In this document: positions 1-64,000 of the stretch, piece by piece
How the letters are laid out: each line of letters begins with the position of its first letter
Numbering within the stretch: the stretch's first letter is position 1
NCBI GenBank assembly: GCA_963626925.1
Contig: CAVFZO010000151.1
Coordinates: forward strand, 1,308-65,307
Length of the DNA: 64,000 bases
Direction of reading: 5' to 3'
Source of the DNA: Clostridium sp. AM49-4BH
GTDB taxonomy: Bacteria > Spirochaetota > Spirochaetia > Sphaerochaetales > Sphaerochaetaceae
Notes under the pieces: generated by a model
The model's database searches: none
Seen by the model: only the letters and a program-made list of their open reading frames with translations
Told to the model about the DNA's origin: nothing
Made by a program: the position numbers and the translations under genes

Positions 1-67
1 CAGAGCCGTCTATCATCTCCTTCCCCAGAGTGCGTCGTGCATCAACCTTGCTACCCTCTACTCCTAC

Positions 68-925
68 ATGGCTGTCGATGCATCGAAGAAGGGAGAGAAC
101 AACAGAGAATACATAAAGAAGGCACACGAGACTCTCCTCGACGGCCTTGAAAGATTCGGCGAGAACGAAGACATACTCTCCGAGCTTGCCTCATTCTCTG
201 CATTCATGGCAGACCTCGATGAGGCGAAGGAATACCTCGAGAGGTACTTCCGCATAGCCGGAGAGGGAGAGAAGAAGAATGAGATGAAGAAGCTCTACAG
301 CGATGTGTGTTTCAAACTCGAGAACGAGGAGAAGATCGAGGAGGCCTACGATTTTCTATCACTCGGAGAGAGCGACAAGGCCATGCCGTCGATCAACTTC
401 TTCATCGAGAAGAATCCCGGAATATGGAACGGCTACTTTTTAAAGGGATGGGCGCTCAGAATAAAGAAGGAGTTCGCAGAGGCCGGGAAGTATTTCCTCA
501 AGTGCATCGAGATGGGCGAAAGCAATGCCGAGATCTACAACGAGCTTGCACTCTGTGCTCTCGGAGAGGGAAAGCGCGAACTCGGGGAGATATATCTCGA
601 GTCGGCTGCCGACCTTGACGAGGAGAATCTGACAGTCGTGACGAACCTCTCACTCCTGAAGATTGAGGACGGAGACTACGACGAAGCAAGAAAGTGGCTC
701 GAGAAGGCAAGATTCCTTGCATCGGAAGACACACTCGTAAAGCATCTTGTAGAAAAGTACGAGAAGGAAACGGGCGAGAAGATCGGAGAGATCATCCACG
801 AGGAGATCGTGAAGGGAGATGAAGAGAATAACGGAGTCAATATAAAGGACTCCCTCTTCAGAAGCTTTGAAAAGAGCGCAGACGACACTGTCTGCACATG
901 CGGGAAGACGGAAGATGACAATTAA
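68..925 (+). CDS. TPR-like repeat protein (hypothetical)
   Basis: 285-aa acidic helical-repeat ORF with TPR-like segments (AEIYNELALCALGEGK, YDEARKWLEKARFL). Its stop overlaps the next gene's start. Confidence 0.45.
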   Translation: MAVDASKKGENNREYIKKAHETLLDGLERFGENEDILSELASFSAFMADLDEAKEYLERYFRIAGEGEKKNEMKKLYSDVCFKLENEEKIEEAYDFLSLGESDKAMPSINFFIEKNPGIWNGYFLKGWALRIKKEFAEAGKYFLKCIEMGESNAEIYNELALCALGEGKRELGEIYLESAADLDEENLTVVTNLSLLKIEDGDYDEARKWLEKARFLASEDTLVKHLVEKYEKETGEKIGEIIHEEIVKGDEENNGVNIKDSLFRSFEKSADDTVCTCGKTEDDN

Positions 926-1334
926 GACACAGACTCCCCTCGAGACGGAGGAGCTCGGAAGAAGAATAGGAGAAAAGCTCAGAAAAGGTGACGTCGTATC
1001 GCTCAGGGGCTCTCTGGGAGCGGGAAAGACGGTCATAGCAAAGGGAATAGCACGCGCACTCTCAATTGAAGAGGCAATAGTCAGTCCCACATTCACGCTC
1101 GTCCAGGAATACGAGGGAAGAGAGAAGCTCTATCATCTCGATATCTACCGCCTGAGCGGTGAGGATGAATTCGAATCGATGGGCGGAGAGGAGTTTCTTT
1201 ACCCCGACGGCATAACACTCATCGAGTGGTCGGAGAAGATAGACTCCATGCTCCCTGAGGGGACAATCTTCATCTCCATCACCATCAACGACGATCTCTC
1301 GCGCTCGATAGAGATCAGGGGACTCGAGCTATGA
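915..1334 (+). CDS. tsaE: tRNA t6A37 biosynthesis ATPase TsaE
   Basis: P-loop GSLGAGKTVIAKG, plus the SPTFTLVQEY and LYHLDIYRL motifs typical of YjeE/TsaE. I chose the internal ATG (M17 of the 867..1334 ORF), which sits behind GGAAG and overlaps the upstream stop. Confidence 0.85.
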   Translation: MTIKTQTPLETEELGRRIGEKLRKGDVVSLRGSLGAGKTVIAKGIARALSIEEAIVSPTFTLVQEYEGREKLYHLDIYRLSGEDEFESMGGEEFLYPDGITLIEWSEKIDSMLPEGTIFISITINDDLSRSIEIRGLEL

Positions 1335-2029
1335 ACATACTTTCAGCAGACACATCAACATCCACCCTTTCAATAGCCCTTCGCACATCCACGACATACG
1401 AGGAGAGACTTGTCAGCGGCGCATTCGCTCCGAGCGAGAATCTCATGGGCGAAGTGAAGAGCCTCCTCAGAAGAGCCGGAATAACACTCTCCGAACTTGA
1501 CCTTCTTGTATGTACGAAAGGCCCGGGTTCCTTCACCGGACTCAGAATAACGATGGCTCTCATGAAGGGAATATCACTTGCGACGGGAACGCCGCTGGTG
1601 AGTGTCCCCACCCTCTCGGCTGTCGAAAGAACAGTCGGGAAGATATGGCACGGGACGGTACTCAGCATAGTCGACGCAAAGAAGAAACGCTTCTACTACC
1701 GTATCTCGAAAGACACAGAGATCCTCTCTCCCGATATGGATGAAACAACAGAGAGGATAATCGACGCGCTCTCTCTCATCAAAGATCCTGTACTTCTCAC
1801 AGGTCCCGATGCCGCACTCTTCTACAGGAAGGCCCGGGAAGCGGGATGCACCTCCCTTATTCTCGATGAAGATACCCCGAGAAACCTTTCCCGTGCCCTC
1901 ATGGAACTCGGAAAGGAGATATATGACACGAAAGGCGCAGACGACATAGGAGAAGGTCCCGTCTACATCAGACGCAGCGACGCCGAGGAGATGCTTCTGG
2001 AGAAGACTCTGGAAGAGGAGAAGAAATGA
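1331..2029 (+). CDS. tsaB: tRNA t6A37 biosynthesis protein TsaB (YeaZ)
   Basis: ILSADTSTS N-terminus and GPGSFTGLRI motif. It shows a 4-nt ATGA overlap with tsaE. Confidence 0.8.
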   Translation: MNILSADTSTSTLSIALRTSTTYEERLVSGAFAPSENLMGEVKSLLRRAGITLSELDLLVCTKGPGSFTGLRITMALMKGISLATGTPLVSVPTLSAVERTVGKIWHGTVLSIVDAKKKRFYYRISKDTEILSPDMDETTERIIDALSLIKDPVLLTGPDAALFYRKAREAGCTSLILDEDTPRNLSRALMELGKEIYDTKGADDIGEGPVYIRRSDAEEMLLEKTLEEEKK

Positions 2030-2925
2030 TGACAGACATACTCGTCATAGGCTCGGGCCCCGCAGGAATGGCTGCAGGCCAGTACGGAGCACGTGCAGGT
2101 TATTCCGTGACCATAATCGACCCGATGGGTCCGGGGGGACAGCTTCTGTATATCGACGAAATCGAGAACTACCCCGGAGAGGAAAGCCTCTCGGGATACG
2201 TCCTGAGCGAGAAGATGGAGAAGCAGTGCTCTTCCTTCGGAGTGACTATCGAATACAAAAGGGCTCTCTCTTTAAGAAAGGAGAACAACATCTTCCATAC
2301 CCTGACAGATGAAGGCGAAATAGAGAGCAGGGCCGTGATCATCGCAACTGGAGCGGAGCACCGTCATCTCGGTGTCAGGGGCGAAGAGGAATACAGGGGA
2401 AAGGGAGTGAGCTACTGCGCAACCTGTGACGGCCCCTTCTTCCGCGGCCGCACTGTCGTAGTTGCCGGAGGTGGGGACACAGCACTTACAGACGCACTCT
2501 ATCTCTCGAAGCTCTGCTCCCGTGTCATAATCGTACACAGACGCTCATCCTTCCGTGCGCAGAAGGTTCTCCAGGACAGGGTAAAAGAGAGAGATAACAT
2601 CTCCCTCATAATGGAGGAGAACATCGCCGAGATCTCGGGAGACGGAAAGGAAGTGAAGTCCGTCGTTCTTACAAGCGGAAGAAAAATCGAGACTGACGGC
2701 GTCTTCGTATTCATCGGCATGACACCCTCCTCGGAGATTGCCGGAGAGCTGGCAGAGAGGGAGAACGGCTTCATCATAGTCGACAGCGGAGGCCGCACCT
2801 CCCTCCCCGGCCTCTTTGCGGCAGGCGATGTGACGACGACCTCATTCCGGCAGGTTGTGACAGCCGCAGCCGACGGCGCAAGAGCAAGTCACAGTGCAGA
2901 CGAATATATCCAGAGTCTGAATTAA
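2026..2925 (+). CDS. trxB: thioredoxin-disulfide reductase
   Basis: FAD motif VIGSGPAGMAAG, redox-active CATCDG and NADPH motif GGGDTAL. It overlaps tsaB by 4 nt. Confidence 0.9.
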   Translation: MMTDILVIGSGPAGMAAGQYGARAGYSVTIIDPMGPGGQLLYIDEIENYPGEESLSGYVLSEKMEKQCSSFGVTIEYKRALSLRKENNIFHTLTDEGEIESRAVIIATGAEHRHLGVRGEEEYRGKGVSYCATCDGPFFRGRTVVVAGGGDTALTDALYLSKLCSRVIIVHRRSSFRAQKVLQDRVKERDNISLIMEENIAEISGDGKEVKSVVLTSGRKIETDGVFVFIGMTPSSEIAGELAERENGFIIVDSGGRTSLPGLFAAGDVTTTSFRQVVTAAADGARASHSADEYIQSLN

Positions 2926-3010
2926 GAGCCGGGAGCTCTCATAGAATAAGGGGTGACAGGAGGTTTATAACCCGTCTGACACCCCTTTCTCATTCACAAC
3001 AGAAAGTCTC

Positions 3011-4117
3011 TCACTTAATACTGTTCGATGTGAGCTCGTAGTGCGTTACATCACTCCAGTGTCTTCTGAGAACGAAGTCCGCAGTGAGAGAGGTGTTGTC
3101 GTAGTCTATCGACCACTGTGTATTACTTGTGATATCTTCCGGATTCGGTTCCTGCGAAGCGGCGGTGAGAGCATCCCAGACAGTGCTGTCGCAGTAAGCA
3201 CCCTTCTGTTTCTCCATCACTTCGATGACAGCGTCATAGCGCTCCTTCCCGTGTCCGTATATATCGTTCTTCTGGTTCGGAAGAACCTTGTCGATATACA
3301 TTCCATAGAAGTTCGTTATGGCAGGCATCTTCGTTACGACCATCTCCCTGCCCTCGCTCTCGCAGTCATATTCGACGACCCTGCCGTCTCCGGAGGCATC
3401 CGTTATGTAGTAGTGATAGTCTCTTCCGCTTGTCGCAAACATATCGTAGGAGCGGAGAAGCTCGACGGCCTCCTCAGTCGTTGCTGCTCTGTCAAGCACG
3501 AGGCGGATGGCAATGGTAGGTGTGATGGACGGCTTACCCGTATCCTGGTTGACAGGCTTGCTGTCAAGCGTAAGTACCGCAATCGAGACACCCTTCTCGT
3601 TTATGCCGTCGAGGCAGATGAAGGGAGAAGTGAGAGTGGAGAGCTTCTCTTTGATACTCTTGTCGGGATTGTTGGCAGATGCGTTGCTGAGAGCAGCGAA
3701 ACCGACGGACTTGTAACCGTCCTTCGGCGTGCAGTAGACAAGCATTGCGGATGTGTCATTCTTGAAGTCGTAGTTGCGTCCCATATGGGCGTTGCCATCC
3801 GAATCGATAAGGCTGAAAGCCGTACATGCGAACTTCGGAGTCTCGACGGAGACGGGAAGAAGAGGGAGGCACTCCTTGAGTACCGCATTTGTCATATCCT
3901 GATCGGTCTCGATCCCGTAATTGATGACGTTCTCGATGCTGTAATCGAATTTGACATCCATACGGTAGAGATTATAGCCGTCATCGTAGTCGGTCAGCTT
4001 CTCTATGCTGTTGAGAGTCTGAAGCCTTGTATAGTAAATCCCGACAAAGACAGCTACTGCTATCACGAGCAGTGCAACAATACAAAGAATGATTATCACG
4101 ACTTTTTTCACCTGCAA
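3011..4117 (-). CDS. linear amide C-N hydrolase, choloylglycine hydrolase (Ntn) family, membrane-anchored
   Basis: An N-terminal TM helix (VVIIILCIVALLVIAVAVFVGIYY) is followed by the CTAFSL...GRNYDF signature of penicillin V acylase / bile salt hydrolase-type Ntn hydrolases. Confidence 0.65.
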   Translation of the reverse strand: MQVKKVVIIILCIVALLVIAVAVFVGIYYTRLQTLNSIEKLTDYDDGYNLYRMDVKFDYSIENVINYGIETDQDMTNAVLKECLPLLPVSVETPKFACTAFSLIDSDGNAHMGRNYDFKNDTSAMLVYCTPKDGYKSVGFAALSNASANNPDKSIKEKLSTLTSPFICLDGINEKGVSIAVLTLDSKPVNQDTGKPSITPTIAIRLVLDRAATTEEAVELLRSYDMFATSGRDYHYYITDASGDGRVVEYDCESEGREMVVTKMPAITNFYGMYIDKVLPNQKNDIYGHGKERYDAVIEVMEKQKGAYCDSTVWDALTAASQEPNPEDITSNTQWSIDYDNTSLTADFVLRRHWSDVTHYELTSNSIK

Positions 4118-4467
4118 ACCCCCGTTCCTCTGTCTATCTCATCACATCCATAATGAAACCATGCTCAGATTATGATGGACAGAACGCAGTTTTGTAAAGA
4201 CCTGATAAGAGGACAGATTATCAATAAAAAGGAAAACACCGCTTGATTGCCGTCACTGGTGACCAAAGCATCAGTTTGATCCGGTTACGCAGATTAAGCT
4301 GAAGAGTATGAAATGGCTCTCAGAGCCCGGTTTTTCTGTCCTCTACTGTCCTCTCTCCGTCAGGACAATGAAAACAACTGCACCTCCCCTTCCGGCGCAC
4401 GGAGAGTCTCTCTTCTTTTCTTATTTTTAACTTGCCCCCGCGCCCTTTGAGATAGGATAATGGACAC

Positions 4468-5889
4468 ATGGAAATACTAATGGTAACAAGCGAGGCTGTT
4501 CCTTTCTCCAAATCGGGGGGACTTGCCGACGTTCTCGGTGCGCTCTCACCGGCGCTTTGTAAACTCGGACACAACGTAACTGTATTCATGCCGCTCTACT
4601 CCTTCATCGACAGGACGGGATTCAAAAAGACCCTTTCCTATCAGATACCGATGCTGGCCAGAAACGAGAAGGCTGAGGTATTTGAAAAGGAGGTCGACGG
4701 CGTGACGTATGCGGCCCTCGCCCACCCCTACTTCACACAGAGAAAGGGAATCTACGGCGACACGTCATTCACGCCGTACAGCGACAACTGTCCGCGATTC
4801 ATCGCATTCTCCAAGGCTGCCGCCCTCTACGTCCTTGCCCGCGGCCTCCATGTAGATATCGTGCACTGTCATGACTGGACGACGGGCTTCGTGATGCACT
4901 TCATGAAGTATTTCAAGGTACCCGGAAAGACAGTCTTCACAATCCACAACCTCGAGTACCAGGGAGTCTTCTCCCCACTCGATGCAGTCTCGTCGTCATC
5001 CGTCATCCCCGAGGAGGCTGAAAGGGACGGGAAGATCAACATGATGGCGCTTGCCCTCAGAACGGCTGATAAAATAACGACGGTATCACCGACGTATGCC
5101 GGGGAGATTCTCACGCAGCAGTACGGTGTGGGACTCGAGGATATTCTGAAGCAGAGGGAGAACGACACGGAGGGCATAATCAACGGAATCGACGAAAAGG
5201 AATGGAATCCGGAAAGTGACCCCCTCATCCCCGCCCGGTTCTCGAAGGAGAACATGAAGGGCAAGGAGGAATGCCGCAAAGAGGCGAGGCGTCTCTTCGG
5301 CCTCGAGGAGAGGGACGATATTCCGCTTGTTGCGCTCATCAGCAGGCTCGCCTCCCAGAAGGGCTTCGACGAACTCCTTTTAGAAGGAGAAGAATGTGCA
5401 CTCGAGCGCATCCTCAAAACAGGGCAGTGCCAGGTCGCACTCATAGGCACCGGTGACAGCAGATATATATCGAAGCTGAGTTCGCTTATGATGAAGTATG
5501 ACAATCTCTCGGTCAAGATTGTCTTCTCGAAGGAGCTTTCGCACATCCTCGAGGCTGGAGCAGACTTCTTCCTCATGCCCTCGTCTTACGAGCCCTGCGG
5601 CCTCAACCAGATGTACTCGCTCACCTACGGCACAATCCCGGTCGTCCATGCCACGGGCGGCCTGAAAGATACCGTACGCGATATAGAGAACGGGGACGGG
5701 AACGGAATCTCGTTTTTGTCCCTCACTCCCGACGAGATAGTCTCGGCCGTGGAGAGAGCGGAGGCTCTCTACAGCGACAGAGAAGAGTTCGAGAGAGTGA
5801 GAAAGAGGGGTATGAACGAAGACTTCTCATGGCGCACATCGGCCGGAAAGTACGAGAAACTCTACCTCGAACTCCTCAGAAAGGCATAA
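4468..5889 (+). CDS. glgA: glycogen synthase (ADP-glucose type)
   Basis: N-terminal MEILMVTSEAVPFSKSGGLADV motif, 473 aa, adjacent to glgC. Confidence 0.9.
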   Translation: MEILMVTSEAVPFSKSGGLADVLGALSPALCKLGHNVTVFMPLYSFIDRTGFKKTLSYQIPMLARNEKAEVFEKEVDGVTYAALAHPYFTQRKGIYGDTSFTPYSDNCPRFIAFSKAAALYVLARGLHVDIVHCHDWTTGFVMHFMKYFKVPGKTVFTIHNLEYQGVFSPLDAVSSSSVIPEEAERDGKINMMALALRTADKITTVSPTYAGEILTQQYGVGLEDILKQRENDTEGIINGIDEKEWNPESDPLIPARFSKENMKGKEECRKEARRLFGLEERDDIPLVALISRLASQKGFDELLLEGEECALERILKTGQCQVALIGTGDSRYISKLSSLMMKYDNLSVKIVFSKELSHILEAGADFFLMPSSYEPCGLNQMYSLTYGTIPVVHATGGLKDTVRDIENGDGNGISFLSLTPDEIVSAVERAEALYSDREEFERVRKRGMNEDFSWRTSAGKYEKLYLELLRKA

Positions 5890-5955
5890 AAAGAAAAAAC
5901 ATTAACTTTATTTAACAAATAAAAGGGTTACAATAAAAGCAAAGGAGAGTATCAC

Positions 5956-7254
5956 ATGTCACTCAACAACAAGAAAGTAGTTGCAATCATTCTCGGCGGC
6001 GGAAGAGGAACAAGACTTTATCCTCTGACGATGGACAGATCGAAGCCGGCAGTACCGTTCGCAGGAAAGTACCGCCTCGTCGACATTCCGATTTCAAACT
6101 GCATCAACAGCGACATGCGTCAGATCTATGTTCTGACCCAGTTCAACAGCGCATCGCTTCACAACCATATAGCATCGACATACAACTTCGATGCATTCTC
6201 CGGCGGTTTCGTCGAGATTCTCGCCGCAGAGCAGACCTATGCATCAGAGTCCTGGTACCAGGGTACGGCAGATGCAGTAAGAAAGAACCTCAAGCACTTC
6301 AGAGACCAGAATGCAGACTACTATGTCATTCTTTCGGGTGACCAGCTCTACAGAATGGACTTCAACAAGATGCTCGAGAGACACATCCGCAGCGGTGCCG
6401 TCCTCACCATTGCCGGAAAGCCCATCAGCAGAAGTGAAGCTACAGGACTGGGAATCATGGGCTGCGACGAAAACGGCATGATAACCAAGTTCTACGAAAA
6501 GCCTGCCGACGATGTCGACATCACCGACTACATCGTTCCCGAGAAGACTCTCAAGGAGCAGCTCGGATTGAAGAGAACCGAGAAGAACGAATACGTCGCT
6601 TCGATGGGTATCTACATCTTCAATGCAAAGGAGATGGAGACGGCCCTCAACAACGACAAGACGGACTTCGGCAAGGAGATCATCCCCGACATCATCAAGA
6701 CAAAGCCCGTTGCAAGCTACCTATTCGACGATTACTGGGAGGATATCGGAACAGTCAAGGCCTTCTATGAGGCGAACCTCGACCTTGCTTCCGACAAGCC
6801 GGCATTCAACTTCTATGACGAGGAGATGCCGATCTACACACACCGCAGACATCTTCCCGCGACGAAGGCCAACTTCTGCAACATCTCGAACTCCCTCACA
6901 AGTGAAGGCTCGATTATCACTAATGCATATATCGTGAACTCCATTATCGGTGTCAGAACATTCATCGAAGCTGGAGCCTCCCTCGACGGAGTCTACTCGA
7001 TGGGTGCCTCCCGCTATGAAAGCGAAGAGGAGAAGGCTGAAAATGCAAGAAAGGGAATCCCGAACATCGGTATCGGAAGAGCGACGATCATCAAGAGGGC
7101 CATCATCGACCAGAACGTAAGAATCGGAGCCAACTGCCGTATAGGAATCGACAACATCAAGAGACCGGAAGGCGACTTCGAGATGTACTCCGTTCATGAC
7201 GGAATCATTGTCATCAACAAGAATGCAATAATCCCGGACGGGACGGTCATCTGA
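5956..7254 (+). CDS. glgC: glucose-1-phosphate adenylyltransferase
   Basis: ILGGGRGTRLYPLT nucleotidyltransferase motif and a C-terminal left-handed beta-helix-like repeats region; 432 aa. Confidence 0.9.
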   Translation: MSLNNKKVVAIILGGGRGTRLYPLTMDRSKPAVPFAGKYRLVDIPISNCINSDMRQIYVLTQFNSASLHNHIASTYNFDAFSGGFVEILAAEQTYASESWYQGTADAVRKNLKHFRDQNADYYVILSGDQLYRMDFNKMLERHIRSGAVLTIAGKPISRSEATGLGIMGCDENGMITKFYEKPADDVDITDYIVPEKTLKEQLGLKRTEKNEYVASMGIYIFNAKEMETALNNDKTDFGKEIIPDIIKTKPVASYLFDDYWEDIGTVKAFYEANLDLASDKPAFNFYDEEMPIYTHRRHLPATKANFCNISNSLTSEGSIITNAYIVNSIIGVRTFIEAGASLDGVYSMGASRYESEEEKAENARKGIPNIGIGRATIIKRAIIDQNVRIGANCRIGIDNIKRPEGDFEMYSVHDGIIVINKNAIIPDGTVI

Positions 7255-7264
7255 CCCTTCCCCT

Positions 7265-7297
7265 CCCCCGGAGAACATGTTCCGGGGGATATTTTTT
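7265..7297 (+). terminator. rho-independent terminator after glgC
   Basis: Perfect 8-bp stem CCCCCGGA/TCCGGGGG (7265-7272 and 7281-7288) followed by ATATTTTTT. Confidence 0.8.
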
Positions 7298-7610
7298 GGC
7301 TCTGAGGACGGTTTGAGCTTTTTTCTGTTGCGCAACGGAAATCAAGCCAATAAAATTTGGCTATAGTATATTTTTGTTGACTTGCTGTTTTTTTGAGGCT
7401 CAAAACTGGACAAATATAACAGTAAATGTTGTTGTTTGTCTTATTGAAATGAATCTTAAGTGTTTAAGTCAACAAATCTATACTAAAGCGTAAAATTTTA
7501 AGAAGGTGGAAGAGAGGATAAAAAGGGCTTTCAGCCTTTTTACCCCGTTAAATTTTAAAGGAAGAGAAAAACCGTGGAACGGAAAGGCCGGGTCCGGGGG
7601 TTTTATATAT

Positions 7611-8288
7611 ATGATTGATTACGAGATTTTGAAGAAATGCGATCTTTTCAGAGGTATGGACGAGAGCGAGATACAGGACATCGTCACAAACCTCGACGGA
7701 ATCGTGCGCAGTGCGGATAAGAACACTCTCATCATCAGTGAGGGCGACGAGACGAACATCGCATCCATCATCATTTCGGGGAACGCGCTGGCATACCAGG
7801 AAGACTACACGGGAGGCTTCCGCAACGTCATAGCCGAGCTGGGACCGGGGGCCACGATATCGACAAGTTCCTCCATTCTTTCCCTCCCCCATCCCCTCAC
7901 GGTCGTCACAAGGGATGATACAGTCTACTTCTCCTTCAGCATGAAGAGACTCTTCTCGCGCAACATCATCCAGAGCGACCATCTCATACACTTCGGGAAC
8001 AACCTCCTTGTGCAGATGTCAAAGACAATGTCCATGCTCTTCGAGAAAATCACCTTTCTGACACAGAGGACGACGAGAGCACGCCTCATGAGCTATCTTG
8101 TCGCAAAGTCGTATGAGAACAAATCAAAATGTTTCACCATAACGCTCAACCGCCAGCAGCTTGCAGACTACCTCGGCGTCGACAGAGCCGCAATGACAGT
8201 GGTACTCTCGGAGCTGATGAACGACGGCTACATCGTCTTCAGCAAGAATGATTTCACACTGACACAGAAAACATTCGACGAAATCTGA
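7611..8288 (+). CDS. Crp/Fnr family transcriptional regulator
   Basis: cNMP-binding-like N-terminus (LFRGMDESEIQDI) and a C-terminal HTH (RQQLADYLGVDRAAMTVVLSELMNDGYI). I chose the ATG at M36 of the 7506..8288 ORF, which gives a typical 225 aa; the non-ATG 5' extension is unsupported. Confidence 0.75.
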   Translation: MIDYEILKKCDLFRGMDESEIQDIVTNLDGIVRSADKNTLIISEGDETNIASIIISGNALAYQEDYTGGFRNVIAELGPGATISTSSSILSLPHPLTVVTRDDTVYFSFSMKRLFSRNIIQSDHLIHFGNNLLVQMSKTMSMLFEKITFLTQRTTRARLMSYLVAKSYENKSKCFTITLNRQQLADYLGVDRAAMTVVLSELMNDGYIVFSKNDFTLTQKTFDEI

Positions 8289-8361
8289 AGACGCTGCAAA
8301 ACATCACATACCACCGGTTTTTCCGTTATAAAATAGAAAAACAACACAACAGGGGGGATTT

Positions 8362-9483
8362 ATGCAGAGAAAACTCTTACTGGTGCTGCTCGCCGCAGCG
8401 CTGATGCTGACATCATGCACGACTATCAAGAACGAAATAATAAGAATGAAGCTCGGAGTGACGAGAGCTGAGCTCAGAGAGCTCAAGATAACAGCAGACC
8501 CGCTCGTCATACTCTCCGACGGCTCTGCACTGATGGTATGGGCGATGAACAAGTATGCCAACGCCGACGGCACTTACGGACAGCCGACAGATCATCCCCT
8601 CACGGGAGACAGAAGGGTCGAGACCGTCGCACTCTCCTCCTCCACCCTCTGGATATCATATCCGAAGAACTACAACGGAGAGGATGTCCTCCCTGTAATC
8701 TTCTTCACCCACGGCGGAGCCTACACATCCTCCGACTACAAGACCTACCAGACACTTCTCGGAATCTTTGCAGACAGGACAAACTGCATTGTATTTGCCG
8801 ATGACTACTCCCTCGCCCCCGAACACAAATACCCCGCGGCAGTCAACGATGTATGGGAAGCCTACCTCTTCCTCCTCGAGCACGGAGGAGAATACAACGC
8901 CGATTCTGAGCGCATCGTCCTCATGGGAGACAGTGCAGGCGGCAACTTCGCCGCAGGTCTTGCAATAAGAGCGAAGGAGGAGAATGTGACAGCACCCGTC
9001 GGTGTCGTCCTCTTCTACCCCAGCCTCTCGGTCTACCCGGTTCTTCTTCCCTCGCACATCCTCTTCGGAGGCTTCGACGGCAGAAAAACCATGATAAGCC
9101 GCGCTGTCATGCAGCACACATTCACAAACTACCTCGAAAACATAGAGGACGGCCTCAAGCCGTATGCCTCTCCCCTTCTGATGCTCCAGGGGGCTCTCGA
9201 CACACTCGATGTACCGAACCTTTATGCAGAGTGTGCAGTAGAGAGAGACGAAGACGGCTCTTACGTCCTCCCCGACCATCTCATAATAGTACCGGAAGCG
9301 GACAGTCTGAGGGATGAGGGGGTCTCCTACCACGCTTCTCTCACCGCACTCGGAACGAATTCGACGCTTTCTGTCTACAAGGGTGCCATACACGGCTTCA
9401 TGCAGCTGTATGAACTCCTCGATGACGGCTGGAAGGGAATAAAGGAAGCATCGGCCTTCATTAAGAGCAGGGTTTCAGACTGA
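8362..9483 (+). CDS. alpha/beta hydrolase (HSL-type esterase/lipase fold-3), probable lipoprotein
   Basis: Lipobox-like signal peptide LAAALMLTSC, oxyanion HGG (FFTHGGAY) and nucleophile elbow GDSAGG. Confidence 0.75.
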   Translation: MQRKLLLVLLAAALMLTSCTTIKNEIIRMKLGVTRAELRELKITADPLVILSDGSALMVWAMNKYANADGTYGQPTDHPLTGDRRVETVALSSSTLWISYPKNYNGEDVLPVIFFTHGGAYTSSDYKTYQTLLGIFADRTNCIVFADDYSLAPEHKYPAAVNDVWEAYLFLLEHGGEYNADSERIVLMGDSAGGNFAAGLAIRAKEENVTAPVGVVLFYPSLSVYPVLLPSHILFGGFDGRKTMISRAVMQHTFTNYLENIEDGLKPYASPLLMLQGALDTLDVPNLYAECAVERDEDGSYVLPDHLIIVPEADSLRDEGVSYHASLTALGTNSTLSVYKGAIHGFMQLYELLDDGWKGIKEASAFIKSRVSD

Positions 9484-9533
9484 CGGTCACCTTCCGCTCA
9501 TATAAGACGAAAGAGCGGGAGAGAGGATCGCTT

Positions 9534-9956
9534 TCAGCTTTTCTCCCTTCCCATTTCTATGAGGTCATCGACAGCAAGAGAAGGATCCATCGTATGGAAC
9601 ATCAGATAATTCCTTTTCATTGTCATGAAGTCAGCCTGACGGTATATTCTCGCGCTCTCTTCTTTTCTGTAATAGTGCCAATAACGGTAGATATACCCGA
9701 TCCAGTACATAACCTCCGGTCTGGCAGGATTCCCGGAATACGGAATTCTTCCCCCGCTTGAGTCGATAACCTCTTCTAAGAGATATTCCTCTCCGGCCCA
9801 CTGCATGCGGTTATAGACAGAATCGAGAGAGCGTGCGACATCCGATTTCATGAAGAATGAAACGAACGAAGCGCTGTCATATCCCTCTTTGGAGGACAAT
9901 TCAAAGAGACGCCCCTGGATGTCACATAATTTCAAGGAAATGCAGTCCATGATCAT
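9534..9956 (-). CDS. hypothetical protein, partner of the XRE-DUF3990 gene
   Basis: 140-aa ORF whose ATG overlaps the upstream stop (ATGA). It has an aromatic-rich segment, YWIGYIYRYWHYY. The N-terminal half is only vaguely DUF3791-like, so that is a weak guess. Confidence 0.55.
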   Translation of the reverse strand: MIMDCISLKLCDIQGRLFELSSKEGYDSASFVSFFMKSDVARSLDSVYNRMQWAGEEYLLEEVIDSSGGRIPYSGNPARPEVMYWIGYIYRYWHYYRKEESARIYRQADFMTMKRNYLMFHTMDPSLAVDDLIEMGREKS

Positions 9957-10822
9957 CCCTCCTCACCGTCACTCAGGATTTCATCAAAGAACCGGCCTTC
10001 TCTGCGATAATTCCTGCATATTTCATTAGCAGTCGAAACACCCTTTATACGATTGTTTTCACTTACGTCCTGAAGAAACTTCTTCTCCAGATAGGAGATC
10101 TCTAGTTCTTTTTCAACTCTGACCGCATTACAGCCGGCTGAAGAGACAGCTGCGTACTGCCTTCCAAGTTCAAGGGATGAGAGGCTTTTGACAAGAGCCA
10201 GATCCGTTATATTTCCCAGAAAGAAGTTGTCAAGCACATAGAACATACGGTCGTCGGCAATGCTGCCGATTATGAAATCCCTGTCTGTGCACATCCTGCG
10301 GTATTCATCAAAAAGTCTGCTTCCCATTATACCGTCCATCTTCCCGCGGTTATATGCAACAACCATCGCCCACGACAGATCGGGGGGAACTTCGAGACTG
10401 TTGAGCCCCTCTGTAGACACAGATACAATGTAGAATCTGGATTTTTCATAGCCGCTGATCAACGTCAGAGGCTGCATAGGGTCCGTCCCCATGTAAAATC
10501 CACGGCCGAAATCACACTGCCGGCGGCTGAGAGGAGCAATACGTCCTTCTATCCCGGACTTTGATCCGTGGTAGAGAATCACCCGGCCACCGTCAACGGA
10601 AATTCTCTCTGCTTCCTCCCTTATTCTCTGTATCAGCATGTCACATACAGGGATGTTCATCTCCCTGCAGAACTCATAGAGCATCTCCTGAGCCAGCCTC
10701 GCAGGCTTCGCTCTGTCATTCTCCCAGCGGTTGATTGTGGCGAAAGTCACTCCCAGTCTTTCGGCAAACTCCTCCTGGCTGAGCCCGACATAGTTCCGTA
10801 TATTCCTTATAAGTGTTTTCAT
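9953..10822 (-). CDS. XRE-family HTH fused to a DUF3990-like (PARP-like fold?) domain
   Basis: N-terminal HTH LSQEEFAERLGVTFATINRWENDRAKP. The C-terminal domain carries ILYHGSKS and GRGFYMGTD, the HGS / GFY motifs I associate with DUF3990. I chose the start at M8 (ATG 10822) behind a GAGG. Confidence 0.7.
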   Translation of the reverse strand: MKTLIRNIRNYVGLSQEEFAERLGVTFATINRWENDRAKPARLAQEMLYEFCREMNIPVCDMLIQRIREEAERISVDGGRVILYHGSKSGIEGRIAPLSRRQCDFGRGFYMGTDPMQPLTLISGYEKSRFYIVSVSTEGLNSLEVPPDLSWAMVVAYNRGKMDGIMGSRLFDEYRRMCTDRDFIIGSIADDRMFYVLDNFFLGNITDLALVKSLSSLELGRQYAAVSSAGCNAVRVEKELEISYLEKKFLQDVSENNRIKGVSTANEICRNYRREGRFFDEILSDGEEG

Positions 10823-10834
10823 TTCAGACCTCAA

Positions 10835-10876
10835 ATATAACATCTGCTATATGTTTTATTATATACTATGTTATAT
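10835..10876. promoter_or_regulatory. candidate operator: 9-bp perfect inverted repeat upstream of the XRE-DUF3990 gene
   Basis: ATATAACAT (10835-10843) and ATGTTATAT (10868-10876) are reverse complements separated by 24 bp in an AT-rich promoter region. An extra TATGTT copy lies at 10850-10855. Confidence 0.4.
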
Positions 10877-11184
10877 GAAAAGTTAAGGCTGACACTCTAT
10901 CATCCCTTTCTTATGTCGGACGTGAAGCGGCAGATGACTTATTTTCAGGGAATGATTGCCGGAAGTGAAAAATTCAGAGGCAGAACGAAATCCTTATGAA
11001 AATCCCTGATCTGTGCAGAATCAATCCGAATTCTTTTCAGGAGTGAGAACTGCGAGAGAAAGGGCCGAAGAAAAGCTGTGTATCCTCACCTCAGTCCTCC
11101 TGCTTATCCCCTGACTTTTGAAGATCTCAAAGGCATCCGGCACCTTTTTATCTTCAATACCCTTTCCGGCCTCAGTGAGTTCTT

Positions 11185-11607
11185 TCAGACTTCTTTGTCG
11201 GAGTGCCGGAGAATATAGTCCCTGATGACAGAGTCCGAAGGCCCGAAGTCAAGAGCTCTCAGCTCGTCCTTTGTCACCCATCTCACATCGTCATGAACCG
11301 TGAGGTTTATAGCATCAGAACCGGAGAGAAGACGGACACGGAAGCAGTGGAGAGTATAGCGGACGCCGTTGTTGATGAACTGCGTATTAAGAAGGAACTC
11401 CCCCGCTTCAACTTCAAGTCCGACCTCCTCCATCCATTCGCGCTTCAAGGTTTCGGCAAGAGATTCTCCGTAGCGGTTCTTTCCGCCGATGAACTCCCAT
11501 TTTCTGGAGAGAGGGCCTCCCTCCTTTCTCTGTGCAACAAGGTATAACCCATCCCCGTCAACAAGGACTCCGGCTGTCGTATCTCTCTCTGTCACGCTCA
11601 CCTCCAC
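11185..11607 (-). CDS. NUDIX hydrolase (MutT-like)
   Basis: Nudix box GGKNRYGESLAETLKREWMEEVGLEV fits GX5EX7REUXEEXGU. Confidence 0.8.
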   Translation of the reverse strand: MEVSVTERDTTAGVLVDGDGLYLVAQRKEGGPLSRKWEFIGGKNRYGESLAETLKREWMEEVGLEVEAGEFLLNTQFINNGVRYTLHCFRVRLLSGSDAINLTVHDDVRWVTKDELRALDFGPSDSVIRDYILRHSDKEV

Positions 11608-12011
11608 TATATGAGAACGAAGGAAGGAAGAAGGAAGTGGAGGACGGCGGTCGAAAGAGATATATATCCAAGTATTATCTTTCTCTCTCCTCTCTTCGTA
11701 TCGAGATATTCGCTCTGTCCGCTCTTTTCCTTTCTCTTTATCATAATGAAGAAATATATAGTGTTATAAAGTACGACAAGAGAAGGAATCAGGTCCCCGA
11801 GTATCACGGGCCCGGGGCTCTGGGGGAAGAAGAGGAGGATGACGAATGTCAGAAGCCCCAGGGAGGAGAAGAGGTAGAGTTTCTTCCTGTCCTTCCCGAG
11901 TTCGTCGGTGAACCTCAGCATGAAGGATAGCTCTATCCTGTACTTACCCTGGAAATAGATCATCGCCGAGAAGATGAGATAGAAGAGAGAAAGAAAATAG
12001 CCCTGGATCAC
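11607..12011 (-). CDS. small integral membrane protein (hypothetical)
   Basis: 134 aa with about 4 hydrophobic helices. Its start overlaps the nnr stop by 4 nt and its end abuts the NUDIX start. Confidence 0.5.
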   Translation of the reverse strand: MIQGYFLSLFYLIFSAMIYFQGKYRIELSFMLRFTDELGKDRKKLYLFSSLGLLTFVILLFFPQSPGPVILGDLIPSLVVLYNTIYFFIMIKRKEKSGQSEYLDTKRGERKIILGYISLSTAVLHFLLPSFVLI

Positions 12012-13366
12012 CTCATCCTCCCTATCGCCCTGATAAGCTCTTCGGCTGAGTAGAAACCGAACTCCTCAGAGGCTGCTCTTCCGCTTCTCTGATGAAGAAG
12101 AACTCCGTTCACCGCTGCAGAAAGCGGCGACAGGCCGGAGGCGAGGAACGCCCCGATAACGCCCGAAAGGACATCGCCCGAGCCCGCAACACCGAGGGAG
12201 GGATTGGCGCCGTCTGCAATATATACCTCGGAGCCGTCTGTGATGATGGTCGTAACGCCCTTGAGAGCGACAACACACTCAAGCTCCAGTGCCGTCCTCA
12301 CTGCATTTTTTATTATATCACCTTCGTCGAAGCCGAGAAGGGATGTAAGTCTTCTGAACTCCCCCAGGTGGGGTGTTATGACAGCCCTGCCCTCTGTCTT
12401 CAGTCCCGGAAGGAGCTTTATGGCATCTGCATCAACGACATAGTTCTTCCCGCTTTGCGCCATTCTCTCAAGTATCTCCCTCGAGCCCTCGTCCCAGCCC
12501 GGGCCTGCGACGAAGCTGTCGTATTGCGAAAAGGAAGCATCCTCATCGGCAATCATCATCGACGGATATGAGGAAAGAACCGCCGCTCTCACGGTCCCGG
12601 TGCTGAGAATGCTTACCTTCCCCGCCCCGCTGTGGAAGGCAGCGAGAGCGGAAATGAGAGGCGCTCCGGGATAGCGCTCGCTTCCACCCGCTATCAGGAG
12701 GTGTCCGCGCGTGTTCTTATACCCGTCAATGGAGATTGAAGGGGGATTGTAATCACTCTCGCAGAGGAGGAACGTCTTTCCGTCCCCCTTGATTCTCCCC
12801 TCCGGAAATCCCGGATTGAAAAGGATTATCTTCCCGCATAGAGCCCTGTTATGAGGAAGATACATCTCCTTTTTCGGACACATGAACGTAATGGTATAAT
12901 CAGCCTTTACAAGAAATGCCGAGGGAACATCGAGAGCGATGACAACGGCCGGGGAGGAGTTGATCCTCCCGATAACGTTCTCTGTCCTCTCATCGAGGGG
13001 AAGACGGCACTTCACACCGAAGAGGCCGTCCACGATGACGTCGGCATCGGAAATCTCATCGACAAAGAGGGAGGAATCCAGTGCCCTTCTCCGTCTCATG
13101 TTCTCCTCCCCGCCATCGGGGAAATGACAGTAGACTGAGACAGAGGATGCAACCTCATTTACGAGGGACGCAAGAGCGAGTGCATCGCTTCCGTTGTTGC
13201 CCTTCCCCGCAGCAAAGAGAACCCTCTTTCCCCTGAAGAGGTCGAGACAGCTCTCATAGGCGCCGAGGGCCGCATTCGATACAAGGGAATGCTCGTCGAG
13301 AGCACATTCTGAAATGAGTGTACTGTCCAGTTCGGAGGCTCCGGAAAGAGTGAGGAGAGGTAACAT
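12008..13366 (-). CDS. nnr: bifunctional NAD(P)H-hydrate repair enzyme (epimerase/dehydratase)
   Basis: YjeF N-terminal motif GKGNNGSDALALA and C-terminal carbohydrate-kinase motif GVAGSGDVLSGVIGAFLA. Confidence 0.85.
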   Translation of the reverse strand: MLPLLTLSGASELDSTLISECALDEHSLVSNAALGAYESCLDLFRGKRVLFAAGKGNNGSDALALASLVNEVASSVSVYCHFPDGGEENMRRRRALDSSLFVDEISDADVIVDGLFGVKCRLPLDERTENVIGRINSSPAVVIALDVPSAFLVKADYTITFMCPKKEMYLPHNRALCGKIILFNPGFPEGRIKGDGKTFLLCESDYNPPSISIDGYKNTRGHLLIAGGSERYPGAPLISALAAFHSGAGKVSILSTGTVRAAVLSSYPSMMIADEDASFSQYDSFVAGPGWDEGSREILERMAQSGKNYVVDADAIKLLPGLKTEGRAVITPHLGEFRRLTSLLGFDEGDIIKNAVRTALELECVVALKGVTTIITDGSEVYIADGANPSLGVAGSGDVLSGVIGAFLASGLSPLSAAVNGVLLHQRSGRAASEEFGFYSAEELIRAIGRMR

Positions 13367-13432
13367 GACAAAAGTTTAAACCTTCAGCGTGTTTTTGTCT
13401 TGAAGATTTACCTCTCTTCCTGTAAATTCTAC

Positions 13433-13507
13433 CTGTCTAGGGGTGGCGTAATGCCTGAGAGATACCCTCGAACCTGATCCGGACAATGCCGGCGTAGGGA
13501 ACGACAG
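13433..13507 (+). promoter_or_regulatory. TPP (THI-box) riboswitch
   Basis: P1 helix CTGTC...GACAG enclosing GGGGTGGCGTAATGCCTGAGAGATACCCTCGAACCTGATCCGGACAATGCCGGCGTAGGGAA. This matches the conserved CUGAGA and ACCUGAUCNGGAUAAUGCCNGCG cores and lies 55 nt upstream of a thiamine-type binding protein. Confidence 0.9.
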
Positions 13508-13561
13508 CCTATTTCTTTATCAATTCCCGTTAGACAGAAAACAAATCAAGGAGGCTTTTCA

Positions 13562-14566
13562 ATGAAAAAGCTCATTTCTGTCGCACTTGCACTCTTATGC
13601 GTGCTCTCCCTTTTCAGCCAGCCTGTAAAAGAGGAGTCTGATGAAAACGTAAGAACTCTTACAGTCTATGCCTATGACACCTTCTGCGGTGAATGGGGAA
13701 GCGAAGGTGCTGTAATCCCCGCATTCGAGGAAAAGACAGGCATAAGCGTCAACGTCGTATCATGCGGAACGACATCGGAGATGATCAACCGTCTTCTCAT
13801 GGAGGGTGATAACACCCCCTGCGATGTCATTCTCGGAGTTTCCGACGACAAGGCCGAAGCTGTCTACTCCGCACTCGAAGCCTATGACACCCCGCTTCTG
13901 GACGGAATCGACAAGAGGCTCGTCTTCGACAGTGAAAAGAGACTTCTTCCATTCGACTGGGGGACGTTCGCCTTCGTCTTCGACACGGAAAGCACGATCG
14001 AGGAACCATCGTCGCTGTGGGATCTCACGAAGGAAGAATACAAGGGGAAGGTCATTCTCATCGACCCGAGAACAAGCAGCGTAGGACTGGGACTCCTTCT
14101 CTGGACATACAATGCACTCGGAGACGAATATCTCGAGTGGTGGAGGAAGATGGAGGAGAATGCACTCGTAATCGCCTCGGGATGGTCATCGGCCTACGGA
14201 CTCTTCACAGAGGGAGAGGCACCGATTGTGATCAGCTACACGACAAGCCCGGTCTATCATGTGATAAACGAGAACACGACACGCTACAAGGCCCTGATCT
14301 TCGAGGAGGGACACGAGGCGACCATCGAAGGAATCGGAATCGTGAAGGGAACGAAGCACAGAGCGGAGGCCGAGGAGTTCGTATCATACATACTCACGGA
14401 TGCGCAGGAGACGCTCGCAGTCACGAACTCGATGTACCCCGTGCTCTCCACAACAGAGCTTCCCGATGCCTATGAGTATGCGCCCGTTCCGGAAAAGTTC
14501 TATGCTTCCGGCCGACTTGACACATCTTCTCTTCTTGCATCATGGTCCGCTTTGATAGCACAATAG
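13562..14566 (+). CDS. thiB: thiamine/TPP ABC transporter substrate-binding protein
   Basis: Signal peptide, 334-aa type-2 periplasmic binding protein, immediately downstream of the TPP riboswitch and upstream of a duplicated permease and ATPase. Confidence 0.75.
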   Translation: MKKLISVALALLCVLSLFSQPVKEESDENVRTLTVYAYDTFCGEWGSEGAVIPAFEEKTGISVNVVSCGTTSEMINRLLMEGDNTPCDVILGVSDDKAEAVYSALEAYDTPLLDGIDKRLVFDSEKRLLPFDWGTFAFVFDTESTIEEPSSLWDLTKEEYKGKVILIDPRTSSVGLGLLLWTYNALGDEYLEWWRKMEENALVIASGWSSAYGLFTEGEAPIVISYTTSPVYHVINENTTRYKALIFEEGHEATIEGIGIVKGTKHRAEAEEFVSYILTDAQETLAVTNSMYPVLSTTELPDAYEYAPVPEKFYASGRLDTSSLLASWSALIAQ

Positions 14567-14573
14567 TCCTGTT

Positions 14574-16190
14574 ATGAAAAAGGAACGGAAAAACAGATTC
14601 TATCTGCTCATGTCGCTGCCGGCTCTGGCGGTGACAGTTGTGATATTCGTTTTTCCGCTTCTGTCTGTATCACTCAGAATCGGCGGAGGAACGGAGGTCT
14701 TCATCGATACGCTGAAGAGCCCCTACACATGGTCGCTCTTCCTCTTTACATCAATACAGGCTCTGCTGAGCGCCCTCATTTCGACGGCGCTTGCACTGCC
14801 CTTTGCCTCGTTCTTCTCGTCTCACACATTCCCCGGCCGCCGTCTCACACTCACGCTTGCCGACACGGCTTTCGTACTGCCATCCGTCATCGTCGTCCTG
14901 GGCTTCGTAATCTGGTACGGCAACAACGGAATACTCAACAGCCTGCTTTCAAAGATTTCAGGAGGCAGAATAAAGCTCAGCATCCTGTATTCATACAAGG
15001 CCGTCATCCTTGCGCACGTCTATCTCAACTTCCCCCTCGCCTTCTCCCTCATAACGGAAGGAATGACGGCTGCGGGAGAGAGAGAGGAGAGAGCGGCAGA
15101 GTTTCTCGGCGCCTCGCACATCCGCATATTCTTCACCGTCACATTCATGAAAATCAAGGGCACGATATATCAGACGCTGCTCCTTGTATTTCTTTTCTGC
15201 TTTCCCTCGTTTCTCATCGTGATGACACTCGGAGGAAGTCCGAAGTACTACACGGTTGAAGCGGAGATCTACCGCCGCGCATATATGGACGGAAACCTGG
15301 CCTCCTCTTCCTCCCTCGCCCTCGTATCTTTTGCTGTGATGGCTCTGATCATACTTCTCACAGGAGCCGGAAGGAGGGAAAAAAAGATCCGGAGAGAGAG
15401 ACGCACCCTGAAGCCTCTGAAGGGGGGAAGGAAAGCCTTCGCCTTCCTTCTCGAGCTTATTGTCGCCCTTTTCATGCTTCCGCCCCTCTTATCAATAGTA
15501 TACAGGGCCTTCTTCAACAGAGACGGCACATTCACGCTCAAAGCATGGGAGAATCTATTCGCCGGCTCGGACAGGAGCGCCCTCAATGCCGTCGCCACCT
15601 CAGTCTGCATTGCTCTCCTTGCATCCCTTGCCGCCACGGCGATGGCTACGGCGCTCTCGGTATCGGCAGTGAGAAGGAAGAGGAAGGCCCTCACAGTTCT
15701 CTCGTCGCTTCCGCTTGCGACGGGGTCCGTCACGCTCGGTCTCGGATTCTCGTACCTTTCGTCACTCTTCTACCCGAGCGGAAAGACCGGCGCCGTCATT
15801 CTCACACTTCTTGCTCACATAACGGTCGTCCTCCCCTTTGCGATCCGGTCAATCCTCCCCGGAGCGGCAAAACTCAGCGACAGGCTTCTCTATTCCTCGC
15901 TCTCCCTCTCCCCCTCGTACTGGAGGAACTACAGAAAGGTCGAAGTGCCCCTTTTAAGGGGATACAGAAGGAAGGCCTTTGCCTTCGCCTTCGCCCTCTC
16001 GCTGGGAGAGACCAACGCCACGATGGCGCTCGGGGCGGGCAACGTAACAACGCTGCCTCTGCTCATTTACAAGAAAATACAGCACTACGACTATCAGGGG
16101 GCATCTGCGCTGTGCCTCATGCTCCTTCTCGCAAGTCTCATAATATTCGCATTCTCTGAGAAAGGAGGAGAGAGAAGTGTCATATCTTGA
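14574..16190 (+). CDS. thiP: thiamine ABC transporter permease (duplicated, ThiP-like)
   Basis: 538-aa polytopic protein with two permease halves, as in ThiP/FbpB. It sits in the riboswitch-controlled operon. Confidence 0.7.
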   Translation: MKKERKNRFYLLMSLPALAVTVVIFVFPLLSVSLRIGGGTEVFIDTLKSPYTWSLFLFTSIQALLSALISTALALPFASFFSSHTFPGRRLTLTLADTAFVLPSVIVVLGFVIWYGNNGILNSLLSKISGGRIKLSILYSYKAVILAHVYLNFPLAFSLITEGMTAAGEREERAAEFLGASHIRIFFTVTFMKIKGTIYQTLLLVFLFCFPSFLIVMTLGGSPKYYTVEAEIYRRAYMDGNLASSSSLALVSFAVMALIILLTGAGRREKKIRRERRTLKPLKGGRKAFAFLLELIVALFMLPPLLSIVYRAFFNRDGTFTLKAWENLFAGSDRSALNAVATSVCIALLASLAATAMATALSVSAVRRKRKALTVLSSLPLATGSVTLGLGFSYLSSLFYPSGKTGAVILTLLAHITVVLPFAIRSILPGAAKLSDRLLYSSLSLSPSYWRNYRKVEVPLLRGYRRKAFAFAFALSLGETNATMALGAGNVTTLPLLIYKKIQHYDYQGASALCLMLLLASLIIFAFSEKGGERSVIS

Positions 16191-17157
16191 AGCGAAGGAC
16201 ATAAAAAAGAAATACAGGGATTTCAACCTCGAGTGCTCACTTTCTGTAGAAAAGGGTGAGCTTGTCTGCCTCCTCGGCCCCTCGGGAAGCGGAAAGTCGA
16301 CGCTGCTCTCGCTCCTCAGCGGCATTGAAACGCCGGACGGAGGATCTGTTCTCCTTGACGGAGAAGATATTACCTCCCTTCCCGTCGGGAAGAGAGGAAT
16401 CGGCTTTGTCTTCCAGGACTACGCCCTCTTCAACTCCATGAATACCGAAAAGAACATCCAGTACGGGATGAAGACGAAGAAGAGAGACGAGAAGCGGCAG
16501 CTGACGAAAAGACTTTTAGAGAACGTCGGCCTTGAGGGCGCAGAGAAGAGGAAGGTCGAGACACTCTCGGGAGGAGAAGCTCAGAGAGTCGCCCTCGTGA
16601 GAGCCCTTGCGGCAGAGCCGCAGATACTCTTTCTCGACGAACCGCTCTCGTCCCTCGACGCCCCGCTGAGAAAGAAGCTCAGAGGCACAATAAGAACAAT
16701 ACACGACAGACTCGGAGTAACGATGCTCTACGTCACGCACGACAGAGAGGAGGCGTTCGCCATAGCCGACAGAATCATCATAATGAAGGACGGCCATATA
16801 GAGAGCACAGGCACACCCGAAGAGGTGTACAAGCATCCGAAAACTCTCTTCTCTGCATACTTCACCGGAGACGGAACATCCCTCTCTTCATCCCTTCTCT
16901 ACGGAGAAGGAGCCTCCGGAACCCTCTTCTTCCGTCCCGAAGCCGTCACGATAAGCGAAGAACCCCTCAACACGGGAGTGTATCCGAGCCATGTGATCTT
17001 CAATGAATGCAGTGTCGAATCAATCGAATACAAGGGAGAAGGTTACATGATAGGACTGAGTTTTCACGGAAACCCGTTAATCGCATTCTCACCACTGAAA
17101 CCCAAAAAGAAAGAAGTATCTTTAATGCTTCTGAAAGACAGCCTCATAAAACTTTGA
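16177..17157 (+). CDS. thiQ: ABC transporter ATP-binding protein (ThiQ/PotA-like)
   Basis: Walker A GPSGSGKST, signature LSGGEAQRVAL, Walker B LFLDEPLS. It overlaps the permease by 14 nt. The last ~100 nt are noticeably more AT-rich. Confidence 0.8.
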   Translation: MSYLEAKDIKKKYRDFNLECSLSVEKGELVCLLGPSGSGKSTLLSLLSGIETPDGGSVLLDGEDITSLPVGKRGIGFVFQDYALFNSMNTEKNIQYGMKTKKRDEKRQLTKRLLENVGLEGAEKRKVETLSGGEAQRVALVRALAAEPQILFLDEPLSSLDAPLRKKLRGTIRTIHDRLGVTMLYVTHDREEAFAIADRIIIMKDGHIESTGTPEEVYKHPKTLFSAYFTGDGTSLSSSLLYGEGASGTLFFRPEAVTISEEPLNTGVYPSHVIFNECSVESIEYKGEGYMIGLSFHGNPLIAFSPLKPKKKEVSLMLLKDSLIKL

Positions 17158-17178
17158 ATTGCCGCCACCCCAAAGCGT

Positions 17179-17547
17179 TCAATCACGCTTTTTATAATAA
17201 GAGTTCAAATCTCTGTCACTTTGAAGTTTATCCCAATTTGATATCGGCATATTCAGAGTCTTGCTTATTCCAGAAATAACCACATTCTTCAGCTTTTTTC
17301 TTCTTGAGGCCCCAATATGCTCGGAGAAAGTTATGTCTATGTCTTCAGAGAATCTTGATAACACGTGAAAGGCCTTTGACAATGATGTACCTCCTTTGAA
17401 GACAACATTGTCGCACTGCTGCGAAAGAAGTTTTAGAATCATAGTTGCGTAATAGTCTTTCTCGATGATATCTAAAGTTTGTCCAAGGCTTTCAGAAGCT
17501 GCAGACAATATTTCTTCAAAAACGTTTTTATCCTCGTGCAAAAACAT
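17179..17547 (-). pseudogene. truncated AbiEii/AbiGii-family nucleotidyltransferase toxin (N-terminal ~120 aa only)
   Basis: FKGGTSLSKAF and RFSEDIDITF nucleotidyltransferase motifs are present, but the ORF is 122 aa where this family is usually ~280-300 aa. It ends 21 nt from the thiQ stop. Confidence 0.65.
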
Positions 17548-18151
17548 TTGTTAACTCCAAATCGTAGATTGCTTTATATGTTCTAAGTGGATAACTTGGA
17601 AGAACACTATCCACCATTTTCTTTGAAATTTTATTCTGAAGAATGAAATATCTTAAGCACTCCGCTTTGTTTGTTTGTACCTCTGAAAGGTTTTCCATAT
17701 CTTTTAAAACTTCAAGAAGCATAACAGTTTTTACATTTTCCTGCGTTATTGGAACTGAAGCTCTTCTAATGATGTAATTGAAGCTGCCAATAGAAACTTC
17801 TCTTGTAATTGCTTTTGTATTGTTACTTATAATTTCTTTAACCCGGGGAACTTGATTCGACAAACCTATTATGTTTGCAAGGGTATGCCCGGAATAGCAG
17901 CCATAGTATTCGCGGTTGTCTGTAATATATTTCAGTTCCGCAACCTTGTCTGGGTTTGGAACGTAGGGAATTCCTGAAATTGTTTTCTTAGGGCGATAAT
18001 ATACACCATCCATATACCTGCAAACCCTGCCGCAATCTGCAAGCCCCTTGATTTGTTGGCAGAGGTTGTCATAGCTGATATTCAATTTTAAATTTTTCAG
18101 AAGAAACAATTCTCCCGGTTTGTAATTTTTATCAATGTATTCAATCAACAT
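17528..18151 (-). CDS. AbiEi-like (type IV TA) antitoxin / transcriptional regulator
   Basis: ~207-aa protein directly upstream of the AbiEii fragment, overlapping it by 20 nt. The region is very AT-rich. I chose the start at M20 (MLIEYIDKNY). The family call rests mainly on context. Confidence 0.5.
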   Translation of the reverse strand: MLIEYIDKNYKPGELFLLKNLKLNISYDNLCQQIKGLADCGRVCRYMDGVYYRPKKTISGIPYVPNPDKVAELKYITDNREYYGCYSGHTLANIIGLSNQVPRVKEIISNNTKAITREVSIGSFNYIIRRASVPITQENVKTVMLLEVLKDMENLSEVQTNKAECLRYFILQNKISKKMVDSVLPSYPLRTYKAIYDLELTNVFARG

Positions 18152-18510
18152 AAGCTGTACAACTTCAGTAAATTTAATTTTTAATATTAACTTAACTGAA
18201 ATATACAACCAATTTCCTTATGAAGCAAGTTATTTTGGAGGCTGTGCCTAATCACTCTGTGACTCTTTGTGATTGTTATTTCCCTTTGAAAAATGGTTGT
18301 TTCATCCCGTCACTACAATCAAGAGAAAAAAGAGGAGCTTTTGCCGCAGCTTCCGGCTATGAAAATACAGTGAGGGGAAGCTGTCCATCTCATCACAGAT
18401 TGTGCGTAGAACAGAACAATGCGTCACGACAGGTTTGGTGTCTATGAAGTAAGACAAAGCAGCATTTCCATAGGACGACGAAGTTACCGCATGGGAGTGG
18501 TAGTTCATGC

Positions 18511-18867
18511 CTAGATATCAGATATTTCCTCTTTCTTCTCGATGGAGTGTATGTCTTTGAAGTATACCGGCCCGCTCTCCATAAGGACGTAGCCTTCCCT
18601 CGCGTCCTTCTTTATGACGGTCCCCTCCTTCTGTGTGTAGTGTCCGTCCTCATATGCCGAAAGAGATATCGTGTCACCTCTCCCGATTGAAGAGAGAACA
18701 CCGTCTATCTCCTTCTCCCCGTCCTCTCCCAGGATTATCCTCTCCTCCATGAAGTGCTCTCTTCTCTTTCTTTCAAGCGCTTCATCAAGGCCCCTGACAC
18801 CGGCGAAGGGGAGAAAGATCTTCGCCCTCTGCTCGACGCTCATTTTCACTCTATTCTTCTTTTCCAC
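18511..18867 (-). CDS. YolD-like protein (UmuD-analogue accessory of Y-family polymerases)
   Basis: 118 aa whose pattern (IFLPF...ILGEDGEKEI...ISLSAYEDGHY...GTVIKKD...VYFKDIHSI) resembles the B. subtilis YolD/YqjX family. It overlaps the polymerase gene's 3' end by 17 nt. Confidence 0.6.
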   Translation of the reverse strand: MEKKNRVKMSVEQRAKIFLPFAGVRGLDEALERKRREHFMEERIILGEDGEKEIDGVLSSIGRGDTISLSAYEDGHYTQKEGTVIKKDAREGYVLMESGPVYFKDIHSIEKKEEISDI

Positions 18868-20125
18868 TCCTGTGTCCCCCTATCTGGAGATTGCGCTCCC
18901 TTCCCGTTGCACATTCCTCGTAGTCCATTCCCTTGACGATGCTGTTTTTTCCGTAAAGGTCCTTGATACCGAGTACGGCCTGCTGTATGCGGTTCTTCTT
19001 CTCGTTCTCCCCCGTATCTTCAAAGAGGTCAAGCTGCCGCTCTGTTTTCTCGTCCTCAAGCGATGACGCCGTAAGATAGAAGCGCCTCACCGCCTTACCC
19101 GGATCGGCAATACGCGAAAATATGCTAAGATAAACCTCTCTTATGACTGCGTCCGACTGCGTCGGAAAAGAAGACGATGCGCTTGAGGCCGCCATAGTTC
19201 CCCCGTCCTTCTTTGCGTATCCTACGGCAAGTGAGAACGACGAAGCAGTCTTACATCGCCGTGTGAGCATCAGGGCAATTTCATCGGCCATCTCCTTGAG
19301 GACAATCTGAGCTTCCCTGAAGGAATAGTCACGCATCAGAACCTGCCCGGAATTCAGGCTCTCCCCCTTCGGCCTGTAGCGCTTTATATCGCCGATTGTG
19401 ACACATTCCCTACCCCATGCATGGTCTATCATGATTTCCGCATCGATTCCGAATTCGTTGTAAAGAATCTCTTCGGGAGTATGAGCAATCTGGCGCATCG
19501 TATAAAGGCCGAGCCTGTGAAGTCTTGTCTCGATCCCCCTCCCGATTCTCCAGAAATCGGAGAGAGGCGTATGGTCCCAGAGTTTCTCCTTAAAGCTTTC
19601 CTCGTCGAGAACACCGATGAAGTCGGGGGCATGCTTTGCTGTTATGTCGAGGGCGATCTTGCACAGATACATATTGCTCCCGATACCCGCAGTCGCCCTC
19701 ACCCCGACCTCGGTCTTCACCTTCTCCATCAGAAAGACGGCCATCTCCTTTGCACTCATCGAGTAGCGCTCGAGATAGTCGCTGACGTCCATGAAGACTT
19801 CGTCAATCGAATAAACGTAGATATCATCCGGTGCGATGTAGTTCAGGTAGACTCCGTAGATATCTGCCGCATAATCTATGTACTTCTGCATTCTCGGCGG
19901 TGCCATCAGATACTTTATGTGAGACGGTATCTCGAAGACCCTGCAGCGGTTTCTGACCCCCAGAGCCTTCATAGACGGCGATACGGCAAGACATATGGTC
20001 TTGTCGCTTCTCTCCGGATCCGCCACAACGAGATTCGTCGTCATGGGATCGAGGCCCCTCTCGACGCATTCGACGGAGGCGTAGAAGCTCTTGAGATCGA
20101 TGCAGATGTATGTTCTGTCCTTCAC
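18851..20125 (-). CDS. Y-family DNA polymerase (UmuC/DinB-like)
   Basis: ICIDLKSFYASVECVERGLDP and SIDEVFMDV catalytic motifs; 424 aa; apparent GTG start. Confidence 0.85.
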   Translation of the reverse strand: MKDRTYICIDLKSFYASVECVERGLDPMTTNLVVADPERSDKTICLAVSPSMKALGVRNRCRVFEIPSHIKYLMAPPRMQKYIDYAADIYGVYLNYIAPDDIYVYSIDEVFMDVSDYLERYSMSAKEMAVFLMEKVKTEVGVRATAGIGSNMYLCKIALDITAKHAPDFIGVLDEESFKEKLWDHTPLSDFWRIGRGIETRLHRLGLYTMRQIAHTPEEILYNEFGIDAEIMIDHAWGRECVTIGDIKRYRPKGESLNSGQVLMRDYSFREAQIVLKEMADEIALMLTRRCKTASSFSLAVGYAKKDGGTMAASSASSSFPTQSDAVIREVYLSIFSRIADPGKAVRRFYLTASSLEDEKTERQLDLFEDTGENEKKNRIQQAVLGIKDLYGKNSIVKGMDYEECATGRERNLQIGGHRSGKEE

Positions 20126-20149
20126 ACTCTTATCTTAGCCCGGGACCGG

Positions 20150-20195
20150 GAGAAAGAAAAAGAGCGGATCCGGATATTCTCCTTTCTCCGCTCTT
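20150..20195 (-). terminator. rho-independent terminator after the ABC exporter pair
   Basis: Minus-strand hairpin AGAGCGGA...TCCGCTCT (8-bp stem, forward 20161-20168 / 20187-20194) followed by TTTTCTTTCT. Confidence 0.7.
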
Positions 20196-20200
20196 ATATA

Positions 20201-22090
20201 TCAGCTGAGTTCGCTCTTTCCTGTATAGAGCGAGTAGTAGACGCCCTTCTGTGCGATGAGATCGTCGTGGTCTCCCCGCTCGATGATCCTTCCCTTGTCG
20301 AGGACCATGATGGCATTGCTGTTGCGCACGGTGCTGAGACGGTGTGCTATAACGAATACCGTCCTGTTCTCCATGAGCTTGTCCATGCCCGACTGCACGA
20401 GAGCTTCGGTGTGGGTGTCGATTGATGAGGTTGCCTCGTCCATGATGAGGATCGGCGGGTTACCGACTGCCGCACGTGCAATCGAAAGAAGCTGACGCTG
20501 TCCCTGAGAGAGGTTCTCGCCGTTGTTGGTGATGACAGTATCATAACCCTGAGGCATCATCATGATGAAGTCGTGGGCGTTTGCAAGCTTTGCAGCCTTC
20601 TCCACTTCCTCATCGCTGGCATCCAGTCTGCCGTAGCGGATGTTGTCCCTGATGGTTCCCGTAAAGAGTGACGTGTCCTGAAGTACCATAGCCATGCTGC
20701 GCCTCAGGTCGGCAAGCTTCATGTCCATGATGTTGATGCCGTCGATCGTTATCTCTCCCTTCTCGATGTTGTAGAAACGGTTGAGGAGGTTCGTGATCGT
20801 GGTCTTACCTGCCCCAGTATGGCCGACGAAGGCGATCTTCTGGCCCGGCTTTGCATAGAGTGTTATATCGTGGAGAACGATCTTACCGGGAACATAGGCG
20901 AAGTCTACATCCTTCATGACGACGCTTCCCTTGAACGGAATGAGCTCACCGTCCCTCTTCCATGCCCACTTGCCTGTGCTCTTCTCCACTTCATGCATAT
21001 CGCCCTCGTGCCCCGAGACTCTGACAAGCGTTACCTTTCCCTCGTCGCTCTCGCTCTTCTCATCCAGCAGCGCGAAAACACGCTCTGCTCCCGCAAGTGC
21101 CACGAGCACCGTGTTCGCCTGCTGTGATATCTGGCTGATATTGTTCGTGAACGACTTACTAAGCTGCAGGAATGCGGCAAGACCTCCGATTGTATAGACA
21201 AGGGGGTTTCTGATGACTGCCAGTGCCCCGACAAGTACGAGAACAACATACTGGAGGTGTCCGAGGTTGTTATTGAGCGGCCCCATGCTTCCGGCCCAGC
21301 TGTTTGCCGATGCCATGGAGGAGTTGAGCTTCTCGTTGAGGAGCTCGAAGCCCTTCCGGCTCTCGTCCTCGTGAGTGAAGACCTTGATGACCCTCTGACC
21401 GTTCATCATCTCCTCGATATAGCCGTTGACAGAAGCAAGGTCTTCCTGCTGCGAAGTATAGAACTTCCCGCTCTTTCCTCCGACCTTCCCCGTCACACCG
21501 AGCGTGATGAAGATGAAGACAACGACGAAAGCTGTGAGAATGAGGCTGTTTCTGCACATCGAAGTGAATACCATGACGATGGTGATCGACGCCGTCAGAA
21601 GCTGCACAAGGCCGTTGGAAATGAACTGGTTGATCGTATCGGTATCGTTGGAGAAGACGGACATGATGGTTCCTCTCGCATTCCGGTCGAAGTACGAGAG
21701 AGGAAGACTCTCGAGACGCGAGAACATCTTTGTCCTCATCTTGTAGATCGCCCCCTGTGATATCCCGACCATGATCCATGATGAGATGAACGATGTGATT
21801 ATCGAGACAAGGACAACGAGTGCGAACTTTCCAAGTGCCTTCAGAGCAGGGACAAATGAAGGATTCTCCACACCCTTGAGCGGTATTACGATGTCATCGA
21901 TATACTCACCGATGAAGGTCGCCGAATATGTCGTTGCGAGGGCTGACAGGATGATGCAGCAGAGGATGACGAGAATGAGAAGCGCCTTGCCTTCGAAGAC
22001 GAACTTCATCAGCCTCATAAAGGAACGGCCCGGATTCTTGGCTTTCGGCATTGCACGCATTGCTGCTCTTGATGGTCTTTTCTCCGCCAT
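20201..22090 (-). CDS. ABC transporter permease/ATP-binding protein (exporter half, heterodimer partner B)
   Basis: Six-TM domain plus Walker A GHTGAGKTT, signature LSQGQRQLLSIARA and Walker B ILIMDEATS. I chose the start at M31 (ATG 22090), 1 nt after the upstream stop. Confidence 0.85.
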   Translation of the reverse strand: MAEKRPSRAAMRAMPKAKNPGRSFMRLMKFVFEGKALLILVILCCIILSALATTYSATFIGEYIDDIVIPLKGVENPSFVPALKALGKFALVVLVSIITSFISSWIMVGISQGAIYKMRTKMFSRLESLPLSYFDRNARGTIMSVFSNDTDTINQFISNGLVQLLTASITIVMVFTSMCRNSLILTAFVVVFIFITLGVTGKVGGKSGKFYTSQQEDLASVNGYIEEMMNGQRVIKVFTHEDESRKGFELLNEKLNSSMASANSWAGSMGPLNNNLGHLQYVVLVLVGALAVIRNPLVYTIGGLAAFLQLSKSFTNNISQISQQANTVLVALAGAERVFALLDEKSESDEGKVTLVRVSGHEGDMHEVEKSTGKWAWKRDGELIPFKGSVVMKDVDFAYVPGKIVLHDITLYAKPGQKIAFVGHTGAGKTTITNLLNRFYNIEKGEITIDGINIMDMKLADLRRSMAMVLQDTSLFTGTIRDNIRYGRLDASDEEVEKAAKLANAHDFIMMMPQGYDTVITNNGENLSQGQRQLLSIARAAVGNPPILIMDEATSSIDTHTEALVQSGMDKLMENRTVFVIAHRLSTVRNSNAIMVLDKGRIIERGDHDDLIAQKGVYYSLYTGKSELS

Positions 22091-22091
22091 A

Positions 22092-23822
22092 TTATGCCTC
22101 CTTCCTTGTCTGTGTCTCATACAGTTTTCTGTAGCCCGCATTACGAGCGAGAAGCTCTTCGTGCGTTCCGATATCTTCAATCATTCCGTTGTTCATTATG
22201 ATGATCTTGTCGGCATCCTCGATTGAGGAAACACGCTGCGAGATGATTATCTTCGTCATGCCCGAGACCTCGCTGTGCAGCGCCTCCCTGATTGCCCTGT
22301 CGGTCGCAGTGTCGACAGCCGATGTCGAGTCGTCCATGATGAGGATCTTCGGCTTCTTGAGGAGAGCACGCGCGATGCAGAGTCTCTGTCTCTGGCCTCC
22401 GGAGAAGTTGGTTCCGCCCTGTTCGACAACAGAATCGAAGCCCTTCTCCTTCTCCATGATGAAGGAATAGGCACATGCCACCTTCGCAGCCTTCTCCATC
22501 TCCTCCTCCGTGGCATTCCTGTCACCCCATTCGAGGTTGCTCCTGATAGTGCCGGAGAAGAGTGTGTTCTTCTGCAGTACGACGGATACACTGTCTCTGA
22601 GAGCCTTGAGGTTGTAATCCCTGACATCCCTTCCGCCGACCATGACCGCACCCTTCGTTGTGTCGTAGAGACGGGCGATGAGAGAGACAAGCGTCGTCTT
22701 TCCGCTTCCGGTCATTCCGAGCACACCAACCATCTCACCGCTCTTTATCTCGAGATTGACGTCCTTGAGTACGGACGAACCCTCCTTGTAGCCGAAGGAT
22801 ACATGATCGAATACGACAGAGCCGTCAGAAACTTCCTTCACTCCGTTCTCGTTGCTGTCCATCGTGGGCTGGTATTGAAGCACCTCGCTCACTCTCTCCA
22901 TGCTCGGCTTGCTCATCGAGTACATTATGATGATCATGCCCGTCATCATGAGAGACGAGAGAATCTGGGTCGAATATGTGAAGATGCTCATCAGCGCCCC
23001 TGTGTCCATAGTGCCTCTGTTGACGAGTTTTGCACCGAAATAGGAGATTGCTATCATACAGCCGTAGGATACGAACATGACAAGCGGGTTCATGAGAGCC
23101 ATCATCTGCTCCGCCTTCTTGAAGTTGTCGCGGATGTAGGCAGCACTCTCATCGAACTTCTCCTCCTCCCTCTTCTCTCTTACGAAGGCCTTTACCGTCC
23201 TTATGCCGGAGAGGTTCTCTCCGACAACCTGGTTGAAGCGGTCGAAGCCTTTGAAGGCCCTGGTGAAATAGCCGTGGGTCTTGTGTGTCATGATCCATAC
23301 ACCTGCAGCCATGACCGGGATGACCACGACGAAGATAAGAGAGAGCGTCCCTCCGTTTCTGAGGCACATTACAGCTGCGAAGATGAGCATCATAGGGGAA
23401 CGTACGAACATCCTGATGGACATGCTGAAGAGCATCTGGATACGCTGCACGTCTGTTGTGAGACGTGTAATGAGACTCGACGGGCTGAAGCGGTCGATAT
23501 CGGAGAACGAGAGCTCCTGAACCTTGTCGTAGAGGTCGTGTCTCAGGTTTGTCGCAAAACCCGAAGCCGCAACGGAGCCGAAACGGGCTCCCAGTACTCC
23601 GAATGTCAGCGACAAAAGCGCCGAAAGGACGAGAAGAGATGAGAGGACGAGAATCGTCCTCATGTCCATATTGGCGATGCCGACGTCGATGATCTGAGCC
23701 ATTATGGCGGGGATAAGCACTTCCATAAGTACTTCCAGCACCATGAAGACAGGAGTAATCAGAGCCTTCTTCTTATATTCCCTGACACGTGAAAAAAGTT
23801 CTTTAATCAATTTTGAAAACAC
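22092..23822 (-). CDS. ABC transporter permease/ATP-binding protein (exporter half, heterodimer partner A)
   Basis: TM domain plus GMTGSGKTT, FSGGQRQRLCIARA and ILIMDDSTS. There is no N-terminal C39 peptidase domain. Confidence 0.85.
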   Translation of the reverse strand: MFSKLIKELFSRVREYKKKALITPVFMVLEVLMEVLIPAIMAQIIDVGIANMDMRTILVLSSLLVLSALLSLTFGVLGARFGSVAASGFATNLRHDLYDKVQELSFSDIDRFSPSSLITRLTTDVQRIQMLFSMSIRMFVRSPMMLIFAAVMCLRNGGTLSLIFVVVIPVMAAGVWIMTHKTHGYFTRAFKGFDRFNQVVGENLSGIRTVKAFVREKREEEKFDESAAYIRDNFKKAEQMMALMNPLVMFVSYGCMIAISYFGAKLVNRGTMDTGALMSIFTYSTQILSSLMMTGMIIIMYSMSKPSMERVSEVLQYQPTMDSNENGVKEVSDGSVVFDHVSFGYKEGSSVLKDVNLEIKSGEMVGVLGMTGSGKTTLVSLIARLYDTTKGAVMVGGRDVRDYNLKALRDSVSVVLQKNTLFSGTIRSNLEWGDRNATEEEMEKAAKVACAYSFIMEKEKGFDSVVEQGGTNFSGGQRQRLCIARALLKKPKILIMDDSTSAVDTATDRAIREALHSEVSGMTKIIISQRVSSIEDADKIIIMNNGMIEDIGTHEELLARNAGYRKLYETQTRKEA

Positions 23823-23904
23823 TCCGGTTTTATCAAGTGAGATCGATAAGAAAAATTATCGAAACAATATTTTAAATAATTAAATCGCAAGGATAAGTCA
23901 ACCT

Positions 23905-23945
23905 GAAAAAAAGACAAAAAGGGTCCCCTGACAAAGAGGAGACCC
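23905..23945 (-). terminator. rho-independent terminator after the P-II-like gene
   Basis: Minus-strand 9-bp stem GGGTCTCCT/AGGGGACCC (one G-U pair) with a 7-nt loop, followed by TTTTTGTCTTTTTTT. Confidence 0.8.
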
Positions 23946-23967
23946 AACTTCACATAAACTACTTATT

Positions 23968-24555
23968 TCAGCCGATTGTGCTGAAGTGAGATACAGGAAG
24001 ACTGAATATGACGGCCTTTCCCTTCTGCTTGAGGAACGGAAGACTGTCTATGGCCTTGATAATCCTCTCGGCCTTGCTCTTCTCTTCGACGATTACAAGA
24101 ACCTCCTTCTCTGCAGTGATGGGGTAACCGAAGAATCTGGTGTCGTCTTCCTTCGCCGTACCGTGACCCTTGATGACGGTACCTCCCTTCGCACCTTCCC
24201 TGCGTGCGGCATCCATTATGTCGTCGGCATAACCGTTCTCACATATAACCTGAATCATTACGAGATCTTCTTTCATATCATTTTCTCCTTTTTCTCCGAG
24301 AAGGGCGACAACGCCCTTGCACCTGACACCTCCCAGACTCTCAATACATCCCTTTTCTATCGACTCGTTCAGCATCGACAGGAGGATCTCCTTCTTGCTG
24401 TCTCCCAGACCGAGCATCGAAAGTATCGAAGTCGGGGCCGTACCGTGTGCATTGAGTATGGTGCCTCCCCAGGCTCCCTTTAGACGTATGGCGTCCATCA
24501 CCTTCGAGGCATCACCCTTGTTCACGATTGCGAAAAGCATCTTCCCTTTAATCAT
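23968..24555 (-). CDS. fused tandem P-II-like signal-transduction protein
   Basis: Two internal repeats: MLFAIVNKGDASKVMDAIRLKGAWGGTILNAHGTA and LVMIQVICENGYADDIMDAARREGAKGGTVIKGHGTA. It overlaps the upstream membrane gene by 8 nt. Confidence 0.55.
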   Translation of the reverse strand: MIKGKMLFAIVNKGDASKVMDAIRLKGAWGGTILNAHGTAPTSILSMLGLGDSKKEILLSMLNESIEKGCIESLGGVRCKGVVALLGEKGENDMKEDLVMIQVICENGYADDIMDAARREGAKGGTVIKGHGTAKEDDTRFFGYPITAEKEVLVIVEEKSKAERIIKAIDSLPFLKQKGKAVIFSLPVSHFSTIG

Positions 24556-26005
24556 TTTTTTCCTCCACGTTTTTCTGTCCCTTCTTTACCTTGAGCGAGA
24601 ATACGAGACCGAGTATCTCGATGGCGAGGATAGGCATCATAGCAATGAGCCCGATCATGCCGAACGCCATGCTCGACGGATCCTCGGCAAGAACCGCTGC
24701 CGCACCGGAAACGAACGGCAGAAGGAAAGTCGAGGACATCGGGCCTGTGGCGACGCCGCCGGAGTCGAAGCCGATTCCCACAAAGAGAGCCGGGACGAAG
24801 GGCAGGAGAGCGACAATCACGGCATAACCGGGGAGCAGGAAGTACCATATCGATGTTCCGTTGATAACCCTGATCATGCTGAGCATCACGGCGCATGCAA
24901 CTCCTATGGCGATGAACGAGAGAAGCAGAAAGCGCTTGATCTTGCCTTCACTGACCTCTTCAACCTGCTCCGTGAGAACCCAGATTGCAGGCTCTGCAAG
25001 AACGACGCAGGCACCGAGGACGAGGCCGATCGGAATAAGAGAGCCCGGAGCGAGGGTGGCTATCGTGCGTCCGAGAGTTCTTGCTATATCCATGAATGTC
25101 GATTCTACGGCAAAGAGGAAGAGGGTGATCCCGACATAGGAGTAGAGAATACCCATGTACATTCTCGTCGCCCTGATTCTCGGAAGCTTCATGAAGAAGA
25201 TCTGGACGAGAACGCAGATTATGACAAGCGGAAGAAGCGATTTCGTGACGGAGAGCAGAACCTCTCCGAACATCTCGAGCATTCCTCCCGAGACAGTCTC
25301 TTCAGTTACGATGTTCCCTCCTGAAGTGCCCATGAAAGCACCGAATATGAGAATTGCGAGAACAGGTCCGATAGATGCGATTCCCGTGTATCCGAATGAA
25401 TCCTCCTCATGGTGTCCGTGTACCGATGCCACACCCATACCGAGAGCCATGATGAACGGAACTGCCATCGGCCCGGTAGTTGCGCCGCCGGAATCGAAGC
25501 CGACGGAGACGAAGAATTCCGGAACAAACGACGCCGCAAGGAACATCAGTGCGACACCGATTGCCATCGTGATCTTGAGCGAGAAGCGTGTAAGCGCCCT
25601 GACATAGCTTATAGCCATGAATATTCCGACTCCGATTGCGATGATGAAAACAAGAAGCGATGAACTGAGCCCGCTCTTCATCGATGCGACCTGGTCCGCA
25701 AGGACCTTCACATCGGGTTCTGCGAGGGTTATAAGAATACCGAGTCCTATTCCCGAGAATACCAGGAGCGGCACATTCCTCTTCTGTGTTATCATGGCTC
25801 CGAGATGGTTGCCCACCGGAAGGAAACCGACGTTGACACCGAGAAGAAAGAGTGTCAGTCCGAGTACTACAAGAAGAGCAGAGAACAGGAAGAGGGCGAA
25901 TGAAGGAAGAGTGAAGATGCCGAATATCCAGCCGAGGACCGATGCTATGACTACAATCGGCAGGACGGATGCGGCGACTTCCTTCAGCTGTTTGCCAAAA
26001 CCCAT
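24548..26005 (-). CDS. DUF1538-like polytopic membrane protein (internally duplicated)
   Basis: 485 aa and highly hydrophobic. The repeated motif GFDSGGATTGPMAVPF / GFDSGGVATGPMSSTF marks two homologous halves. Pairing with P-II-like genes is what I recall for DUF1538. Confidence 0.55.
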   Translation of the reverse strand: MGFGKQLKEVAASVLPIVVIASVLGWIFGIFTLPSFALFLFSALLVVLGLTLFLLGVNVGFLPVGNHLGAMITQKRNVPLLVFSGIGLGILITLAEPDVKVLADQVASMKSGLSSSLLVFIIAIGVGIFMAISYVRALTRFSLKITMAIGVALMFLAASFVPEFFVSVGFDSGGATTGPMAVPFIMALGMGVASVHGHHEEDSFGYTGIASIGPVLAILIFGAFMGTSGGNIVTEETVSGGMLEMFGEVLLSVTKSLLPLVIICVLVQIFFMKLPRIRATRMYMGILYSYVGITLFLFAVESTFMDIARTLGRTIATLAPGSLIPIGLVLGACVVLAEPAIWVLTEQVEEVSEGKIKRFLLLSFIAIGVACAVMLSMIRVINGTSIWYFLLPGYAVIVALLPFVPALFVGIGFDSGGVATGPMSSTFLLPFVSGAAAVLAEDPSSMAFGMIGLIAMMPILAIEILGLVFSLKVKKGQKNVEEKND

Positions 26006-26202
26006 GACTACCTCCCTTAAAAAGTGTTCGATTTTATTTTCTATAACAGAAAATATAATAAAGGAATGTCGGAAGGGGCAACATTTTGGAGACTCTTTTT
26101 TCTTCCCGGCACATGCATTTTCGACACTTTATCTGAAGATGACGGATAAGTGCCGTATAAAAGAGGAGGAAAATCGTATTTGAAAAACGGACCAACTCTA
26201 TG

Positions 26203-26214
26203 TAAACTAGTTTA
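26203..26214. promoter_or_regulatory. candidate LacI-family operator (12-bp perfect palindrome)
   Basis: TAAACTAGTTTA within TGTAAACTAGTTTAGG, 15 nt upstream of the LacI-family start, in the divergent region shared with the DUF1538 operon. Confidence 0.4.
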
Positions 26215-26228
26215 GGCTGGTTCGACAG

Positions 26229-27260
26229 ATGAGCGATAAAAGAATAACAATAGCAGATATAGCAAAGAAGAGCGGTTACTCCAAGACAGCCGTCTCGTTT
26301 GCATTCAACAACCCGGAGAGAATAAGCGGTGAGGCCGTGAAGAGAATACTGAAGGTCGCCAAAGAGCTCGATTACATCCCGGACCCCATGGCGAGGAACT
26401 TCTCGCTCGGAAAGCACTTCTCCCTCGGTTTTCTCCTTCCCCAGGCCTTCGACGCGACACTCGACAACCCCCACGTCGTCGACGTTCTGAGGGGCATCGG
26501 AACGGTGTGCGAGAAGAACGGATATACATTCACCCTGATTCCGCCGCTCCACTCATCGATCGCCGAGGCCATCAAGAGTGCAACTGTCGACGGCATCATA
26601 GGAATGGGACTCGATTTCGGAGGAGGCGTCAGGGAGGCCCTGAAGAAGCGGAAGCTCCCTCTCGTGAGGCTCGACGCCATAGACAACGAGGCAGGCTACA
26701 GCGTCTCCATAGACAATACCGACGCCGCATACACCCAGATGACGGAGGTCCTGAAGCGGGGACACAGAGATATAGCAGTCGTGACTCTTCTCGGCGCCGC
26801 CTACATAGAGACCACCGACACCATACCTCCGGGAGTCGCGAACTTCCGCAGCATAGGCTACAGAAAGGCCCTCAATGAATACCGCATCACACAGCCGGTG
26901 GGACAGTATCCGGAGAGCACGACGGTACAGGGGGGAAGAAATGCATGTCAGAAGATTCTCGAAAACGGACTTCCGTCTGCTGTAGTTGCAATGTCCGATA
27001 TACAGGCGATAGGCGTGATCGAAGAGCTCCAGGAGAGGGGATTGAAGGTGCCCGGGGATGTCTCCGTCGTAGGATTCGACGGAACATACCGCAGCAGCTA
27101 CTTCGGCCACAGACTCACAACAATCGACCAGCAGGGATACCTCAAGGGACTGACGGCCGCGGAGATGCTCTTTTCAATCATCAACGGCACCCAGAACGGG
27201 GAGAAGAACGTCCTCATCCCCTACTCCTTCTATGAGGGTGAAACACTGAAAAGCATTTGA
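26229..27260 (+). CDS. LacI family transcriptional regulator
   Basis: N-terminal HTH ITIADIAKKSGYSKTAVSFAFN plus a periplasmic-binding-protein-like effector domain; 343 aa. Confidence 0.85.
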   Translation: MSDKRITIADIAKKSGYSKTAVSFAFNNPERISGEAVKRILKVAKELDYIPDPMARNFSLGKHFSLGFLLPQAFDATLDNPHVVDVLRGIGTVCEKNGYTFTLIPPLHSSIAEAIKSATVDGIIGMGLDFGGGVREALKKRKLPLVRLDAIDNEAGYSVSIDNTDAAYTQMTEVLKRGHRDIAVVTLLGAAYIETTDTIPPGVANFRSIGYRKALNEYRITQPVGQYPESTTVQGGRNACQKILENGLPSAVVAMSDIQAIGVIEELQERGLKVPGDVSVVGFDGTYRSSYFGHRLTTIDQQGYLKGLTAAEMLFSIINGTQNGEKNVLIPYSFYEGETLKSI

Positions 27261-27269
27261 GAAGAGGGA

Positions 27270-28013
27270 TCAGTATCCCCTGCGCCGCATGAATCTGCCA
27301 AGAACTGCAAGACACATATCCGGAGAGTTCGTTATGCATCCCTTCACATTCCACTCCATGAGCTTTCTCAGATCCTCCTCGCTGTTTACAGTCCACGCGT
27401 TTATCCCGATGCCGAGCTCTTTCGCCTCTCTGACCATCTCGTCGTCGATGCAGTTATAGTCGGGATGGAGAAACTCCATTCCCGCACTCTTTGCCAGAAA
27501 TGCAATATGACGCGCATTCATATTCGACTCGAATAAGAGTCCGCAGGGAACAGACGGCAGAAGCTTCTTCATTATGACAAGGCTCAGCCAGTTGAAGGAC
27601 GAGAATATGATTCTGTCCTCGATCCTGTATTTTCTGATAATCCCGGCAACCTTCTCTTCAAGCCCCGGGTAATAGACGACGCCGCTCTTGAGTTCGACGT
27701 CCGCCCTTGTGCCGCTCTCCCTGACGAAGGCGCAGAACTCGTCAAAGGACGGAATGGTGGTGTTGTATCTCCCGCCCAGGGTCTTCGACGCGACTGTGTG
27801 AGTCAGCTCGTCGAGCGTGCACTCTCCCACCATTTTTTCAACGCCGCATGTCCGGAAGAGGCTTTCGTCGTGGATTACTACGGGACAGCCGTCCGACGAG
27901 AGATGTACATCCATCTCGATTCCGTCGGCTCCGCTCTCGACGGCTCTCTCGAATGCCAGCATCGTATTCTCGGGGTAGATACTCGAAAAACCCCTGTGTG
28001 CCCAAACGTCCAT
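27270..28013 (-). CDS. glycerophosphodiester phosphodiesterase
   Basis: AHRGFSSIYPENT and IEMDVHLSSDGCPVVIHD motifs. I chose the start at M67 (MDVWAHRG); the longer 313-aa ORF extension has no family support. Confidence 0.8.
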   Translation of the reverse strand: MDVWAHRGFSSIYPENTMLAFERAVESGADGIEMDVHLSSDGCPVVIHDESLFRTCGVEKMVGECTLDELTHTVASKTLGGRYNTTIPSFDEFCAFVRESGTRADVELKSGVVYYPGLEEKVAGIIRKYRIEDRIIFSSFNWLSLVIMKKLLPSVPCGLLFESNMNARHIAFLAKSAGMEFLHPDYNCIDDEMVREAKELGIGINAWTVNSEEDLRKLMEWNVKGCITNSPDMCLAVLGRFMRRRGY

Positions 28014-28388
28014 ATTCTGCCTACCTTTCCGGCTATGATAGCTCAAAAGAAGAAACAAGTCAGCGGAGGAAGGGAGGGAAAAATGGTAAGAATCACTTAC
28101 TATAATATCGGAATTTTCAAACTTTTGGCCAAAAAAAAGTTCAGATGTCACGCGACATACTTCCATCGATGAGTTCATGCGTAAATATCCCTCCCGGGTA
28201 GTCTCCCCCATGATATTTTCGCAGAAGGATTACTCGAGAAACGGCCGCATCCCGGCCTATCCGTACTCACTCATGTCCTTTGCAATCGCTGATGACACGG
28301 CTCAGTGATGACAAAAAAGTCAAAAGCTTATATCAATTGCGTCTGAAGTCTTGAAAGAGAGAGGCATTATGACTATTTTCGTCTTGTT

Positions 28389-29759
28389 ATGAAACCACTT
28401 GATCACCCTATGCTCTTCTCGAAGGAAGACCTCAGGCACATATATTATCCTCTTTTAATGGAGACACTGCTCTCCGTCACCGTCGGCATTGCAGATACAA
28501 TGATGGTCGCACAGGCCGGAGAGGCCTCAGTCAGCGGCGTCAGCTGCTTCAATACGATTCAGAATTTCCTCATCGCCCTCTTCTCCGCATTCGGAACGGG
28601 AGGAAGCGTCATAGTCAGCCAGCTCCTCGGAATGGACAATGATGAAAGGGCGCGCTTTGCCTCTAAGGAGCTGCTGTATCTGGCACTTTGTGTCGCACTC
28701 GTCGTCGGCGGAGTCTTCTTCGTCTTCAAGGAGCAGATACTCAGAGTGGTATACGGATCGGTTGCAGAGGATGTCTTCCAGGCGGCCCTCGACTACTCGG
28801 TTCCCATCATACTCTCTCTGCCCTTCATGGCCCTGACATCCTCCCTTACCGCGGTTTTCCGTGCACAGGGAAAAACTCAGTCGACCTTCGTCGTATCGAC
28901 AATCGGCAACATCGTGAACATCATCGGAAACGCCGTCTGTCTCTTCGTCTTCAACATGGGAGCATTCGGGGTGGGACTGAGCACACTCTTCTCGCGAATC
29001 GTCATGGCATCGATATTCCTCGTCCTCATCCATTCCCATAAACTGAGGGTATACATAGACTCCCTCCTGAAGGTGGAGTTCAATCTTTCCATGGCGAAGA
29101 CCATCTTCTCGATAGCACTTCCCTCGGGTGCGGAAAGCTCGATATTCCAGCTCGGGAAGATCGTCACGATATCGACAATAGCGGCATGCGGAACGGCATC
29201 GACGGCATCCTTTGCATTCCTCGACAACATGGGAACATTTGCAAACATCACGGGAACGGCCACCGGGCTGGCACTGATGGTGTGCGGAGGCAGAAGCTGC
29301 GGAGCGGGACGCTTTGATGAAACAAGATGGTACACGAAGTACTTCATGAGAATGGCCTATCTCTCGATAGCGGCGACATCAGTTGTCGTGATGTCACTTC
29401 TTCCCGTCCTCATCAAAATATACTCATACAGTGCGGAGACAAGCTCGCTTGCCCTACTTGTCACATACGAGAACCTCATAGTACAGATGCTCATATGGCC
29501 TCTCTCGTTCACGCTTCCGCAGGCTCTCAAGAGTGCCGGAGACGTAACCTTCACGATGATTACGGCCGTCAGTTCGATGTGGATTTTCCGTGTTGCATCG
29601 GCACGCATTCTCGGCCTCACCCTCGGCTTCGGCCTCAGGGGTGTCATGTGGGGCATGTACATAGACTGGGCCGTGAGGTCTGTTCTCTTCATCTGGAGAT
29701 ACAGATCGGGAAAGTGGACGAAGAAGGTCATCAGGAAAGAAAAAGTAGCGCTGAAGTGA
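28389..29759 (+). CDS. MATE family efflux transporter
   Basis: 456 aa, ~12 TM, with a bipartite repeat architecture typical of MATE/NorM-like proteins. Confidence 0.6.
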   Translation: MKPLDHPMLFSKEDLRHIYYPLLMETLLSVTVGIADTMMVAQAGEASVSGVSCFNTIQNFLIALFSAFGTGGSVIVSQLLGMDNDERARFASKELLYLALCVALVVGGVFFVFKEQILRVVYGSVAEDVFQAALDYSVPIILSLPFMALTSSLTAVFRAQGKTQSTFVVSTIGNIVNIIGNAVCLFVFNMGAFGVGLSTLFSRIVMASIFLVLIHSHKLRVYIDSLLKVEFNLSMAKTIFSIALPSGAESSIFQLGKIVTISTIAACGTASTASFAFLDNMGTFANITGTATGLALMVCGGRSCGAGRFDETRWYTKYFMRMAYLSIAATSVVVMSLLPVLIKIYSYSAETSSLALLVTYENLIVQMLIWPLSFTLPQALKSAGDVTFTMITAVSSMWIFRVASARILGLTLGFGLRGVMWGMYIDWAVRSVLFIWRYRSGKWTKKVIRKEKVALK

Positions 29760-29781
29760 CTTTCTCTGTATCATCTCTCTT

Positions 29782-31161
29782 ATGACAAGAGAAAAGATCG
29801 AAGAGATAAAAGAGAAGCAGAAAGCATACTTCAGTGAAGGCAGAACACTCTCGTACGGAAGCCGGATTGAGGCTCTCGGAAAGCTCTATACTGCAATAGA
29901 GAAATACTCTGACAAATTGAGAGATGCCCTTATGTCAGACCTCGGAAAAAGCGCGGCAGAAAGCGACATGTGCGAGATAGGCCTGACGCTGAGCGAGATT
30001 ACATACCTCAGAAAACATCTCAGAGGCTGGATGAGGGAGAAGAGGGTCCGCACGCCCCTTGCACAGTTTGCATCCCGTTCGTTCACACGTCCCCTTCCCT
30101 ACGGCAACACCCTCATAATGAGTCCGTGGAACTATCCCGTACTGCTGACACTCGAACCCCTTGCCGACGCCCTGAGTGCAGGAAACACCGCCATTATTAA
30201 ACCTTCGGCATATTCCTCCGCATCCTCGAACATTCTCAGAAAGCTTATAGAAGAGACCTTCGACGAGGGGCTCGTAGCCCTCATCGAGGGAGGAAGGGAG
30301 GAGAATGCATCGCTATTGGAGCTCGACTTCGACTACATCTTCTTCACCGGCAGCAGGGAGGTCGGGAAGTTTGTGATGGCGAAGGCTGCAGAGCATCTCA
30401 CGCCCCTGACACTCGAGCTCGGAGGAAAGAGCCCGTGCATAATAACAAAGAGTGCCGACCTCGCCCTCAGTGCAAAGCGTACGGCTTTCGGAAAGCTCAT
30501 AAACTGCGGCCAGACCTGTGTCGCCCCCGACTACATCCTCGTCGAGAGGAGCGTGAAGACAGAGTTCGAAAATCTTCTCAGAAAGGAAGTTGTCAGGATG
30601 GCTGGGGAGAATCCCCTGGAGAACCCTCAATATGGGAAGATAATCAACATCAAGCACTTCTCGAGAATAGTAAAGCTCCTCGATGAATCGAAGACGATTC
30701 TCGGAGGCCGCTATGACGCATCCACTCTCAAGATAGAGCCGACCATCCTTACAGACGTAACGAGGGACGACAGGGTGATGCAGGAGGAGATATTCGGCCC
30801 CGTATTCCCGATTCTGACATATGAGAGCATCGATGAATGCATCGACTACATAAACGGAGGCGACCATCCCCTCGCCCTCTACATCTTCACCTCCGACAGG
30901 AAGGAGGCGAAGTATGTAATGACGCACACCCTCTTCGGCGGAGGATGCATAAACGACACCCTCATACATCTTGCGACAAGCGAAATGAGTTTCGGCGGAG
31001 TGAGACAGAGCGGAATGGGAGGCTACCACGGAAAGAGCGGCTTCGACAGCTTCTCGCACTATACTTCGATTGTCGACAAGAAGACCTGGATCGATCTTCC
31101 CATGCGCTACCGCCCCTATACGGAAAGAAACCGCAGACTTATCAATTTCTTTCTGAAGTGA
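29782..31161 (+). CDS. NAD(P)-dependent aldehyde dehydrogenase (class-3-like)
   Basis: ELGGKSP catalytic Glu motif and the GQTCVAPDY catalytic Cys motif; 459 aa. Confidence 0.85.
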   Translation: MTREKIEEIKEKQKAYFSEGRTLSYGSRIEALGKLYTAIEKYSDKLRDALMSDLGKSAAESDMCEIGLTLSEITYLRKHLRGWMREKRVRTPLAQFASRSFTRPLPYGNTLIMSPWNYPVLLTLEPLADALSAGNTAIIKPSAYSSASSNILRKLIEETFDEGLVALIEGGREENASLLELDFDYIFFTGSREVGKFVMAKAAEHLTPLTLELGGKSPCIITKSADLALSAKRTAFGKLINCGQTCVAPDYILVERSVKTEFENLLRKEVVRMAGENPLENPQYGKIINIKHFSRIVKLLDESKTILGGRYDASTLKIEPTILTDVTRDDRVMQEEIFGPVFPILTYESIDECIDYINGGDHPLALYIFTSDRKEAKYVMTHTLFGGGCINDTLIHLATSEMSFGGVRQSGMGGYHGKSGFDSFSHYTSIVDKKTWIDLPMRYRPYTERNRRLINFFLK

Positions 31162-31203
31162 CTAGACACATCCCCCCGTTTGGTTTATAGTTCATGGAAG
31201 ATT

Positions 31204-31275
31204 GGGCGGTTAACTCAGCGGGAGAGTGCCACCTTGACGTGGTGGAAGTCATAAGTTCAATCCTTATACCGCCCA
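31204..31275 (+). tRNA. tRNA-Val (anticodon GAC)
   Basis: Hand-folded cloverleaf: acceptor GGGCGGT/ACCGCCC, D stem ACTC/GAGT, anticodon stem CCACC/GGTGG with loop TTGACGT, T arm ATAAG-TTCAATC-CTTAT. No encoded CCA. Confidence 0.85.
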
Positions 31276-31280
31276 TATCC

Positions 31281-31304
31281 GGACTCTTGATGAGTCCTTT
31301 TTTT
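31281..31304 (+). terminator. rho-independent terminator after tRNA-Val
   Basis: GGACTC-TTGAT-GAGTCC hairpin followed by TTTTTTT. Confidence 0.7.
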
Positions 31305-31352
31305 ATGCCCTCATTCTTCTCAGAATGTGTACGAATGGAGTATAAAGTAGCC

Positions 31353-31883
31353 ATGAGAATACTTATTGCATCAGACATACACGGCTCTGAATACAGGGCG
31401 GAAGAGATATATGACATATGGAGGAAGGGAGTCTTTGACAGGGTATTTCTCCTGGGTGACCTTCTCTATCACGGGCCGAGGAACGATCTTCCGCCTCACT
31501 ACAGACCGAAGGGAGTAATCCCTCTCCTCTCTGAAATGAAGGACCATGTCACGGCAGTCAGAGGAAACTGCGACGCAGAGGTTGACCAGATGGTGCTTCC
31601 CTTCCCCATCATGGATGACTCGAAGACAGTCACAGCCGACGGCAGGAAGATTTTCCTCATGCACGGACACCATGATCTCGACATCGGGGATGCCGACGTT
31701 GTCATGAGCGGACACACACATGTTCCGGTACTTGAAGAGAGAGACGGAGTTCTCTTCCTTAACCCCGGATCGACGACAATTCCGAAGAACGGGAGCGACC
31801 CGAGTTATGCCGTCTGGGATAACGGGAGAATCGAGATAATATCTTTAGACGACGGACACATAGTCAAGGCATGGGAAGGATAG
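31353..31883 (+). CDS. YfcE-family metallophosphoesterase
   Basis: RILIASDIHGS, GDLLYHGPRN and SGHTH motifs. I chose the ATG at 31353, 12 nt after GGAG. The longer ORF from 31194 would run through tRNA-Val. Confidence 0.75.
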   Translation: MRILIASDIHGSEYRAEEIYDIWRKGVFDRVFLLGDLLYHGPRNDLPPHYRPKGVIPLLSEMKDHVTAVRGNCDAEVDQMVLPFPIMDDSKTVTADGRKIFLMHGHHDLDIGDADVVMSGHTHVPVLEERDGVLFLNPGSTTIPKNGSDPSYAVWDNGRIEIISLDDGHIVKAWEG

Positions 31884-33389
31884 AGTAACAGTCACCTTTC
31901 CCTTCTCCTCGTCCTCCGTGATGTCCACCTCTCCGTTATGAAGTTCCATTATCTGGTACACGATGCTGAGTCCCAGTCCGGAGCCTGCACTTCCGGTACG
32001 GGACTGGTCTCCCCTGCTCCACGGCTCGAAGAACTGCGGAAGAGGCTTGGGGAGCGTTCCGTCGTTGGTCACCTTTATGACGAGGTTGTTCTCCTTCTCC
32101 TCTGTTTCGATGACAGGAAGGCAGCCGCTTGTCCGGTACTGGGCTGCGTTACGTAAAATCTCCTCGAGGGCGCGTGTGATCAGGCCGTCGTCGGCGTAGA
32201 CTATATCGCTGTCTTTAAAGGCACAGCTGACAGGAGTGTTGAGCTTGAGGCATGCCGTATCGATCTCGTCCTTCAGGACAAGCTCCCTCTTCTCGCACTT
32301 TGCATCCGGGGAAAGCAGATACGAATAATACGAGACACTCGCGATCCTCTCCTTGAGTGTGTCATTCTCCTTCTTGAGCGTCGTTACTATTTCGGGAGTA
32401 AGGGGGAAGAGTCCGTCGGCAACACCTTCGAGAATCATGTTCATGCTTGTGACTGGGGTGTTCAGGTCATGCGAGATGTTCCTGATCCATTCCTTACGGG
32501 ATGCCGAATGACGCCTGAGATCCTTGCCGAGGGCTTCGATGGAGGAGCCTATCTGGTTGTATTCGATAACCTTGGAATCGGGCACTGTCACATCAAAGTG
32601 CCCGGATGAGAGCAGAGAGAGCGCCTTCTCGATGTTCTTGACGTTTCTCTCCGTCCTTTTCGATACGACATACGCAAGGACGGAACCCACGACGAGAATG
32701 AGGGGGATTGTGAATGCCAGTGCCTTGTATACTTCCTGGAGGATGAACTTCGTCGGTGTGTAGTAATCGACGGAGTAGACAAGAACGTCCAGGTACGCTG
32801 CGATGCTGCCGTTGATATAGACCGCAATCGTTCCCGCGATATCGGCCTTTCTGATAGACGAAGGATATGAGACGAAGACACGGCCCGTGTCGTTTGTCTT
32901 GTGAAACGATACACTGTCGATTGTTGTGCTGAAGAGCGACGACATCGTCACATCGAGCTCGTACTGCGGGGAAGGAAGTTCGTAGACGGTGGTCTTTCTG
33001 CTGCTGTTTGTGCTTCTCCCTGTTGTTGTCAGCGCTTCCTCGATATATGTGAATGTGCCGTCACCGGAGGAGACGAGCTGGGGTATGACGGAGCCGTCCC
33101 CGCTCTGACCGAATGTCAGGAGCTGGCCGCCTGCGGTACTTCTGAGGACAAAGCCGCTTATCCTTTCAGAGGCATTCGAGAAGACGTAGTCGTAGATGCT
33201 TGTCGCATTCGTGACGTCGGCCTTCGAGAGTGTCTTCTCGACATTTGATGCAAACTCCTCGAATACCTGATCAGACCAGCTGTATATGACCCTCTTCGAG
33301 AAGACGGTTATACATACAACCTGCAGTACAGATATTGCAATCAGTATGAGAAGAATTGCAAATAGGAGTCTGACGAACTGTCTGTGCAT
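31845..33389 (-). CDS. sensor histidine kinase (two TM, HAMP, HisKA, HATPase)
   Basis: H-box ISHDLNTPVTSM and G2 box GSGLGLSIV. The start shares 1 nt with the regulator's stop (TGATG). Confidence 0.85.
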   Translation of the reverse strand: MHRQFVRLLFAILLILIAISVLQVVCITVFSKRVIYSWSDQVFEEFASNVEKTLSKADVTNATSIYDYVFSNASERISGFVLRSTAGGQLLTFGQSGDGSVIPQLVSSGDGTFTYIEEALTTTGRSTNSSRKTTVYELPSPQYELDVTMSSLFSTTIDSVSFHKTNDTGRVFVSYPSSIRKADIAGTIAVYINGSIAAYLDVLVYSVDYYTPTKFILQEVYKALAFTIPLILVVGSVLAYVVSKRTERNVKNIEKALSLLSSGHFDVTVPDSKVIEYNQIGSSIEALGKDLRRHSASRKEWIRNISHDLNTPVTSMNMILEGVADGLFPLTPEIVTTLKKENDTLKERIASVSYYSYLLSPDAKCEKRELVLKDEIDTACLKLNTPVSCAFKDSDIVYADDGLITRALEEILRNAAQYRTSGCLPVIETEEKENNLVIKVTNDGTLPKPLPQFFEPWSRGDQSRTGSAGSGLGLSIVYQIMELHNGEVDITEDEEKGKVTVTLSFPCLDYVSVV

Positions 33390-34081
33390 CAGGCCTTCTT
33401 ACCGGAGAACCGGTATCCGTAGCCGCGTACCGTATCTATCCAGTTACCGGGGCGGAGCTTGGTCCTTATGTTCTTTATGTGGGTGTCGACAACACGCTCG
33501 TAGCTCTCGAAGGAATAGTCGAAGCACTCCTCGAGGATCTGGGCACGGGTTATGAGATTGGGCTCGTTGGAAACGAGGTATAAAACGATTCTCCACTCCG
33601 CTGCCGTGAGGTTGATGGGAACGTCGTTGACCCTTATCTCGTGGATATCCTCATCGATGTAGAGGCTGTTGTCCCCGTCGACGTAGGTATACTTGTTCTT
33701 CGCTGTCCCCGCATTCTCGTCGACTCTCCGAAAGAGTGCCTGGATACGAAGTACAAGCTCCTTGGGGCTGAACGGCTTTGTTATATAGTCGTCGGCGCCG
33801 AGTTCAAAGCCGAGAATCCTGTCGCTTTCATCTACTCGTGCAGTAAGGAATATGACGGGAAGACGGTCGTTCTTCTCCTTTATCTCCTTGACGAAGGCAA
33901 AACCGTCGCCGTCGGGGAGCATGACATCCTGGATGAGCATGTCGGGCATCTTCTTCGAAAAGCCGTCCCTTGCCTCCTGGAGGTTCCTGAACCCCGCCGC
34001 TTCGTAGCCCGAGAGCGACAGATACTGTACAACGCCGTTTCTTATTACTTCATGGTCTTCAACTACATAGATAAGTTTCAT
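33389..34081 (-). CDS. OmpR-family response regulator
   Basis: Receiver motifs (VVEDHE, DVMLPDGDG) and a winged-helix C-terminus (TVRGYGYRF). Confidence 0.9.
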   Translation of the reverse strand: MKLIYVVEDHEVIRNGVVQYLSLSGYEAAGFRNLQEARDGFSKKMPDMLIQDVMLPDGDGFAFVKEIKEKNDRLPVIFLTARVDESDRILGFELGADDYITKPFSPKELVLRIQALFRRVDENAGTAKNKYTYVDGDNSLYIDEDIHEIRVNDVPINLTAAEWRIVLYLVSNEPNLITRAQILEECFDYSFESYERVVDTHIKNIRTKLRPGNWIDTVRGYGYRFSGKKA

Positions 34082-34174
34082 GAGCCTATTGTCACGGCGA
34101 GAAGGGCAAGTTGCAAGTTTTTACCTCGCAAATATACAAAAACTACAAGTTGAAACTTCCCTGCGGACTGTATA

Positions 34175-34771
34175 TCAGAGAGAAAGAAGAGCGCTGACAG
34201 CAGCCTCCAGCTCCCCGCCTCTCTCCCCTCTGTAGAGAAACGTCCTTATTCCCTCCCTCTCCGCCGCAGTCGTGTTCTCCTCTCTGTCGTCGACGAAGAA
34301 TGCCTCTGAGGCATCTACGCCCTCTTTTTCGAGGATGTAACGGTAGAACGAAGGACTAGGTTTCGTAAGATGCATCTCATGCGAAAAATAAAGTGCGTCG
34401 AAATACGAATACGGCTTTTCTTCCAGCCTTCCTATGACATCGGCATGGGGACGGAAGGTGTTGGACCCGATGACGGTTCTTCCGCCGTGCTCTCTTATCA
34501 TTTCAAGTACGGGAATGAGGGAACTGTTCACTCTTGGATGATAGATTTCGGAGAAGAGATTGCCCTCTGTTCTGACGCCGAACTCCTTCTCGAGATGCCA
34601 CATGTAGGAAAGGGTATCCATCCACCCCTCCATCAGGGGGATGTCGTACTTTTCATAATCCTTCATGAAGGCATTCTCTTCAATTCCGAGATGTTCCGCT
34701 ATCTCCTCGAAGTTGACGCTGCCATCGATGAGGACGCCTCCCATATCGAAGATGAAAAGTTTTGTCTTCAT
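34175..34771 (-). CDS. HAD-superfamily hydrolase
   Basis: Motif I LFIFDMGGVLID and motif IV FFVDDREEN; 198 aa. Confidence 0.7.
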   Translation of the reverse strand: MKTKLFIFDMGGVLIDGSVNFEEIAEHLGIEENAFMKDYEKYDIPLMEGWMDTLSYMWHLEKEFGVRTEGNLFSEIYHPRVNSSLIPVLEMIREHGGRTVIGSNTFRPHADVIGRLEEKPYSYFDALYFSHEMHLTKPSPSFYRYILEKEGVDASEAFFVDDREENTTAAEREGIRTFLYRGERGGELEAAVSALLSL

Positions 34772-35466
34772 TCTCTCTCCTCCCCGTGTCTTTTAACGAC
34801 AACTCTGTAGCCGACGATTCCCAGCACTGTCATCGAGACGATGACTACGGCGGCGATGATTGCAATCGTGTAGCTTTTACTGTTCATGGCGCTTCCTCCG
34901 ATAGAGCTCAGCCATGCGGCGGGAATGCGTGCAAAGGTGGAAATCAGAAAGAAGAGAAGAAAGGGCATGTCCGTCAGGCCGCAGTAGAAACACAAAAGGT
35001 CCTTCGGCGTCCCCGGTGCAAGAAAGAGAATGAGGATGATGATATCTCTCCTTCTGTTTGTTCTGAGAAACTTCAGCTCCTCAATCTGCTCCTTCCTGAA
35101 AAAGACCTCGAGAAGACTGCGGCCGAACTTCCTCACAAGGAGAAAAACAGCCACAGAGCCCAGTCCCAGTCCGATCGTGCTGAGAACGGTAGCCTCCACA
35201 TGGCCGAATGCATAGCCTCCGGCAAGCTCGATGGGTCCGCCGGGTATTATTGCAACAAGAACCTGCAGGAAACAGACTGCGACGTATGCAGCCTTTCCCC
35301 ACATCCCCATGCCTTCTATCCAGCTTCTGAAGGCCTCGGGATCCTTCGCCGTCTTCACAATGGGGATGCCTATGAAGAAGAATGCCGCGGCGCAGAAGAG
35401 AACGAATATGACTATGGAGGCAATACCGATTATCTTTTTCTGCCTTCCGCTGAGTTCTTTTTCCAT
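34768..35466 (-). CDS. TVP38/TMEM64 (DedA-related) family membrane protein
   Basis: VLVAIIPGGPIELAGGYAFG motif, ~5 TM, 4-nt overlap with the HAD gene. Confidence 0.7.
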   Translation of the reverse strand: MEKELSGRQKKIIGIASIVIFVLFCAAAFFFIGIPIVKTAKDPEAFRSWIEGMGMWGKAAYVAVCFLQVLVAIIPGGPIELAGGYAFGHVEATVLSTIGLGLGSVAVFLLVRKFGRSLLEVFFRKEQIEELKFLRTNRRRDIIILILFLAPGTPKDLLCFYCGLTDMPFLLFFLISTFARIPAAWLSSIGGSAMNSKSYTIAIIAAVVIVSMTVLGIVGYRVVVKRHGEERE

Positions 35467-37016
35467 CAGAGTACTCTTCCCTCTCCCGTATAGAAGATCT
35501 CGCCGCCGAGGGATGCAATCTTTCCGTTGAGTATGACGCAGTCGATTCCTTCGTTTCTGTTGTCATCCCTGCACTTCAGTCTCTCGATGTCGAATACCGT
35601 TATATCTGCCCTGTATCCCTCAGCGAGAATACCCCTGTCCTTTATTCCGAAGCGCTCTGCCGTCTCTCCCGTCATCCTCCTCACGGCCTCCTCGAGAGTG
35701 AGGAGTTTTCTGTCCCTGACATATTTTGAGAGAAATTCCACTGTCGAATGGTATGATCTGGGGTGCGGAACGGGGGATGAGTAGAGACTGTCGGTGCCGA
35801 AGCACATCAGAGGATGGGCCATTATTCTCTCGAGAGTTTCATCAGTCTCGGTTGTATCTGTCATGACGGCAAGTCCCGTCTCGTCCCTCAGGATATCGAA
35901 AAGGGCGTCGAGGGGATCGTCTGTTTTCATCTCGCGTGCAATCTCAGAAAGAGTCATCCCGTTGTACCGGGGAGAGGAAGAGAGGAAGAGAGCCCTTATG
36001 TTATCCGGTCCCACAACAGGATAGATGCTGTCCCATGTGGTATCTTCCATGATTTCCTTTCTGATAACCTCCCTTTCGCTCTCTAGGGAGAGGGCCATCC
36101 TCTGCTCGAGCCTCGAGTAGGCAAGAACGCGGGGAGGAAGAAGCGAAAAGAGCGACGTGGAGCCGAATGTATACGGATACTGGTCGAACTTGACGTCGAG
36201 TCCCTCATTTCTGTACTTCTCGATGAGAGAGAGCATCTTCACAGCCTCCCCCTGGTTACGCTCTCCGATGGCCTTCAGGTGTGATATCTCGGTTCTGACG
36301 CCGCTTTTAAAGGCAATCTCGAGAACTTCTCTGAGCGATTCAAGACAGCCGTTCCCCTCACTTCTGTGATGGACTGTGAATATGCCTCCCTCCTCTTTCA
36401 CCGTTTCAAGAATCCTTGAGAGTTCCCCGGCGCCGGAGTAGACGCAGGGTGAGTAATAGAGCCCTGTCGAGAAGCCTTTCGCTCCTGCCTTGATCTCAGC
36501 GCGGAGAATCGAGCACATCGCCTCTATCTCCTCATCTGTCGCCTCTCTTGTGCACTGAGGTCCCATTGCGGCAAGCCTGAGTGCCGTATGGGAGACGAGA
36601 AAGAGTTCGTTGACTCCGATTTTCTTCTCCAGATAGTATCTCTTCATGGAGGAGAAGTCCTTCCATTTCCACTCGTTCCATTCTCCCAGGACATCCTTCA
36701 CCATATCCTTCAGAAGGGGATTGGTGTAGGGAAAGACCCCGATTCCGCAGTTCCCGGTAACGTCCGTCGTTATTCCCTGTCCGATTCTCGCCTCAGCCTT
36801 CGGATCCCTCAGAACGAGAAAATCCGTATGACAGTGGCTGTCGATAAAGCCGGGTGCTATGTATTTTCCGCTGCAGTCGACAACAAGACGCGAGCGCGTT
36901 ATATCCTTATCTGTCACAAGGGCGATGGAATCAGAGAATACAGCCACATTTGACCGGAAGGGCTTCGAGCCCCTGCCGTCCAGGACAAGTCCGTTCTTCA
37001 ATATAATGTCATACAC
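35466..37016 (-). CDS. N-acyl-D-amino-acid deacylase (D-aminoacylase) family amidohydrolase
   Basis: N-terminal IILKNGLVLDG...PGFIDSHCHTD metal-binding motif; 516 aa. Confidence 0.75.
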   Translation of the reverse strand: MYDIILKNGLVLDGRGSKPFRSNVAVFSDSIALVTDKDITRSRLVVDCSGKYIAPGFIDSHCHTDFLVLRDPKAEARIGQGITTDVTGNCGIGVFPYTNPLLKDMVKDVLGEWNEWKWKDFSSMKRYYLEKKIGVNELFLVSHTALRLAAMGPQCTREATDEEIEAMCSILRAEIKAGAKGFSTGLYYSPCVYSGAGELSRILETVKEEGGIFTVHHRSEGNGCLESLREVLEIAFKSGVRTEISHLKAIGERNQGEAVKMLSLIEKYRNEGLDVKFDQYPYTFGSTSLFSLLPPRVLAYSRLEQRMALSLESEREVIRKEIMEDTTWDSIYPVVGPDNIRALFLSSSPRYNGMTLSEIAREMKTDDPLDALFDILRDETGLAVMTDTTETDETLERIMAHPLMCFGTDSLYSSPVPHPRSYHSTVEFLSKYVRDRKLLTLEEAVRRMTGETAERFGIKDRGILAEGYRADITVFDIERLKCRDDNRNEGIDCVILNGKIASLGGEIFYTGEGRVL

Positions 37017-37893
37017 TGCGTTCGAGCTCCCCGTATGTACTCTTCATCATTCTTTCGATGTAGTTGGTCATATCTGTATAGACACCCCTGGATGCAATGA
37101 GTGCATAGGCCGCCTTCGCCTCGTTGATCGATGAAAGGGGGAGTGTCGGAGGAACAAAGCCGCTTCTGAGGAGTTCGCCGGCAAAGACAAGATATACAAA
37201 GAAGGCCATGTGACGGTTGTAGGGCGCAATCCTCGCCAGTTCCCCCGAGAGAAGGAGTGCCGACGAGAGGGGATGCATCACCGACCATGACGATTCATAT
37301 TGATTGACGACAGTCTCGACAGCCGATTGAACAGGGACATCCTCATCACCACGTCTGACAATGCCGCTGCGGTAGCTGCCGTCCGTGTACTCAATTCCCC
37401 TCATGAATGACGAGTACATCCTCTTGATCTCCCCCTCTCCCCATCTTGTCTCCCTTCTTCCTTCCTCTCTCAGAACGGAGGCGAAGTTTATGACAGAGAG
37501 ATGAACGGAGAGACTGAGATTATAGACGAGAAAACCCGAGAGGATACGCATTGCATCCTCCTCGCTTACTTCTTCGCCTTCGAGAGCAAAGAGGAAGGAA
37601 ATGGTTCTTGCCGCATGGAGATTGAACTTGCCGGAGGAAAAATACTCATCTCTGGAGAAGAGCCTCTTGTCTTCCCTCAGGCCGTCGACGTCGATGCTGC
37701 CGGGTCTTATGTCGAGCGCTTTGAAGCGCCTGAGAGTTCTCCCGTCACCGGGCTTGGGCGTATCATCCGGGATAACCCATGACCAGCCGTTTCTGACAGC
37801 TCCGTCTATTCTTCCGTCATTGCACAGGATACGGACACGACGGGGTGTAATACCCCACTTCTCACTTGCAGTCTTGACGTCCATGTATTTCAT
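37009..37893 (-). CDS. HTH (excisionase/MerR-like) protein with a degenerate Fic/DOC-like C-terminal domain
   Basis: N-terminal DVKTASEKWGITPRRVRILCNDGRIDG. The C-terminal HPLSSALLLSGELARIAPYNRHMAFFVYLVFAGELLRSGFVPP aligns by eye to Fic cores (HPL..A...IHPFxDGNGRxxR....L...G..P) but lacks the HPFx[DE]GNGR catalytic residues. Confidence 0.45.
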   Translation of the reverse strand: MKYMDVKTASEKWGITPRRVRILCNDGRIDGAVRNGWSWVIPDDTPKPGDGRTLRRFKALDIRPGSIDVDGLREDKRLFSRDEYFSSGKFNLHAARTISFLFALEGEEVSEEDAMRILSGFLVYNLSLSVHLSVINFASVLREEGRRETRWGEGEIKRMYSSFMRGIEYTDGSYRSGIVRRGDEDVPVQSAVETVVNQYESSWSVMHPLSSALLLSGELARIAPYNRHMAFFVYLVFAGELLRSGFVPPTLPLSSINEAKAAYALIASRGVYTDMTNYIERMMKSTYGELERSV

Positions 37894-38074
37894 GGCCTTA
37901 TTTTTCCCTCTGAGGGGAAAATAAACAAGCTCTTTTCCGGTTATTCCTTCTTTTCTTCATATTATTCCCACCTGGAATTGCCACAGAGAGAGCTTTACGC
38001 AGAGGACGCAGCAGAACCGAATGACGGTAAACAGCATTGCATGAGGCTTACCAAAAGAGCTGCCATCAGACAAT

Positions 38075-39042
38075 ATGAAGACAATGGAAAAGATGTTGAC
38101 TGGTTTTGACGTAGCCCGCATGGCAGGTGTATCACAGGCATCGGTATCACTGGTTCTCAGAGGAAAGTGGAAAGGGAGAGCCGGCGAAGAGACGGCAAAG
38201 AGGATTCTCGAAGTATGCGACAGGTACAACTACCGCGTGAACTTTGCTCTTCTTCACTCAAGAGCGGTAAGTCACACATCATCGCTCTCGTCGTTCCCGA
38301 CAGCGAAAACCCCTTCTTCAGCCGCATACTCCACTCTCTCAGAGTCAAATCCATTCCTATGGGATATGAGTGCATGCTTGTCGAGACGGCCTCTTCCAAT
38401 ACATGGTGCGACTGCATGGAAGACTCGCTTCTCGGAGGAGAGACTGCCTGTGCCGTCAGCCTCTGCAACAACCTTGAAGCAGTGAGCCGGGCAATTGAAA
38501 GGAGCATTATCTCGGTCGGCGATGAAAAGGAAGGGTCAAAGTGCATAATAATCGATTTCAAGACTGCGCTCAGAGAGGCCGTCTCTCTCCTCACGGGAGC
38601 AGGATACGAGAACATCCTCTACCTCAGATCGATAAATGATTCACCCGGCGTCGTGAGAGTTGAAGCCTTCAACGATGCATGCAGGAAAACGGGAATCAGC
38701 CACGGCTTAATCAGCGCCACCGGACACATCGAAAACGATGTACTTCTTCTCTACTCGAATTAGGAGAGGATCGGGAAAAAGACGGCCCTTCTTCTCGGCG
38801 ACGACCTCTATGCAAAGGACACATACCGCTTTGCCGGAGAGAACGGACTTGCTGTCGGAAAGGACATCGGCCTCATCAGCCTCAACAACACCTACATCTG
38901 CGACTGCTTCAGCCCCCATCTCTCCTCGTTCGGTTTCGACACGGAGAGACTTTTGAGTGCAATAATGGAGATGATTGAAAAGGGAGAAAGCGGCCGCACG
39001 GTGGTGCTCGGCATGCGTCTCAACGACAACAGATCATTCTGA
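38075..39042 (+). pseudogene. LacI-family regulator pseudogene (one frameshift plus one in-frame TAG)
   Basis: The HTH (FDVARMAGVSQASVSLVLRG) lies in the 38075 frame and the core (KSGKSHIIALVVPDSENPFF...) in the 38167 frame, with a shift near 38250-38270. After TAG at 38761-38763 the same frame continues as KKTALLLGDDLYAKD...GLISLNN...SSFGFD... to TGA at 39040-39042. Confidence 0.65.
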
Positions 39043-39180
39043 AAGAGCAGAAGCGGAAAAAGCATAATTGGGCTTATTGAAAGAATAATAAACAAAGAAA
39101 ATATTCCTTAATAGGACTATAATCAACTATAAAGAGTTTTAAAAAGAGCAAAAAAACTGGGTCAAGGATCTTTCTCTCTA

Positions 39181-40119
39181 TCACTGTTTTTCAAGGTAGG
39201 TGAGAATTCTTCCGAGTTCCCTCTCTACTCTATTCCGTTCGACATCTATGAGGGCCCGGCTTCTGCAGCCGCGCTCGAGAATTCTTTCTACAGGGACATA
39301 TATCCTTCCCCTCTCCTCTCCTTCCGTCACGACGGTGAGGGGCGTGGAGAGTGACGTGAAGTATTCGGGATGAAGTGCGGCGACAACGGCCGAAGGATCG
39401 TGGACATATGTGTCAATTCCTCCTGTCGTATTTTCAATGTAGTAGAGAAGCATCCTTCCGAGAATACGGCCCTCTGTCGTTCCCGTTGCAATCCACGACT
39501 CTGCGTCACGCTGCGTCAGCCTTGACCGCTCTGTCACATCAAGCGGGACAGCTGTAATATCGAGTCCGCTCTCGTAGACGATTTTTGCACTCTCCGGATC
39601 CTTGTGGATGTTTGCCTCTGCAAAGCCTGTCACATTGCCCTTTACAGTAAGTGCACCTCCCATGGAAACAACCCTCACTCCGGAGGCGGCGATTGAAGGA
39701 TCGAGAAGAATGGCGGAGGCAAGATTCGTCAGCGGGCCGGCTGCCACGTAGAGAAGGTCTTTTTTTCCCTTAAACATTTCGATGAGCCATTCAATACCGT
39801 CTCTCTTCTCCTCCCTGCGCCTGGAATGAGGAAGAGATACGCCTCCCACACCGTTTTCTCCGTGGATGCGCCTCGATACTCCAGACGGGACATAGTCCCC
39901 CCTTTCAGTAAGGGAGTTTTTCTTTCCGCAGAAGACGGGAACGTCACTGCGGCGGGCAAGAGATAGTATATCAAGGGAATTTCTGCTAGCTTCCTCCGTT
40001 GTCACATTACCGTACGAAGTGAGAACCCCGATCAGATTCAGTTGCGGATGTATTGAAGAAAGAAAGAGCGCTAACGAATCGTCTATGCCTGTGTCCAGGT
40101 CGAGAATGATATCTTTCAT
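39181..40119 (-). CDS. nucleoside hydrolase (IUNH family)
   Basis: N-terminal DLDTGIDDSLAL aspartate cluster. I chose the start at M51 (MKDIILD), 1 nt after the upstream stop. Confidence 0.8.
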   Translation of the reverse strand: MKDIILDLDTGIDDSLALFLSSIHPQLNLIGVLTSYGNVTTEEASRNSLDILSLARRSDVPVFCGKKNSLTERGDYVPSGVSRRIHGENGVGGVSLPHSRRREEKRDGIEWLIEMFKGKKDLLYVAAGPLTNLASAILLDPSIAASGVRVVSMGGALTVKGNVTGFAEANIHKDPESAKIVYESGLDITAVPLDVTERSRLTQRDAESWIATGTTEGRILGRMLLYYIENTTGGIDTYVHDPSAVVAALHPEYFTSLSTPLTVVTEGEERGRIYVPVERILERGCRSRALIDVERNRVERELGRILTYLEKQ

Positions 40120-40120
40120 T

Positions 40121-40876
40121 TCACTGCTTCCAGTCCAGTGTATCTTCGAGCCAGGAGAAGAGAAGATCCAGCCATCCCTGTGTCCTCTCCTGAGGTGTTT
40201 CCACATCGAGAGTACATATCGAAAGTCCGTGCTTCCCTTTCTCGAAGAGATGGTATTCGAACGGGACATGAGAAGATGTCAGAGCACCGGCAAGGAGGAT
40301 TGTATTCATCGGGCTTACAGCTTCATCCTCTGCTGTGTGCCACACGAAAACGGGAGGGAGATTACTCTTTATGTGCTTTTCAAGAGAATAATATTCCTTC
40401 TTTCTCTCATCTCCTCCCGTTAAATTGTACGTCGAGCCGTCATGGCCGAATACACCTGTCGTCACGACAGGATAGCACAATACAAGTGCATCGGCTCTTC
40501 CGTTGCTGAAGTGACACTGCGACGAGAGCGCAAGATGACCTCCTGCGGAGAAGCCGAGAAGGACTATCTGATGCGCTCTGATGTCGAGAGAAGAGGCATT
40601 CTCCCGCAGGAAAACAAGAGCTGCATTGACCTCCGTTTCCGGTTCATGGAGGGCGATGTTCTCCCTTCCGACAGTATAGTCGAGAGTGAATGCCTGATAG
40701 CCCCTGGCAAGGAAGCGCAGCATCACAGGCTCAGTCTCTCTTTTAGAGCGGTGCTCGTACGCCCCGCCTGCAAGGACAAGAACCGCGGGCCGGAGAAAGC
40801 TCTCATCATCCCTCAGCCTTTCGTGCAGAAGGCCGCGGAGAGTCACTCCGGCTATATTCCTTTCAATAGTTTTCAC
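40121..40876 (-). CDS. alpha/beta hydrolase (esterase)
   Basis: GFSAGGHLA nucleophile elbow; 251 aa; 14-nt overlap with the upstream glycosyltransferase. Confidence 0.7.
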   Translation of the reverse strand: MKTIERNIAGVTLRGLLHERLRDDESFLRPAVLVLAGGAYEHRSKRETEPVMLRFLARGYQAFTLDYTVGRENIALHEPETEVNAALVFLRENASSLDIRAHQIVLLGFSAGGHLALSSQCHFSNGRADALVLCYPVVTTGVFGHDGSTYNLTGGDERKKEYYSLEKHIKSNLPPVFVWHTAEDEAVSPMNTILLAGALTSSHVPFEYHLFEKGKHGLSICTLDVETPQERTQGWLDLLFSWLEDTLDWKQ

Positions 40877-42005
40877 CGTATTTCTTCCTGTACTCGAGTG
40901 TATCGTCTATGAGCATCTGGGCAAAATGAGGAGCCGAGAAGTCGACGGGAAGCCTCTGCATCTCTTCATCGATTGAAGCAAGAACCGACGGATCCTTATA
41001 TGCCTTCTCTATGATATCGAGCTTCTCCTCATTGTCGTCGCTTGTCCACCCCACCGGATAGGAGTTGAAGAAGAGCTGTGTCGAACGTCCCATGTACAAG
41101 ACTTCCGATACAAGGAACGGCCTCTTGAGATAGAGCGACTCCATAAGAGAGTTGGCGCCGGCCTTCCCCATCTGGAGATCGCAGGCCATGATGTACTCCT
41201 GGGCGTTGTTCACAAAGCCTCTCATCTCGAGGTCGAACTCGGGATACTTGTGCCTGAAGATGTTGAACTCCGTCTCTGTCGTCCTGCTCTTTCCTCCGAT
41301 TACGACCACCTGTATGTCGAGTCCCCTCTTCACCATGCCGTAGAGCATCTTCGGGCTTCCGATTCCCTCGCCTCCCAGATTCCAGAGAACGGTGAACTTG
41401 TTCTTGAGCGAGAGCTTCTTCCTCGCCTCCTCCTTCGTCATCTTCCTGCTTACTTCGAACTTCTTCGAAAGCGGGAACGGGCAGAGTTTGGTGCGGGACG
41501 GATCCTGCCCCATCTTGATCGTATGTTCAACTCCGATAGTCGTCGGGACATAGCACATCGTGAGTGAGTTGTCGACACCGGCCTTGACCTGGTCGAAGAG
41601 ATCGGCTGCATAGTCATATACGGGGCAGTTCGCACCTATCTTTTTGATGATAGCAGGAAGCAGCGTCGCCCCCATGAAATTCGTCGACACGATGAAATCA
41701 GGCCTTTCCTTCAGAAACCACTTTCTGAAGTGCTTGAGCGCCCTCGGATTGGAACTCAGCATCTTCAGTGAATCATGTGCACTGCGGTTGTTCGAAAGTG
41801 CGTTCACCTTCTTCTCCAGCTTGGGATGATGAAGAAGGTATCTCCAGTATTCCTTGCTTATCTTTCTGAAAAGCGGCATGCGGAATACAAGGAAGAGATC
41901 CTCCACAACAGCCTCATGGCCCATATCGAGCATCGCATCGGCAAGAGCGACAGCCGGAATATAGTGTCCCTTGCCTGCATCAACGTACAAAAAAGCACCT
42001 TTCAT
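40863..42005 (-). CDS. MGDG-synthase/UgtP-like diacylglycerol glycosyltransferase (GT28-like)
   Basis: N-terminal FLYVDAGKGHYIPAVALADAM (G-x-GH motif) and an overall layout like UgtP/MGDG synthases; 380 aa. Confidence 0.6.
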   Translation of the reverse strand: MKGAFLYVDAGKGHYIPAVALADAMLDMGHEAVVEDLFLVFRMPLFRKISKEYWRYLLHHPKLEKKVNALSNNRSAHDSLKMLSSNPRALKHFRKWFLKERPDFIVSTNFMGATLLPAIIKKIGANCPVYDYAADLFDQVKAGVDNSLTMCYVPTTIGVEHTIKMGQDPSRTKLCPFPLSKKFEVSRKMTKEEARKKLSLKNKFTVLWNLGGEGIGSPKMLYGMVKRGLDIQVVVIGGKSRTTETEFNIFRHKYPEFDLEMRGFVNNAQEYIMACDLQMGKAGANSLMESLYLKRPFLVSEVLYMGRSTQLFFNSYPVGWTSDDNEEKLDIIEKAYKDPSVLASIDEEMQRLPVDFSAPHFAQMLIDDTLEYRKKYGENY

Positions 42006-42880
42006 TTACTTTTCCTTCTTAGTAAGCGTAAGACTCTCGTCTTCTCCCCTTTGAACCTCTCCAGGTATTTTCTTATTCCCATACCCCTGAAGAGAACCCT
42101 CCAGAAATAGAAGTAGTACTTCGTCAGAAAAAACAGTGAACTGTAGTATACTATCTTTTCATCCCCCATTTTCAAGCCTAATTCGATGTTTGACAAGTAG
42201 CCGTCCATCTCGTCGAGCGCGCGGGAGGAAAACGGGCCGTGGCTGAGGCCGTGCCTGTTTATTCTGTAGTTGTAGACAGCGGAGGTTACCTTCACAACCC
42301 TCTCTGCCCTCAGAACGACCTGAGGCATCAGGACTACATCCTCGAATATCCTGTCCTCGGGAAATGACAGGCCCTCGAAGAGATCCCTGTCGAAGAGCCT
42401 TGAGTGCGAGTAGCAGAATTCGCCGAAGGGTTTTGTCATGAGGCGCACATATTCCATGCCGCTGCAGACTCTGACTTCCGCCTTTCCTTTCGCCTTTCCC
42501 GGTCTCCTTCCCCTGAAGGGAATGACAGAAGAGGATGCGGCAGAAGCTGATGCCCTCTCCTTTTCAAGATAGAGCGTCTCTATGAAAGAGGGGGAAAGGA
42601 TGTCATCGGCGTCGACAAAGAGGATGAGGGGGCCTGATGCGAGAGAGAGAAGACGGTTACGTGCCGCACCGACTCCTCTGTTATCCTGACGGATGTATCT
42701 TATTCTTTCATCACCGAATGACTGCACTATATCTCCAGTGGCGTCAACAGAGCCGTCATCAAGGACGATTATCTCGATATTCCGCCAGCTCTGGTTCACA
42801 ACGGAGAGAAGAGTATCTTTTATGTACTTCTCTGCGTTGTATGCCGGAATCAGGACACTGACGAGGGGAGTTTTCATCAT
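42002..42880 (-). CDS. family 2 glycosyltransferase
   Basis: VSVLIPAYNAEKYIKDTLLSVVNQSW, VLDDGSVD and FVDADD motifs. Confidence 0.85.
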   Translation of the reverse strand: MMKTPLVSVLIPAYNAEKYIKDTLLSVVNQSWRNIEIIVLDDGSVDATGDIVQSFGDERIRYIRQDNRGVGAARNRLLSLASGPLILFVDADDILSPSFIETLYLEKERASASAASSSVIPFRGRRPGKAKGKAEVRVCSGMEYVRLMTKPFGEFCYSHSRLFDRDLFEGLSFPEDRIFEDVVLMPQVVLRAERVVKVTSAVYNYRINRHGLSHGPFSSRALDEMDGYLSNIELGLKMGDEKIVYYSSLFFLTKYYFYFWRVLFRGMGIRKYLERFKGEKTRVLRLLRRKSK

Positions 42881-45273
42881 TTTCTGTCTCTCTTAGTGAA
42901 AGCCCTGCCGTCGAAGAGTGACTTTATCCAGTCGAACAGGAGTGCAAACGACGGAAGAAAGACCAGGGTCGACAGCATGCACGCAAGGAGCGTGACGCTC
43001 ATCAGAAGTCCGAAATACCGTATGGGGACATAGCTGGCGAAGGAGAGCATGAGCATGCCGCTGACGATGGAGAGCGTCGTGAGGACAATCGGGCGCCCCG
43101 TATTCCTGACGGTTTTTTCCACACTCTCACGAGGAGAGTTCAGCCTCTTCCCGAGGCGCCGGTATCTGAGGGAGAAATGGAGTGCATCGTCCACCCCGCA
43201 GCCCACCGCGATGGAAGAGAAGGAAACCGTGATGATGTCGAAGGGAATCGAGAAGAGGAACATGAAGATGTAATTGAGCATGATTCCCGCAGAAACCGGA
43301 ACCAGAACCAGGAGGCCCTGCGGGAACGAGAGAAGAAAGAGGGATGAGACGATGAGGATCGAGGCCATGCTCAGCACTGTCGATATCTTCTGGTCCGAAA
43401 GAAGGCGCGAGGAGAACTTTGCCGAGATTACAGGATAGCCCGAGATGCTGACCTTCGTTCCCCGGGGAAGAAGTGAGAGCGAGGAGACCATATCGGAATA
43501 GACTTCGCCGACGCTTGTGGCGGTGATGAGGTCCTTCCTGTCCCCGTCCCAGCTCTGGACAGTGATGGTCAGCGTGTTGAAATCGGAGGAGACGACGCTG
43601 CTCATCGAGGGAATTGCAGAGGCATACGAGAGAAGAACCGTACGGAGTATGTTCATCACACCATCGTCTGACGGTATGGAGTACGAGCCGAGAATCTCAC
43701 GGGAAGCGAAGGCTACATACTGCGGAAACGATATGATCTGAAGAACATGCCGGCTCTCTCTGAGATGCTGCTCCCAGGAGAATACCGCCTCGAGGTTCTT
43801 TTTCTCGAGAAAGAAGCCGGACGAGCCTTCGGGGGCCTGAATCGTCACCGTGAAGGGTGTCGTGCCTCCTATCTCCTTCGAGAAGAAACGGCAGTCAATG
43901 CCGAACTCGTCGTCTTCTGCAAAATACGACATGTAGTTGGAGTCGACGCTTATCCTGTCCTTTACGAGGAAGAAGAAGAGTGCGATTACAAAGAAGACGA
44001 TGACAAGAAAAGGCCATATGCGGACGACTGTTCTGCTCCAGAGAGAGACGGCTTTCTGCAGTATTCCCTTTCTCAGTTTCAAGCCCTTCTCCTTCTTCGG
44101 AGGCGGAAGAAGTATGAGCGCCGAGGGAAGGCAGAAGACTGCAAGAAGCGCCGAATAGAAGACGCCGCACGAAACAGAGACGCCGAAGCCGAAGAGTGTG
44201 CCGGAGGGTGCGAACGAGAGGGATAAAAAGCCCAGGATGGTGGTAAGGGCACCCAGCACGATTGTCATTATTATGTGCTTGACAGACGAGAGCACATCAC
44301 GCCCGGAAAGGTAGTACTCGTTGAGTATATGCATGGAGTATGTGCTTCCCAGGATGAGCACGAGGCAGGGAGTAAGGAGACTCAGAAGATTGAGTTCAAG
44401 GCCCAGAAGCGCCATCGTGGAGAGTGTCCAGATAAGGGCCATGACGGAAAGGATGAGGGGCAGGATGACGGCACGCAATGTCCTGAACGACAGGAAATAG
44501 ACGACGACCATCAACATAAGCGCAAGCCCTGCCAGCGTGTACAGGTCCTTCTTCAGAGCCTTTATAACCTCATTGGATATCACCATATTGCTCATGAGGA
44601 TCACCCTTGCGCCCTTCTCTCTCAGAGGCTCGAAGACCTCCGAAAGGCTCTCGAGCTGTTCGCCTGAGGCCTTGTCGGCATAGATGAACTGGAGTATGAA
44701 CGATTTTCCCGATCCCCCGACAAGATAGTACGGGACGACGGGGTCGTTTCCGATGCGCTTTCTGAGCTCTGCAGCCTCCTCGTCAGTCCATAGTGATCCT
44801 TTTCTCGCTCTCATGCTTTCTATTGCCATGTAGCCGTCCTCCCCCTTGAGGGTGAACCAGTCGAGAACAGATTGAGGACGCGCCGAGTCGCGCCTGAGGT
44901 CTATTTCATCAATGCACTTCTCAAGCGTATCGAGGAAGTCTGCATCGTATAGGTTGTCAGAGTAGACGAGAACGTACATCGTCGATGTATAAGTCTCGTC
45001 CTTCTCCACATTCACCGAGTCCGATGCGTAGAGTCCGCTTCTGTAGTCCCGGCTTATGATCATATCTGTATTGATATGGATCTCGTCCGCACTCTCCTCG
45101 GCAAGAAGTGATACCTGTCCCCCGACGCCGCCTTCATAGTAATCGGTGATCTCATCCCACGGAAAGAGGGCCGTGAAGTCTCCCGATAGTACCAGCTTAT
45201 CGAGATTGAGGGCGAAGAAGGCGGTTAGGGCAAGGGCGATGAGGATAATGAGAGCGGCGCCTGTTTTCTTCAT
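42877..45273 (-). CDS. MMPL/RND-superfamily exporter (two 6-TM bundles with large extracytoplasmic loops)
   Basis: 798 aa: N-terminal TM, ~200-aa loop, a TM cluster (residues ~240-400), a second loop, and a second TM cluster (~640-790). This pseudo-duplicated topology is typical of MMPL/HpnN-type transporters. Confidence 0.6.
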   Translation of the reverse strand: MKKTGAALIILIALALTAFFALNLDKLVLSGDFTALFPWDEITDYYEGGVGGQVSLLAEESADEIHINTDMIISRDYRSGLYASDSVNVEKDETYTSTMYVLVYSDNLYDADFLDTLEKCIDEIDLRRDSARPQSVLDWFTLKGEDGYMAIESMRARKGSLWTDEEAAELRKRIGNDPVVPYYLVGGSGKSFILQFIYADKASGEQLESLSEVFEPLREKGARVILMSNMVISNEVIKALKKDLYTLAGLALMLMVVVYFLSFRTLRAVILPLILSVMALIWTLSTMALLGLELNLLSLLTPCLVLILGSTYSMHILNEYYLSGRDVLSSVKHIIMTIVLGALTTILGFLSLSFAPSGTLFGFGVSVSCGVFYSALLAVFCLPSALILLPPPKKEKGLKLRKGILQKAVSLWSRTVVRIWPFLVIVFFVIALFFFLVKDRISVDSNYMSYFAEDDEFGIDCRFFSKEIGGTTPFTVTIQAPEGSSGFFLEKKNLEAVFSWEQHLRESRHVLQIISFPQYVAFASREILGSYSIPSDDGVMNILRTVLLSYASAIPSMSSVVSSDFNTLTITVQSWDGDRKDLITATSVGEVYSDMVSSLSLLPRGTKVSISGYPVISAKFSSRLLSDQKISTVLSMASILIVSSLFLLSFPQGLLVLVPVSAGIMLNYIFMFLFSIPFDIITVSFSSIAVGCGVDDALHFSLRYRRLGKRLNSPRESVEKTVRNTGRPIVLTTLSIVSGMLMLSFASYVPIRYFGLLMSVTLLACMLSTLVFLPSFALLFDWIKSLFDGRAFTKRDRK

Positions 45274-46526
45274 CTCTCCATCCTCCTTTCACGGTATGAG
45301 AAATAGACAACCGAGAGTGAGAGGATGAAGAGCACCTGCTCGCTTCCCCCGATGAAGTAGACGGCGCTCTCGGCAAGGGAGTGCACAAGAAAGAAGAGAA
45401 TGAGGGAAGAAGAGGAAAGAAGGAGTCCCGTATCCCCCATCTTCTCTTTCATCGATGAAAAAGACGAGACGAAGAGGAAGACGGAACCGAAGGTGAATGC
45501 TAGCGCGCTGACGATGCCGTACTCTACAAGAAACTGTATGTAGATGTTGTGCATGAGATGCTTCTCCCCGAGGTAGAGGGCAAGTGAGCTCTTCATGCCA
45601 CGCTCTTCGAGGAGGGCGGCCATGGAGGCGCTGTTTCCTCCGAAGCCGAAGAGGTATTCCTCAGCCTCCATCCTCGAGAGAGTCTCGGTCCAGATTGTCG
45701 TTCTTCCCGATGTCAGCGACGAGAGTGTGAGGCTCGAGAGGGAACGCGAGGAGGAGAGAAGATATATAACCAGAGCCAGAATGCCGAGAATGGAGAGAAG
45801 AGAGACAAGCACAAGTGTTACTCTGTCCCTGCTCCTCAGAAGAGTGAGTGAGAGGAATAAGGCAAGCGCCGTAAGGAGCGCGAAGTAGGAAGTGCGGCTG
45901 TCAGTAGTTCTGAGAGTATATGTAAAGAGAAGTGCGGCCGCCGTCAGTGCCGCATTCGAGAGGACGGACGCCGCTGTGCTCCTTCTCCTTCCCATAAGGG
46001 AGAGTGCGATGATGAGAGACGATGCCGAAACGACGGCAAGGGAGTTTGTCTGGTCACTCAGACCGCTGTATCTTGTCTCGCCTCCCCCTATTCCGAGAGC
46101 AATGCTGAAGACTGTATAGAAGACCGTGTATGCGATGATGAAGACGTAGACGGCAGTCATTATCGTCCCCACTCTCTTTCCGAGTATGATCACCGCTATG
46201 GCCAGCGCCCAGCTCTCGAGGAGAGCAAATGCGGCGACCATCAGCCTCGCGCTGTCGGATCCTCCGATAGCTGACGATACTAGTATGACGGCAGTGAGGA
46301 CGGCAAGCGATGAGGATGCGGGATTACGGCAGTACTCCTTTTCAAGGAAGAACCAGAGGAAAATGAAGAAGAAGGAGACGAGGGCGAGAGAGGCGTCGAG
46401 CACCATGACAAGATAATACAGGTCATGTATCTTCTCGAGATAACCCACGACGACGAATGCATATATAAGGCACTCGGCAGCGAGAATCCACCGGGGGGAA
46501 TATCTTCCTCTTTCCTTCTCAATCAT
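45270..46526 (-). CDS. O-antigen ligase/polymerase-like (Wzy_C) membrane protein
   Basis: 418 aa and polytopic. GRTTIWTETLSRM...YLFGFGGNS resembles the Wzy_C loop motif (R..iW......fG.G). Confidence 0.6.
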   Translation of the reverse strand: MIEKERGRYSPRWILAAECLIYAFVVVGYLEKIHDLYYLVMVLDASLALVSFFFIFLWFFLEKEYCRNPASSSLAVLTAVILVSSAIGGSDSARLMVAAFALLESWALAIAVIILGKRVGTIMTAVYVFIIAYTVFYTVFSIALGIGGGETRYSGLSDQTNSLAVVSASSLIIALSLMGRRRSTAASVLSNAALTAAALLFTYTLRTTDSRTSYFALLTALALFLSLTLLRSRDRVTLVLVSLLSILGILALVIYLLSSSRSLSSLTLSSLTSGRTTIWTETLSRMEAEEYLFGFGGNSASMAALLEERGMKSSLALYLGEKHLMHNIYIQFLVEYGIVSALAFTFGSVFLFVSSFSSMKEKMGDTGLLLSSSSLILFFLVHSLAESAVYFIGGSEQVLFILSLSVVYFSYRERRMER

Positions 46527-48001
46527 CGCTTTTTCCTCCCCAGAAGCACCCTCCGGGGAGAGGGAGAGAGAAGAAGCCAGAGAGCGAGAGCAGAAATACA
46601 GAGAGCAAGGGCAGAGGGAATCCTCGACCAGGAAAGGTTATCTGCCGTCAGGTACCACACGACGACAATGGTGATCATGCCGAATGCCATGAGAGCAGCC
46701 TCCTCGGCACAGAAATCCCATTTCTCCTCATAGAGAGCTCTCTCGAGAACTGTTCTGTTCTCCCTCCAGAGGACGATGAGTATATATGAAGCTGCAAATG
46801 CCACAGGTATTCCGACAAGTCCCATAAGACGCGAGAGCATAAGCGAAAGGACAAGGGCCGCAAGAACCTCGAAGAGGGCCTTCTTCCAGTCCCCGCTGTA
46901 TATTCCCGCGGCGTCGCGGAAAACGATGGCCGTCGTTCTGAACGAGGAAAGAAATACAAGGAATGCAAAGACTGCATCATATCCGCCGCTCAGAAGATAC
47001 TCCTCCCCGAAGGAAAGCATTATGTAGGGAGTGTAGAGAGAGAGGGCGAGAGAGGCGGCGGAGAGGGAGAGAATGAAGTTAAGGTAGACGCTCTTTTTGT
47101 AGAGAGCAAGATTTTCATCCCTCGTTCCTCTGAGGTAACTGAGGGTTATGGTCGGAGTGACAGTCGAATTGTAGATCCAGAAAGGAGTGAGGAAAGCCGA
47201 CGTCACCAGAAGGTAGTTCGAGTAGAGCCCCGCCACTCTAGAACCGAAGAGAAGACTCACGAGAACGGGTTCTAGCGAGCGGTAGAAGACGTAGCTGCTT
47301 CTGTGGAATGTCATTCCGAGAATACTGCGTCCGCTAAGCGGACCGGAGCCTCTTCTTCCTTTTCCCCTGCAGAGATGAGGATAATCCCGTCCCGCTTTGA
47401 GATAGAGAAGAAGATATGTGGCGAATGTCAGGCCCGAGAAGACAGATACATACAGGAGGTAGTTCTCAGTCCTGATGATGACAAGTATCAGGAGAAGATT
47501 CTGCACTATCCTGCCCGTCTGGACGAAGATGGAGACGATGTAGTTACGCTGCATTGCGCTCAGGAGAAGCACTCTCGAGCCGAAAAAATACTGCCCGAGC
47601 TCCCCTGAAAGGTAGATCAGGAAGAAAAGCGTCACCCTCCATTCTCTCTCCCCGCTCAGAACCGGCATCAAAAGTGATACGGCAAGGCCGAGTGTGAGTA
47701 TGACAAGCGCCGAAATACGGCAGTAGTGTGAGGTCGTAGCGAGAGAGGAGCGTATTTCATCATCATCCGAGCCGTTGAGAGCCGACATCAGGTAGTTCAT
47801 GAGGTATGTCGTCACGCCGATGTCGAAAGCCGAGAGAATGAGGAACGTGTTCTCGAAGAGGCTGTTGAAGCCGGCATAGACAATGCCCATCCTCGAGACG
47901 AGAACGATGCGTTCGGCATACATGCCAAAGGCGCTGAGAAGCGCAAGCGCGATTCCCGTTATATAATTCACCCCTGCATTTCTGCGCTCTCTCTCACTCA
48001 T
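46523..48001 (-). CDS. Wzx-like oligosaccharide flippase / polysaccharide biosynthesis protein
   Basis: ~490-aa polytopic protein (~12-14 TM) within the glycosyltransferase cluster. I chose the start at M45 (ATG 48001), overlapping the upstream stop by 8 nt. Confidence 0.55.
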   Translation of the reverse strand: MSERERRNAGVNYITGIALALLSAFGMYAERIVLVSRMGIVYAGFNSLFENTFLILSAFDIGVTTYLMNYLMSALNGSDDDEIRSSLATTSHYCRISALVILTLGLAVSLLMPVLSGEREWRVTLFFLIYLSGELGQYFFGSRVLLLSAMQRNYIVSIFVQTGRIVQNLLLILVIIRTENYLLYVSVFSGLTFATYLLLYLKAGRDYPHLCRGKGRRGSGPLSGRSILGMTFHRSSYVFYRSLEPVLVSLLFGSRVAGLYSNYLLVTSAFLTPFWIYNSTVTPTITLSYLRGTRDENLALYKKSVYLNFILSLSAASLALSLYTPYIMLSFGEEYLLSGGYDAVFAFLVFLSSFRTTAIVFRDAAGIYSGDWKKALFEVLAALVLSLMLSRLMGLVGIPVAFAASYILIVLWRENRTVLERALYEEKWDFCAEEAALMAFGMITIVVVWYLTADNLSWSRIPSALALCISALALWLLLSPSPRRVLLGRKKR

Positions 48002-49151
48002 TCCCCTTAGCCCTCCTGAACGACTGGTGGAGCTTATCTGCAAATATGGGAAGGGAAAAACGCTCACTCGAGCGCTCCGCCTCTTCTCCGATCTCCCTTC
48101 TCTTCTCCGGTGACGAGAGAAGAAGATTTGCAATGGCGAGGAACTCGTTCCCGCTGTTATATGAAAAACCGTTCACACCGGAGACAAGATAGGACGAGAG
48201 AATGGAATCGTACCTGACAAGAATCGGCAGCGAGGAGGCCATCGCCTCTATATATGAGAGGCACTGGGTCTCCGAGAGGGATGCCCCGATATAGATATCG
48301 CCCGCCTGATAATACTTCCAGATCTCTTCGCTCTGGATGAGCCCCGTAAATACCACATCCCCCCCGAGTCCGGAGAGCTTCACCTCATCCTCGAGGTGTT
48401 TCCTCTCCTCGCCGTCTCCGACAAAGAGGAGCTTCACTGAGGAGTGCGTCTCCTTCAGTTTTGAAAAGAGGGAGAGAACCTCGTCCGTGTTCTTCTCCCT
48501 GCTGAGACGGGAGACCGTGATAAAGACCATGTCCGTCTCCCCGAAGCCGAGGGATGACCTCAGATCACGGCGCTCATCAGAGCTGAGACGCCTCTCGAAA
48601 ATCTCGAGGTCAACCCCTACAAGAATACGGTCTATGGGCTGCTTTATCTTATACGATGAAATGAGGGAATATATCTTATCGGTGGAGCATATGACCCTGT
48701 CGGCCTTTCTTATGAGAAAGGGAACGACCTTCGACGCCGCCCTGTTCCATGCCCCGTGGAACTTCGTGAAGTAATCGGTGTATGAGACGAAGTCGGTGTG
48801 GCATGTGTGGACAAGAGGAATTCCCAGCTTCCCTGCAATACGCGAGGCAAAACGGAAGGAGAAGAACTCGCTCTGCGAATGCACTATGTCGGGATGCCAT
48901 GCGAGAACTTCCCCGAGAATGGGATCATTCAGTTTCAACGACGCATAGGAGTCCTTGTAGAGCTGCCTCATCGTCCCTGCGATGTACCATACGCCGTTCT
49001 CCCCGTCATAACAGCTCTTCCTGTTGGAGCCTATCGTAAGAACCCTCACTTCGTCCCCTTCCTTCCCGAGAGCCTTCTTCTCTGCAAGGACGGCTGATGT
49101 GACACCACATCTGAAAGGCAAATAGAATTCTGTAGTAATAAGGATTTTCAC
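47994..49151 (-). CDS. GT4-family (GT-B, retaining) glycosyltransferase
   Basis: KILITTEFYLPFRCGV N-terminus and the E-x7-E motif (ETQCLSYIE). I chose the GTG at 49151 behind GGAGAGAG. Confidence 0.8.
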   Translation of the reverse strand: MKILITTEFYLPFRCGVTSAVLAEKKALGKEGDEVRVLTIGSNRKSCYDGENGVWYIAGTMRQLYKDSYASLKLNDPILGEVLAWHPDIVHSQSEFFSFRFASRIAGKLGIPLVHTCHTDFVSYTDYFTKFHGAWNRAASKVVPFLIRKADRVICSTDKIYSLISSYKIKQPIDRILVGVDLEIFERRLSSDERRDLRSSLGFGETDMVFITVSRLSREKNTDEVLSLFSKLKETHSSVKLLFVGDGEERKHLEDEVKLSGLGGDVVFTGLIQSEEIWKYYQAGDIYIGASLSETQCLSYIEAMASSLPILVRYDSILSSYLVSGVNGFSYNSGNEFLAIANLLLSSPEKRREIGEEAERSSERFSLPIFADKLHQSFRRAKGNE

Positions 49152-49293
49152 TTCTCTCTCCGCTTCCAGATTCCAGATGATACCATACTTGATGGAAGAA
49201 GACAAAGGGCAAACAAAGATTGACGAAAGGCCGTCTATGATGGTAATTTATTAGGCAGTGTCCTGGCGGCACATTTTTAATTCAGAGGTTAAT

Positions 49294-50826
49294 ATGAGCG
49301 AAGACAAGACAGTTGCCATAGATAACGGGAACAAGGGAAAGGAAAAGAAAGTCAAGGTTAAATCAAAGCACGGAATGCCGAATCTGGTCTGGATTCTGGG
49401 TGTCGCGATTCTCGTTCTCCTGGGCCTCGTAATGATTCTGCCCTCTACATGCATGGCGGGTTCATCATCGAATCTTATAAGTTTCGGTACTTACAACGGA
49501 AAGAAAATCGAACTGACAAACGACAGTTTCCTCTATTTCCAGTATGTCCAGCTCTACAACTACTACGTTCAGTACTACGGGGAGAGCACGGCTCAGAGCT
49601 ATGACTACTATCTTTGGAACAGTGCATTCCAGCAGGCTGTTGTGAACGAAGCATTCCAGGAAATGGCTGACAAGGCAGGCTTCAGGGCAGCCAAGGAACA
49701 GATTGCCGACGCAATCATCGACTCCGGCTACTATTCATCAATCGATGTATACAACAGCGCAACAGATACGCAGAAGGAGCAGATTACGGCATGGATGACA
49801 GAGTATGTGCCTTACCAGGAGGTATATACCACAATCAATTCCGTCCCCGTAAGCTCTGCAGAGACCGGCTTCATCAACACGCTCAACAGCGACAGGAGAA
49901 GCGTCGAGTACATCGTCGCATCCTCATCCCTCTACCCCGATGAAGATGCACTGAGCTATGCCTCGGAGAGACTCGACCTGTTTAAGGTCATCTCCTTTGT
50001 CCGTGCAACTTATGCAACGGAGGACGAGGCTCAGGCAGCCTTCGCTTCATATGCAGAGGGCACCAAGACACTCGACGAGATGGTAGAAGAGTCCATTGAC
50101 AGCTATAAGGAAAACGGCGGAAGAGTCGATTCCTATTACAGATATCAGATGGAGAGCGATCTCTCATCCTACGGCTCCGACAAGGTTGAAGAGCTCTATA
50201 GTGCAGAAGCAAAGACGCTCGTGGGACCTGTAGAGACAGCTGACGGCTACACACTCTTCTATATCGAGAGCGCAGCGGGAGACCCCGACTACACAGACGA
50301 AAGCGTACTCGACACCGTCAGATCCTACATCGCAGCCAACGACAATGACGTCATCAAGGCATACCTCGACACAGTGATCGACACGATTTATGCCGACGCA
50401 GTGGAAGACTTCGACAATGCGGCAGAGAAATACGGCCTGGATGTACAGACATTCGCAGATGCATCGCTCAATACGGGGGATAGCGATTTCATCTATTCGT
50501 TCAACTACGATCAGACAGGCTATCTCAGCACACAGGCGGAAGCAGATTCCTCTTGGGCGGAGAAGGTCTTCACCTCTGACTATAACACCGTCCTCGAGCC
50601 CTTCTATGCAAAGAACGCTTACGTGATTGCACGCCCCGTGGAGTCAAGCGGCAACAGCACGGCATCCTACATGACGTCATACTTCACGTCATACTATTCA
50701 TACTATCTTCCGACATACACGGTTTCAGACTTTGCATCAGAGCTCTTCCTTACAGAGAAGGCTGTAAACGACGTATCGAACGGATACATCTCGCTCCTGA
50801 TGAACAATCTCTCGTCATCGAACTGA
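49294..50826 (+). CDS. membrane-anchored PpiD/SurA-like periplasmic chaperone
   Basis: N-terminal TM LVWILGVAILVLLGLVMIL, a long helical region and a parvulin-like remnant (LVGPVETADGYTLFYIES). I chose the ATG at 49294, 6 nt after GAGG. Confidence 0.5.
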   Translation: MSEDKTVAIDNGNKGKEKKVKVKSKHGMPNLVWILGVAILVLLGLVMILPSTCMAGSSSNLISFGTYNGKKIELTNDSFLYFQYVQLYNYYVQYYGESTAQSYDYYLWNSAFQQAVVNEAFQEMADKAGFRAAKEQIADAIIDSGYYSSIDVYNSATDTQKEQITAWMTEYVPYQEVYTTINSVPVSSAETGFINTLNSDRRSVEYIVASSSLYPDEDALSYASERLDLFKVISFVRATYATEDEAQAAFASYAEGTKTLDEMVEESIDSYKENGGRVDSYYRYQMESDLSSYGSDKVEELYSAEAKTLVGPVETADGYTLFYIESAAGDPDYTDESVLDTVRSYIAANDNDVIKAYLDTVIDTIYADAVEDFDNAAEKYGLDVQTFADASLNTGDSDFIYSFNYDQTGYLSTQAEADSSWAEKVFTSDYNTVLEPFYAKNAYVIARPVESSGNSTASYMTSYFTSYYSYYLPTYTVSDFASELFLTEKAVNDVSNGYISLLMNNLSSSN

Positions 50827-50850
50827 AAGGGTTAGACGCATAATACCGGC

Positions 50851-50885
50851 CGGGTACAGCCTCAGGGTTGTACCCGTCTTTATTG
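50851..50885 (+). terminator. rho-independent terminator
   Basis: CGGGTACA/TGTACCCG 8-bp stem (50851-50858 / 50869-50876) followed by TCTTTATTG. Confidence 0.65.
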
Positions 50886-50918
50886 ATTATCATCTGCAAT
50901 ACGGATTAAACTCACACT

Positions 50919-51818
50919 ATGAGCGTCACAGTCGATACATCTGCACAAATACTCGGTTCCCTCGGTATAACGAAGTTCTGGGGAAGGGAGGAGATCTTCA
51001 CACTCATCGACCACAGAGCCGGGACGGCGCTCATCTACGACTTCGAACGGCGGCATGTCCTCTCCAGGTGCATTGTAAGGGCTGTGGATTACAGAAACAG
51101 GACTATGACGGAAAAGCGGAGCAGAACACTCAGATTCCGCATCAAATCCACATTCGCCCCCTACCCCGGAGAGGATGAGGGAATTACATTCACAGGGGGA
51201 GGCTTCACGGCATCCGTCATAGCGAAAGATAACACATACAGGATAATCTCGGCCCTTCCGGACTTTCCTCTTCCTTCGGGAAAAAAGGGGCTCAAGACCC
51301 TTCTCGAGTTCCATATCGACCCCGACGGTGCCTCATTCAACCAGATCTACACGAAGAACCGCCTGACTGAGGCCATCCACTCCTCTCTCTCCCCCTCGGT
51401 CTCGGGCACTGTAATCACAGATGGAGAAAAGAGAAGAATCAATGAGGAGGACATAACGGCGCGGAGGGTGTGGAAGGCAACCTCGTTTCCCCTCAGGAGA
51501 AACTCCTACTCATCCTACTCCTACGGCATAGCCGGCAAAGAGCCGTTCTCCTTCACTCTCTCGATAGCTGAGAAGAAATGTCTCCTTCTCCTCGGAAAGG
51601 AGCTCACTGTCAGAGACAACATAAGAATGGAGAAAACGGGAGATGACGGCCTTTTCTTCACAAACGACGGCGACACGAGTATAAACCTCACGGTATTTGC
51701 CGTGACAAAGGAGAAGACGGGGCCTTTCCGGCAGAACAGAGTGCTCAGATACGGACTCTTTACAGGGCGTATTGCATCTTTTTCAATCCCGGAAAGCTTC
51801 GGCTGCATAGAGCTCTGA
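50919..51818 (+). CDS. hypothetical protein
   Basis: 299-aa ORF with coding-like composition and no antisense competitor of comparable quality. I recognised no family confidently. Confidence 0.5.
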   Translation: MSVTVDTSAQILGSLGITKFWGREEIFTLIDHRAGTALIYDFERRHVLSRCIVRAVDYRNRTMTEKRSRTLRFRIKSTFAPYPGEDEGITFTGGGFTASVIAKDNTYRIISALPDFPLPSGKKGLKTLLEFHIDPDGASFNQIYTKNRLTEAIHSSLSPSVSGTVITDGEKRRINEEDITARRVWKATSFPLRRNSYSSYSYGIAGKEPFSFTLSIAEKKCLLLLGKELTVRDNIRMEKTGDDGLFFTNDGDTSINLTVFAVTKEKTGPFRQNRVLRYGLFTGRIASFSIPESFGCIEL

Positions 51819-51868
51819 CGATAGACCTCATCTTCCCTTTCTGATAGACTCCTTTCTTTGGAAAAGAA

Positions 51869-53833
51869 ATGAACGAAGAAAAAGAGAAAAGGTCCTTCAG
51901 AAGTCTGGGACTTACAGAAAAAACACTACCGGCAATAGAAAAGAAAGGCTTTGAAGAGCCGACTGAGATACAGGCCCTCTGCATTCCCCTGCTGCTCGAG
52001 GAAGGGACGGAGGTCATAGGTCAGGCAGAAACGGGGACGGGAAAGACTGCCGCATTCGCCCTCCCTATACTCGAGACTGTCGACGAGAAGAGAAAGGAAG
52101 TCCAGGCGCTTATCCTCACCCCCACGAGGGAGCTCTGCCTTCAGAGTGCAGATGAGATAAACTCCCTCAAAAGCGGAGACGGGATCGAGTGTATCCCCGT
52201 CTACGGCGGCGCCGGCATGGAGAGGCAGATACAGAAGCTCCGAAAGGGCGTTCAGATTGTCGTCGGGACACCCGGGAGGATCCTCGACCATATAAGGCGC
52301 ACCACCCTCTCACTATCCTCCCTCACATTCCTCGTCCTAGACGAAGCCGACGAGATGCTCGACATGGGCTTCATCGAAGATATCGAGGAAATATTGAAAA
52401 GCGTCCCTGAAAAGAGGCGTATGCTCATGTTCTCCGCAACGATTCCTCCACGTATACAGAGCCTCGCATCCTCCTACATGAAGAATGCCGTGATCCTCAG
52501 GACACAGAAGAGGCAGTCCACTACACAGAACGCAGACCAGATCTACTACGAGGTCAGGGAGGCTGACAAGGCCGAAGCCCTGACAAGGATCATCGACCGC
52601 TCAAGTGATTTCTACGGCGTCATCTTCTGCCGCACGAAGAACCAGTCTGACGAAGTGGCCCATATGCTCGAGAGAAAGGGCTACGAGGCGGCCGCCCTCC
52701 ACGGGGATCTCAGCCAGAGGGAGCGCGAGATAATCCTGAGAAAGATGAGAGAGAAGACCATCCGTATCCTGGTTGCGACAGACGTTGCGGCACGCGGTCT
52801 CGACATACAGGACCTCAGCCATGTCATAAACTACTCCCTTCCCCGTGATCCCGAGATATATATCCACAGGGTCGGAAGAACGGGAAGAGCCGGAAAGGAG
52901 GGAACTGCCATCACCTTCATAACACCCGGAGAAGCAAGACGCTTCTCATATATAAGGAAGGCAAGCAGGGCCGAGATAAGAAGGGAGGAGATCCCCTCCC
53001 CGAGGGAAGTCGTGGAGAACCGGAAGGAAAAGATAATCGAGGAGCTCGAGAATGCAGTGACGAGTGAGGCGGGAGACGACTACAGGAATGTGGCCGGGAA
53101 GCTTCTTGAAGGCAGAGAGAGCGTGGAGGTACTCTCCTCCGTTCTCAGGCATTTCTATCAGAGTTCCCTCGATGTAAGCCAATATAAGGACATAGCCGGG
53201 AAAAGAGGAAAGGAAAGGAAGGAAAGCGTCGAAAAAGAGAGGGAGAGAAAGGACAGGGAGAGACCCTGTGACAGGATAAAGACTCCCAGCATGGACGAGG
53301 GCGGCATCACGCGTCTCTTCATAGCACGCGGCAGAAACGACGGACTGACGAAGAAGGAGCTTGTCGACATAATATACGAGGAGACAGGCGTCAGGGACCG
53401 CTGTCTTATGGATATAACTGTCATGGACGACTATTCCTTCGTAAACGCCCCCTATGACACGGCAGAGCACATACTCTCTGTCTTCAGAAACATAAAAGAG
53501 GACGGCCGGAGGCTGATCACCCCGGCACGGGCCCCGCGTGGCGACAAAAAAGACGGGAGCATGAGAAAGAAAAAAGACTCCGTCTCCGGAAAGAGGGCGG
53601 AGAAAGAAAAGAGTACGGAAGAAAAGAGAAAGAGAAAATCGTACACCCGTGACACCTCCCTCTCCGGAGGACGGACCTTCACGAGGGACGAAGAGGCATA
53701 CCTTGAGCGGGAGAGGGAGAGGGAGGCTCTTTCGAAAAGAAGAGGCTCATCCTCCGTTTCGCGCCGGAAGAGAGGATGCACGGTAAAGGAAAAGAAACAG
53801 ACCAAACGGGGACGTAAGGAGAGAAAAAGATGA
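51869..53833 (+). CDS. DEAD-box ATP-dependent RNA helicase (DeaD/CsdA-like) with a basic C-terminal tail
   Basis: Q-motif region, AETGTGKTAAF, VLDEADEML, SAT and HRVGRTGRAG, followed by a K/R/E-rich ~130-aa tail. Confidence 0.9.
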   Translation: MNEEKEKRSFRSLGLTEKTLPAIEKKGFEEPTEIQALCIPLLLEEGTEVIGQAETGTGKTAAFALPILETVDEKRKEVQALILTPTRELCLQSADEINSLKSGDGIECIPVYGGAGMERQIQKLRKGVQIVVGTPGRILDHIRRTTLSLSSLTFLVLDEADEMLDMGFIEDIEEILKSVPEKRRMLMFSATIPPRIQSLASSYMKNAVILRTQKRQSTTQNADQIYYEVREADKAEALTRIIDRSSDFYGVIFCRTKNQSDEVAHMLERKGYEAAALHGDLSQREREIILRKMREKTIRILVATDVAARGLDIQDLSHVINYSLPRDPEIYIHRVGRTGRAGKEGTAITFITPGEARRFSYIRKASRAEIRREEIPSPREVVENRKEKIIEELENAVTSEAGDDYRNVAGKLLEGRESVEVLSSVLRHFYQSSLDVSQYKDIAGKRGKERKESVEKERERKDRERPCDRIKTPSMDEGGITRLFIARGRNDGLTKKELVDIIYEETGVRDRCLMDITVMDDYSFVNAPYDTAEHILSVFRNIKEDGRRLITPARAPRGDKKDGSMRKKKDSVSGKRAEKEKSTEEKRKRKSYTRDTSLSGGRTFTRDEEAYLEREREREALSKRRGSSSVSRRKRGCTVKEKKQTKRGRKERKR

Positions 53834-54306
53834 AAAGGATTATTTCTGTTTTACTTCTTGCCCTTCTCATGACAGTCACGCTCAGTGCAGCGGAATACAG
53901 GGAAGGAGTGACATTCAAGGCGACGGACAAGACCTGGTCGCAGTTTCTGAAATACACACAGACGACGACGGGAAAGGCCGATACGGAAGCCCAGGAGATA
54001 CTCCGCGGCGGCAAGGAGAATGCATTCAGCACCTACACCAGAATTCTGACATTCTACCCCGACGGCAGTCTTCTTGTATCGAACACCACATACACCGAAA
54101 TCTACGTCGTGGACTACTACATATCCCAGTCACGCATCATGATTGCCCGCTCGGCGTGCAACTCTGTATTCGGAACGGAGTATCCCATATCGGCCGGAGA
54201 AGATGTCGACTACATACACTTCGGCTACATATCATCAGACGGACTGAGTCTGAGCACGAACCCGAACATCATAAAAAACGGAAACTACTTTCTTCTCTAC
54301 CGCTGA
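53830..54306 (+). CDS. secreted hypothetical protein
   Basis: Signal peptide MKRIISVLLLALLMTVTLSAAEY; ATGA overlap with the helicase stop. Confidence 0.55.
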   Translation: MKRIISVLLLALLMTVTLSAAEYREGVTFKATDKTWSQFLKYTQTTTGKADTEAQEILRGGKENAFSTYTRILTFYPDGSLLVSNTTYTEIYVVDYYISQSRIMIARSACNSVFGTEYPISAGEDVDYIHFGYISSDGLSLSTNPNIIKNGNYFLLYR

Positions 54307-54830
54307 CTCTTCTTCTCCCTCAGAAGTATGAACTTCTCCGTGGGGTAGACAATGAGGTTCTGACCGAATGCACATACGGCGGCGGCTATCGTGTTGGCAA
54401 AAGCTGAAAGTGAGGAACTCTTTTCGCTGACGGCATTTGCGATAAGACCCTGAAGCCATGTCGAGACGAGAATGAGAGAAGCCATCATGACGAGGAAGGC
54501 GATGAAGCACCAGAGCGGCGAATCGGAATGGAAGACCGTCCTGCGGTTCAGAAAATAGCCGTAGATGTTTGCAATGAGATTCGAAAGAAAGAATGTCATC
54601 ACATAGCCCCAGTTGCTGTTGCCCGCTCCCATCGTCTTTTCACTGAAAACGACGGAAAGGATCGGCGGGAGCTGACTCTTCCACGATGCAAAGACAAAGG
54701 GAAAGAGATTCACAAGAACAAACTGGACGATGGTGATGCTCAGCCCTGCAAGAAGATATTTCAATATCTGGACGATTTCTTTTCTGTTATGCACAGCGGC
54801 CATGATACAATCTCCGCCCTTCACAGGCAA
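54297..54830 (-). CDS. GtrA-family membrane protein
   Basis: ~4 TM and the N-terminal ILKYLLAGLSITIVQFVLVNLF pattern typical of GtrA-like proteins. The start could instead be M10. Confidence 0.55.
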   Translation of the reverse strand: MPVKGGDCIMAAVHNRKEIVQILKYLLAGLSITIVQFVLVNLFPFVFASWKSQLPPILSVVFSEKTMGAGNSNWGYVMTFFLSNLIANIYGYFLNRRTVFHSDSPLWCFIAFLVMMASLILVSTWLQGLIANAVSEKSSSLSAFANTIAAAVCAFGQNLIVYPTEKFILLREKKSQR

Positions 54831-54833
54831 GTA

Positions 54834-55160
54834 TCATATATGGGTGTAGTCGTCGTACTTCTCCTCGAAGTAGCGCCTCATGAAGCCGCCCTTCTTCTTG
54901 AGCATCTTCGAGCCGCGTGTAATGCGGCAGAGGCTCATCGAACGGTCCGAGGCGATGTCCCTCTGGCTCTTCCCCTTCCAGAGATCGTCCATTAAAAGAT
55001 ATCTCTGGATCACATCCCTGATCTCGTTGTCCGTCAGCATGTCATCCAGAAAGCTGTCCAGCTCCTCCTGACTCTTTATGGAAAGGAGAATGGCATATAA
55101 ATCATCCCTGCCCCTCTTCTCTTCCTGTTTGTCGATGACAATCTTCTTGTTTCTTCCCAT
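54834..55160 (-). CDS. TrpR-like YerC/YecD family DNA-binding protein
   Basis: LYAILLSIKSQEELDSFLDDMLTDNEI...SQRDIASDRSMSLCRITRGSKML matches the YerC/TrpR-related pattern. I chose the ATG at M14, giving 108 aa. Confidence 0.65.
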   Translation of the reverse strand: MGRNKKIVIDKQEEKRGRDDLYAILLSIKSQEELDSFLDDMLTDNEIRDVIQRYLLMDDLWKGKSQRDIASDRSMSLCRITRGSKMLKKKGGFMRRYFEEKYDDYTHI

Positions 55161-55202
55161 AGAAACTATTAAAACACCACCATTCCCGTCCGTCAACACC
55201 GT

Positions 55203-56729
55203 TCAGAAGAGCGGAGAGAATATGCGTGCGAATTTTCTGAATGCACGTCTGTATAAGGGCAGTCTTCCCTCATCCCCTATATGGATCTCCTCCGAGAGTA
55301 GAAGAGTACGGGAGAAGTTATCCTTGAGGGAGGAGACTATCGAGGAACGGAAGAAGAGGACGCTGAGCTCGAAATGAAGGAAGAAGGAACGGTAATCGAG
55401 ATTCGTCGTTCCGACGACAGCAATCTCGTCATCAGCAATGAAGTTCTTCGAGTGTATGAAGCCCGGAGTGAACTCGTAGATCCTTACGCCGTTTCTGAGA
55501 AGCTCCTCGTAGTTGGACCGGGTGACTTCGAAGACGCTCTTCTTGTCCGGATAGTGGGGTGTGATTATCCTCACATCCACACCGCTTCTTGCGGCGATGA
55601 TGAGCGCAGACTCCATAGATTCGTCAAGGATGAGGTACGGCGTCGTGATCCAAACGTAGTCTTTTGCATTGTTGATGATCTGGAGATATGTATCCTCGGC
55701 AATCGTCTCGCTGTCGAGAGGACTGTCGTCGAACATCTGCACGTAGCCGTCGTCCCTGCCCTTGATGGTCGGAACGAAGGACGGAAGGGAGTCGACATCT
55801 CCTGTGAGGCAGTCCCAGTTACGGAGGAACATGAGTGTGGCGTTCCACACTCCGTCTCCGTCGAGACGGATTGCATCATCCTTCCAGTAACCGAACTTGA
55901 TGATGTCGTTGGCATATTCATCGGCAAGGTTGACGCCTCCCGTGTAGCAGACATTGCCGTCGATATTGAAGATCTTGCGGTGATCACGGAAGTTCAGCCT
56001 CGGGTTTAAATGAAACTTTATCCTGTTGAAGGCAATCGCCTTGATCCCCATGCGCCTGAGGGTGAAATCGTAGCCGCGGGGAAGTACGTTTATCGACCCC
56101 ATATCATCGAACACAACACGGACATCGACGCCTTCTCCTACTTTTCTCCTGAGTATCTCGAGAATCCTCGTCCACCACTTTCCCCTGTCGATTATGAAGT
56201 ATTCGATGAAGATGAACTTCTCTGCCTTCTCCACTTCCCTCACGACGTCATTGAAGAAATCCTCGCCGCTGTCGAAGTATGTCACCGTCGTGTTGCGGTA
56301 GGCCGAAAAGCCCGTGATGTTCTTCACGTACTCGCTCTGCCGGCGGAAGACGGGAGATAGGGCGTAGAGCTCTTCGTCTCCGTTTGTAAGGGAGAAGGCC
56401 GTGTCGTCGGGGATGCGCTTTCTGAAATCCGCTATCTTCTTTTCCGAAAGGGACCCTATCTTCTTGTTGGCAAAGAGAAGATAGAGCACGGCGCCGAAGA
56501 ACGGGAAGATGATGATGACAAACATCCATATGAGGCGGTAGGCGTTGTTCTCCTTACGCGTGATGATGATGGATGCCATGATCATCGAGAGAACGAGGAA
56601 GAATACATAGTTCTGATGGCCCATTGCCGACCAGAGGACGAAATAGAGAATCAGAGCAAGCTGGCAGCCGAAGAAGAGCACCATCCAGAACATTCTGGAA
56701 GTGAGGATCTTATAGAGTTTTCTCAGCAT
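55203..56729 (-). CDS. cls: cardiolipin synthase
   Basis: Two N-terminal TM helices and two HKD motifs (HRKIFNIDG...GGVNL and IHSKNFIADD...GTTNLD). I chose the start at M65 (MLRKLYKIL), overlapping the queH 3' end by 20 nt. Confidence 0.85.
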   Translation of the reverse strand: MLRKLYKILTSRMFWMVLFFGCQLALILYFVLWSAMGHQNYVFFLVLSMIMASIIITRKENNAYRLIWMFVIIIFPFFGAVLYLLFANKKIGSLSEKKIADFRKRIPDDTAFSLTNGDEELYALSPVFRRQSEYVKNITGFSAYRNTTVTYFDSGEDFFNDVVREVEKAEKFIFIEYFIIDRGKWWTRILEILRRKVGEGVDVRVVFDDMGSINVLPRGYDFTLRRMGIKAIAFNRIKFHLNPRLNFRDHRKIFNIDGNVCYTGGVNLADEYANDIIKFGYWKDDAIRLDGDGVWNATLMFLRNWDCLTGDVDSLPSFVPTIKGRDDGYVQMFDDSPLDSETIAEDTYLQIINNAKDYVWITTPYLILDESMESALIIAARSGVDVRIITPHYPDKKSVFEVTRSNYEELLRNGVRIYEFTPGFIHSKNFIADDEIAVVGTTNLDYRSFFLHFELSVLFFRSSIVSSLKDNFSRTLLLSEEIHIGDEGRLPLYRRAFRKFARIFSPLF

Positions 56730-57255
56730 CTCTCCCTCCGGGCGAAAACTCACAGCCGCAGTACTTCTGGCGGTAGAGTCCCAGTTCTTCCGAAAGCCGG
56801 CAAGAAAGTGCAAAGCCGTCCTTCTTCTTGAAGTCGATCTTCTCGAATCCCTCAAGGTCCTCACCTTCACGGAATATGTCACTGCTCTTCTTGAAGCGTG
56901 ACACCGTGAGCGTCGTCGCAAAATGTTCTATGCCCTCCTTCTCTGCTTCAGCCTCTGCCCTGAGGAGATTGAAGCGGAAGCACCTGAGACACCTCTTCCC
57001 GTGCTCGGGTTCATCCTCGAGCCCTTTCACCCACTCTCTCCACTTATCATGGTCATACTCCCCTTTTATGACCCTCAGTCCGTAATGGCGGGCAACGACA
57101 AGAAGATTCTCATATCTTTTCTCGAACTCCTCATAGGGATATATATTGGAATTCGAGAAGAAGAGGACAATATCCCAACCCTCCTCTATGAGTCTGAGGA
57201 CGGAGGATGTGGCACAGGGGCCGCAGCATACATGGAGCAATATCTTTTTTCCCAT
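56710..57255 (-). CDS. queH: epoxyqueuosine reductase QueH (DUF208)
   Basis: LLHVCCGPCATSSV N-terminus and the C-terminal KYCGCEFS cysteine motifs. Confidence 0.85.
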   Translation of the reverse strand: MGKKILLHVCCGPCATSSVLRLIEEGWDIVLFFSNSNIYPYEEFEKRYENLLVVARHYGLRVIKGEYDHDKWREWVKGLEDEPEHGKRCLRCFRFNLLRAEAEAEKEGIEHFATTLTVSRFKKSSDIFREGEDLEGFEKIDFKKKDGFALSCRLSEELGLYRQKYCGCEFSPGGRDAEKTL

Positions 57256-57320
57256 TGTTCTTGAACCCGATTGACCTTATTATTGAACATTAGAAGGAAA
57301 AACTCTACAGAGGTTCAGAT

Positions 57321-58388
57321 ATGACAAATGCAAAGAAAAGAAAAATCTTCTCGATGGTGTCCGTGCTCTTTCTGGCAGCAGGAGTTATCCTGCTCATGCA
57401 GGAGACGGAGATAAGATGGGCGGGAGTCGCATTCTTCGTCCTGACATTCGTCCTGATGGTGATCAACAGCATAGGGACGATATATTACACGAAGGGAACA
57501 AAGTTCCTGCAGGGCTCGAACCCCGATGTGAATAAGGCTGTCCCTTATTTCGAAAAGGCCGTGAAAAGGACGCTCGATCCCCAGTCGGCGATCATCGCCG
57601 CAACGCTCCTCGTGCAGTACGGCGACATGGAGACGGGAAGAAGAATCCTCGAGGAATATACATCCTCCACGGACAAGAAACTCCAGGGGACTGCAAAGAT
57701 ATCACTGAGTATGTACTGGTGGGTGAAAAGGGACCTCGGGAAGGCACAGGAGATGGTTGAAGACGTCTACAACAACTCCACTTACCGCGACAGGAACCTC
57801 TACATAAACCTCCTCACATTCTATCTCGAGGAAGGAAGATACAAAGAGTTCAAGAAGCTTCTCAGGGATGCAAAGGACAAGGGGCTCAAAATACCTGCCA
57901 CCGTTGATCTCGAGGCCTCGTACTACATGACGCAGTCAGACTGGGCTAAGTGCGGTATGCTGACGCAGACTCTCTTCGAGGACGGAAAGCCGAAGTTCAT
58001 CGACCCCTATCTCCATGAAGCGATGGTGCTTCTCCACTACGGTAAATGGGAGAATGCAGTAAAGGCCCTCAGGGATCTCAAGGAGAACGTGATGTTCACG
58101 AATGCCTCAGTCTATACGGAAGCACAGATCGACACGTTCATCGCTTACATCGAGGACAAGGACACGAGGTGGGGAATGCGTGAGGCAGTGGAGAGCGACC
58201 CCGCACTCCTTGTGCGACGCGAGATGCCCCAGGTCAAAAAAGGGATTGAAATGCCCTCATTCCCGCCTCTTCCCGATTTCACGGCAATACCCGAAGAAAG
58301 CGCCACAGGAGAGAGGGACGAAGGCGACATCGACACATCGCTCACAGCCGACGACGAAGAGTGGCTGAAAAAGCACGGTGAGCAGTGA
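57321..58388 (+). CDS. membrane-anchored TPR-like protein (hypothetical)
   Basis: Two N-terminal TM helices followed by a helical-repeat region; 355 aa. Confidence 0.5.
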   Translation: MTNAKKRKIFSMVSVLFLAAGVILLMQETEIRWAGVAFFVLTFVLMVINSIGTIYYTKGTKFLQGSNPDVNKAVPYFEKAVKRTLDPQSAIIAATLLVQYGDMETGRRILEEYTSSTDKKLQGTAKISLSMYWWVKRDLGKAQEMVEDVYNNSTYRDRNLYINLLTFYLEEGRYKEFKKLLRDAKDKGLKIPATVDLEASYYMTQSDWAKCGMLTQTLFEDGKPKFIDPYLHEAMVLLHYGKWENAVKALRDLKENVMFTNASVYTEAQIDTFIAYIEDKDTRWGMREAVESDPALLVRREMPQVKKGIEMPSFPPLPDFTAIPEESATGERDEGDIDTSLTADDEEWLKKHGEQ

Positions 58389-58416
58389 CAGAGAAAAAAA
58401 GATAGATGGATAGATA

Positions 58417-58446
58417 GAGGAGTGTCCGGCGGGCACTCCTCTTTTA
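58417..58446 (+). terminator. rho-independent terminator between convergent genes
   Basis: GAGGAGTG/CACTCCTC 8-bp stem (58417-58424 / 58434-58441) followed by TTTT. Confidence 0.7.
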
Positions 58447-58480
58447 TCAGAATACAGAAATTGAAGCAGGATATGTTACA

Positions 58481-60484
58481 TCAGAACGACGAAGAGAACA
58501 TCAGCGAGGCAGTCACCTTTTCCTTCCCGTATTCGTATCCTATCCTCAGCGTTGTCGGAAGCTTGATGAGTCCGATGAGGGAGAGCTCCGTCTTGAACTC
58601 GACGCCAGTGGAGAACCTGAAGCCCCTCTCGAGATCCATTAGTCCCGAGAAGTATGCCGCAACGGAGGAGGAATCGAGAAGGAGGAACTCTCCGAATGTG
58701 GGAGATGAGAGGATGTTGACGCCGAAGGTGGCATCTACAAAGAGATTGAAGAGAGAACTTCCGGTTCTGAGAGCCGCCGCTCCGTATTTTGTCTCCTGCG
58801 AAGTGAATCCGTCATTGATGAAGACAGGAACGCTTCCCTCCCCGTCGATACTGAATCTGACCCTGGATCCTGCCGTTATGAATAAAAGCTTCGTAAAGTC
58901 GAATTCAGCTCCGACAGAGGCCTGTACATAACTGCGGGCACTCTTGTTGAAGAAGCTGTCAGATGTCAGAAGATATCCGGCATCTCCGTTAACGGAGACG
59001 ATTTTCCCGTCCTCCCAGCTTCCCTGGACGATGAACGAGAAGACCGTTCCCTGACCCGTTCCGTCATCGTAGTAGTCTTTTGCATATTCAAGCGACTGGC
59101 TGATCGTGAGCGTGAAGCCGTTCTTCTTGACGACGTATGCGTCGATGCTCTCCCTTGCTGCAATGAAGGGAGCGAAGGACGATGACGGCCTCAGGTAGTC
59201 GAAGAAGGCTTCGAGGCTTACTCTCACAGCCGACACAGGATAATACGAGAACTTCGCAGCAAGAGTCGTGAACATTTCGGAGGACCCGAGATTCTGTGAG
59301 TTGCTGCCCAGTCCCGCAAGGAACGACATCTCGAAGGACGAGATGATGAACCTGTACTCGAGTCCCGTCGACATGCTGTTCTTCAGATAGTGAGGCGAGA
59401 ACGAGGAATCGAGTCCCTTGAAGTCGATACCGAGAAGAGAAGCAGAAGATGCTGTCTTGAGGCGTCCGAAGTAGCTCATCGCCGTCTTCATATCTTCAAT
59501 TCTCTCCGTAACAAGCTCGTCGCTTATCTTCTCCTCGCCTTCCCTGTAGAGCGCCTTGAGCTCCTTCTCGTGTAAAGAGGCCGATTCATAGCCGATAGAG
59601 GCCATCTCGTTTGCAGAGGAGAATGCCATGAACGAGAACTTCTCGACGTCGTTGCGGATCCAGATGAGCGAAGAATATTTCTTGAGGTCGCTCGATGCAT
59701 TCTGCCTCTTCCCGATATCGAAGGAGGAGTTGAGGATGGTGACGGGATTGATGAGGTTTATTGTGTCGGCATCATAGAAGGCCGTCGAAAGTATGACGGT
59801 ATCTGTATAGTCGTAGGCAGCATCGATCGGCGCAAGGGAGATGACACCGCCGTCAATGAGAAGATGGCCGTTGTACCTGAAGGGACTGAAGTATACAGGG
59901 AGAGCAAAGGAACCGATGAGGATATCGGAAAAGGAGCCTTCGGTGATTCTCACCTCCCTCTTCGTGACAAGATCGTCACATACCACCATCACCGGAATTT
60001 CCGTATCTTCAAGACGGTAGTCGCTGCCGACAATGTAGTCGATGAGCGCCTTGAAACCGTCTGCACTCAGAAAGCCTCCGTCGGAGGGAAGAGTAAGCGA
60101 GAAATACGACGATATGTCCCCGATGGCGAGCATCTCCTCGATCTGCTCCGGACTCACACCCGCTGCGTAGAGCATGCCGATGATGGAGCCCATGGAGTTC
60201 GAGACAATGAAATCGGGCTTCACGCCGATTTCATCGAGGTACTTCAGTACCCCGATATGAGCACACGCTCTGGCCGATCCGCCTGTGAGCACAAGCCCTA
60301 TGGGGTCCCTTTCCCCTTTTGTGCGTTCAAGGATCCTTTCTCTGAAATTCTCGTCTCCGTAGACGACGCTCACATCGGATATAAGGATCTCCTTCAGGAA
60401 CTCATCATCACTCTCCACTTCAACAGAGAAGAGAAGGAAAGGGAAAAGCAGCAGAACAAGCATCATAGAGAGGATTTTCTTCAT
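58481..60484 (-). CDS. patatin-like phospholipase with a C-terminal beta-barrel-like domain
   Basis: Signal peptide, oxyanion GGSARACAHIG, nucleophile SNSMGS and catalytic IDGG. A ~350-aa C-terminal region has alternating-hydrophobic strands and ends in ...MFSSSF (terminal Phe, as in outer-membrane barrels). Confidence 0.7.
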   Translation of the reverse strand: MKKILSMMLVLLLFPFLLFSVEVESDDEFLKEILISDVSVVYGDENFRERILERTKGERDPIGLVLTGGSARACAHIGVLKYLDEIGVKPDFIVSNSMGSIIGMLYAAGVSPEQIEEMLAIGDISSYFSLTLPSDGGFLSADGFKALIDYIVGSDYRLEDTEIPVMVVCDDLVTKREVRITEGSFSDILIGSFALPVYFSPFRYNGHLLIDGGVISLAPIDAAYDYTDTVILSTAFYDADTINLINPVTILNSSFDIGKRQNASSDLKKYSSLIWIRNDVEKFSFMAFSSANEMASIGYESASLHEKELKALYREGEEKISDELVTERIEDMKTAMSYFGRLKTASSASLLGIDFKGLDSSFSPHYLKNSMSTGLEYRFIISSFEMSFLAGLGSNSQNLGSSEMFTTLAAKFSYYPVSAVRVSLEAFFDYLRPSSSFAPFIAARESIDAYVVKKNGFTLTISQSLEYAKDYYDDGTGQGTVFSFIVQGSWEDGKIVSVNGDAGYLLTSDSFFNKSARSYVQASVGAEFDFTKLLFITAGSRVRFSIDGEGSVPVFINDGFTSQETKYGAAALRTGSSLFNLFVDATFGVNILSSPTFGEFLLLDSSSVAAYFSGLMDLERGFRFSTGVEFKTELSLIGLIKLPTTLRIGYEYGKEKVTASLMFSSSF

Positions 60485-60570
60485 ATCCCTAATAATAATC
60501 TTTCTCTCGAATGGTTACAACTTTCTTCCTTGAACAAATACTTTTCTTTCTGCTAACATTTCCACGTTGC

Positions 60571-60654
60571 GGCGTGATGGCGGAATTGGTAGACGCAGTA
60601 GACTCAAAATCTGCCGGAGGCAACTCCTTGTGGGTTCGATTCCCACTCGCGCTA
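60571..60654 (+). tRNA. tRNA-Leu (anticodon CAA)
   Basis: Hand-folded: acceptor GGCGTGA/TCGCGCT (two G-U pairs), D arm GCG-GAATTGGTAGA-CGC, anticodon stem GTAGA/TCTGC with loop CTCAAAA, a long variable arm, and T arm GTGGG-TTCGATT-CCCAC. Confidence 0.85.
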
Positions 60655-60660
60655 TCCTTT

Positions 60661-60698
60661 AAGACAGGTTTTGATACAATTCAGAATCTGTCTTTTTT
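60661..60698 (+). terminator. hairpin plus T-tract after tRNA-Leu
   Basis: AAGACAG (60661-60667) pairs with CTGTCTT (60688-60694), followed by TTTT. The 20-nt loop is long for a terminator. Confidence 0.45.
60662..60686. repeat. direct repeat, left copy (att-like) bounding the islet
   Basis: AGACAGGTTTTGATACAATTCAGAA matches 63530-63554 (AGACAGGATTTGACACAATTCAGAA) at 23 of 25 positions. Both copies are followed by a T-rich tail. Confidence 0.8.
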
Positions 60699-60793
60699 AT
60701 GACATTGTTCACCAAGTATATAATTGAGAGGGAGAGGTACAAAATGTTAACATATTTGTTGACATTTCAGCACCGTTACATTAAGTTTTGAGT

Positions 60794-60903
60794 GTAGGAT
60801 TTTATATCACTATACACCTCGGAGGTAGTGAGTATTGCACTTAAATGTTATCTGTTAACATCACCCTCCTTGGGGAAGCCACCAAAACGGTGGTTCTTTT
60901 TTT
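60794..60903 (+). ncRNA. candidate small RNA or cis-regulatory leader upstream of the DUF3800-like gene
   Basis: Promoter-like TTGACA (60759-60764), 17-nt spacer, TAAGTT (60782-60787). About 110 nt downstream is a terminator-like hairpin GAA(G)CCACC-AAAAC-GGTGGTTC plus 7 T (60875-60903). An internal long hairpin is GGAGG(TA)GTGA...TCAC(C)CTCC. Confidence 0.3.
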
Positions 60904-60914
60904 GAGGGAGATTG

Positions 60915-61604
60915 ATGATGCATCCTGTAGTTTATGTCTATTCCGATGAATCCGGGGTGTTCGATAAATTCCACAAAGATTACTTCGTCTATGCCGGCAT
61001 AGCAGTAATCGGACAGGACAATGCATCAATACTCACAAGGTCTTATCTGAATGCTGAAAAAAATCTTCGTAAATCATGCAAATATAAAGAACTACCGGAG
61101 CTGAAGGCATCAAAGCTCGAGAATGATGCCAAAAGAAAACTGTATAGAATAATCAAGGACTGCTACAAATTCATCGTTGTTGTAAGATTGAAAAAATTGC
61201 AGGATGAACGATTCTGCAACCGACTTTCACAACAGCGGTACCTGGACTATGCGTATAAGAGGGGACTTAAAAATCTTCTTCGGAATATGGCCAAAAACGG
61301 AGAACTAGATCTTTCTCAAGAGTTTGAAATCAGATGCTACATAGACGAGCACAACATTGCGACTAACGGCAGATACGACTTAGCCAACTCCATTTATACA
61401 GAATTCAAGAGAGGGTTGTATCTTCCGAACTTTGAAATAAAACCAATCGCAACTGGGCTATGGGACGTATCAACTACCTATTGCAACTCTGAAACAAACA
61501 CGCTTGTCAGAGCTTCAGATATACTGGCAAACAGAGCTTTATTTGAAGCCAAGAATGGATCAACACTACAAGATAGCCATACCTCGGTACTTACACTTCC
61601 GTAG
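60915..61604 (+). CDS. DUF3800-like protein
   Basis: N-terminal VYVYSDESGVFD motif (the Y.DESG pattern I associate with DUF3800). ~229 aa, AT-rich, SD GAGGGAG just upstream. Confidence 0.55.
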   Translation: MMHPVVYVYSDESGVFDKFHKDYFVYAGIAVIGQDNASILTRSYLNAEKNLRKSCKYKELPELKASKLENDAKRKLYRIIKDCYKFIVVVRLKKLQDERFCNRLSQQRYLDYAYKRGLKNLLRNMAKNGELDLSQEFEIRCYIDEHNIATNGRYDLANSIYTEFKRGLYLPNFEIKPIATGLWDVSTTYCNSETNTLVRASDILANRALFEAKNGSTLQDSHTSVLTLP

Positions 61605-61890
61605 CATTTTATACATGTCTCAGAATTTCACATCCCGGCAAAAACTATAGCAACGCTGAACACACAGAGTATGTATCTGTGTTTCATGCTAGGCTCATCA
61701 TTCTATTATTAGACGCATATCTCTAAAGTACAAAAGTCAAAGTAATGTCCTCTCGAATACTACTTCACCCTGCGCTTCATTAAGGGAGGTGATAATGCAC
61801 CTATCAGAGACCAGATGACACGGCAGTGCCAGTATGAAAGCTCTCTATATTTCCTCGATATGATGATACCACACTGATCGATACAAGTAT

Positions 61891-62199
61891 TTAAACAGTA
61901 CTGTAACTATAAGGTTTAATTGAAGAAATCTCACTTTTAAGACGCGTCTTCAGCTCTCTTATATCAAGATCGTTCTGCAGGTTAAGAAAATACCTGTCTG
62001 AGACGCCGAAATAGCGTGCAAGTCTTATGGAAGTATCGGGGGTAATCTTACGTCCGCTGTTAAGGATAGCCTGAATCCTGGACACAGGAACATGTATATC
62101 ATGTGCAAGTTTATAGGATGAGAGATTCATCGGAACCATGAACTCTTCTTTCAAAATCTCACCCATTGTCGGTGCTTCAATGTAATCGTTCATACCCAT
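61891..62199 (-). CDS. higA: HigA-family antitoxin (XRE HTH)
   Basis: GEILKEEFMVPMNLSSYKLAHDIHVPVSRIQAILNSGRKITPDTSIRLARYFG is the HigA/VapI pattern. I chose the ATG at 62199 behind GAGGAG. Confidence 0.8.
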   Translation of the reverse strand: MGMNDYIEAPTMGEILKEEFMVPMNLSSYKLAHDIHVPVSRIQAILNSGRKITPDTSIRLARYFGVSDRYFLNLQNDLDIRELKTRLKSEISSIKPYSYSTV

Positions 62200-62210
62200 C
62201 TCCTCTTCTG

Positions 62211-62345
62211 TCAATGATAATCAACAATCTCAACACAGTGAAAATCATTCTTCTCTTCAAGAGTAAAACCTACTCTCCACATCATTTATGCATTTGAAGA
62301 TTCAAGCATTTTCATGCTTTCTCCCTTCAATTTTATCCTCTTCTG
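62211..62345 (-). pseudogene. decayed HigB (RelE/ParE-fold killer) remnant
   Basis: Hand translation of the minus strand gives ...KLKGESMKMLESSNA*MMWRVGFTLEEKNDFHCVEIVDYH*. The C-terminal WR..F....D....V.IVDYH is the HigB signature, but there is an internal TAA at 62286-62288 and no N-terminal half. Confidence 0.6.
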
Positions 62346-62371
62346 GTTTTCATAAAGAAGAACTCCCTTCC

Positions 62372-62584
62372 TTACCGCATTCTCACAACCTTGATATCAC
62401 AATCGAGAGTTCTGACAACCTTCATGAGGGTGTCGAGCTGAGGTGAGGCTTTCTTACTCTCCAAGTGTGCTATGCCAGACTGCGTCAGAGAACAGGAAGA
62501 CGCAAGCTCGGTTTGAGTCATTCCCTTTTTATGTCTCTCTTCAATGATGGCATCTATTACACGGGAGGAAGCCTCAGTTGTCAT
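62372..62584 (-). CDS. XRE-family HTH transcriptional regulator (70 aa)
   Basis: KKGMTQTELASSCSLTQSGIAHLESKKASPQLDTLMKVV. Its start overlaps the stop of the upstream precursor-peptide gene by 11 nt. Confidence 0.8.
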   Translation of the reverse strand: MTTEASSRVIDAIIEERHKKGMTQTELASSCSLTQSGIAHLESKKASPQLDTLMKVVRTLDCDIKVVRMR

Positions 62585-62930
62585 ATCTTTGAGGACAGTA
62601 GCAAAGAAACAAACCTTCTCTTTTTAAGTATTTACAGTGCATGCAAAATCTTTTGCGTCCATTGGGATCGTCAGGTTCAAAGTATGCACAATGGTTAAAG
62701 TCTGTAACAACTGGTCTCTTGTCTTTGTAGATTGTCCCACATTTCCCGCCACCGGACACATTGTCCAGTTCATCATCTGTAAGCTCACCTTCCTTGGCAT
62801 TGAGCTTAGCAAAATATGTCTTTGCTTCTTCATCTGTCAGCTCGAAGCCGTTTTCCCTTGCAATAGCAACAAGTTCTTCAGCTGTTTTTGCATTCTTTGC
62901 TTTTTCAAGTATTTTTTCGTTAAGTTCCAT
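62574..62930 (-). CDS. Nif11-type leader / double-glycine precursor peptide with a Cys-rich 56-aa core (copy 1)
   Basis: The leader MELNEKILEKAKNAKTAEELVAIARENGFELTDEEAKTYFAKLN...ELTDDELDNVSGG resembles Nif11/N11P leaders. The core is KCGTIYKDKRPVVTDFNHCAYFEPDDPNGRKRFCMHCKYLKREGLFLCYCPQRYDN (6 Cys). SD AAGGAAG lies upstream. Confidence 0.75.
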   Translation of the reverse strand: MELNEKILEKAKNAKTAEELVAIARENGFELTDEEAKTYFAKLNAKEGELTDDELDNVSGGGKCGTIYKDKRPVVTDFNHCAYFEPDDPNGRKRFCMHCKYLKREGLFLCYCPQRYDN

Positions 62931-62971
62931 ATCTTTACTTCCTTATTTTGAATCTGCTCAGAATGTCAGAT

Positions 62972-63328
62972 TCAGTTCTCGTATCTCTCGGGGCAGTCGC
63001 AAACATACATCCCGTCATACCCCTTGTACTTGCAAGTACCACAAATCTCCCAGTCGACTCCCTCTTTCCAAACTTCAAAGTAATCACAGCAGTTGAAAAA
63101 GGTAATAACCGGTTTCCCGTTTTTGTAGGTTGTTCCGCATTTTTTGCCACCGGCAACATTGTCGAGTTCATCATCAGCAAGTTCGCCACCTTTTGAATTG
63201 AGCTGAGCAAAATAGTTTTTTGCTTCTTCCTCTGTAAGCTCGAAGCCGTTTTCCTTTGCCAAAGAGTAAAGTTCTTCAGCTGTTTTTGCTTCTTTTGCTT
63301 TTTCAATCAGTTTCTCATTAAGTTTCAT
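62972..63328 (-). CDS. Nif11-type leader / double-glycine precursor peptide with a Cys-rich 56-aa core (copy 2)
   Basis: The leader is 46/62 identical to copy 1 and ends in ...ELADDELDNVAGG. The core is KCGTTYKNGKPVITFFNCCDYFEVWKEGVDWEICGTCKYKGYDGMYVCDCPERYEN (7 Cys, 6 aligned with copy 1). The SD context is identical. Confidence 0.75.
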   Translation of the reverse strand: MKLNEKLIEKAKEAKTAEELYSLAKENGFELTEEEAKNYFAQLNSKGGELADDELDNVAGGKKCGTTYKNGKPVITFFNCCDYFEVWKEGVDWEICGTCKYKGYDGMYVCDCPERYEN

Positions 63329-63529
63329 ATTCTTACTTCCTTATTTAAGATTTTACTTTATATATACGTGCGGATTTGGATTTTGTTAGGAGGAAAAAAA
63401 TCATTTTTATACACATCTTCCATCAGAAACAATTCTGATTCGCCACTCTGTCCGACACATCTACCTCTATTCCCCCCTAACCTTCGCTAAGTTATACTGT
63501 ATCAAAAACTAATGGTGAACATAAGAAAG

Positions 63530-63554
63530 AGACAGGATTTGACACAATTCAGAA
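63530..63554. repeat. direct repeat, right copy (att-like) bounding the islet
   Basis: AGACAGGATTTGACACAATTCAGAA matches 60662-60686 at 23/25 positions. It lies immediately 3' of the TetR-like gene's stop (63565-63567). Confidence 0.8.
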
Positions 63555-63564
63555 CCCTTTTTTC

Positions 63565-64000
63565 TCAGCATGGGTTGTCGATTATCGGGATACCGGCCTT
63601 TGAGGAGAACATCTTGCTGACCTCCAGGGGGATATCGAAAAGGGTGCAGTCAAGGTGGCCGTTGAACCATTCCTGGTAGAGTGTGGTCAGCCCGCCGGCA
63701 AAGTAGCATGCCCTGATTCTGAACGCCTTGGAGGATCTCACATCCTGGGGGATTGACTGGTCCTTCTCAAGATAGTCCACAAAGAGATTCATCAGCTTTT
63801 CAAGAAAGAGATTGCTCCCGGGAGTCTTGATCAGCGTCCTGTATGTCTCTATGTCCTCATTGAGGATGATACTCACCTGCAAAAGAAGAGGAGATGGGTT
63901 AGAAAAGAAGTTATCAGCCTTGAAATCCTTGAGAATGGCCATGAGCTTGTCTATTACCTCATTCTCTATCTCCTCCGAGAGATCTCTGAGGCAGGAGTAA
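63565..64000 (-). CDS. TetR/AcrR-family regulator, C-terminal part (partial; continues beyond the window)
   Basis: The reading frame stays open upstream of the first Met to the window edge. The C-terminal helical domain (ACYFAGGLTTLYQEWFNGHL) resembles DhaS-like TetR C-terminal domains. The N-terminal HTH is not in the window. Confidence 0.45.
   Translation of the reverse strand, partial: YSCLRDLSEEIENEVIDKLMAILKDFKADNFFSNPSPLLLQVSIILNEDIETYRTLIKTPGSNLFLEKLMNLFVDYLEKDQSIPQDVRSSKAFRIRACYFAGGLTTLYQEWFNGHLDCTLFDIPLEVSKMFSSKAGIPIIDNPC

Follow-up and report, generated by a model that had tools for sequence, protein, structure and literature searches.

The analysed window, a stretch of 64,000 nucleotides, contains a minus-strand cassette of two tightly coupled genes, of which the first encodes an XRE-type helix-turn-helix (HTH) fused to a DUF3990 domain and the second an aromatic-rich, DUF3791-like partner (Table 1). 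The cassette belongs, as a typical member, to a widespread and already catalogued candidate family of toxin-antitoxin (TA) or phage-defence systems, not a new kind of system; its novelty is less than the initial annotation implied, given that the link of DUF3990 to ADP-ribosyltransferases (ARTs) already exists in Pfam and the two-gene system in PADLOC. In our preferred reading, which we consider an evenly balanced proposition, the cassette is a self-contained, horizontally mobile, TA-like unit composed of a self-repressed ART-type toxin and its cognate neutraliser. DUF3990 would represent an H-Y-[E/D/Q] (PARP / diphtheria-toxin) domain of the ART superfamily, with the H85/Y110 pair complemented by D182, D190-D191 and Q222. 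The HTH is expected to bind two TATAACAT arms located 32 bp apart (centre to centre), and the translationally coupled, DUF3791-like product of gene 2 would keep the ART-like domain inactive. If this balance were disturbed, e.g. by phage infection or when the cassette is lost, the freed ART-like domain might use NAD+ and modify or deplete a cellular target, with growth arrest as the outcome.

Table 1. Positions of the cassette features within the window.
Feature	Position	Strand	Basis or remark
-35-like hexamer TTAACT	10881..10886	-	promoter scan; TTGACA in homologous promoters
Upstream operator arm ATATAACAT (coding strand)	10868..10876	-	within the 17-nt -35/-10 spacer
-10 box TATAAT	10858..10863	-	promoter scan; between both operator arms
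Downstream operator arm ATGTTATAT (coding strand)	10835..10843	-	between -10 box and ribosome-binding site
Gene 1 ribosome-binding site, GAGG	10832..10829	-	8 nt upstream of ATG 10822
Gene 1, XRE-HTH::DUF3990 fusion, 289 aa	9953..10822	-	stop codon 9955..9953
Gene 1 residues 1-75, XRE-type HTH and linker helix	10598..10822	-	Pfam HTH_3, NCBIfam, Foldseek
Gene 1 residues 80-240, DUF3990, ART-like core	10103..10585	-	Pfam, conservation, fold matches
H85 codon	10570..10568	-	family-invariant; codon checked against sequence
Y110 codon	10495..10493	-	family-invariant; codon checked against sequence
D182 codon	10279..10277	-	family-invariant; codon checked against sequence
D190-D191 codons	10255..10250	-	family-invariant; codons checked against sequence
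Q222 codon	10159..10157	-	family-invariant; codon checked against sequence
Gene 1 residues 241-289, C-terminal helical extension, YRREGxFFDEIL motif	9956..10102	-	secondary structure of the model
Gene 2 ribosome-binding site, GGAGG	9962..9958	-	
Gene 2, aromatic-rich partner, 138 aa	9534..9950	-	probable start at second ATG; stop codon 9536..9534
Gene 2 DUF3791-like C-terminal module, WIGYIYRYWHY...NYLMFHTMDP	9546..9701	-	Pfam PF12668, hhalign

Both open reading frames lie on the minus strand at the coordinates initially given. The longest frame of gene 1 encodes 296 aa (10843..9953), but its first ATG (10843) was discarded as a start codon, as it lies inside an operator arm and homologues begin at the MKTL position. 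The ATG at 10822 is favoured by the homologues, by public gene calls and by the position of the GAGG ribosome-binding site, so that the protein has 289 instead of the 290 residues first reported, and the motif histidine originally numbered H93 becomes H85. In Pfam, residues 6-50 matched HTH_3 (E = 3.9e-10) and residues 83-235 matched DUF3990 (PF13151; E = 1.3e-23), the latter over positions 2-150 of the 152-position profile and with 83.8 bits, far above the gathering threshold of 32.2, which bears out the proposed union of an XRE HTH with a DUF3990 domain. The two peptides quoted for this domain are present as well, ILYHGSKSGIEGRI at residues 82-95 and GRGFYMGTD at residues 106-114. For the HTH, the best named matches were MqsA-family HTH domains of the antitoxin type; NCBIfam TIGR03830 was matched with E = 9e-10, below the family cut-off, and Foldseek retrieved P22 c2, SinR and HigA2. 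The C-terminal helical extension is found in the long DUF3990 subfamily, while the canonical forms of 160 aa are without it. The representative search spanned query residues 2-209, in fused as well as in stand-alone long forms.

The signature residues of the DUF3990 domain are strongly conserved. H85-G-S and D104-F-G-x-G-F-Y110 were retained to at least 97% among 113 diverse representatives and 45 short canonical DUF3990 proteins, so that the HGS and GFY elements pointed out at the beginning are near-invariant in these proteins. The first ART motif, with H85 within ILYHGS on a predicted strand (residues 81-87), and the second, with Y110 within DFGRGFY (predicted strand 109-112), were each conserved in 112/113 representatives and 45/45 short proteins. 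Counted over 45 short and 39 long members, conservation of at least 90% in both branches was seen for H85, G86, S87, D104-F-G-x-G-F-Y110, W151 and R159, and likewise for D182, IADD (188-191) and Q222-Y223; the window protein has every signature residue (LYHG[ST], DFGxGFY, W..R, D..G.IADD, QY). No conserved glutamate was found among approximately 160 diverse relatives, and catalysis is therefore not assured. For the third motif, where a Glu, Asp or Gln is expected to open the penultimate core strand, the candidates, all invariant, are D182 at the start of strand 183-188, D190/D191, and Q222 in the penultimate strand (219-225). Of the two segments suggested earlier for this motif, DFIIGSIADD contains the conserved D182, D190 and D191, whereas D198 of FYVLDNF is not conserved, though F200 is. 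Q222 is a conserved residue outside these two segments.

Pfam already assigns DUF3990 to the ART clan (PMC7955679). The PARP family PF00644 was matched by 3 of 114 diverse members (best E = 1.2e-4) and ART-PolyVal also by 3 of 114, and a canonical DUF3990 member matched ART-PolyVal over the HG[ST]...GFY region; PARP and ART-PolyVal made up the near-threshold Pfam matches, with no other enzyme class among them. For comparison of folds, AlphaFold2 models were obtained for the full-length gene 1 product (pLDDT 87) and for the DUF3990 domain alone (pLDDT 74), the latter being made because full-length Foldseek searches were swamped by HTH matches. Four solved structures matched above noise, three of them ARTs: the diphtheria-toxin-type ARTs 7rb4 (prob 0.35 with the full-length model, 0.69 with the domain-only model) and 9qe9 (0.30 and 0.33, respectively), and PARP10 (0.25, full-length model only). 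The top solved-structure match (prob 0.90) was 9k3a_B (SAIP), a cyanophage pre-ejectosome protein, the paper on which describes no ART. In BFVD, several PolyVal ARTs were the best named structural matches (prob 0.87-0.96), and an iridovirus PARP-like protein was also among the above-noise Foldseek matches. The matches are thus mostly ARTs, in keeping with the ART fold proposed initially, but they are weak, with TM values of approximately 0.3-0.5 and PDB E-values of at least 1e-3; for the solved structures, TMq/TMt did not exceed 0.34 and the rmsd was 9.5-13.4 A for the ARTs and 18.6 A for 9k3a_B. PDB sequences were searched with three queries, namely gene 1 and profiles built from 114 DUF3990 members and from 41 canonical members, and no relative was returned; the matches obtained were HTH proteins or due to chance (CroV588 repeats, neurexin). 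None of the three outcomes named initially as refuting the idea (a non-ART fold, unconserved HGS and GFY residues, lack of synteny) was encountered, and the Pfam clan, the conserved HGS/GFY elements and the ART matches of Foldseek support the resemblance to the PARP / diphtheria-toxin clade that had been perceived from the motifs.

Given the low TM scores and high rmsd of these matches, the empty PDB profile searches and a third catalytic position that cannot be assigned, one may ask whether HGS and GFY reflect a shared ancient fold only, and whether the domain performs some other chemistry, on another nucleotide or on an RNA 2'-phosphate as Tpt1 does, or merely binds a ligand. We regard this as unlikely, considering that the above-noise fold matches are ARTs with the exception of the cyanophage protein 9k3a_B, that the sub-threshold Pfam matches are PARP and ART-PolyVal, and that the Pfam clan assignment concurs.

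For gene 2, the 140-aa frame with an ATGA overlap described initially does exist (9956..9534) and the coupling to gene 1 is tight. Thirty-three aligned homologues start at the equivalent of the third codon (MD...), and GGAGG is spaced by 7 nt from the second ATG (9950) and by just 1 nt from the first, so that the product is likely to have 138 aa. The start is most likely the second ATG, 2 nt past the gene 1 stop codon, which would leave a 2-nt gap and no overlap. The suggested link to PF12668 (DUF3791) held in part: gene 2 itself missed the threshold (16.7 bits for a cut-off of 25; E = 0.007), but all 34 aligned homologues matched PF12668 at E<=1, the best with E = 1.2e-7. The C-terminal half was further aligned by hhalign, weakly, with canonical DUF3791 (prob 10.7%, E = 0.003). 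On account of the sub-threshold score, the homologue matches and the hhalign result, we regard the partner as a divergent relative of DUF3791 and not as a formal member. To see whether gene 2 arose as a fusion of the canonical third small protein (PDC-M13C-like) with DUF3791, its N-terminal half was also compared with that protein (hhalign prob 0.6%), a relationship that was rejected, and a similarity of the N-terminal part to the Sir2 superfamily (E = 0.13) was treated as noise. No DNA-binding domain was detectable in gene 2.

The promoter of the cassette carries the perfect 9-bp inverted repeat that had been noticed initially (ATATAACAT/ATGTTATAT), and this element recurs in homologous cassettes. 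Among 90 distinct regions upstream of homologues in other organisms, 65 contained an exact ATAACA-N(25-26)-TGTTAT, as compared to 0.1 expected from shuffled sequences, and the repeat is therefore not a product of chance. The spacing of the 6-mer cores was exactly 26 nt in 62 of these 65 promoters, a -10-like hexamer lay between the arms in 61/65, and the consensus of 62 aligned homologous promoters reads ATTGACa-N5-TATAACAT-N4-TATAAT. Variant operator arms covary with the recognition helix of the HTH: in a subfamily with CTATCAT/ATGATAG arms the recognition helix is altered too, and one homologous locus (L004) displays the compensatory arm pair TATAGCAT/ATGCTATA. Because the arms bracket the -10 box, we propose that the gene 1 protein represses its own bicistronic operon. 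The half-site spacing of 32 bp is unusual for an XRE dimer and counts against our preferred reading.

A self-regulating HTH protein could alternatively be a non-toxic one-component regulator, in which a catalytically dead ART-like domain senses NAD+, ADP-ribose or another nucleotide and tunes the HTH, with the DUF3791-like protein acting as co-regulator. In NrtR-type regulators, an enzyme fold is similarly reused as ligand sensor. An HTH joined to a ligand domain is the standard layout for such regulators, the catalytic glutamate is not conserved in DUF3990, and housekeeping genes adjoin the cassette in the window; moreover, the HTH and the DUF3990 domain seem to pack together, as suggested by the higher confidence of the full-length model compared to that of the isolated domain (pLDDT 87 versus 74). 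However, no target other than the promoter of the cassette itself is conserved, the flanking genes being unrelated between taxa, and a domain with the same invariant residues is found also without HTH and as the tip of Rhs toxins. The distribution is furthermore like that of a mobile element, with defence genes frequent nearby, and we therefore judge a purely regulatory function to be improbable.

All 82 informative loci had the partner directly downstream of gene 1, which corroborates the two-gene layout recognised initially, and the partner also follows HTH-less long DUF3990 forms. The flanks of the cassette are unrelated between taxa, across phyla. In one widespread lineage (L115-L118; at least 24 contigs), gene 2 has remained intact, whereas gene 1 carries a frameshift in a poly-A run and has lost approximately 99 codons (residues ~177-275, including D182 to Q222). 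As such a loss would be lethal if gene 2 encoded a toxin that needed gene 1, this lineage speaks against a reversed polarity of the cassette, although it represents a single evolutionary event. We consider it very improbable that, in the manner of type VII TA systems, the DUF3791-like protein is the toxin and the HTH-DUF3990 protein an enzymatic antitoxin and repressor, which would act through ADP-ribosylation or binding: the DNA-binding domain does sit on the antitoxin, and the antitoxin gene does come first, in most type II TA systems, and the HTH is closest to that of MqsA-type antitoxins (eight members match MqsA_antitoxin), but Rhs proteins deliver DUF3990 as a toxin domain, and canonical operons place the DUF3791 gene upstream, in the usual antitoxin position. 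Equally little credence is given to the idea that the fused HTH tethers an active H-Y-D/Q ART to DNA, where it would modify DNA (DarT-like) or the transcription machinery at operator-like sites, with operator occupancy as the off-switch of the toxin and the DUF3791-like partner as trigger or sensor; if true, the cassette would be an ART defence module that is guided by DNA and whose catalytic centre does not rely on glutamate, and the DUF3990/DUF3791 systems, which are very abundant in gut and rumen bacteria, would gain their first assigned function.

Among catalogued systems, the PADLOC candidate PDC-M42 displays the same architecture: its first gene encodes a long DUF3990 protein (215 and 280 aa in the models) and its second a partner of 138 aa. 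Judged by E-value, gene 2 was matched from end to end by PDC-M42B (E = 4.5e-9), and gene 1 by PDC-M42A (E = 3e-6), though gene 1 fits the DUF3990 models of PDC-M13 better than PDC-M42A. The PDC-x systems are unpublished candidates (PMC11811056). PDC-M42 is an unvalidated candidate from Payne et al. The canonical PDC-M13 operon (DUF3791-DUF3990-small ORF) shares with the present cassette the ART-like core with identical invariant residues, a DUF3791-type module and tightly overlapping genes. It is composed of three genes, encoding a 74-aa DUF3791 protein upstream, a 160-aa DUF3990 protein and a third protein of 72-76 aa, and its DUF3990 protein has, unlike gene 1, neither HTH nor C-terminal helical extension. 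Whereas DUF3791 is a separate upstream gene in PDC-M13, the corresponding module here forms the C-terminal part of the downstream 138-aa protein.

DarTG likewise consists of two genes, one for a small PARP-clade ART toxin and an adjacent one whose product neutralises this toxin, and it acts in abortive infection. DarT (Pfam DUF4433) has retained the catalytic glutamate and modifies single-stranded DNA, and DarG removes this modification by its macrodomain; no HTH is fused in DarTG. The present cassette differs in that it has no macrodomain or glycohydrolase, and DUF3990 is not DUF4433. Xre-RES, ParST and MbcTA combine an XRE-type HTH with an NAD+-using toxin of the ART superfamily in an autoregulated two-gene operon, with the HTH on a separate antitoxin and a RES domain as toxin. 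Here, in contrast, a covalent fusion joins the HTH with the toxin-like domain, and no DNA-binding domain is recognisable in the partner. As in type II TA systems, the cassette consists of small genes that are adjacent, co-oriented and translationally coupled and that move together (2-nt gap, 82/82 loci, unrelated flanks), but the presumed autoregulatory DNA-binding domain, carried there by the antitoxin, is located on the toxin-like protein; an HTH on the presumed toxin is atypical of type II TA.

DUF3990 has also been described as the C-terminal toxin domain of type VI secretion system (T6SS) Rhs proteins, namely Serratia Rhs5 and Enterobacter RhsA (PMC4524185, PMC10763514). These tips contain the same Pfam domain and show the same order of toxin and small downstream gene, but they are delivered between cells within a large Rhs protein, whereas the gene 1 product is cytoplasmic and stand-alone and carries a putative repressor domain. 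ART-PolyVal domains, which provided the best named BFVD matches and weak Pfam cross-matches to DUF3990, reside in giant multidomain polyvalent proteins injected by phages or conjugative elements, and their similarity is below family thresholds. In agreement with the initial statement that DUF3990 has no experimentally defined function, the literature searched contained no experiment on any DUF3990 or DUF3791 protein.

If our preferred reading of a self-repressed toxin with its neutraliser is correct, a glutamate-less family of PARP-clade ART toxins and a rare layout with a toxin-borne repressor would be added to the TA/defence repertoire. The cassette offers several experimental handles: a defined operator with natural specificity variants, the candidate catalytic residues H85, Y110, D182, D190/D191 and Q222, and a predicted toxin/neutraliser polarity that is backed by the natural gene-1-loss lineage.

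A phage or plasmid origin was rejected, the family being rare in both and in IMG/VR. Searching 50,697 phages and 72,556 plasmids by tblastn yielded HTH matches only, plus one DUF3990 protein of a Lactobacillus plasmid; PHROGs gave no match beyond HTH families, and IMG/VR contributed just 15 contigs, 11 of them from one metagenome. Because of these few matches, the cassette is not considered primarily phage-borne. In the window its neighbours are housekeeping genes and no defence gene adjoins it. Elsewhere, the immediate neighbours, among 135 proteins counted without a control set, often included Fic/SoFic (8), type I restriction-modification (at least 5) and PDC-S01 (4), which would be compatible with a role in phage defence. 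A Nudix protein that flanks the cassette has identical copies on four contigs; the cassette was present in 3/3 of those with enough downstream sequence, while the fourth ends too soon, and no insertion boundary could be defined by empty-site comparison of these contigs. The GC content of the cassette (approximately 0.46-0.50) lies only slightly below that of the flanks (0.52-0.57) and points weakly to transfer. Cassettes of the DUF3990/DUF3791 type abound in bacteria of the gut and rumen: the present subfamily alone comprises more than 4000 protein clusters, and in 6530 rumen genomes the sister candidate PDC-M13, with 3324 hits, was one of the most frequent systems (PMC13356809).

The cassette comprises two ORFs in the same orientation on the minus strand of the window, gene 1 (an XRE-type HTH fused to DUF3990) and its small downstream partner, gene 2. 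Its neighbours are a convergent alpha/beta-hydrolase gene and, 5' of gene 1, a co-oriented Nudix gene. The gene 1 ORF stands as initially annotated, while its length of 290 residues and its residue numbering needed correction (Table). A mechanical ORF of 296 aa was rejected, as its ATG falls inside the operator and is used as a start by no homologue. Pfam confirmed the proposed DUF3990 identity (residues 83-235; E = 1.3e-23; 83.8 bits versus a cut-off of 32.2) and placed HTH_3 at residues 6-50 (E = 3.9e-10). The best named NCBIfam matches of the HTH were of antitoxin type (MqsA family, E = 9e-10, next NadS and HipB). A 140-aa reading of gene 2 from an ATG overlapping the gene 1 stop is possible, as first described, but 33 homologues whose start aligns to the third codon of that reading, the public gene calls (138 aa) and a GGAGG located 7 nt 5' of the second ATG point to the latter as the start, leaving a 2-nt gap after gene 1. 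The suspected DUF3791 relationship fell below threshold for the window protein itself (C-terminal third, E = 0.007), but was recovered in all 34 aligned homologues (best E = 1.2e-7). Residues ~9-62 of gene 2 (...YNRMQWAGEEYL...) aligned weakly and not significantly (E = 0.13) to a 'Sir2 superfamily protein' of solved structure (8jkz, 8in8; its residues 42-96).

Coordinates of the features discussed (L labels denote comparison contigs or loci from other genomes or metagenomes)
Feature	Source	Position	Strand	Remarks
Gene 1	window	ATG 10822 to stop 9955..9953	-	289 aa
Gene 2	window	9950 (probable start)	-	138 aa from this ATG
Operator arms ATATAACAT/ATGTTATAT	window	10876..10868 and 10843..10835		
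-10 box TATAAT	window	10863..10858		between the two operator arms
TPP riboswitch	window	13429-13518	+	Rfam RF00059, 61.8 bits
Solute-binding-protein gene	window	13562..		ABC transporter
AbiEii-family ORF	window	about 17122-18151	-	equivalent to L084 2672-3701; span includes the overlapping 207-aa ORF; AbiEii-family ORF 141 aa
tRNA	window	60571-60654	+	
DUF3800-I RNA motif	window	60787-60907	+	RF02969, 50.3 bits; gathering score 44.2
ADP-ribosylglycohydrolase-family gene	L035	2054-3628	+	524 aa
Canonical operon	L108-L113	about 2780-3707		Bacteroidales contigs; DUF3791 74 aa, DUF3990 159-161 aa, small ORF 72-76 aa; overlaps 4-8 nt
Degraded cassette	L115-L118	3420-4411		gene 1 pseudogene; gene 2 (136 aa) and operator intact

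The Pfam ART clan already includes DUF3990 (PMC7955679). Among 114 diverse DUF3990 members, three also matched PARP (PF00644; best E = 1.2e-4) and three ART-PolyVal. A canonical member matched ART-PolyVal across its N-terminal H...Y region. The HGS and GxGFY motifs, initially noted as PARP-like, proved to be real and strongly conserved: H85, G86, S87, D104, F105, G106, G108, F109 and Y110 were near-invariant in 113 representatives (28-64% identity), as were Y131, W151, R159, D182, G186, I188, A189, D190/D191, F200, Q222 and G276, and 45 canonical DUF3990 proteins of the short 160-aa form keep the same core. No glutamate is conserved among the 113 representatives. Of the two stretches proposed to hold a third motif, DFIIGSIADD contains three invariant acidic residues, while in FYVLDNF F200 is conserved but D198 is not. 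In PARP and diphtheria toxin the catalytic Glu lies on the penultimate strand; Q222 is located on the penultimate predicted strand of the gene 1 model.

AlphaFold2 modelled full-length gene 1 confidently (pLDDT 87, pTM 0.85) and the domain alone less well (pLDDT 74), a difference hinting that the HTH and linker may pack against the ART-like domain. The loop at residues ~94-102, between the HGS and DFGxGFY strands, with conserved R100 and C103, is the sole region of the full-length model at pLDDT <50. A PDB search with the domain-only model returned three matches above noise, namely a cyanophage pre-ejectosome protein (probability 0.90; reported by its publication to have lytic domains, with no mention of an ART), a diphtheria-toxin homologue (0.69) and the SAIP ART domain (0.33); PDB searches found no solved structure of any relative of the gene 1 DUF3990 domain. 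BFVD yielded one probable homologue (E = 1.4e-8, TM 0.51), a series of PolyVal ARTs (0.87-0.96) and an iridovirus PARP-like protein. Because TM-scores were low, the predicted ART fold is supported, but not conclusively.

Searches with gene 1 returned 4718 clusters, and those with gene 2 returned 4004. In a synteny sample of 80 loci from different species genomes, to which metagenome contigs were added, the suggested gene pair recurred: a gene 2 homologue followed gene 1 in 82 of 83 loci, at 5-30 nt (76 nt in one case), and the lone exception ends at a contig edge. Hosts are chiefly Clostridia, but also Spirochaetia, Sphaerochaetaceae, Kiritimatiellae and MAG bins labelled Bacteroidales, and flanking genes are unrelated from host to host; in the window, which derives from a Treponema-like spirochaete MAG, they are housekeeping genes. 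Long DUF3990 proteins devoid of the HTH precede the same partner gene. Short canonical DUF3990 proteins belong to a three-gene operon, DUF3791-DUF3990-small ORF, which is PADLOC PDC-M13; in L114, the downstream protein of this operon is the small module in tandem duplication. The HTH-DUF3990 and partner architecture of the window corresponds to PDC-M42, which like PDC-M13 is an unpublished, unvalidated PADLOC candidate for phage defence. Since the Pfam clan and PDC-M42 already list the ART link and the gene pair, the locus is a further member of a catalogued, uncharacterised family. Newly described are an operator that is conserved and covaries with the HTH protein, a set of candidate catalytic residues compiled across the DUF3990 family, and a natural lineage that has lost gene 1.

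The inverted repeat noticed in the promoter region is a conserved operator: exact ATAACA-N(25-26)-TGTTAT occurs in 65 of 90 distinct homologous promoters, where shuffled sequences predict 0.1. Within these 65, arm spacing is exactly 26 in 62, a -10-like box lies between the arms in 61, and a TTGAC -35 stands just upstream in 62 (consensus ATTGACa-N5-TATAACAT-N4-TATAAT-N14-aTGTTATA). Variant CTATCAT/ATGATAG arms account for ten of the other 25 promoters; about nine have one mismatch and about six no recognisable pair. The variant arms occupy the same positions and mark a divergent subfamily whose recognition helix reads TTALSINRWEN versus VTFATINRWEN, and locus L004 carries a compensatory arm pair, TATAGCAT/ATGCTATA. 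Arm conservation, the compensatory pair and the covariation of arms with recognition helix argue strongly, on comparative grounds, that the HTH of gene 1 would bind the arms and repress the operon. The 32-bp centre-to-centre spacing of the arms implies that two predicted HTH units would sit on the same DNA face, three helical turns apart.

Three lines of evidence favour gene 1 as the putative toxin of the pair. In T6SS Rhs proteins, DUF3990 serves as the variable toxin tip at the C-terminus (PMC4524185, PMC10763514). None of the 83 loci surveyed, one of which ends at a contig edge, showed an intact gene 1 lacking its partner. In one widespread lineage (L115-L118; at least 24 contigs), gene 1 is frameshifted at a poly-A run at codon 7 and has lost ~99 codons in frame (residues ~177-275, between two YRR motifs), including D182, IADD and Q222. 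This pattern, a single event, looks like toxin loss with the antitoxin kept. That gene 2 might instead be a toxin dependent on gene 1 is argued against by its retention after gene 1 was destroyed, again in this one event. The initial annotation is supported overall, with corrections to lengths, numbering, the gene 2 start and the expected Glu. As the most likely mechanism, to which we give even chances, gene 1 would encode an ART-type toxin that represses its own operon and is neutralised by the DUF3791-like gene 2 product, possibly in abortive infection.

Among the 135 proteins whose genes directly adjoin the cassette in some 75 further genomes, the most frequent families were Fic/DOC (eight; seven also match PADLOC PDC-S04, a duplicate of SoFic according to another study), type I RM methylases plus specificity subunits (five), AAA_14/DUF4143 (PDC-S01; four), DUF4238 (three), ADP-ribosylglycohydrolases (two) and PLD-like proteins (two). 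These counts, made with no control set, fit a defence-island habit. Sequenced phages, plasmids and viral contigs contain few members of the family. In L035 the ADP-ribosylglycohydrolase gene precedes the cassette by about 370 nt and is co-oriented with it, and the second such neighbour is in another locus; this proximity may be due to chance or tied to reversal of ADP-ribosylation. In L116 the cassette adjoins a type II-A CRISPR-Cas9 locus.

Elsewhere in the window, a TPP riboswitch lies directly 5' of an ABC transporter solute-binding-protein gene, and the operon behind it presumably serves thiamine uptake. The AbiEii-family ORF, whose counterparts in sister contigs have 122 aa, is probably truncated; it overlaps the terminal part of a 207-aa ORF that matches no Pfam family. 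Located some 6-7 kb from the cassette, the two ORFs may represent the remains of an AbiE toxin-antitoxin pair. A tRNA is followed after ~130 nt by a DUF3800-I RNA motif, a combination that might mark an integrated element.

Follow-up and report, generated by a model that had tools for sequence, protein, structure and literature searches.

Is the short AT-rich stretch that follows a tRNA-Leu(CAA) gene, near the right end of the window (the whole 64,000-nt stretch of DNA analyzed), the trace of a mobile element? A first-pass annotation had noticed that it is bounded by a 25-bp direct repeat and read this repeat as an att or target-site duplication, left by an integrative element that had lost its integrase or was mobilized in trans. 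The islet (ca. 2.9 kb) begins 46 nt after the end of the tRNA, right behind its terminator, and reaches a TetR gene (Table 1) that is divergent from an RND efflux operon in the list of open reading frames. The enclosed 2,843 nt have a GC content of 39.7%, versus a genome mean of 50.1%; the low GC is uniform across the whole 2.84 kb, and only 0.24% of the same-sized segments of the genome are as AT rich. The block is compositionally foreign. An earlier hand count of 38% GC was near this value, but the 55% given for the flanks was too high (ca. 50 to 52%).

The cargo calls made from the sequence (DUF3800, HigA, a decayed HigB, XRE, and two Nif11 precursors) agree with the profile matches. At the left end, the DUF3800-I RNA, with its own terminator (60877 to 60902, terminator scan), lies directly upstream of the DUF3800 gene, a textbook instance, without any difference, of an already known unit. 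This RNA family was described by Weinberg et al. in 2017 (PMC5737381), its function being unknown in the literature. Logan contigs from ERR2145013 and from SRR13434603 encode an identical DUF3800 protein. HigA is 97% identical to the HigA of an intact allele (L124), compared with which HigB has been lost through a 465-nt deletion, with the scar at ca. 62291 (alignment gap). The open frame of HigA extends to a TTG at 62214. A protein identical to the second Nif11 precursor adjoins the same TetR in six MAGs. The islet is indeed devoid of integrase, as had been claimed, with no recombinase open reading frame within 60655 to 63567. Neither a recombinase nor an IntI with attI was found near the locus on the contig, and the search for an integrase with a matching att core gave none, the three PF00589 matches of the genome being all on other contigs.

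Table 1. Features of the islet and its borders (positions in the window)
Feature	Position	Strand	Evidence and remarks
tRNA-Leu(CAA)	60571..60654	+	ARAGORN; Rfam RF00005, 52.4 bits; anchors insertion hotspot
Left HP copy	60661..60700	+	14-bp stem-loop plus T6; repeated segment reaches 60698
Islet left edge with DUF3800-I RNA promoter region	60701..60786	+	Genome-private differences concentrated here
DUF3800-I RNA	60787..60907	+	Rfam RF02969, 50.3 bits (gathering score 44.2)
DUF3800 protein gene, 229 aa	60915..61604	+	PF12686, E 1.2e-9
HigA antitoxin, 100 aa	61891..62193	-	TIGR02607, 83.6 bits; ATG at 62193
HigB remnant	62211..62279	-	Last 22 codons (62214-62279) plus stop; tblastn with intact L124 HigB, 94 aa
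XRE-family HTH protein, 70 aa	62372..62584	-	PF01381 (HTH_3), E 7.5e-11
Nif11-leader precursor 1, 118 aa	62574..62930	-	TIGR03798, 41.7 bits (cut-off 32.3)
Nif11-leader precursor 2, 118 aa	62972..63328	-	TIGR03798, 42.3 bits
Right HP copy (HP')	63530..63563	+	Decayed; GACAC loop allele; abuts TetR stop codon
TetR-family repressor, 3' part, 214 aa, continues past window	63565..64000	-	PF14278; right border of cargo slot

The direct repeat itself is real. Its two copies, at 60662 to 60686 and 63530 to 63554, are identical at 23 of 25 positions (two mismatches), none of 100 shuffled sequences yielded two matches, and the whole 2.34-Mb genome contains just these two when up to 3 mismatches are allowed. 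The same pair was recovered by nhmmer with a profile built from 22 members of the family (E values of 1.2e-15 and 4.1e-5). The T-rich tails reported behind both copies are part of it: after a 3-nt gap the similarity resumes in a CTTTTTT tail, bringing the repeat to ca. 37 nt here. The left copy starts 8 nt after the tRNA-Leu(CAA), outside the tRNA 3' end, and in the sister allele of G086 the repeated segment begins 4 nt further to the left but likewise within the spacer; no tRNA-like sequence precedes the right copy, which, as first described, sits at the 3' end of TetR, 10 nt from the stop codon (63565 to 63567). What is repeated is the tRNA terminator hairpin (here HP) rather than the tRNA 3' end. 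The left copy has the features of a Rho-independent terminator, a stable stem-loop (-17.8 kcal/mol, z of -5.1) with a T6 tail and a structure conserved among orthologs, and was also called by the terminator scan; from folding and scan it is predicted to be a strong, working intrinsic terminator of tRNA-Leu(CAA). Over 21 family members the helix is kept in 90.4% of the cells, with three pairs changed on both sides. The right copy (HP') has lost the 3' arm of its outer stem by the 3-nt gap and a substitution and is a weak terminator (only -9.3 kcal/mol, z of -1.9). The two are distinct natural alleles of the hairpin, with GATAC and GACAC loops, the latter common to copies of G079 and G077, and therefore the pair is not a target-site duplication. 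Nor does it resemble an IS or MITE, the repeats being direct, ca. 37 nt long, nonidentical, and present twice in the genome.

HP belongs to a small family, found in 13 of the 81 genomes (species) of the genus (Sphaerochaetaceae), with one to four copies each; none was detected outside the genus in the viral and metagenome collections searched. Copies occur behind three different tRNAs, behind partial tRNA-Leu(CAA) ends of 9 to 21 nt, and at boundaries of cargo blocks. In these 13 species HP is also located at the tRNA-proximal edge of blocks inserted behind tRNA-Leu(CAA), tRNA-Met, or partial tRNA-Leu ends. Within the genus, it is ancestral behind tRNA-Leu(UAA): the distant G010 and G021 have there a homolog that covaries and agrees with HP in spacer and loop, and an unrelated terminator instead of HP at tRNA-Leu(CAA). 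The hairpin travels with its downstream cargo between tRNA loci. HP and the DNA behind it at tRNA-Leu(UAA) of G077 are 90% identical over 313 nt to those behind a partial tRNA-Leu(CAA) of G079, and the same pair of contexts in G087 and G082, respectively, gives 80% over 346 nt. In G079, tRNA-Met is followed by HP and then by a DUF3800-I-like RNA homologous to the left end of the islet, while in G083 the order is tRNA-Met, HP, an AbiE toxin-antitoxin pair, a second HP, and HigBA, with 2.4 kb from tRNA-Met through the second HP. The tRNA-Met of the source genome has a different native terminator and provides a clean empty site without insert; its other tRNA genes also have terminators unrelated to HP. 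Most of the copies away from a tRNA are preceded by TA, as at the tRNA end. One copy in G090 is inverted, and an IS110 transposase is located near a copy on contig C202 of G016.

The tRNA-Leu(CAA) is a demonstrable insertion hotspot. Between it and TetR-RND the cargo differs in every species where the slot is readable, as in G081 (4.7 kb of ATPases), G087, and G084, so that a content identical in all close relatives, named beforehand as a sign against insertion, was not seen. In G077, the same tRNA houses a 41-kb element with a tyrosine integrase and a 19-nt repeat. The search for an integrase that would act on the hairpin yielded none, and G086, the native carrier of the islet, has just two Xer-like recombinases and no resolvase. 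Besides, the 19-nt core of the G077 element is inside the tRNA and HP was merely displaced; judging from this case, HP need not be the recombination site. G086, a different species, has a nearly identical islet, and so does metagenome run ERR2145013, which is unrelated; the alleles of the source genome (G000) and G086 are 99 to 100% identical and count as one independent instance of the exact islet. The empty site that had been proposed as a check (tRNA-Leu, one HP, and TetR) was absent from the eight same-species MAGs and the 81 genomes of the genus. All eight MAGs keep Nif11 and HP' beside TetR, and one strain has ca. 170 nt in place of 61068 to 62915, i.e., variation within the species is by internal replacement, not by presence or absence of the whole islet. 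The 86%-identical TetR ortholog of G084 loses homology exactly at 63564, and HP' is missing from the TetR 3' flank in this and all the other orthologs examined. The Nif11 pair also adjoins the TetR ortholog of G087, and therefore the islet is probably a composite rather than one element, with DUF3800 and HigBA as one block and XRE and the two Nif11 genes as another, at the minimum. Its modules are scattered among the genomes of the genus (HigA in seven, Nif11 in three, and the DUF3800-I RNA in four). Overall, the att or target-site duplication proposed initially is only partly supported: it has the foreign block, the tRNA hotspot, and the G083 parallel on its side, but the repeat is a terminator hairpin, its alleles differ, and neither an empty site nor a matching integrase was found. 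The islet is foreign accessory cargo, inserted at a tRNA hotspot in the ordinary manner and now decaying, and, to judge from the deleted HigB, the degenerate HP', and the internal replacement in one strain, it seems to be a fossil and not an active element.

It should be noted that the islet may owe its linkage to this genome to a recent transfer or to misassembly, the contig being either a recent recombinant or a chimera. From ca. 60800 to the end of the contig (islet plus TetR-RND, >9.2 kb) the sequence is 99 to 100% identical to G086, versus ca. 70% in the left flank (60 to 80% left of ca. 60750). Since this nearly identical foreign DNA does not stop at the right repeat but extends to the end of the contig, the limits of the latest transfer or join are not those set by the repeats. 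If the contig is a chimera or strain mix, in which the patatin and tRNA-Leu flank was joined near 60800 to the islet and TetR-RND of a co-resident G086 strain, the junction would be no biological insertion, and the islet would be real but a property of G086; we take this as a serious contender, if somewhat short of probable. The jump in identity between ca. 60750 and 60800 fits it, and so does the right part, whose 40 to 83 differences per 6,489 nt are within the strain diversity of G086 (26 to 90 among eight MAGs of its species). A second TetR-RND, on contig C68, shares 90% identity with G077 and G078, the nearest relatives; since the patatin flank does the same, it is the native copy. An independent Logan contig with the patatin gene of the strain breaks off within the tRNA, suggesting that the assembly graph branches there, and the MAG has 82% completeness and 2.9% contamination. 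However, 24 of the 26 differences private to the genome (versus the G086 and ERR2145013 alleles) fall in 60655 to 60800, a segment that is nevertheless ca. 80% homologous to the left end of the islet; therefore, the native genome must already carry islet-like DNA there, behind a tRNA-Leu(CAA) of its own clade type (identical to G077). A join at k = 55 requires at least 54 identical nt, a length reached only within the islet; none of the contig ends on alternative paths has 31-mers in common with the region, and the patatin and tRNA-Leu locus is present just once in the bin. The same pattern would also result from a genuine recent transfer or from a population that is polymorphic.

The absence of an empty site also suits a rather unlikely alternative, that there was no discrete repeat-bounded insertion and the tRNA-to-TetR interval is an old, fast-evolving spacer shaped bit by bit through homologous exchange, deletions, and minor insertions. 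In that case, HP' would be a leftover paralogous terminator, for example, of a former bidirectional terminator of tRNA-Leu and TetR, and the repeat would have no att meaning. The cargo modules do occur apart elsewhere, Nif11 is beside TetR in G087, and what changes within the species is the interior. Against this stand the lack of HP' at the other TetR orthologs, the recurrence of HP-bounded blocks behind other tRNAs, where they can be compared with an empty site, and the uniformly foreign composition. That the repeat is simply a dispersed genome-wide terminator or REP-like motif, paired here by coincidence, is scarcely credible: the left copy is indeed a terminator and some relatives have family members at several loci, but pattern and profile searches agree on two copies in this genome, the other tRNA genes have unrelated terminators, and no relative exceeds four copies, nearly all linked to a tRNA or part of one. 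This reading, which had been anticipated as a possible refutation, is effectively refuted itself. At the other extreme, HP could be the site of a dedicated hairpin-recognizing cassette-capture system (integron-like or IS110/HUH-like) that stacks small integrase-less cassettes behind tRNA genes. Chromosomal integron cassette arrays are known in spirochetes from Treponema denticola, and the HP blocks are like them in being small promoter-poor units, often toxin-antitoxin, with imperfect hairpin repeats and tandem stacking (G083). The shift of HP and cargo among three tRNA loci, the TA before most non-tRNA copies, and the IS110 transposase of G016 speak for it as well. In contrast to integrons, there is no IntI, arrays have two or three units and start at a tRNA, not at attI, and HP, a ca. 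34-nt terminator with a T-run, consists of one plain stem of 14 bp closed by a 6-nt loop and lacks a GTTRRRY core, unlike attC. With no integron integrase or recombinase consistently linked (G086 included), four copies per genome at most, one of them inverted in G090, and no HP beyond the genus in the collections searched, such a system is very improbable.

The reading that we prefer, with middling confidence, is that a pair of HP family members flanks foreign composite cargo inserted by recombination in the tRNA-Leu(CAA)-TetR slot, the left HP being imported and the right one an older resident. Most likely the left hairpin came in together with the DUF3800-I RNA and DUF3800 block behind it, while the resident terminator, displaced 2.9 kb from the tRNA, would have become redundant and then decayed. 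We infer this order of age from the degree of decay and the sharing of alleles, both weak grounds. Likewise by inference, the cargo would have entered through recombination at the tRNA 3' end or the hairpin, either by a site-specific recombinase that acted in trans or was lost afterward, or by one crossover in which the hairpin of a circular intermediate recombined with the resident one. Several observations weigh against this reading: no genome examined has the empty site, no recombinase could be connected with the blocks that HP bounds, the one complete element with an integrase at this tRNA (that of G077) has its core within the tRNA, the Nif11 genes beside TetR in G087 suggest that the right half of the islet may be an old resident, not imported, and the exact islet is a single independent instance. 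Compared with tRNA-linked islands that carry a tyrosine integrase (P4-like or ICE-type, such as the 41-kb example on contig C2 of G077), the islet is similar in its position directly 3' of a tRNA, atypical base composition, accessory, toxin-antitoxin, and defense-type cargo, direct-repeat flanks, and content that varies with the species. However, it has no internal integrase, is only 2.9 kb long, repeats a downstream terminator rather than a tRNA-3'-end att core, and shows no precise empty-site polymorphism in the eight MAGs and the genus genomes. Cis-mobilizable elements (CIMEs) and decayed integrative remnants have been described for the ICESt1/ICESt3 family of Streptococcus thermophilus. 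They are also integrase-less blocks with att-like direct repeats at a hotspot, mobile only by a recombinase in trans and prone to accretion of neighboring blocks, but here the host genome yielded no integrase-bearing element that shares this att.

There is, finally, a more general possibility, to which we give a slender chance of being right, that HP is a portable tRNA terminator acting as leading edge and attachment site of small integrase-less blocks, captured by a hairpin-directed or short-homology mechanism. If so, each block would restore the termination of a tRNA severed from its native terminator, and a mechanism so far unrecognized would be at work in this clade of Sphaerochaetaceae, stacking cassettes for defense and of the toxin-antitoxin type behind several tRNA genes.

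The small block between tRNA-Leu(CAA) and the TetR gene proved to be as the first-pass annotation had described it, with a repeat pair, low GC content and accessory cargo. The window (C151:1308-65307) comes from a Sphaerochaetaceae MAG with an assembly of 2.34 Mb, 164 contigs and 82% completeness. The 25-mer found behind the tRNA recurs beside TetR with two mismatches, and no shuffle of the window yielded two matches. The similarity spans ca. 37 nt, with the CTTTTTT tail aligning too, past a 3-nt gap. The whole genome holds just these two copies, by a pattern search (up to 3 mismatches) and by an nhmmer profile of 22 family members, which rules out a dispersed motif. The enclosed 2843 nt have a GC content of 39.7% against 50.1% genome-wide, a value equally low in only 0.24% of equal-sized windows. 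The genes had been called correctly: DUF3800, HigA, an XRE regulator and two Nif11-leader precursors. PADLOC made no defence-system call for the DUF3800, HigA or Nif11 proteins. At its left end, ahead of the DUF3800 gene, the islet also codes for a DUF3800-I RNA, an already known Rfam family (PMC5737381), copies of which were found in two other species of the genus (G082:C53 and G016:C26) without a DUF3800-linked hairpin.

Features at the tRNA-Leu(CAA) islet (window coordinates)
Feature	Position	Score	Remarks
tRNA-Leu(CAA)	60571-60654		in window
Repeat, left copy	60662-60686		
DUF3800-I RNA (RF02969)	60787-60907	50.3 bits (gathering score 44.2)	promoter-to-terminator unit upstream of DUF3800 gene
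Repeat, right copy	63530-63554		two mismatches

A 14-bp stem-loop with a T6 tail (folding energy -17.8 kcal/mol, z -5.1) makes up the left copy, which the terminator scan calls and which is the terminator of tRNA-Leu(CAA). In the right copy, which stops 10 nt short of the TetR stop codon, the outer stem is missing its 3' arm, and folding is weak on both strands (-9.3 and -9.6 kcal/mol). Both belong to one hairpin family (here HP) as different natural alleles, and the GACAC loop of the right copy is common to the copies of two relatives (G079 and G077). This difference excludes a target-site duplication and fits one imported plus one resident copy. Of the earlier att-duplication reading, the integrase-less, tRNA-linked islet stands and the duplicated target site does not.

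Members of HP were found in 13 of the 81 species of the genus, with one to four copies apiece, and within the species-representative collection the family is restricted to this genus. The viral collection gave no match to HP, and the metagenome collection a single, unrelated one. The copies lie directly behind complete tRNA-Leu(CAA), tRNA-Leu(UAA) and tRNA-Met(CAU) genes, behind partial 3' ends of tRNA-Leu(CAA) (9 to 21 nt) and at the boundaries of cargo blocks. Across 21 copies, 90.4% of the cells of the helix are kept, with few pairs changed on both sides. In two distant species (G010 and G021), tRNA-Leu(UAA) is followed by a covarying homolog that has the spacer and loop of HP, and tRNA-Leu(CAA) by an unrelated terminator; this makes tRNA-Leu(UAA) the ancestral place of HP and its other sites secondary. 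A conserved 87-aa gene that precedes some of the copies was considered as part of the unit and ruled out, its homologs being absent at other copies. In the MAG under study, the position occupied by HP in relatives, directly behind tRNA-Leu(UAA) (contig C43), holds one copy of a ca. 140-nt repeat. This repeat, probably an IS end, is present in many copies (96 to 100% identity), one at C68:10785-10925 and others on at least 15 further contigs, often at contig ends.

HP moves together with its cargo. The same hairpin and downstream DNA follow tRNA-Leu(UAA) in G077 and a 9-nt tRNA-Leu(CAA) fragment in G079 (90% over 313 nt), and similarly tRNA-Leu(UAA) in G087 and an 11-nt tRNA-Leu(CAA) fragment in G082 (80% over 346 nt). 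This sharing between tRNA loci, with the two tRNA-Met arrangements described next, indicates that inserted blocks carry HP at their tRNA-proximal edge, and the terminator cut off by an insertion is replaced by that of the block. In G079, tRNA-Met is followed by HP and by an RNA homologous to the left end of our islet. On contig C44 of G083 (L065:4555-7983), the order is tRNA-Met, HP, an AbiEi/AbiEii toxin-antitoxin pair, HP, an intact HigB/HigA pair and then more (7.4 kb in total). The HigA of this contig shares 79% DNA identity with that of the window. The tRNA-Met of the genome studied here (C10) is served by another, native terminator and lies just 231 nt from the same downstream gene, and so represents a clean empty site for the G083 insertion.

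The interval behind tRNA-Leu(CAA) is itself a hotspot. DNA past the hairpin is unlike in each species, and most relatives have contig breaks at this tRNA. The closest relative, G077 (90% identical in the patatin flank), has a 41-kb element in tRNA-Leu(CAA), which may be a prophage or an ICE (contig C2; L036, L092, L110). Its direct repeat of 19 nt falls within the tRNA, and beside the distal repeat lies a 406-aa tyrosine integrase (415-aa open frame), HP being displaced with the distal copy. G082 and G084 carry another element there. In G081, where the slot is contiguous, the 4.7 kb between the tRNA and the TetR-RND efflux operon hold ATPase and PD-(D/E)XK genes. In G087 (C125; L138:218-3912), an AAA_14/DUF4143 ATPase comes after the TetR ortholog, then two Nif11 precursors (137 and 118 aa) and a fragmentary large serine recombinase. 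These differing contents show that the tRNA-to-TetR interval is a replaceable cargo slot. With G087, Nif11 peptides are found beside TetR-RND in a second species, and this recurrent neighborhood may reflect a functional link, e.g., export or immunity. HP was absent beside TetR in every relative examined whose TetR 3' end could be placed.

The first-pass annotation had pointed to two checks, an empty site (tRNA, one repeat copy, TetR) and an integrase with a matching att core. Queries with the left flank, right flank and islet recovered no empty site in 40 relatives, nor in the full set of 81 genus genomes, and none turned up in the public assemblies reached through identical proteins (Nif11, TetR, patatin, PIN and DUF3800); the C68 RND pump and the XRE protein led to no record. 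All eight MAGs with the same TetR keep a Nif11 gene (of 118 aa in seven, an 82-aa call in the eighth) and the degenerate hairpin beside it, so that no empty site is known. No integrases of hairpin-rich genomes lie on hairpin contigs, except that of G077:C2, and G086, another species of the genus, has two Xer-like genes only and no resolvase. An extra 409-aa tyrosine integrase of our MAG (C128:2337-3563) was rejected as cognate, having no adjacent hairpin and only 25% identity to the G077 integrase. Its 3.7-kb contig starts, at the other end, inside a tRNA-Met-like gene and could mark another integrated element. With no recombinase that can be named, the integrative interpretation is only partly supported.

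The islet is decaying. In an unrelated run (ERR2145013), a Logan contig carries the same DUF3800 gene with HigA and HigB intact behind it; compared with that contig, our MAG and G086 have a 465-nt deletion in common, leaving 22 codons of HigB. One G086-species MAG has positions 61068-62915 swapped for ca. 170 nt of a different gene fragment. Of the 81 genus genomes, only our MAG and G086 have the complete islet, its modules being scattered singly elsewhere. Five of eight G086-species MAGs have a contig end at 62915-62951, between the two Nif11 genes, suggesting strain variation or a collapse of these 78%-identical paralogs.

Identity to G086 is 60 to 80% up to ca. 60750 and 99 to 100% from ca. 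60800 to the end of the contig (C151:71271), i.e., for >9.2 kb that include the islet and the TetR-RND operon and differ from G086 no more than strains of that species do among themselves. A second TetR-RND locus (C68:3734-10180), on a contig ending in a multicopy IS-like repeat, shares 90% identity with G077 and G078, as does the rest of the genome, and is thus the native copy. Either the G086 species is the recent source of this region or C151 is a chimeric or strain-mixed contig. Against a simple chimera, positions 60655-60800 are private to this genome and yet homologous to the left end of the islet, so the native genome must already have had islet-like DNA there. Shared k-mers at contig ends gave no sign of a chimera. 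Public names of MAGs in this GTDB genus are inconsistent, e.g., Ruminococcus intestinalis, Muribaculaceae, Eggerthellaceae or Anaerovoracaceae (record titles L091-L104).

As to origin, the likeliest account, with about an even chance, is an entry of one or more blocks through recombination at the hairpin or the tRNA end. A recombinase acting in trans or later lost would have served, or a single crossover between an element-borne and the resident hairpin would have sufficed. Either route would keep the imported terminator working at the tRNA and strand the old one beside TetR, with decay of the islet following insertion. What we have is a small, decaying, integrase-less islet at a tRNA hotspot with known kinds of cargo, unusual only in its portable terminator and its interspecies identity. 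The switch from ca. 70% to 99 to 100% identity right behind the tRNA, whether interspecies exchange of a drug-efflux operon with the islet or a chimeric contig, is a concrete caution to anyone calling islands in MAGs. The direct repeats by which such islets are flagged need not be tRNA ends; they can also be duplicated terminators, since inserted blocks appear to come with a tRNA terminator of their own, and island-finding tools that search only for tRNA-fragment repeats would miss them.

What the first reader, a model, noticed from the sequence alone, without database searches (positions are those of the whole stretch)
62574..63328. Tandem orphan Nif11-type double-glycine precursors with long Cys-rich cores and a hypervariable loop
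Two adjacent 118-aa genes on the minus strand share a ~62-aa N-terminal region that reads like a Nif11/N11P RiPP leader. That region is helical, contains A+ENGFELT.EEAK.YFA.LN, and ends in EL.DDELDNV[SA]GG, a classic double-Gly cleavage site. My hand alignment gives 46/62 identities in the leaders but only 26/56 in the cores. Six Cys align exactly at core positions 2, 19, 34, 37, 48 and 50, which includes a CxxC and a CxC. The flanking scaffold is also conserved (KCGT.YK...PV.T.FN.C.YFE ... C..CKY...G...C.CP.RY.N). The 10 residues between E23 and C34 share no identities (PDDPNGRKRF versus VWKEGVDWEI). A conserved leader and Cys scaffold with a diversified loop is the pattern expected for a diversifying secreted peptide or bacteriocin family. 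At 56 aa the cores are long and are not Ser/Thr-rich, so they do not look like typical lanthipeptide cores. I cannot assign them to any core family I know. No LanM, radical-SAM, cyclodehydratase or C39-peptidase ABC exporter lies anywhere in the 64 kb. Both genes carry the same SD context (ATAAGGAAGTAA.(A)GAT-ATG), which indicates a recent tandem duplication.
Basis: partly seen in the sequence, partly recalled or inferred. Interest (0 to 1): 0.85.

Follow-up and report, generated by a model that had tools for sequence, protein, structure and literature searches.

The report
Satellite precursors of a radical-SAM peptide system
Two adjacent small genes in a gut spirochaete encode leader-plus-cysteine-rich-core precursor peptides. 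They are outlying members of a large, uncharacterised family of modified secreted mini-proteins whose modifying enzyme and exporter lie elsewhere, so they are orphans only within this window.

Summary
Two 118-aa ORFs on the minus strand have Nif11-type leaders that score above curated cut-offs and end in GG. Leader identity is 46/62 and core identity 26/56. Six Cys are aligned, and a 10-residue loop shares no identities.

They are not a lone curiosity. At least 271 relatives in 78 public loci form arrays of 1-15 precursors. Most of these arrays lie next to an unclassified radical-SAM/SPASM enzyme, a C39-peptidase ABC exporter pair (TIGR03796/TIGR03797), an ECF-type sigma factor and a partner-switching module.

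preA carries an AAC-N16-CGT promoter (CTAACAAAA-N12-CGTATATA). It occurs once in the 64 kb, against 0.02 expected. The same motif precedes precursor and rSAM operons in related loci.

An identical rSAM gene sits in three of the six MAGs that carry this locus. The window itself holds no maturase.

The pair lies on a low-GC segment next to tRNA-Leu. That segment is about 99% identical to contigs whose flanks are only 73-78% identical to the window.

"Recent tandem duplication" is not supported. The shared SD context is family-wide, and core nucleotide identity is only 56%.

The modification chemistry and the function of the product are unknown. Verdict: a new variant of a known kind (Nif11-leader RiPP), of moderate interest.

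The parts
63364..63389 (-). ECF-type promoter (CTAACAAAATCCAAATCCGCACGTAT; AAC-N16-CGT) upstream of preA
   Evidence: This is the only match in the 64 kb, against 0.02 expected. The same motif lies on the precursor strand just upstream of precursor or rSAM operons in L008 (three times), L009, L010, L015, L017, L018, L021, L022, L025, L032, L061, L080, L086-L090 and L093-L101. It also precedes the peptide-sigma operon in L091.
63336..63342 (-). Shine-Dalgarno AAGGAAG of preA, within the family-wide context ATAAGGAAGTAAGAATATG
   Evidence: Read from the sequence. The same context precedes L008, L009, L010, L018, L019, L021 and L022 copies.
62972..63328 (-). preA, a 118-aa Nif11-leader precursor (stop codon included)
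   Evidence: The exact protein occurs on 7 NCBI contigs, and its 90%-identity cluster has 11 member sequences.
63146..63328 (-). preA leader, residues 1-61, ending ELADDELDNVAGG
   Evidence: Translation. TIGR03798 scores 42.3 bits against a 32.3 cut-off. AF2 predicts three helices.
62975..63145 (-). preA predicted core, residues 62-118 (57 aa, 7 Cys)
   Evidence: In the full-length AF2 model, 10-residue block mean pLDDT is 82-91 for residues 71-118.
63044..63073 (-). preA hypervariable loop VWKEGVDWEI (residues 86-95)
   Evidence: This region varies in both length and sequence across the subfamily.
62938..62944 (-). Shine-Dalgarno AAGGAAG of preB. The 41-nt preA-preB spacer contains no promoter motif.
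62574..62930 (-). preB, a 118-aa Nif11-leader precursor (stop codon included)
   Evidence: The 90%-identity cluster has 12 member sequences.
62577..62747 (-). preB predicted core, residues 62-118 (57 aa, 6 Cys)
62646..62675 (-). preB hypervariable loop PDDPNGRKRF
   Evidence: Among intact alleles, changes in the preB core are confined to this loop: NDNPNGRQRF, NEDPNGHQRF.
62372..62584 (-). 70-aa HTH_3 gene whose ATG overlaps the end of preB by 11 nt. It is probably co-transcribed. It is specific to this locus and not a family component.
   Evidence: No homologue occurs beside precursors in other loci (cluster size 1).
61891..62214 (-). Second HTH_3 gene (107 aa), island cargo
60787..61604 (+). 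DUF3800-I RNA motif (60787-60907) and DUF3800 gene (60912-61604), island cargo
60571..60654 (+). tRNA-Leu(CAA) at the inner boundary of the low-GC, near-identical segment
   Evidence: Identity to L085 falls from 95-100% to 73-78% between about 60.8 and 60.6 kb. GC is 0.42 here against about 0.51 elsewhere.
63565..64000 (-). TetR-family regulator gene (the C-terminal domain is visible; the gene runs off the window), upstream neighbour of preA. In related contigs it is divergent from an RND/OEP efflux operon.

Best explanation
preA and preB are functional precursor genes of a ribosomally synthesised, post-translationally modified mini-protein family. This locus is a satellite of a multi-locus system.

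**Shown**
- Each protein has a 61-residue Nif11-type leader ending in a double-glycine site, followed by a 57-residue core built on a conserved Cys scaffold with one hypervariable loop.
- In related loci, the same kind of precursor sits in arrays next to four components: one radical-SAM/SPASM enzyme, a C39-peptidase ABC exporter with a partner ABC protein, an ECF-type sigma factor, and a STAS/RsbW-like/SpoIIE partner-switching module.
- preA is preceded by the AAC-N16-CGT promoter that drives precursor and rSAM operons in those clusters.
- The identical rSAM gene occurs in three MAGs that also carry this locus.

**Inferred**
- The cluster's sigma factor transcribes preA-preB, probably together with the overlapping HTH gene.
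- The rSAM/SPASM enzyme binds the leader in trans and installs one or more cross-links. The most likely form is a thioether from the Cys two or three residues after GG. That Cys lies within three residues of GG in 226 of 228 cores of at least 40 aa, and it remains in cores with only two Cys.
- The C39 domain then cuts after GG, and the ABC pair exports a product of about 6.5 kDa.
- The loop is the diversified, target-facing part. The product is most likely a competition factor (bacteriocin-like). This last step is the least certain.

**Genomic setting**
The host is a gut Sphaerochaetaceae spirochaete. The locus sits on a tRNA-Leu-adjacent segment that is shared almost identically with a diverged relative.
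For: - **Leader.** Leader HMMs score above cut-off. GG and Cys64 are invariant in 82 homologues.
- **Gene neighbourhood.** Clustering of 78 loci gives 271 precursors in arrays of 1-15. rSAM is present in 33 of 76 loci, the ABC pair in 42, sigma in 31 and SpoIIE in 29. Of the 24 loci with at least 5 kb on both sides, 20 have rSAM and/or ABC.
- **Exporter.** ABC1 matches TIGR03796 at 949 bits against a cut-off of 853, and contains Peptidase_C39. ABC2 matches TIGR03797 at 739 bits against 709.
- **Maturase.** The rSAM has CxxxCxxC and the SPASM cysteines conserved in 33 orthologues that are 45-87% identical. The nearest solved structures are SkfB and PqqE.
- **Sigma factor.** It matches the sigma70-ECF model at 107.6 bits against 42.9.
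- **Promoter.** The motif is unique in the window. It recurs upstream of precursor and rSAM operons, and directly after ABC2 in compact clusters. It also precedes the sigma operon in L091.
- **Maturase in trans.** The identical rSAM is found in GCA_963626865.1, GCA_963640795.1 and GCA_963612445.1, all of which also hold preA.
- **Genes are maintained.** Across about 20 alleles on dozens of contigs, Cys and GG are invariant apart from one frameshifted preB allele. preB core changes are confined to the loop.
- **Core architecture.** The core is found behind a GG leader and never fused to anything else.
- **N-proximal Cys.** It is present in 226 of 228 cores of at least 40 aa.
Against: - No maturase, exporter or sigma gene lies in the 64 kb.
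- I could not show a C39 exporter or the sigma gene in the same MAGs as this locus.
- The rSAM matches no curated sactipeptide or ranthipeptide synthase model above cut-off. Its first ~95-100 residues have no Pfam hit, so an RRE is unproven.
- The modification chemistry is entirely inferred.
- AF2 predicts a folded core, which could equally be held by Zn or disulfides without any rSAM chemistry.
- MAG binning and possible chimeric assembly weaken the 'same genome' arguments.
- The library searches found no literature on this family. Function therefore rests on analogy.
Confidence: 0.68

Rival explanations
1. The two peptides are exported and leader-cleaved by a C39 transporter but are not touched by the rSAM. 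On this reading they are unmodified double-glycine mini-proteins, like class II bacteriocins, stabilised by disulfides or a bound metal. The rSAM would serve only some array members.
For: - Four of 24 fully flanked loci have the ABC pair without an rSAM within 10 kb.
- AF2 folds the core confidently without any cross-link information.
- C19, C34, C37 and C48 could form a four-Cys site.
Against: - The rSAM lies directly downstream of arrays of this very subfamily in L008, L011, L013, L017, L023 and L024, and it shares their promoter.
- Five invariant Cys is an odd number.
- The Cys just after GG is kept even in cores with few other Cys. This argues for a leader-proximal enzymatic step.
- The hosts are strict gut anaerobes, so disulfide formation would be unassisted (inference).
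Confidence: 0.17
2. The genes are decaying, unexpressed remnants of a precursor array. They were carried along on a variable island and no longer have any processing machinery.
For: - No maturase lies in the window.
- Some relatives lack preB (L001).
- One preB allele is frameshifted (P0136).
Against: - Both ORFs are intact, with GG and all Cys invariant across about 20 alleles.
- The promoter and SD are intact and match active-looking clusters.
- The rSAM is present in co-binned contigs.
Confidence: 0.08
3. They are intracellular Nif11-domain::zinc-ribbon proteins that are never cleaved.
For: - One homologue was auto-named 'ribosomal protein S27AE', a zinc ribbon.
- Clostridial relatives have extra CxxC pairs in the loop.
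Against: - GG is invariant.
- C39 exporter genes are adjacent in 42 of 76 loci.
- The core also occurs behind a second leader flavour that again ends in GG.
- Foldseek finds no zinc-ribbon match.
Confidence: 0.03

Closest known systems
Prochlorosins (ProcA precursors / ProcM) of marine picocyanobacteria
   Same: Both have a Nif11-type leader with a GG site. Both have many precursor genes per genome, with conserved leaders and highly diverse cores. In both, many precursors are scattered far from the single modifying enzyme, so one enzyme serves many substrates (own knowledge; PMC10783134 found).
   Different: The enzyme here is an rSAM/SPASM protein, not a LanM. The cores are 55-85 aa, Cys-rich rather than Ser/Thr-rich, and built on a conserved scaffold with one variable loop. 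The hosts are gut anaerobes. A dedicated ECF-type sigma factor and partner-switching module are present.
Sactipeptides and ranthipeptides (SkfB/SKF, AlbA/subtilosin, ruminococcin C, CteB, PapB, SCIFF)
   Same: An rSAM/SPASM enzyme is encoded next to Cys-containing precursors. SkfB is the nearest solved homologue (E 1e-13). StsB and PapB models give sub-threshold hits.
   Different: No curated synthase model reaches its cut-off. The leader type is Nif11. The cores are two to four times longer. The cross-link type is untested.
NHLP/N11P bacteriocin export system (TIGR03796, TIGR03797, TIGR03794; Haft 2010)
   Same: ABC1 and ABC2 in related clusters score above the equivalog cut-offs. NCBI names homologues 'NHLP family bacteriocin export ABC transporter peptidase/permease/ATPase subunit'.
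   Different: The HlyD-like component is a 158-aa protein that matches only the first 52 positions of TIGR03794. None of these genes is in the window.
QhpC/QhpD (rSAM/SPASM cross-linking of a small protein subunit)
   Same: This is a precedent for an rSAM/SPASM enzyme installing Cys thioethers in a polypeptide of protein size that carries a removable leader (own knowledge, not tested here).
   Different: It is unrelated in sequence context. QhpC is an enzyme subunit, not a diversified secreted family.

Membership tests
Nif11-like leader peptide RiPP precursors (N11P; TIGR03798 / PF07862) | Leader matches the family HMM above the curated cut-off | tested here: met
   TIGR03798 scores 42.3 and 41.7 bits against 32.3. 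PF07862 scores 24.6 and 28.7 bits against 23.8.
Nif11-like leader peptide RiPP precursors (N11P; TIGR03798 / PF07862) | Leader ends in a double-glycine-type cleavage motif | tested here: met
   The leaders end NVAGG and NVSGG at residues 57-61. G60 and G61 are invariant in 82 homologues.
Nif11-like leader peptide RiPP precursors (N11P; TIGR03798 / PF07862) | Associated with a C39-peptidase ABC exporter (TIGR03796/TIGR03797) | tested here: inconclusive
   This is met for the family, with the exporter adjacent in 42 of 76 loci. The exporter is absent from the window. It was not demonstrated in the same MAGs.
Nif11-like leader peptide RiPP precursors (N11P; TIGR03798 / PF07862) | Conserved leader with a divergent core among paralogues | tested here: met
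   Identity is 46/62 in the leader against 26/56 in the core. In the family alignment the nearly invariant columns are almost all in the leader.
rSAM/SPASM thioether RiPPs (sactipeptides / ranthipeptides) | Precursor genes adjacent to an rSAM/SPASM maturase | tested here: inconclusive
   This is met for close paralogues (L008, L011, L013, L017, L023, L024) and for 33 of 76 loci. It is not met in the window. The identical rSAM is co-binned in 3 MAGs.
rSAM/SPASM thioether RiPPs (sactipeptides / ranthipeptides) | Maturase belongs to a curated sacti- or ranthi-synthase family | tested here: not met
   The best peptide-maturase hits are WgkB at 102.7 bits (cut-off 650), StsB at 95.7 (625), PapB at 74.7 (340) and SkfB at 58.7 (300). 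All are below cut-off.
rSAM/SPASM thioether RiPPs (sactipeptides / ranthipeptides) | Cys-to-carbon thioether cross-links in the mature peptide | not testable with these tools
   This needs MS/NMR of the modified peptide.
rSAM/SPASM thioether RiPPs (sactipeptides / ranthipeptides) | RiPP recognition element (PqqD-like) in or beside the maturase | tested here: inconclusive
   The first ~95-100 residues of the rSAM give no Pfam hit at E<=0.1.
Lanthipeptides (prochlorosin type) | LanM/LanB/LanC enzyme and a Ser/Thr-rich core | tested here: not met
   No such enzyme was found in the window or among the recurrent neighbour clusters of the 78 loci. The preA core has 5 Thr and no Ser. The preB core has 2 Thr and no Ser.
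Zinc-ribbon domain | Two CxxC-type knuckles on a beta-hairpin fold, with structural match to known ribbons | tested here: inconclusive
   The window cores have only one CxxC, plus single Cys. Foldseek against PDB gives no hit with E<1. The core-only model is too poor to use (pLDDT 54).

The most novel reading that the evidence does not exclude
The family would define a new RiPP class. An unclassified rSAM/SPASM enzyme would cross-link folded mini-proteins of 6-9 kDa through the Cys next to the cleavage site. One conserved scaffold would display a hypervariable, insertion-tolerant loop. This would be a natural display library, encoded as arrays plus dispersed satellites under a dedicated ECF sigma regulon, and shared between gut Clostridia and spirochaetes.
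Probability: 0.3. Interest if true: 0.78.

Novelty: new variant of a known kind. Interest (0 to 1): 0.55.

Why it matters
If this reading is right, the finding has four consequences.

- **Substrates in hand.** The window gives two ready-made substrates for an uncharacterised rSAM/SPASM peptide maturase that is widespread in gut anaerobes.
- **Orphans can belong to a regulon.** Precursors that look orphaned can be assigned to a dispersed regulon by a shared promoter. That is a practical rule for genome mining, because tools that need an enzyme within a few kilobases miss such satellites.
- **Engineering scaffold.** Long, scaffolded, loop-diversified cores would be unusual among RiPPs and attractive for engineering.
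- **Gene flow.** The near-identical island shared by diverged genomes suggests that these precursor genes move between gut species.

Tried and rejected
- **Literature.** Four full-text searches and three in-paper term searches found nothing on this family: Nif11 with radical SAM and gut; RaS-RiPPs in the human microbiome; Nif11/SPASM/cysteine-rich; and all Nif11 papers since 2023. The third search was badly chosen, because 'spasm' matched medical papers. Absence from this library does not prove the family is undescribed.
- **Fold comparison.** Foldseek of the full-length AF2 model against PDB returned only weak helical, calmodulin-like matches to the leader. A core-only AF2 run with 16 sequences gave pLDDT 54, and I did not use it.
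- **Exporter and sigma in the same MAGs.** I tried to place them in the MAGs that carry the window locus. I searched homologues of the L025 ABC1 and looked up four of them. All were in other assemblies or in unbinned metagenome contigs, so this link remains unshown.
- **Source contig beyond 64,000.** I tried to reach the 71-kb source contig, but it was not returned.
- **Terminators and sigma-70 promoters.** The scan around the genes found no more than chance.
- **Recent tandem duplication.** Rejected; see the interpretation check.
- **RND/OEP operon as part of the system.** Rejected. It occurs only in this species group (clusters 12-15) and never beside precursors elsewhere.
Full report
**1.

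Two 118-aa ORFs lie head to tail on the minus strand: preA at 62972-63328 and preB at 62574-62930.

- Leader identity is 46/62.
- Core identity is 26/56.
- The ten-residue loop shares no identities (VWKEGVDWEI versus PDDPNGRKRF).
- Shared Cys are at residues 64, 81, 96, 99, 110 and 112. preA has one extra Cys at residue 80.

Both proteins pass the curated thresholds of the leader models. TIGR03798 gives 42.3 and 41.7 bits against 32.3. Pfam Nif11 gives 24.6 and 28.7 bits against 23.8. The leader ends in NVAGG or NVSGG. Cleavage after G61 would release 57-residue cores. No Pfam or NCBIfam model matches the core.

**2. The window contains no processing genes**

- tblastn with the family's rSAM, both ABC proteins, the sigma factor and accessory proteins hits only a generic ABC pair at 20201-23822. 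That match begins after the C39 region of the query.
- The 20 largest ORFs are ordinary chromosomal genes, including glycogen synthesis, transporters, glycosyltransferases and a two-component kinase.
- No ORF of 150 aa or more has a CxxxCxxC motif.
- GlgC is 90% identical to a 'Spirochaetales bacterium' protein, 85% to Candidatus Ornithospirochaeta avicola, and 77-79% to many Sphaerochaeta and Sphaerochaetaceae proteins. The host is therefore a gut-type Sphaerochaetaceae spirochaete.

**3. The genes belong to a large family with a conserved gene cluster**

A protein search returned 224 homologues. GG and the Cys at residue 64 are invariant in an 82-sequence alignment.

A scan of one genome per species found at least 262 encoding stretches, and I kept 78 loci. 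I called ORFs in all loci and clustered them by all-against-all BLASTP. The precursor cluster has 271 members, in runs of 1-15 per locus. The recurrent neighbours, annotated by representatives, are:
- an rSAM/SPASM protein of about 461-473 aa (33 of 76 loci);
- a C39-peptidase ABC transporter that matches TIGR03796 above cut-off (949 against 853 bits);
- its partner, which matches TIGR03797 (739 against 709 bits); the pair occurs in 42 loci;
- a 158-aa membrane protein that resembles only the N-terminus of the NHLM HlyD protein;
- an ECF-type sigma-70 factor (31 loci);
- a STAS protein, an RsbW-like kinase and a SpoIIE phosphatase (29 loci).

Some variants add a MatE::HATPase fusion, a methyltransferase, a GNAT or a GH3-family enzyme.

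Of the 24 loci with at least 5 kb on both sides, 20 contain the rSAM and/or the exporter. The other four are satellites like the one in this window.

The rSAM orthologues are 45-87% identical. They keep the CxxxCxxC triad and the SPASM cysteines. They match no curated maturase family above threshold. The nearest solved relatives are SkfB and PqqE.

**4. The close subfamily**

Sixteen cores of the '...RY.N' type share K1, C2, G3, T4, Y6, P11, N17, C19, C34, C37, C48, R53 and N56. Five Cys are invariant.

The stretch between C19 and C34 varies in length (about 10-20 residues) and in sequence. In clostridial relatives the same stretch carries large inserts with extra CxxC pairs.

A profile of the core alone, searched against 1.84 billion representative proteins, found only 22 hits. 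Apart from one weak repeat protein and N-terminally truncated ORFs, all are small proteins with the core at the C-terminus behind a GG leader. Two leader flavours occur, and both end in GG. The core is therefore never a free-standing or fused intracellular domain.

In 226 of 228 cores of at least 40 aa, a Cys lies within three residues of GG. This holds even for non-Cys-rich cores with only two Cys. That Cys is my candidate for the conserved modification site. This is inference.

**5. A shared promoter links the window locus to the system**

Thirty nucleotides upstream of the preA start lies CTAACAAAATCCAAATCCGCACGTATATA (63364-63389, minus strand). The pattern CTAACAR-N14-MGTAT occurs once in the 64 kb, against 0.02 expected.

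In the fetched loci, every match is on the precursor strand and upstream of a precursor or rSAM operon:
- In L008 it appears three times. One copy precedes the operon of four precursors plus the rSAM.
- In compact clusters (L093-L101) it sits directly after ABC2, ahead of the precursor/rSAM genes.
- In those same compact clusters, the peptide-sigma-STAS-ABC operon has a sigma-70-like TTGACA/TATAAT promoter.
- In L091 the motif precedes the peptide-sigma operon itself.

AAC-N16-CGT is the classic architecture of ECF sigma promoters (own knowledge, for example Bacillus sigma-W). The cluster's sigma factor matches the ECF model. I infer that this sigma factor drives preA-preB. This is not demonstrated.

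No promoter motif lies in the 41-nt preA-preB spacer. The downstream 70-aa HTH gene overlaps the preB stop by 11 nt. The three genes are therefore probably one transcript.

**6. The maturase is in trans**

The exact 473-aa rSAM of L008 occurs in assemblies GCA_963626865.1, GCA_963640795.1 and GCA_963612445.1. These are three of the six MAGs that hold the preA locus.

There it sits between sugar-metabolism genes, flanked by two to four upstream precursors and two downstream ones. No exporter lies within 10 kb.

I could not place an exporter or sigma gene in those same MAGs. That link is the main gap in the argument.

**7. The genes look maintained, not decayed**

About 20 alleles of the two proteins, found on dozens of contigs, keep GG and every Cys. 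The one exception is a frameshifted preB allele (P0136). The preA core is almost invariant. Core changes in the other preB alleles fall only in the loop (PDDPNGRKRF, NDNPNGRQRF, NEDPNGHQRF).

**8. The duplication is not recent**

- Nucleotide identity between the two genes is 81% in the leader and 56% in the core.
- L001 carries preA without preB.

**9. Genomic setting**

Window positions from about 60.8 kb to 64.0 kb are 95-100% identical to contigs L085, L004 and L001. The flanking genes of those contigs are only 73-78% identical to the window. GC in this segment is 0.42, against about 0.51 elsewhere. The switch lies just beyond tRNA-Leu(CAA) at 60571-60654.

The segment carries a DUF3800-I RNA motif, a DUF3800 gene, two HTH genes, preB, preA and a TetR gene. 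In related contigs, an RND/OEP efflux operon follows beyond the window end.

This is either a recently exchanged tRNA-adjacent island or a chimeric metagenome join between two syntenic relatives. I cannot tell which. Either way, the precursors sit in a variable region.

**10. Structure**

With 82 sequences, AF2 gives three leader helices and a small beta-rich core. Ten-residue block mean pLDDT is 82-91 for residues 71-118. Foldseek finds no PDB relative.

**11. Verdict**

The genes are satellites of an uncharacterised but clearly delineated rSAM/SPASM-plus-exporter system. They are not true orphans, and they are not a recent duplication.

The kind is known (N11P RiPP systems with rSAM maturases). 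The core family, the rSAM subfamily and the sigma-linked dispersed organisation are not described in the libraries I could search. I rate it a new variant of a known kind, with interest 0.55.

Noticed in passing
window 60571-60907: tRNA-Leu(CAA) at 60571-60654 is followed by an Rfam DUF3800-I RNA motif at 60787-60907 (50.3 bits against a 44.2 cut-off), directly upstream of the DUF3800 gene. GC content and cross-contig identity change sharply here. This could be an island boundary or a chimeric assembly join.
   Followed up: partly
window 62372-62584 (-) and 61891-62214 (-): Two HTH_3 genes lie downstream of preB. The first overlaps the preB stop by 11 nt and weakly resembles HI1420/HipB-type antitoxins, but no toxin partner is present. 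Neither gene recurs beside precursors in other lineages.
   Followed up: partly
L001 1487-9764 (beyond window end): In six related MAG contigs, a TetR gene lies upstream of preA. It is divergent from an operon encoding an RND pump, a membrane-fusion protein, an unknown protein of about 555 aa and an outer-membrane efflux protein. This operon is specific to this species group and is probably unrelated to the peptides. However, how a diderm host would pass the product through its outer membrane is unexplained, because the HlyD-like protein of the system is only 158 aa.
   Followed up: no
L003 / L085 (GCA_963609145.1): This assembly breaks exactly between preA and preB. The cause is presumably the repeated leader sequence. 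Short-read MAGs may therefore under-count tandem precursors.
   Followed up: no
L033 12547-12939, L039, L042, L051, L055, L069: Some array members have non-Cys-rich, beta-rich cores of about 70 aa (for example CGGGY..GRP.P.F.VGE.VLYI...). They keep the Cys right after GG and have few other Cys. The same leader therefore carries unrelated core folds.
   Followed up: partly
L036, L043, L049, L091 2877-3074, L097 1438-1638: A conserved 60-78-aa ORF lies immediately upstream of the sigma gene. The representative has a leader-like ...DDDLSLVSAAG segment and no Pfam match. It could be an anti-sigma factor or a processed signalling peptide.
   Followed up: no
L046 7398-7583, L068 4717-5028, L069 7594-7887: Additional small GG-leader peptides of other types lie inside the clusters. 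One has a short CxxC...CxxC core, and another has an Asn-rich repeat core.
   Followed up: no
L013 about 5290-5370, L024 about 2620-2700, L070: A second promoter-like motif (TATACCTTTTC-N13-CGTATAAA) precedes precursors in some loci. It may reflect a different sigma specificity.
   Followed up: no
window 13429-13518 (+): A TPP riboswitch (61.8 bits) lies upstream of an ABC solute-binding protein and permease operon at 13562-17157.
   Followed up: no
L025: The exporter in the contig binned as Sphaerochaetaceae (L025) is 87% identical in protein sequence to one on a 262-kb contig whose length matches L080's source contig, labelled Eubacterium sp. Either the cluster moved recently between phyla or the L025 contig is mis-binned. 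Several close precursor contigs are binned to Alistipes, Bacteroides, Absicoccus and Eggerthellaceae from the same samples, which looks like binning noise.
   Followed up: no
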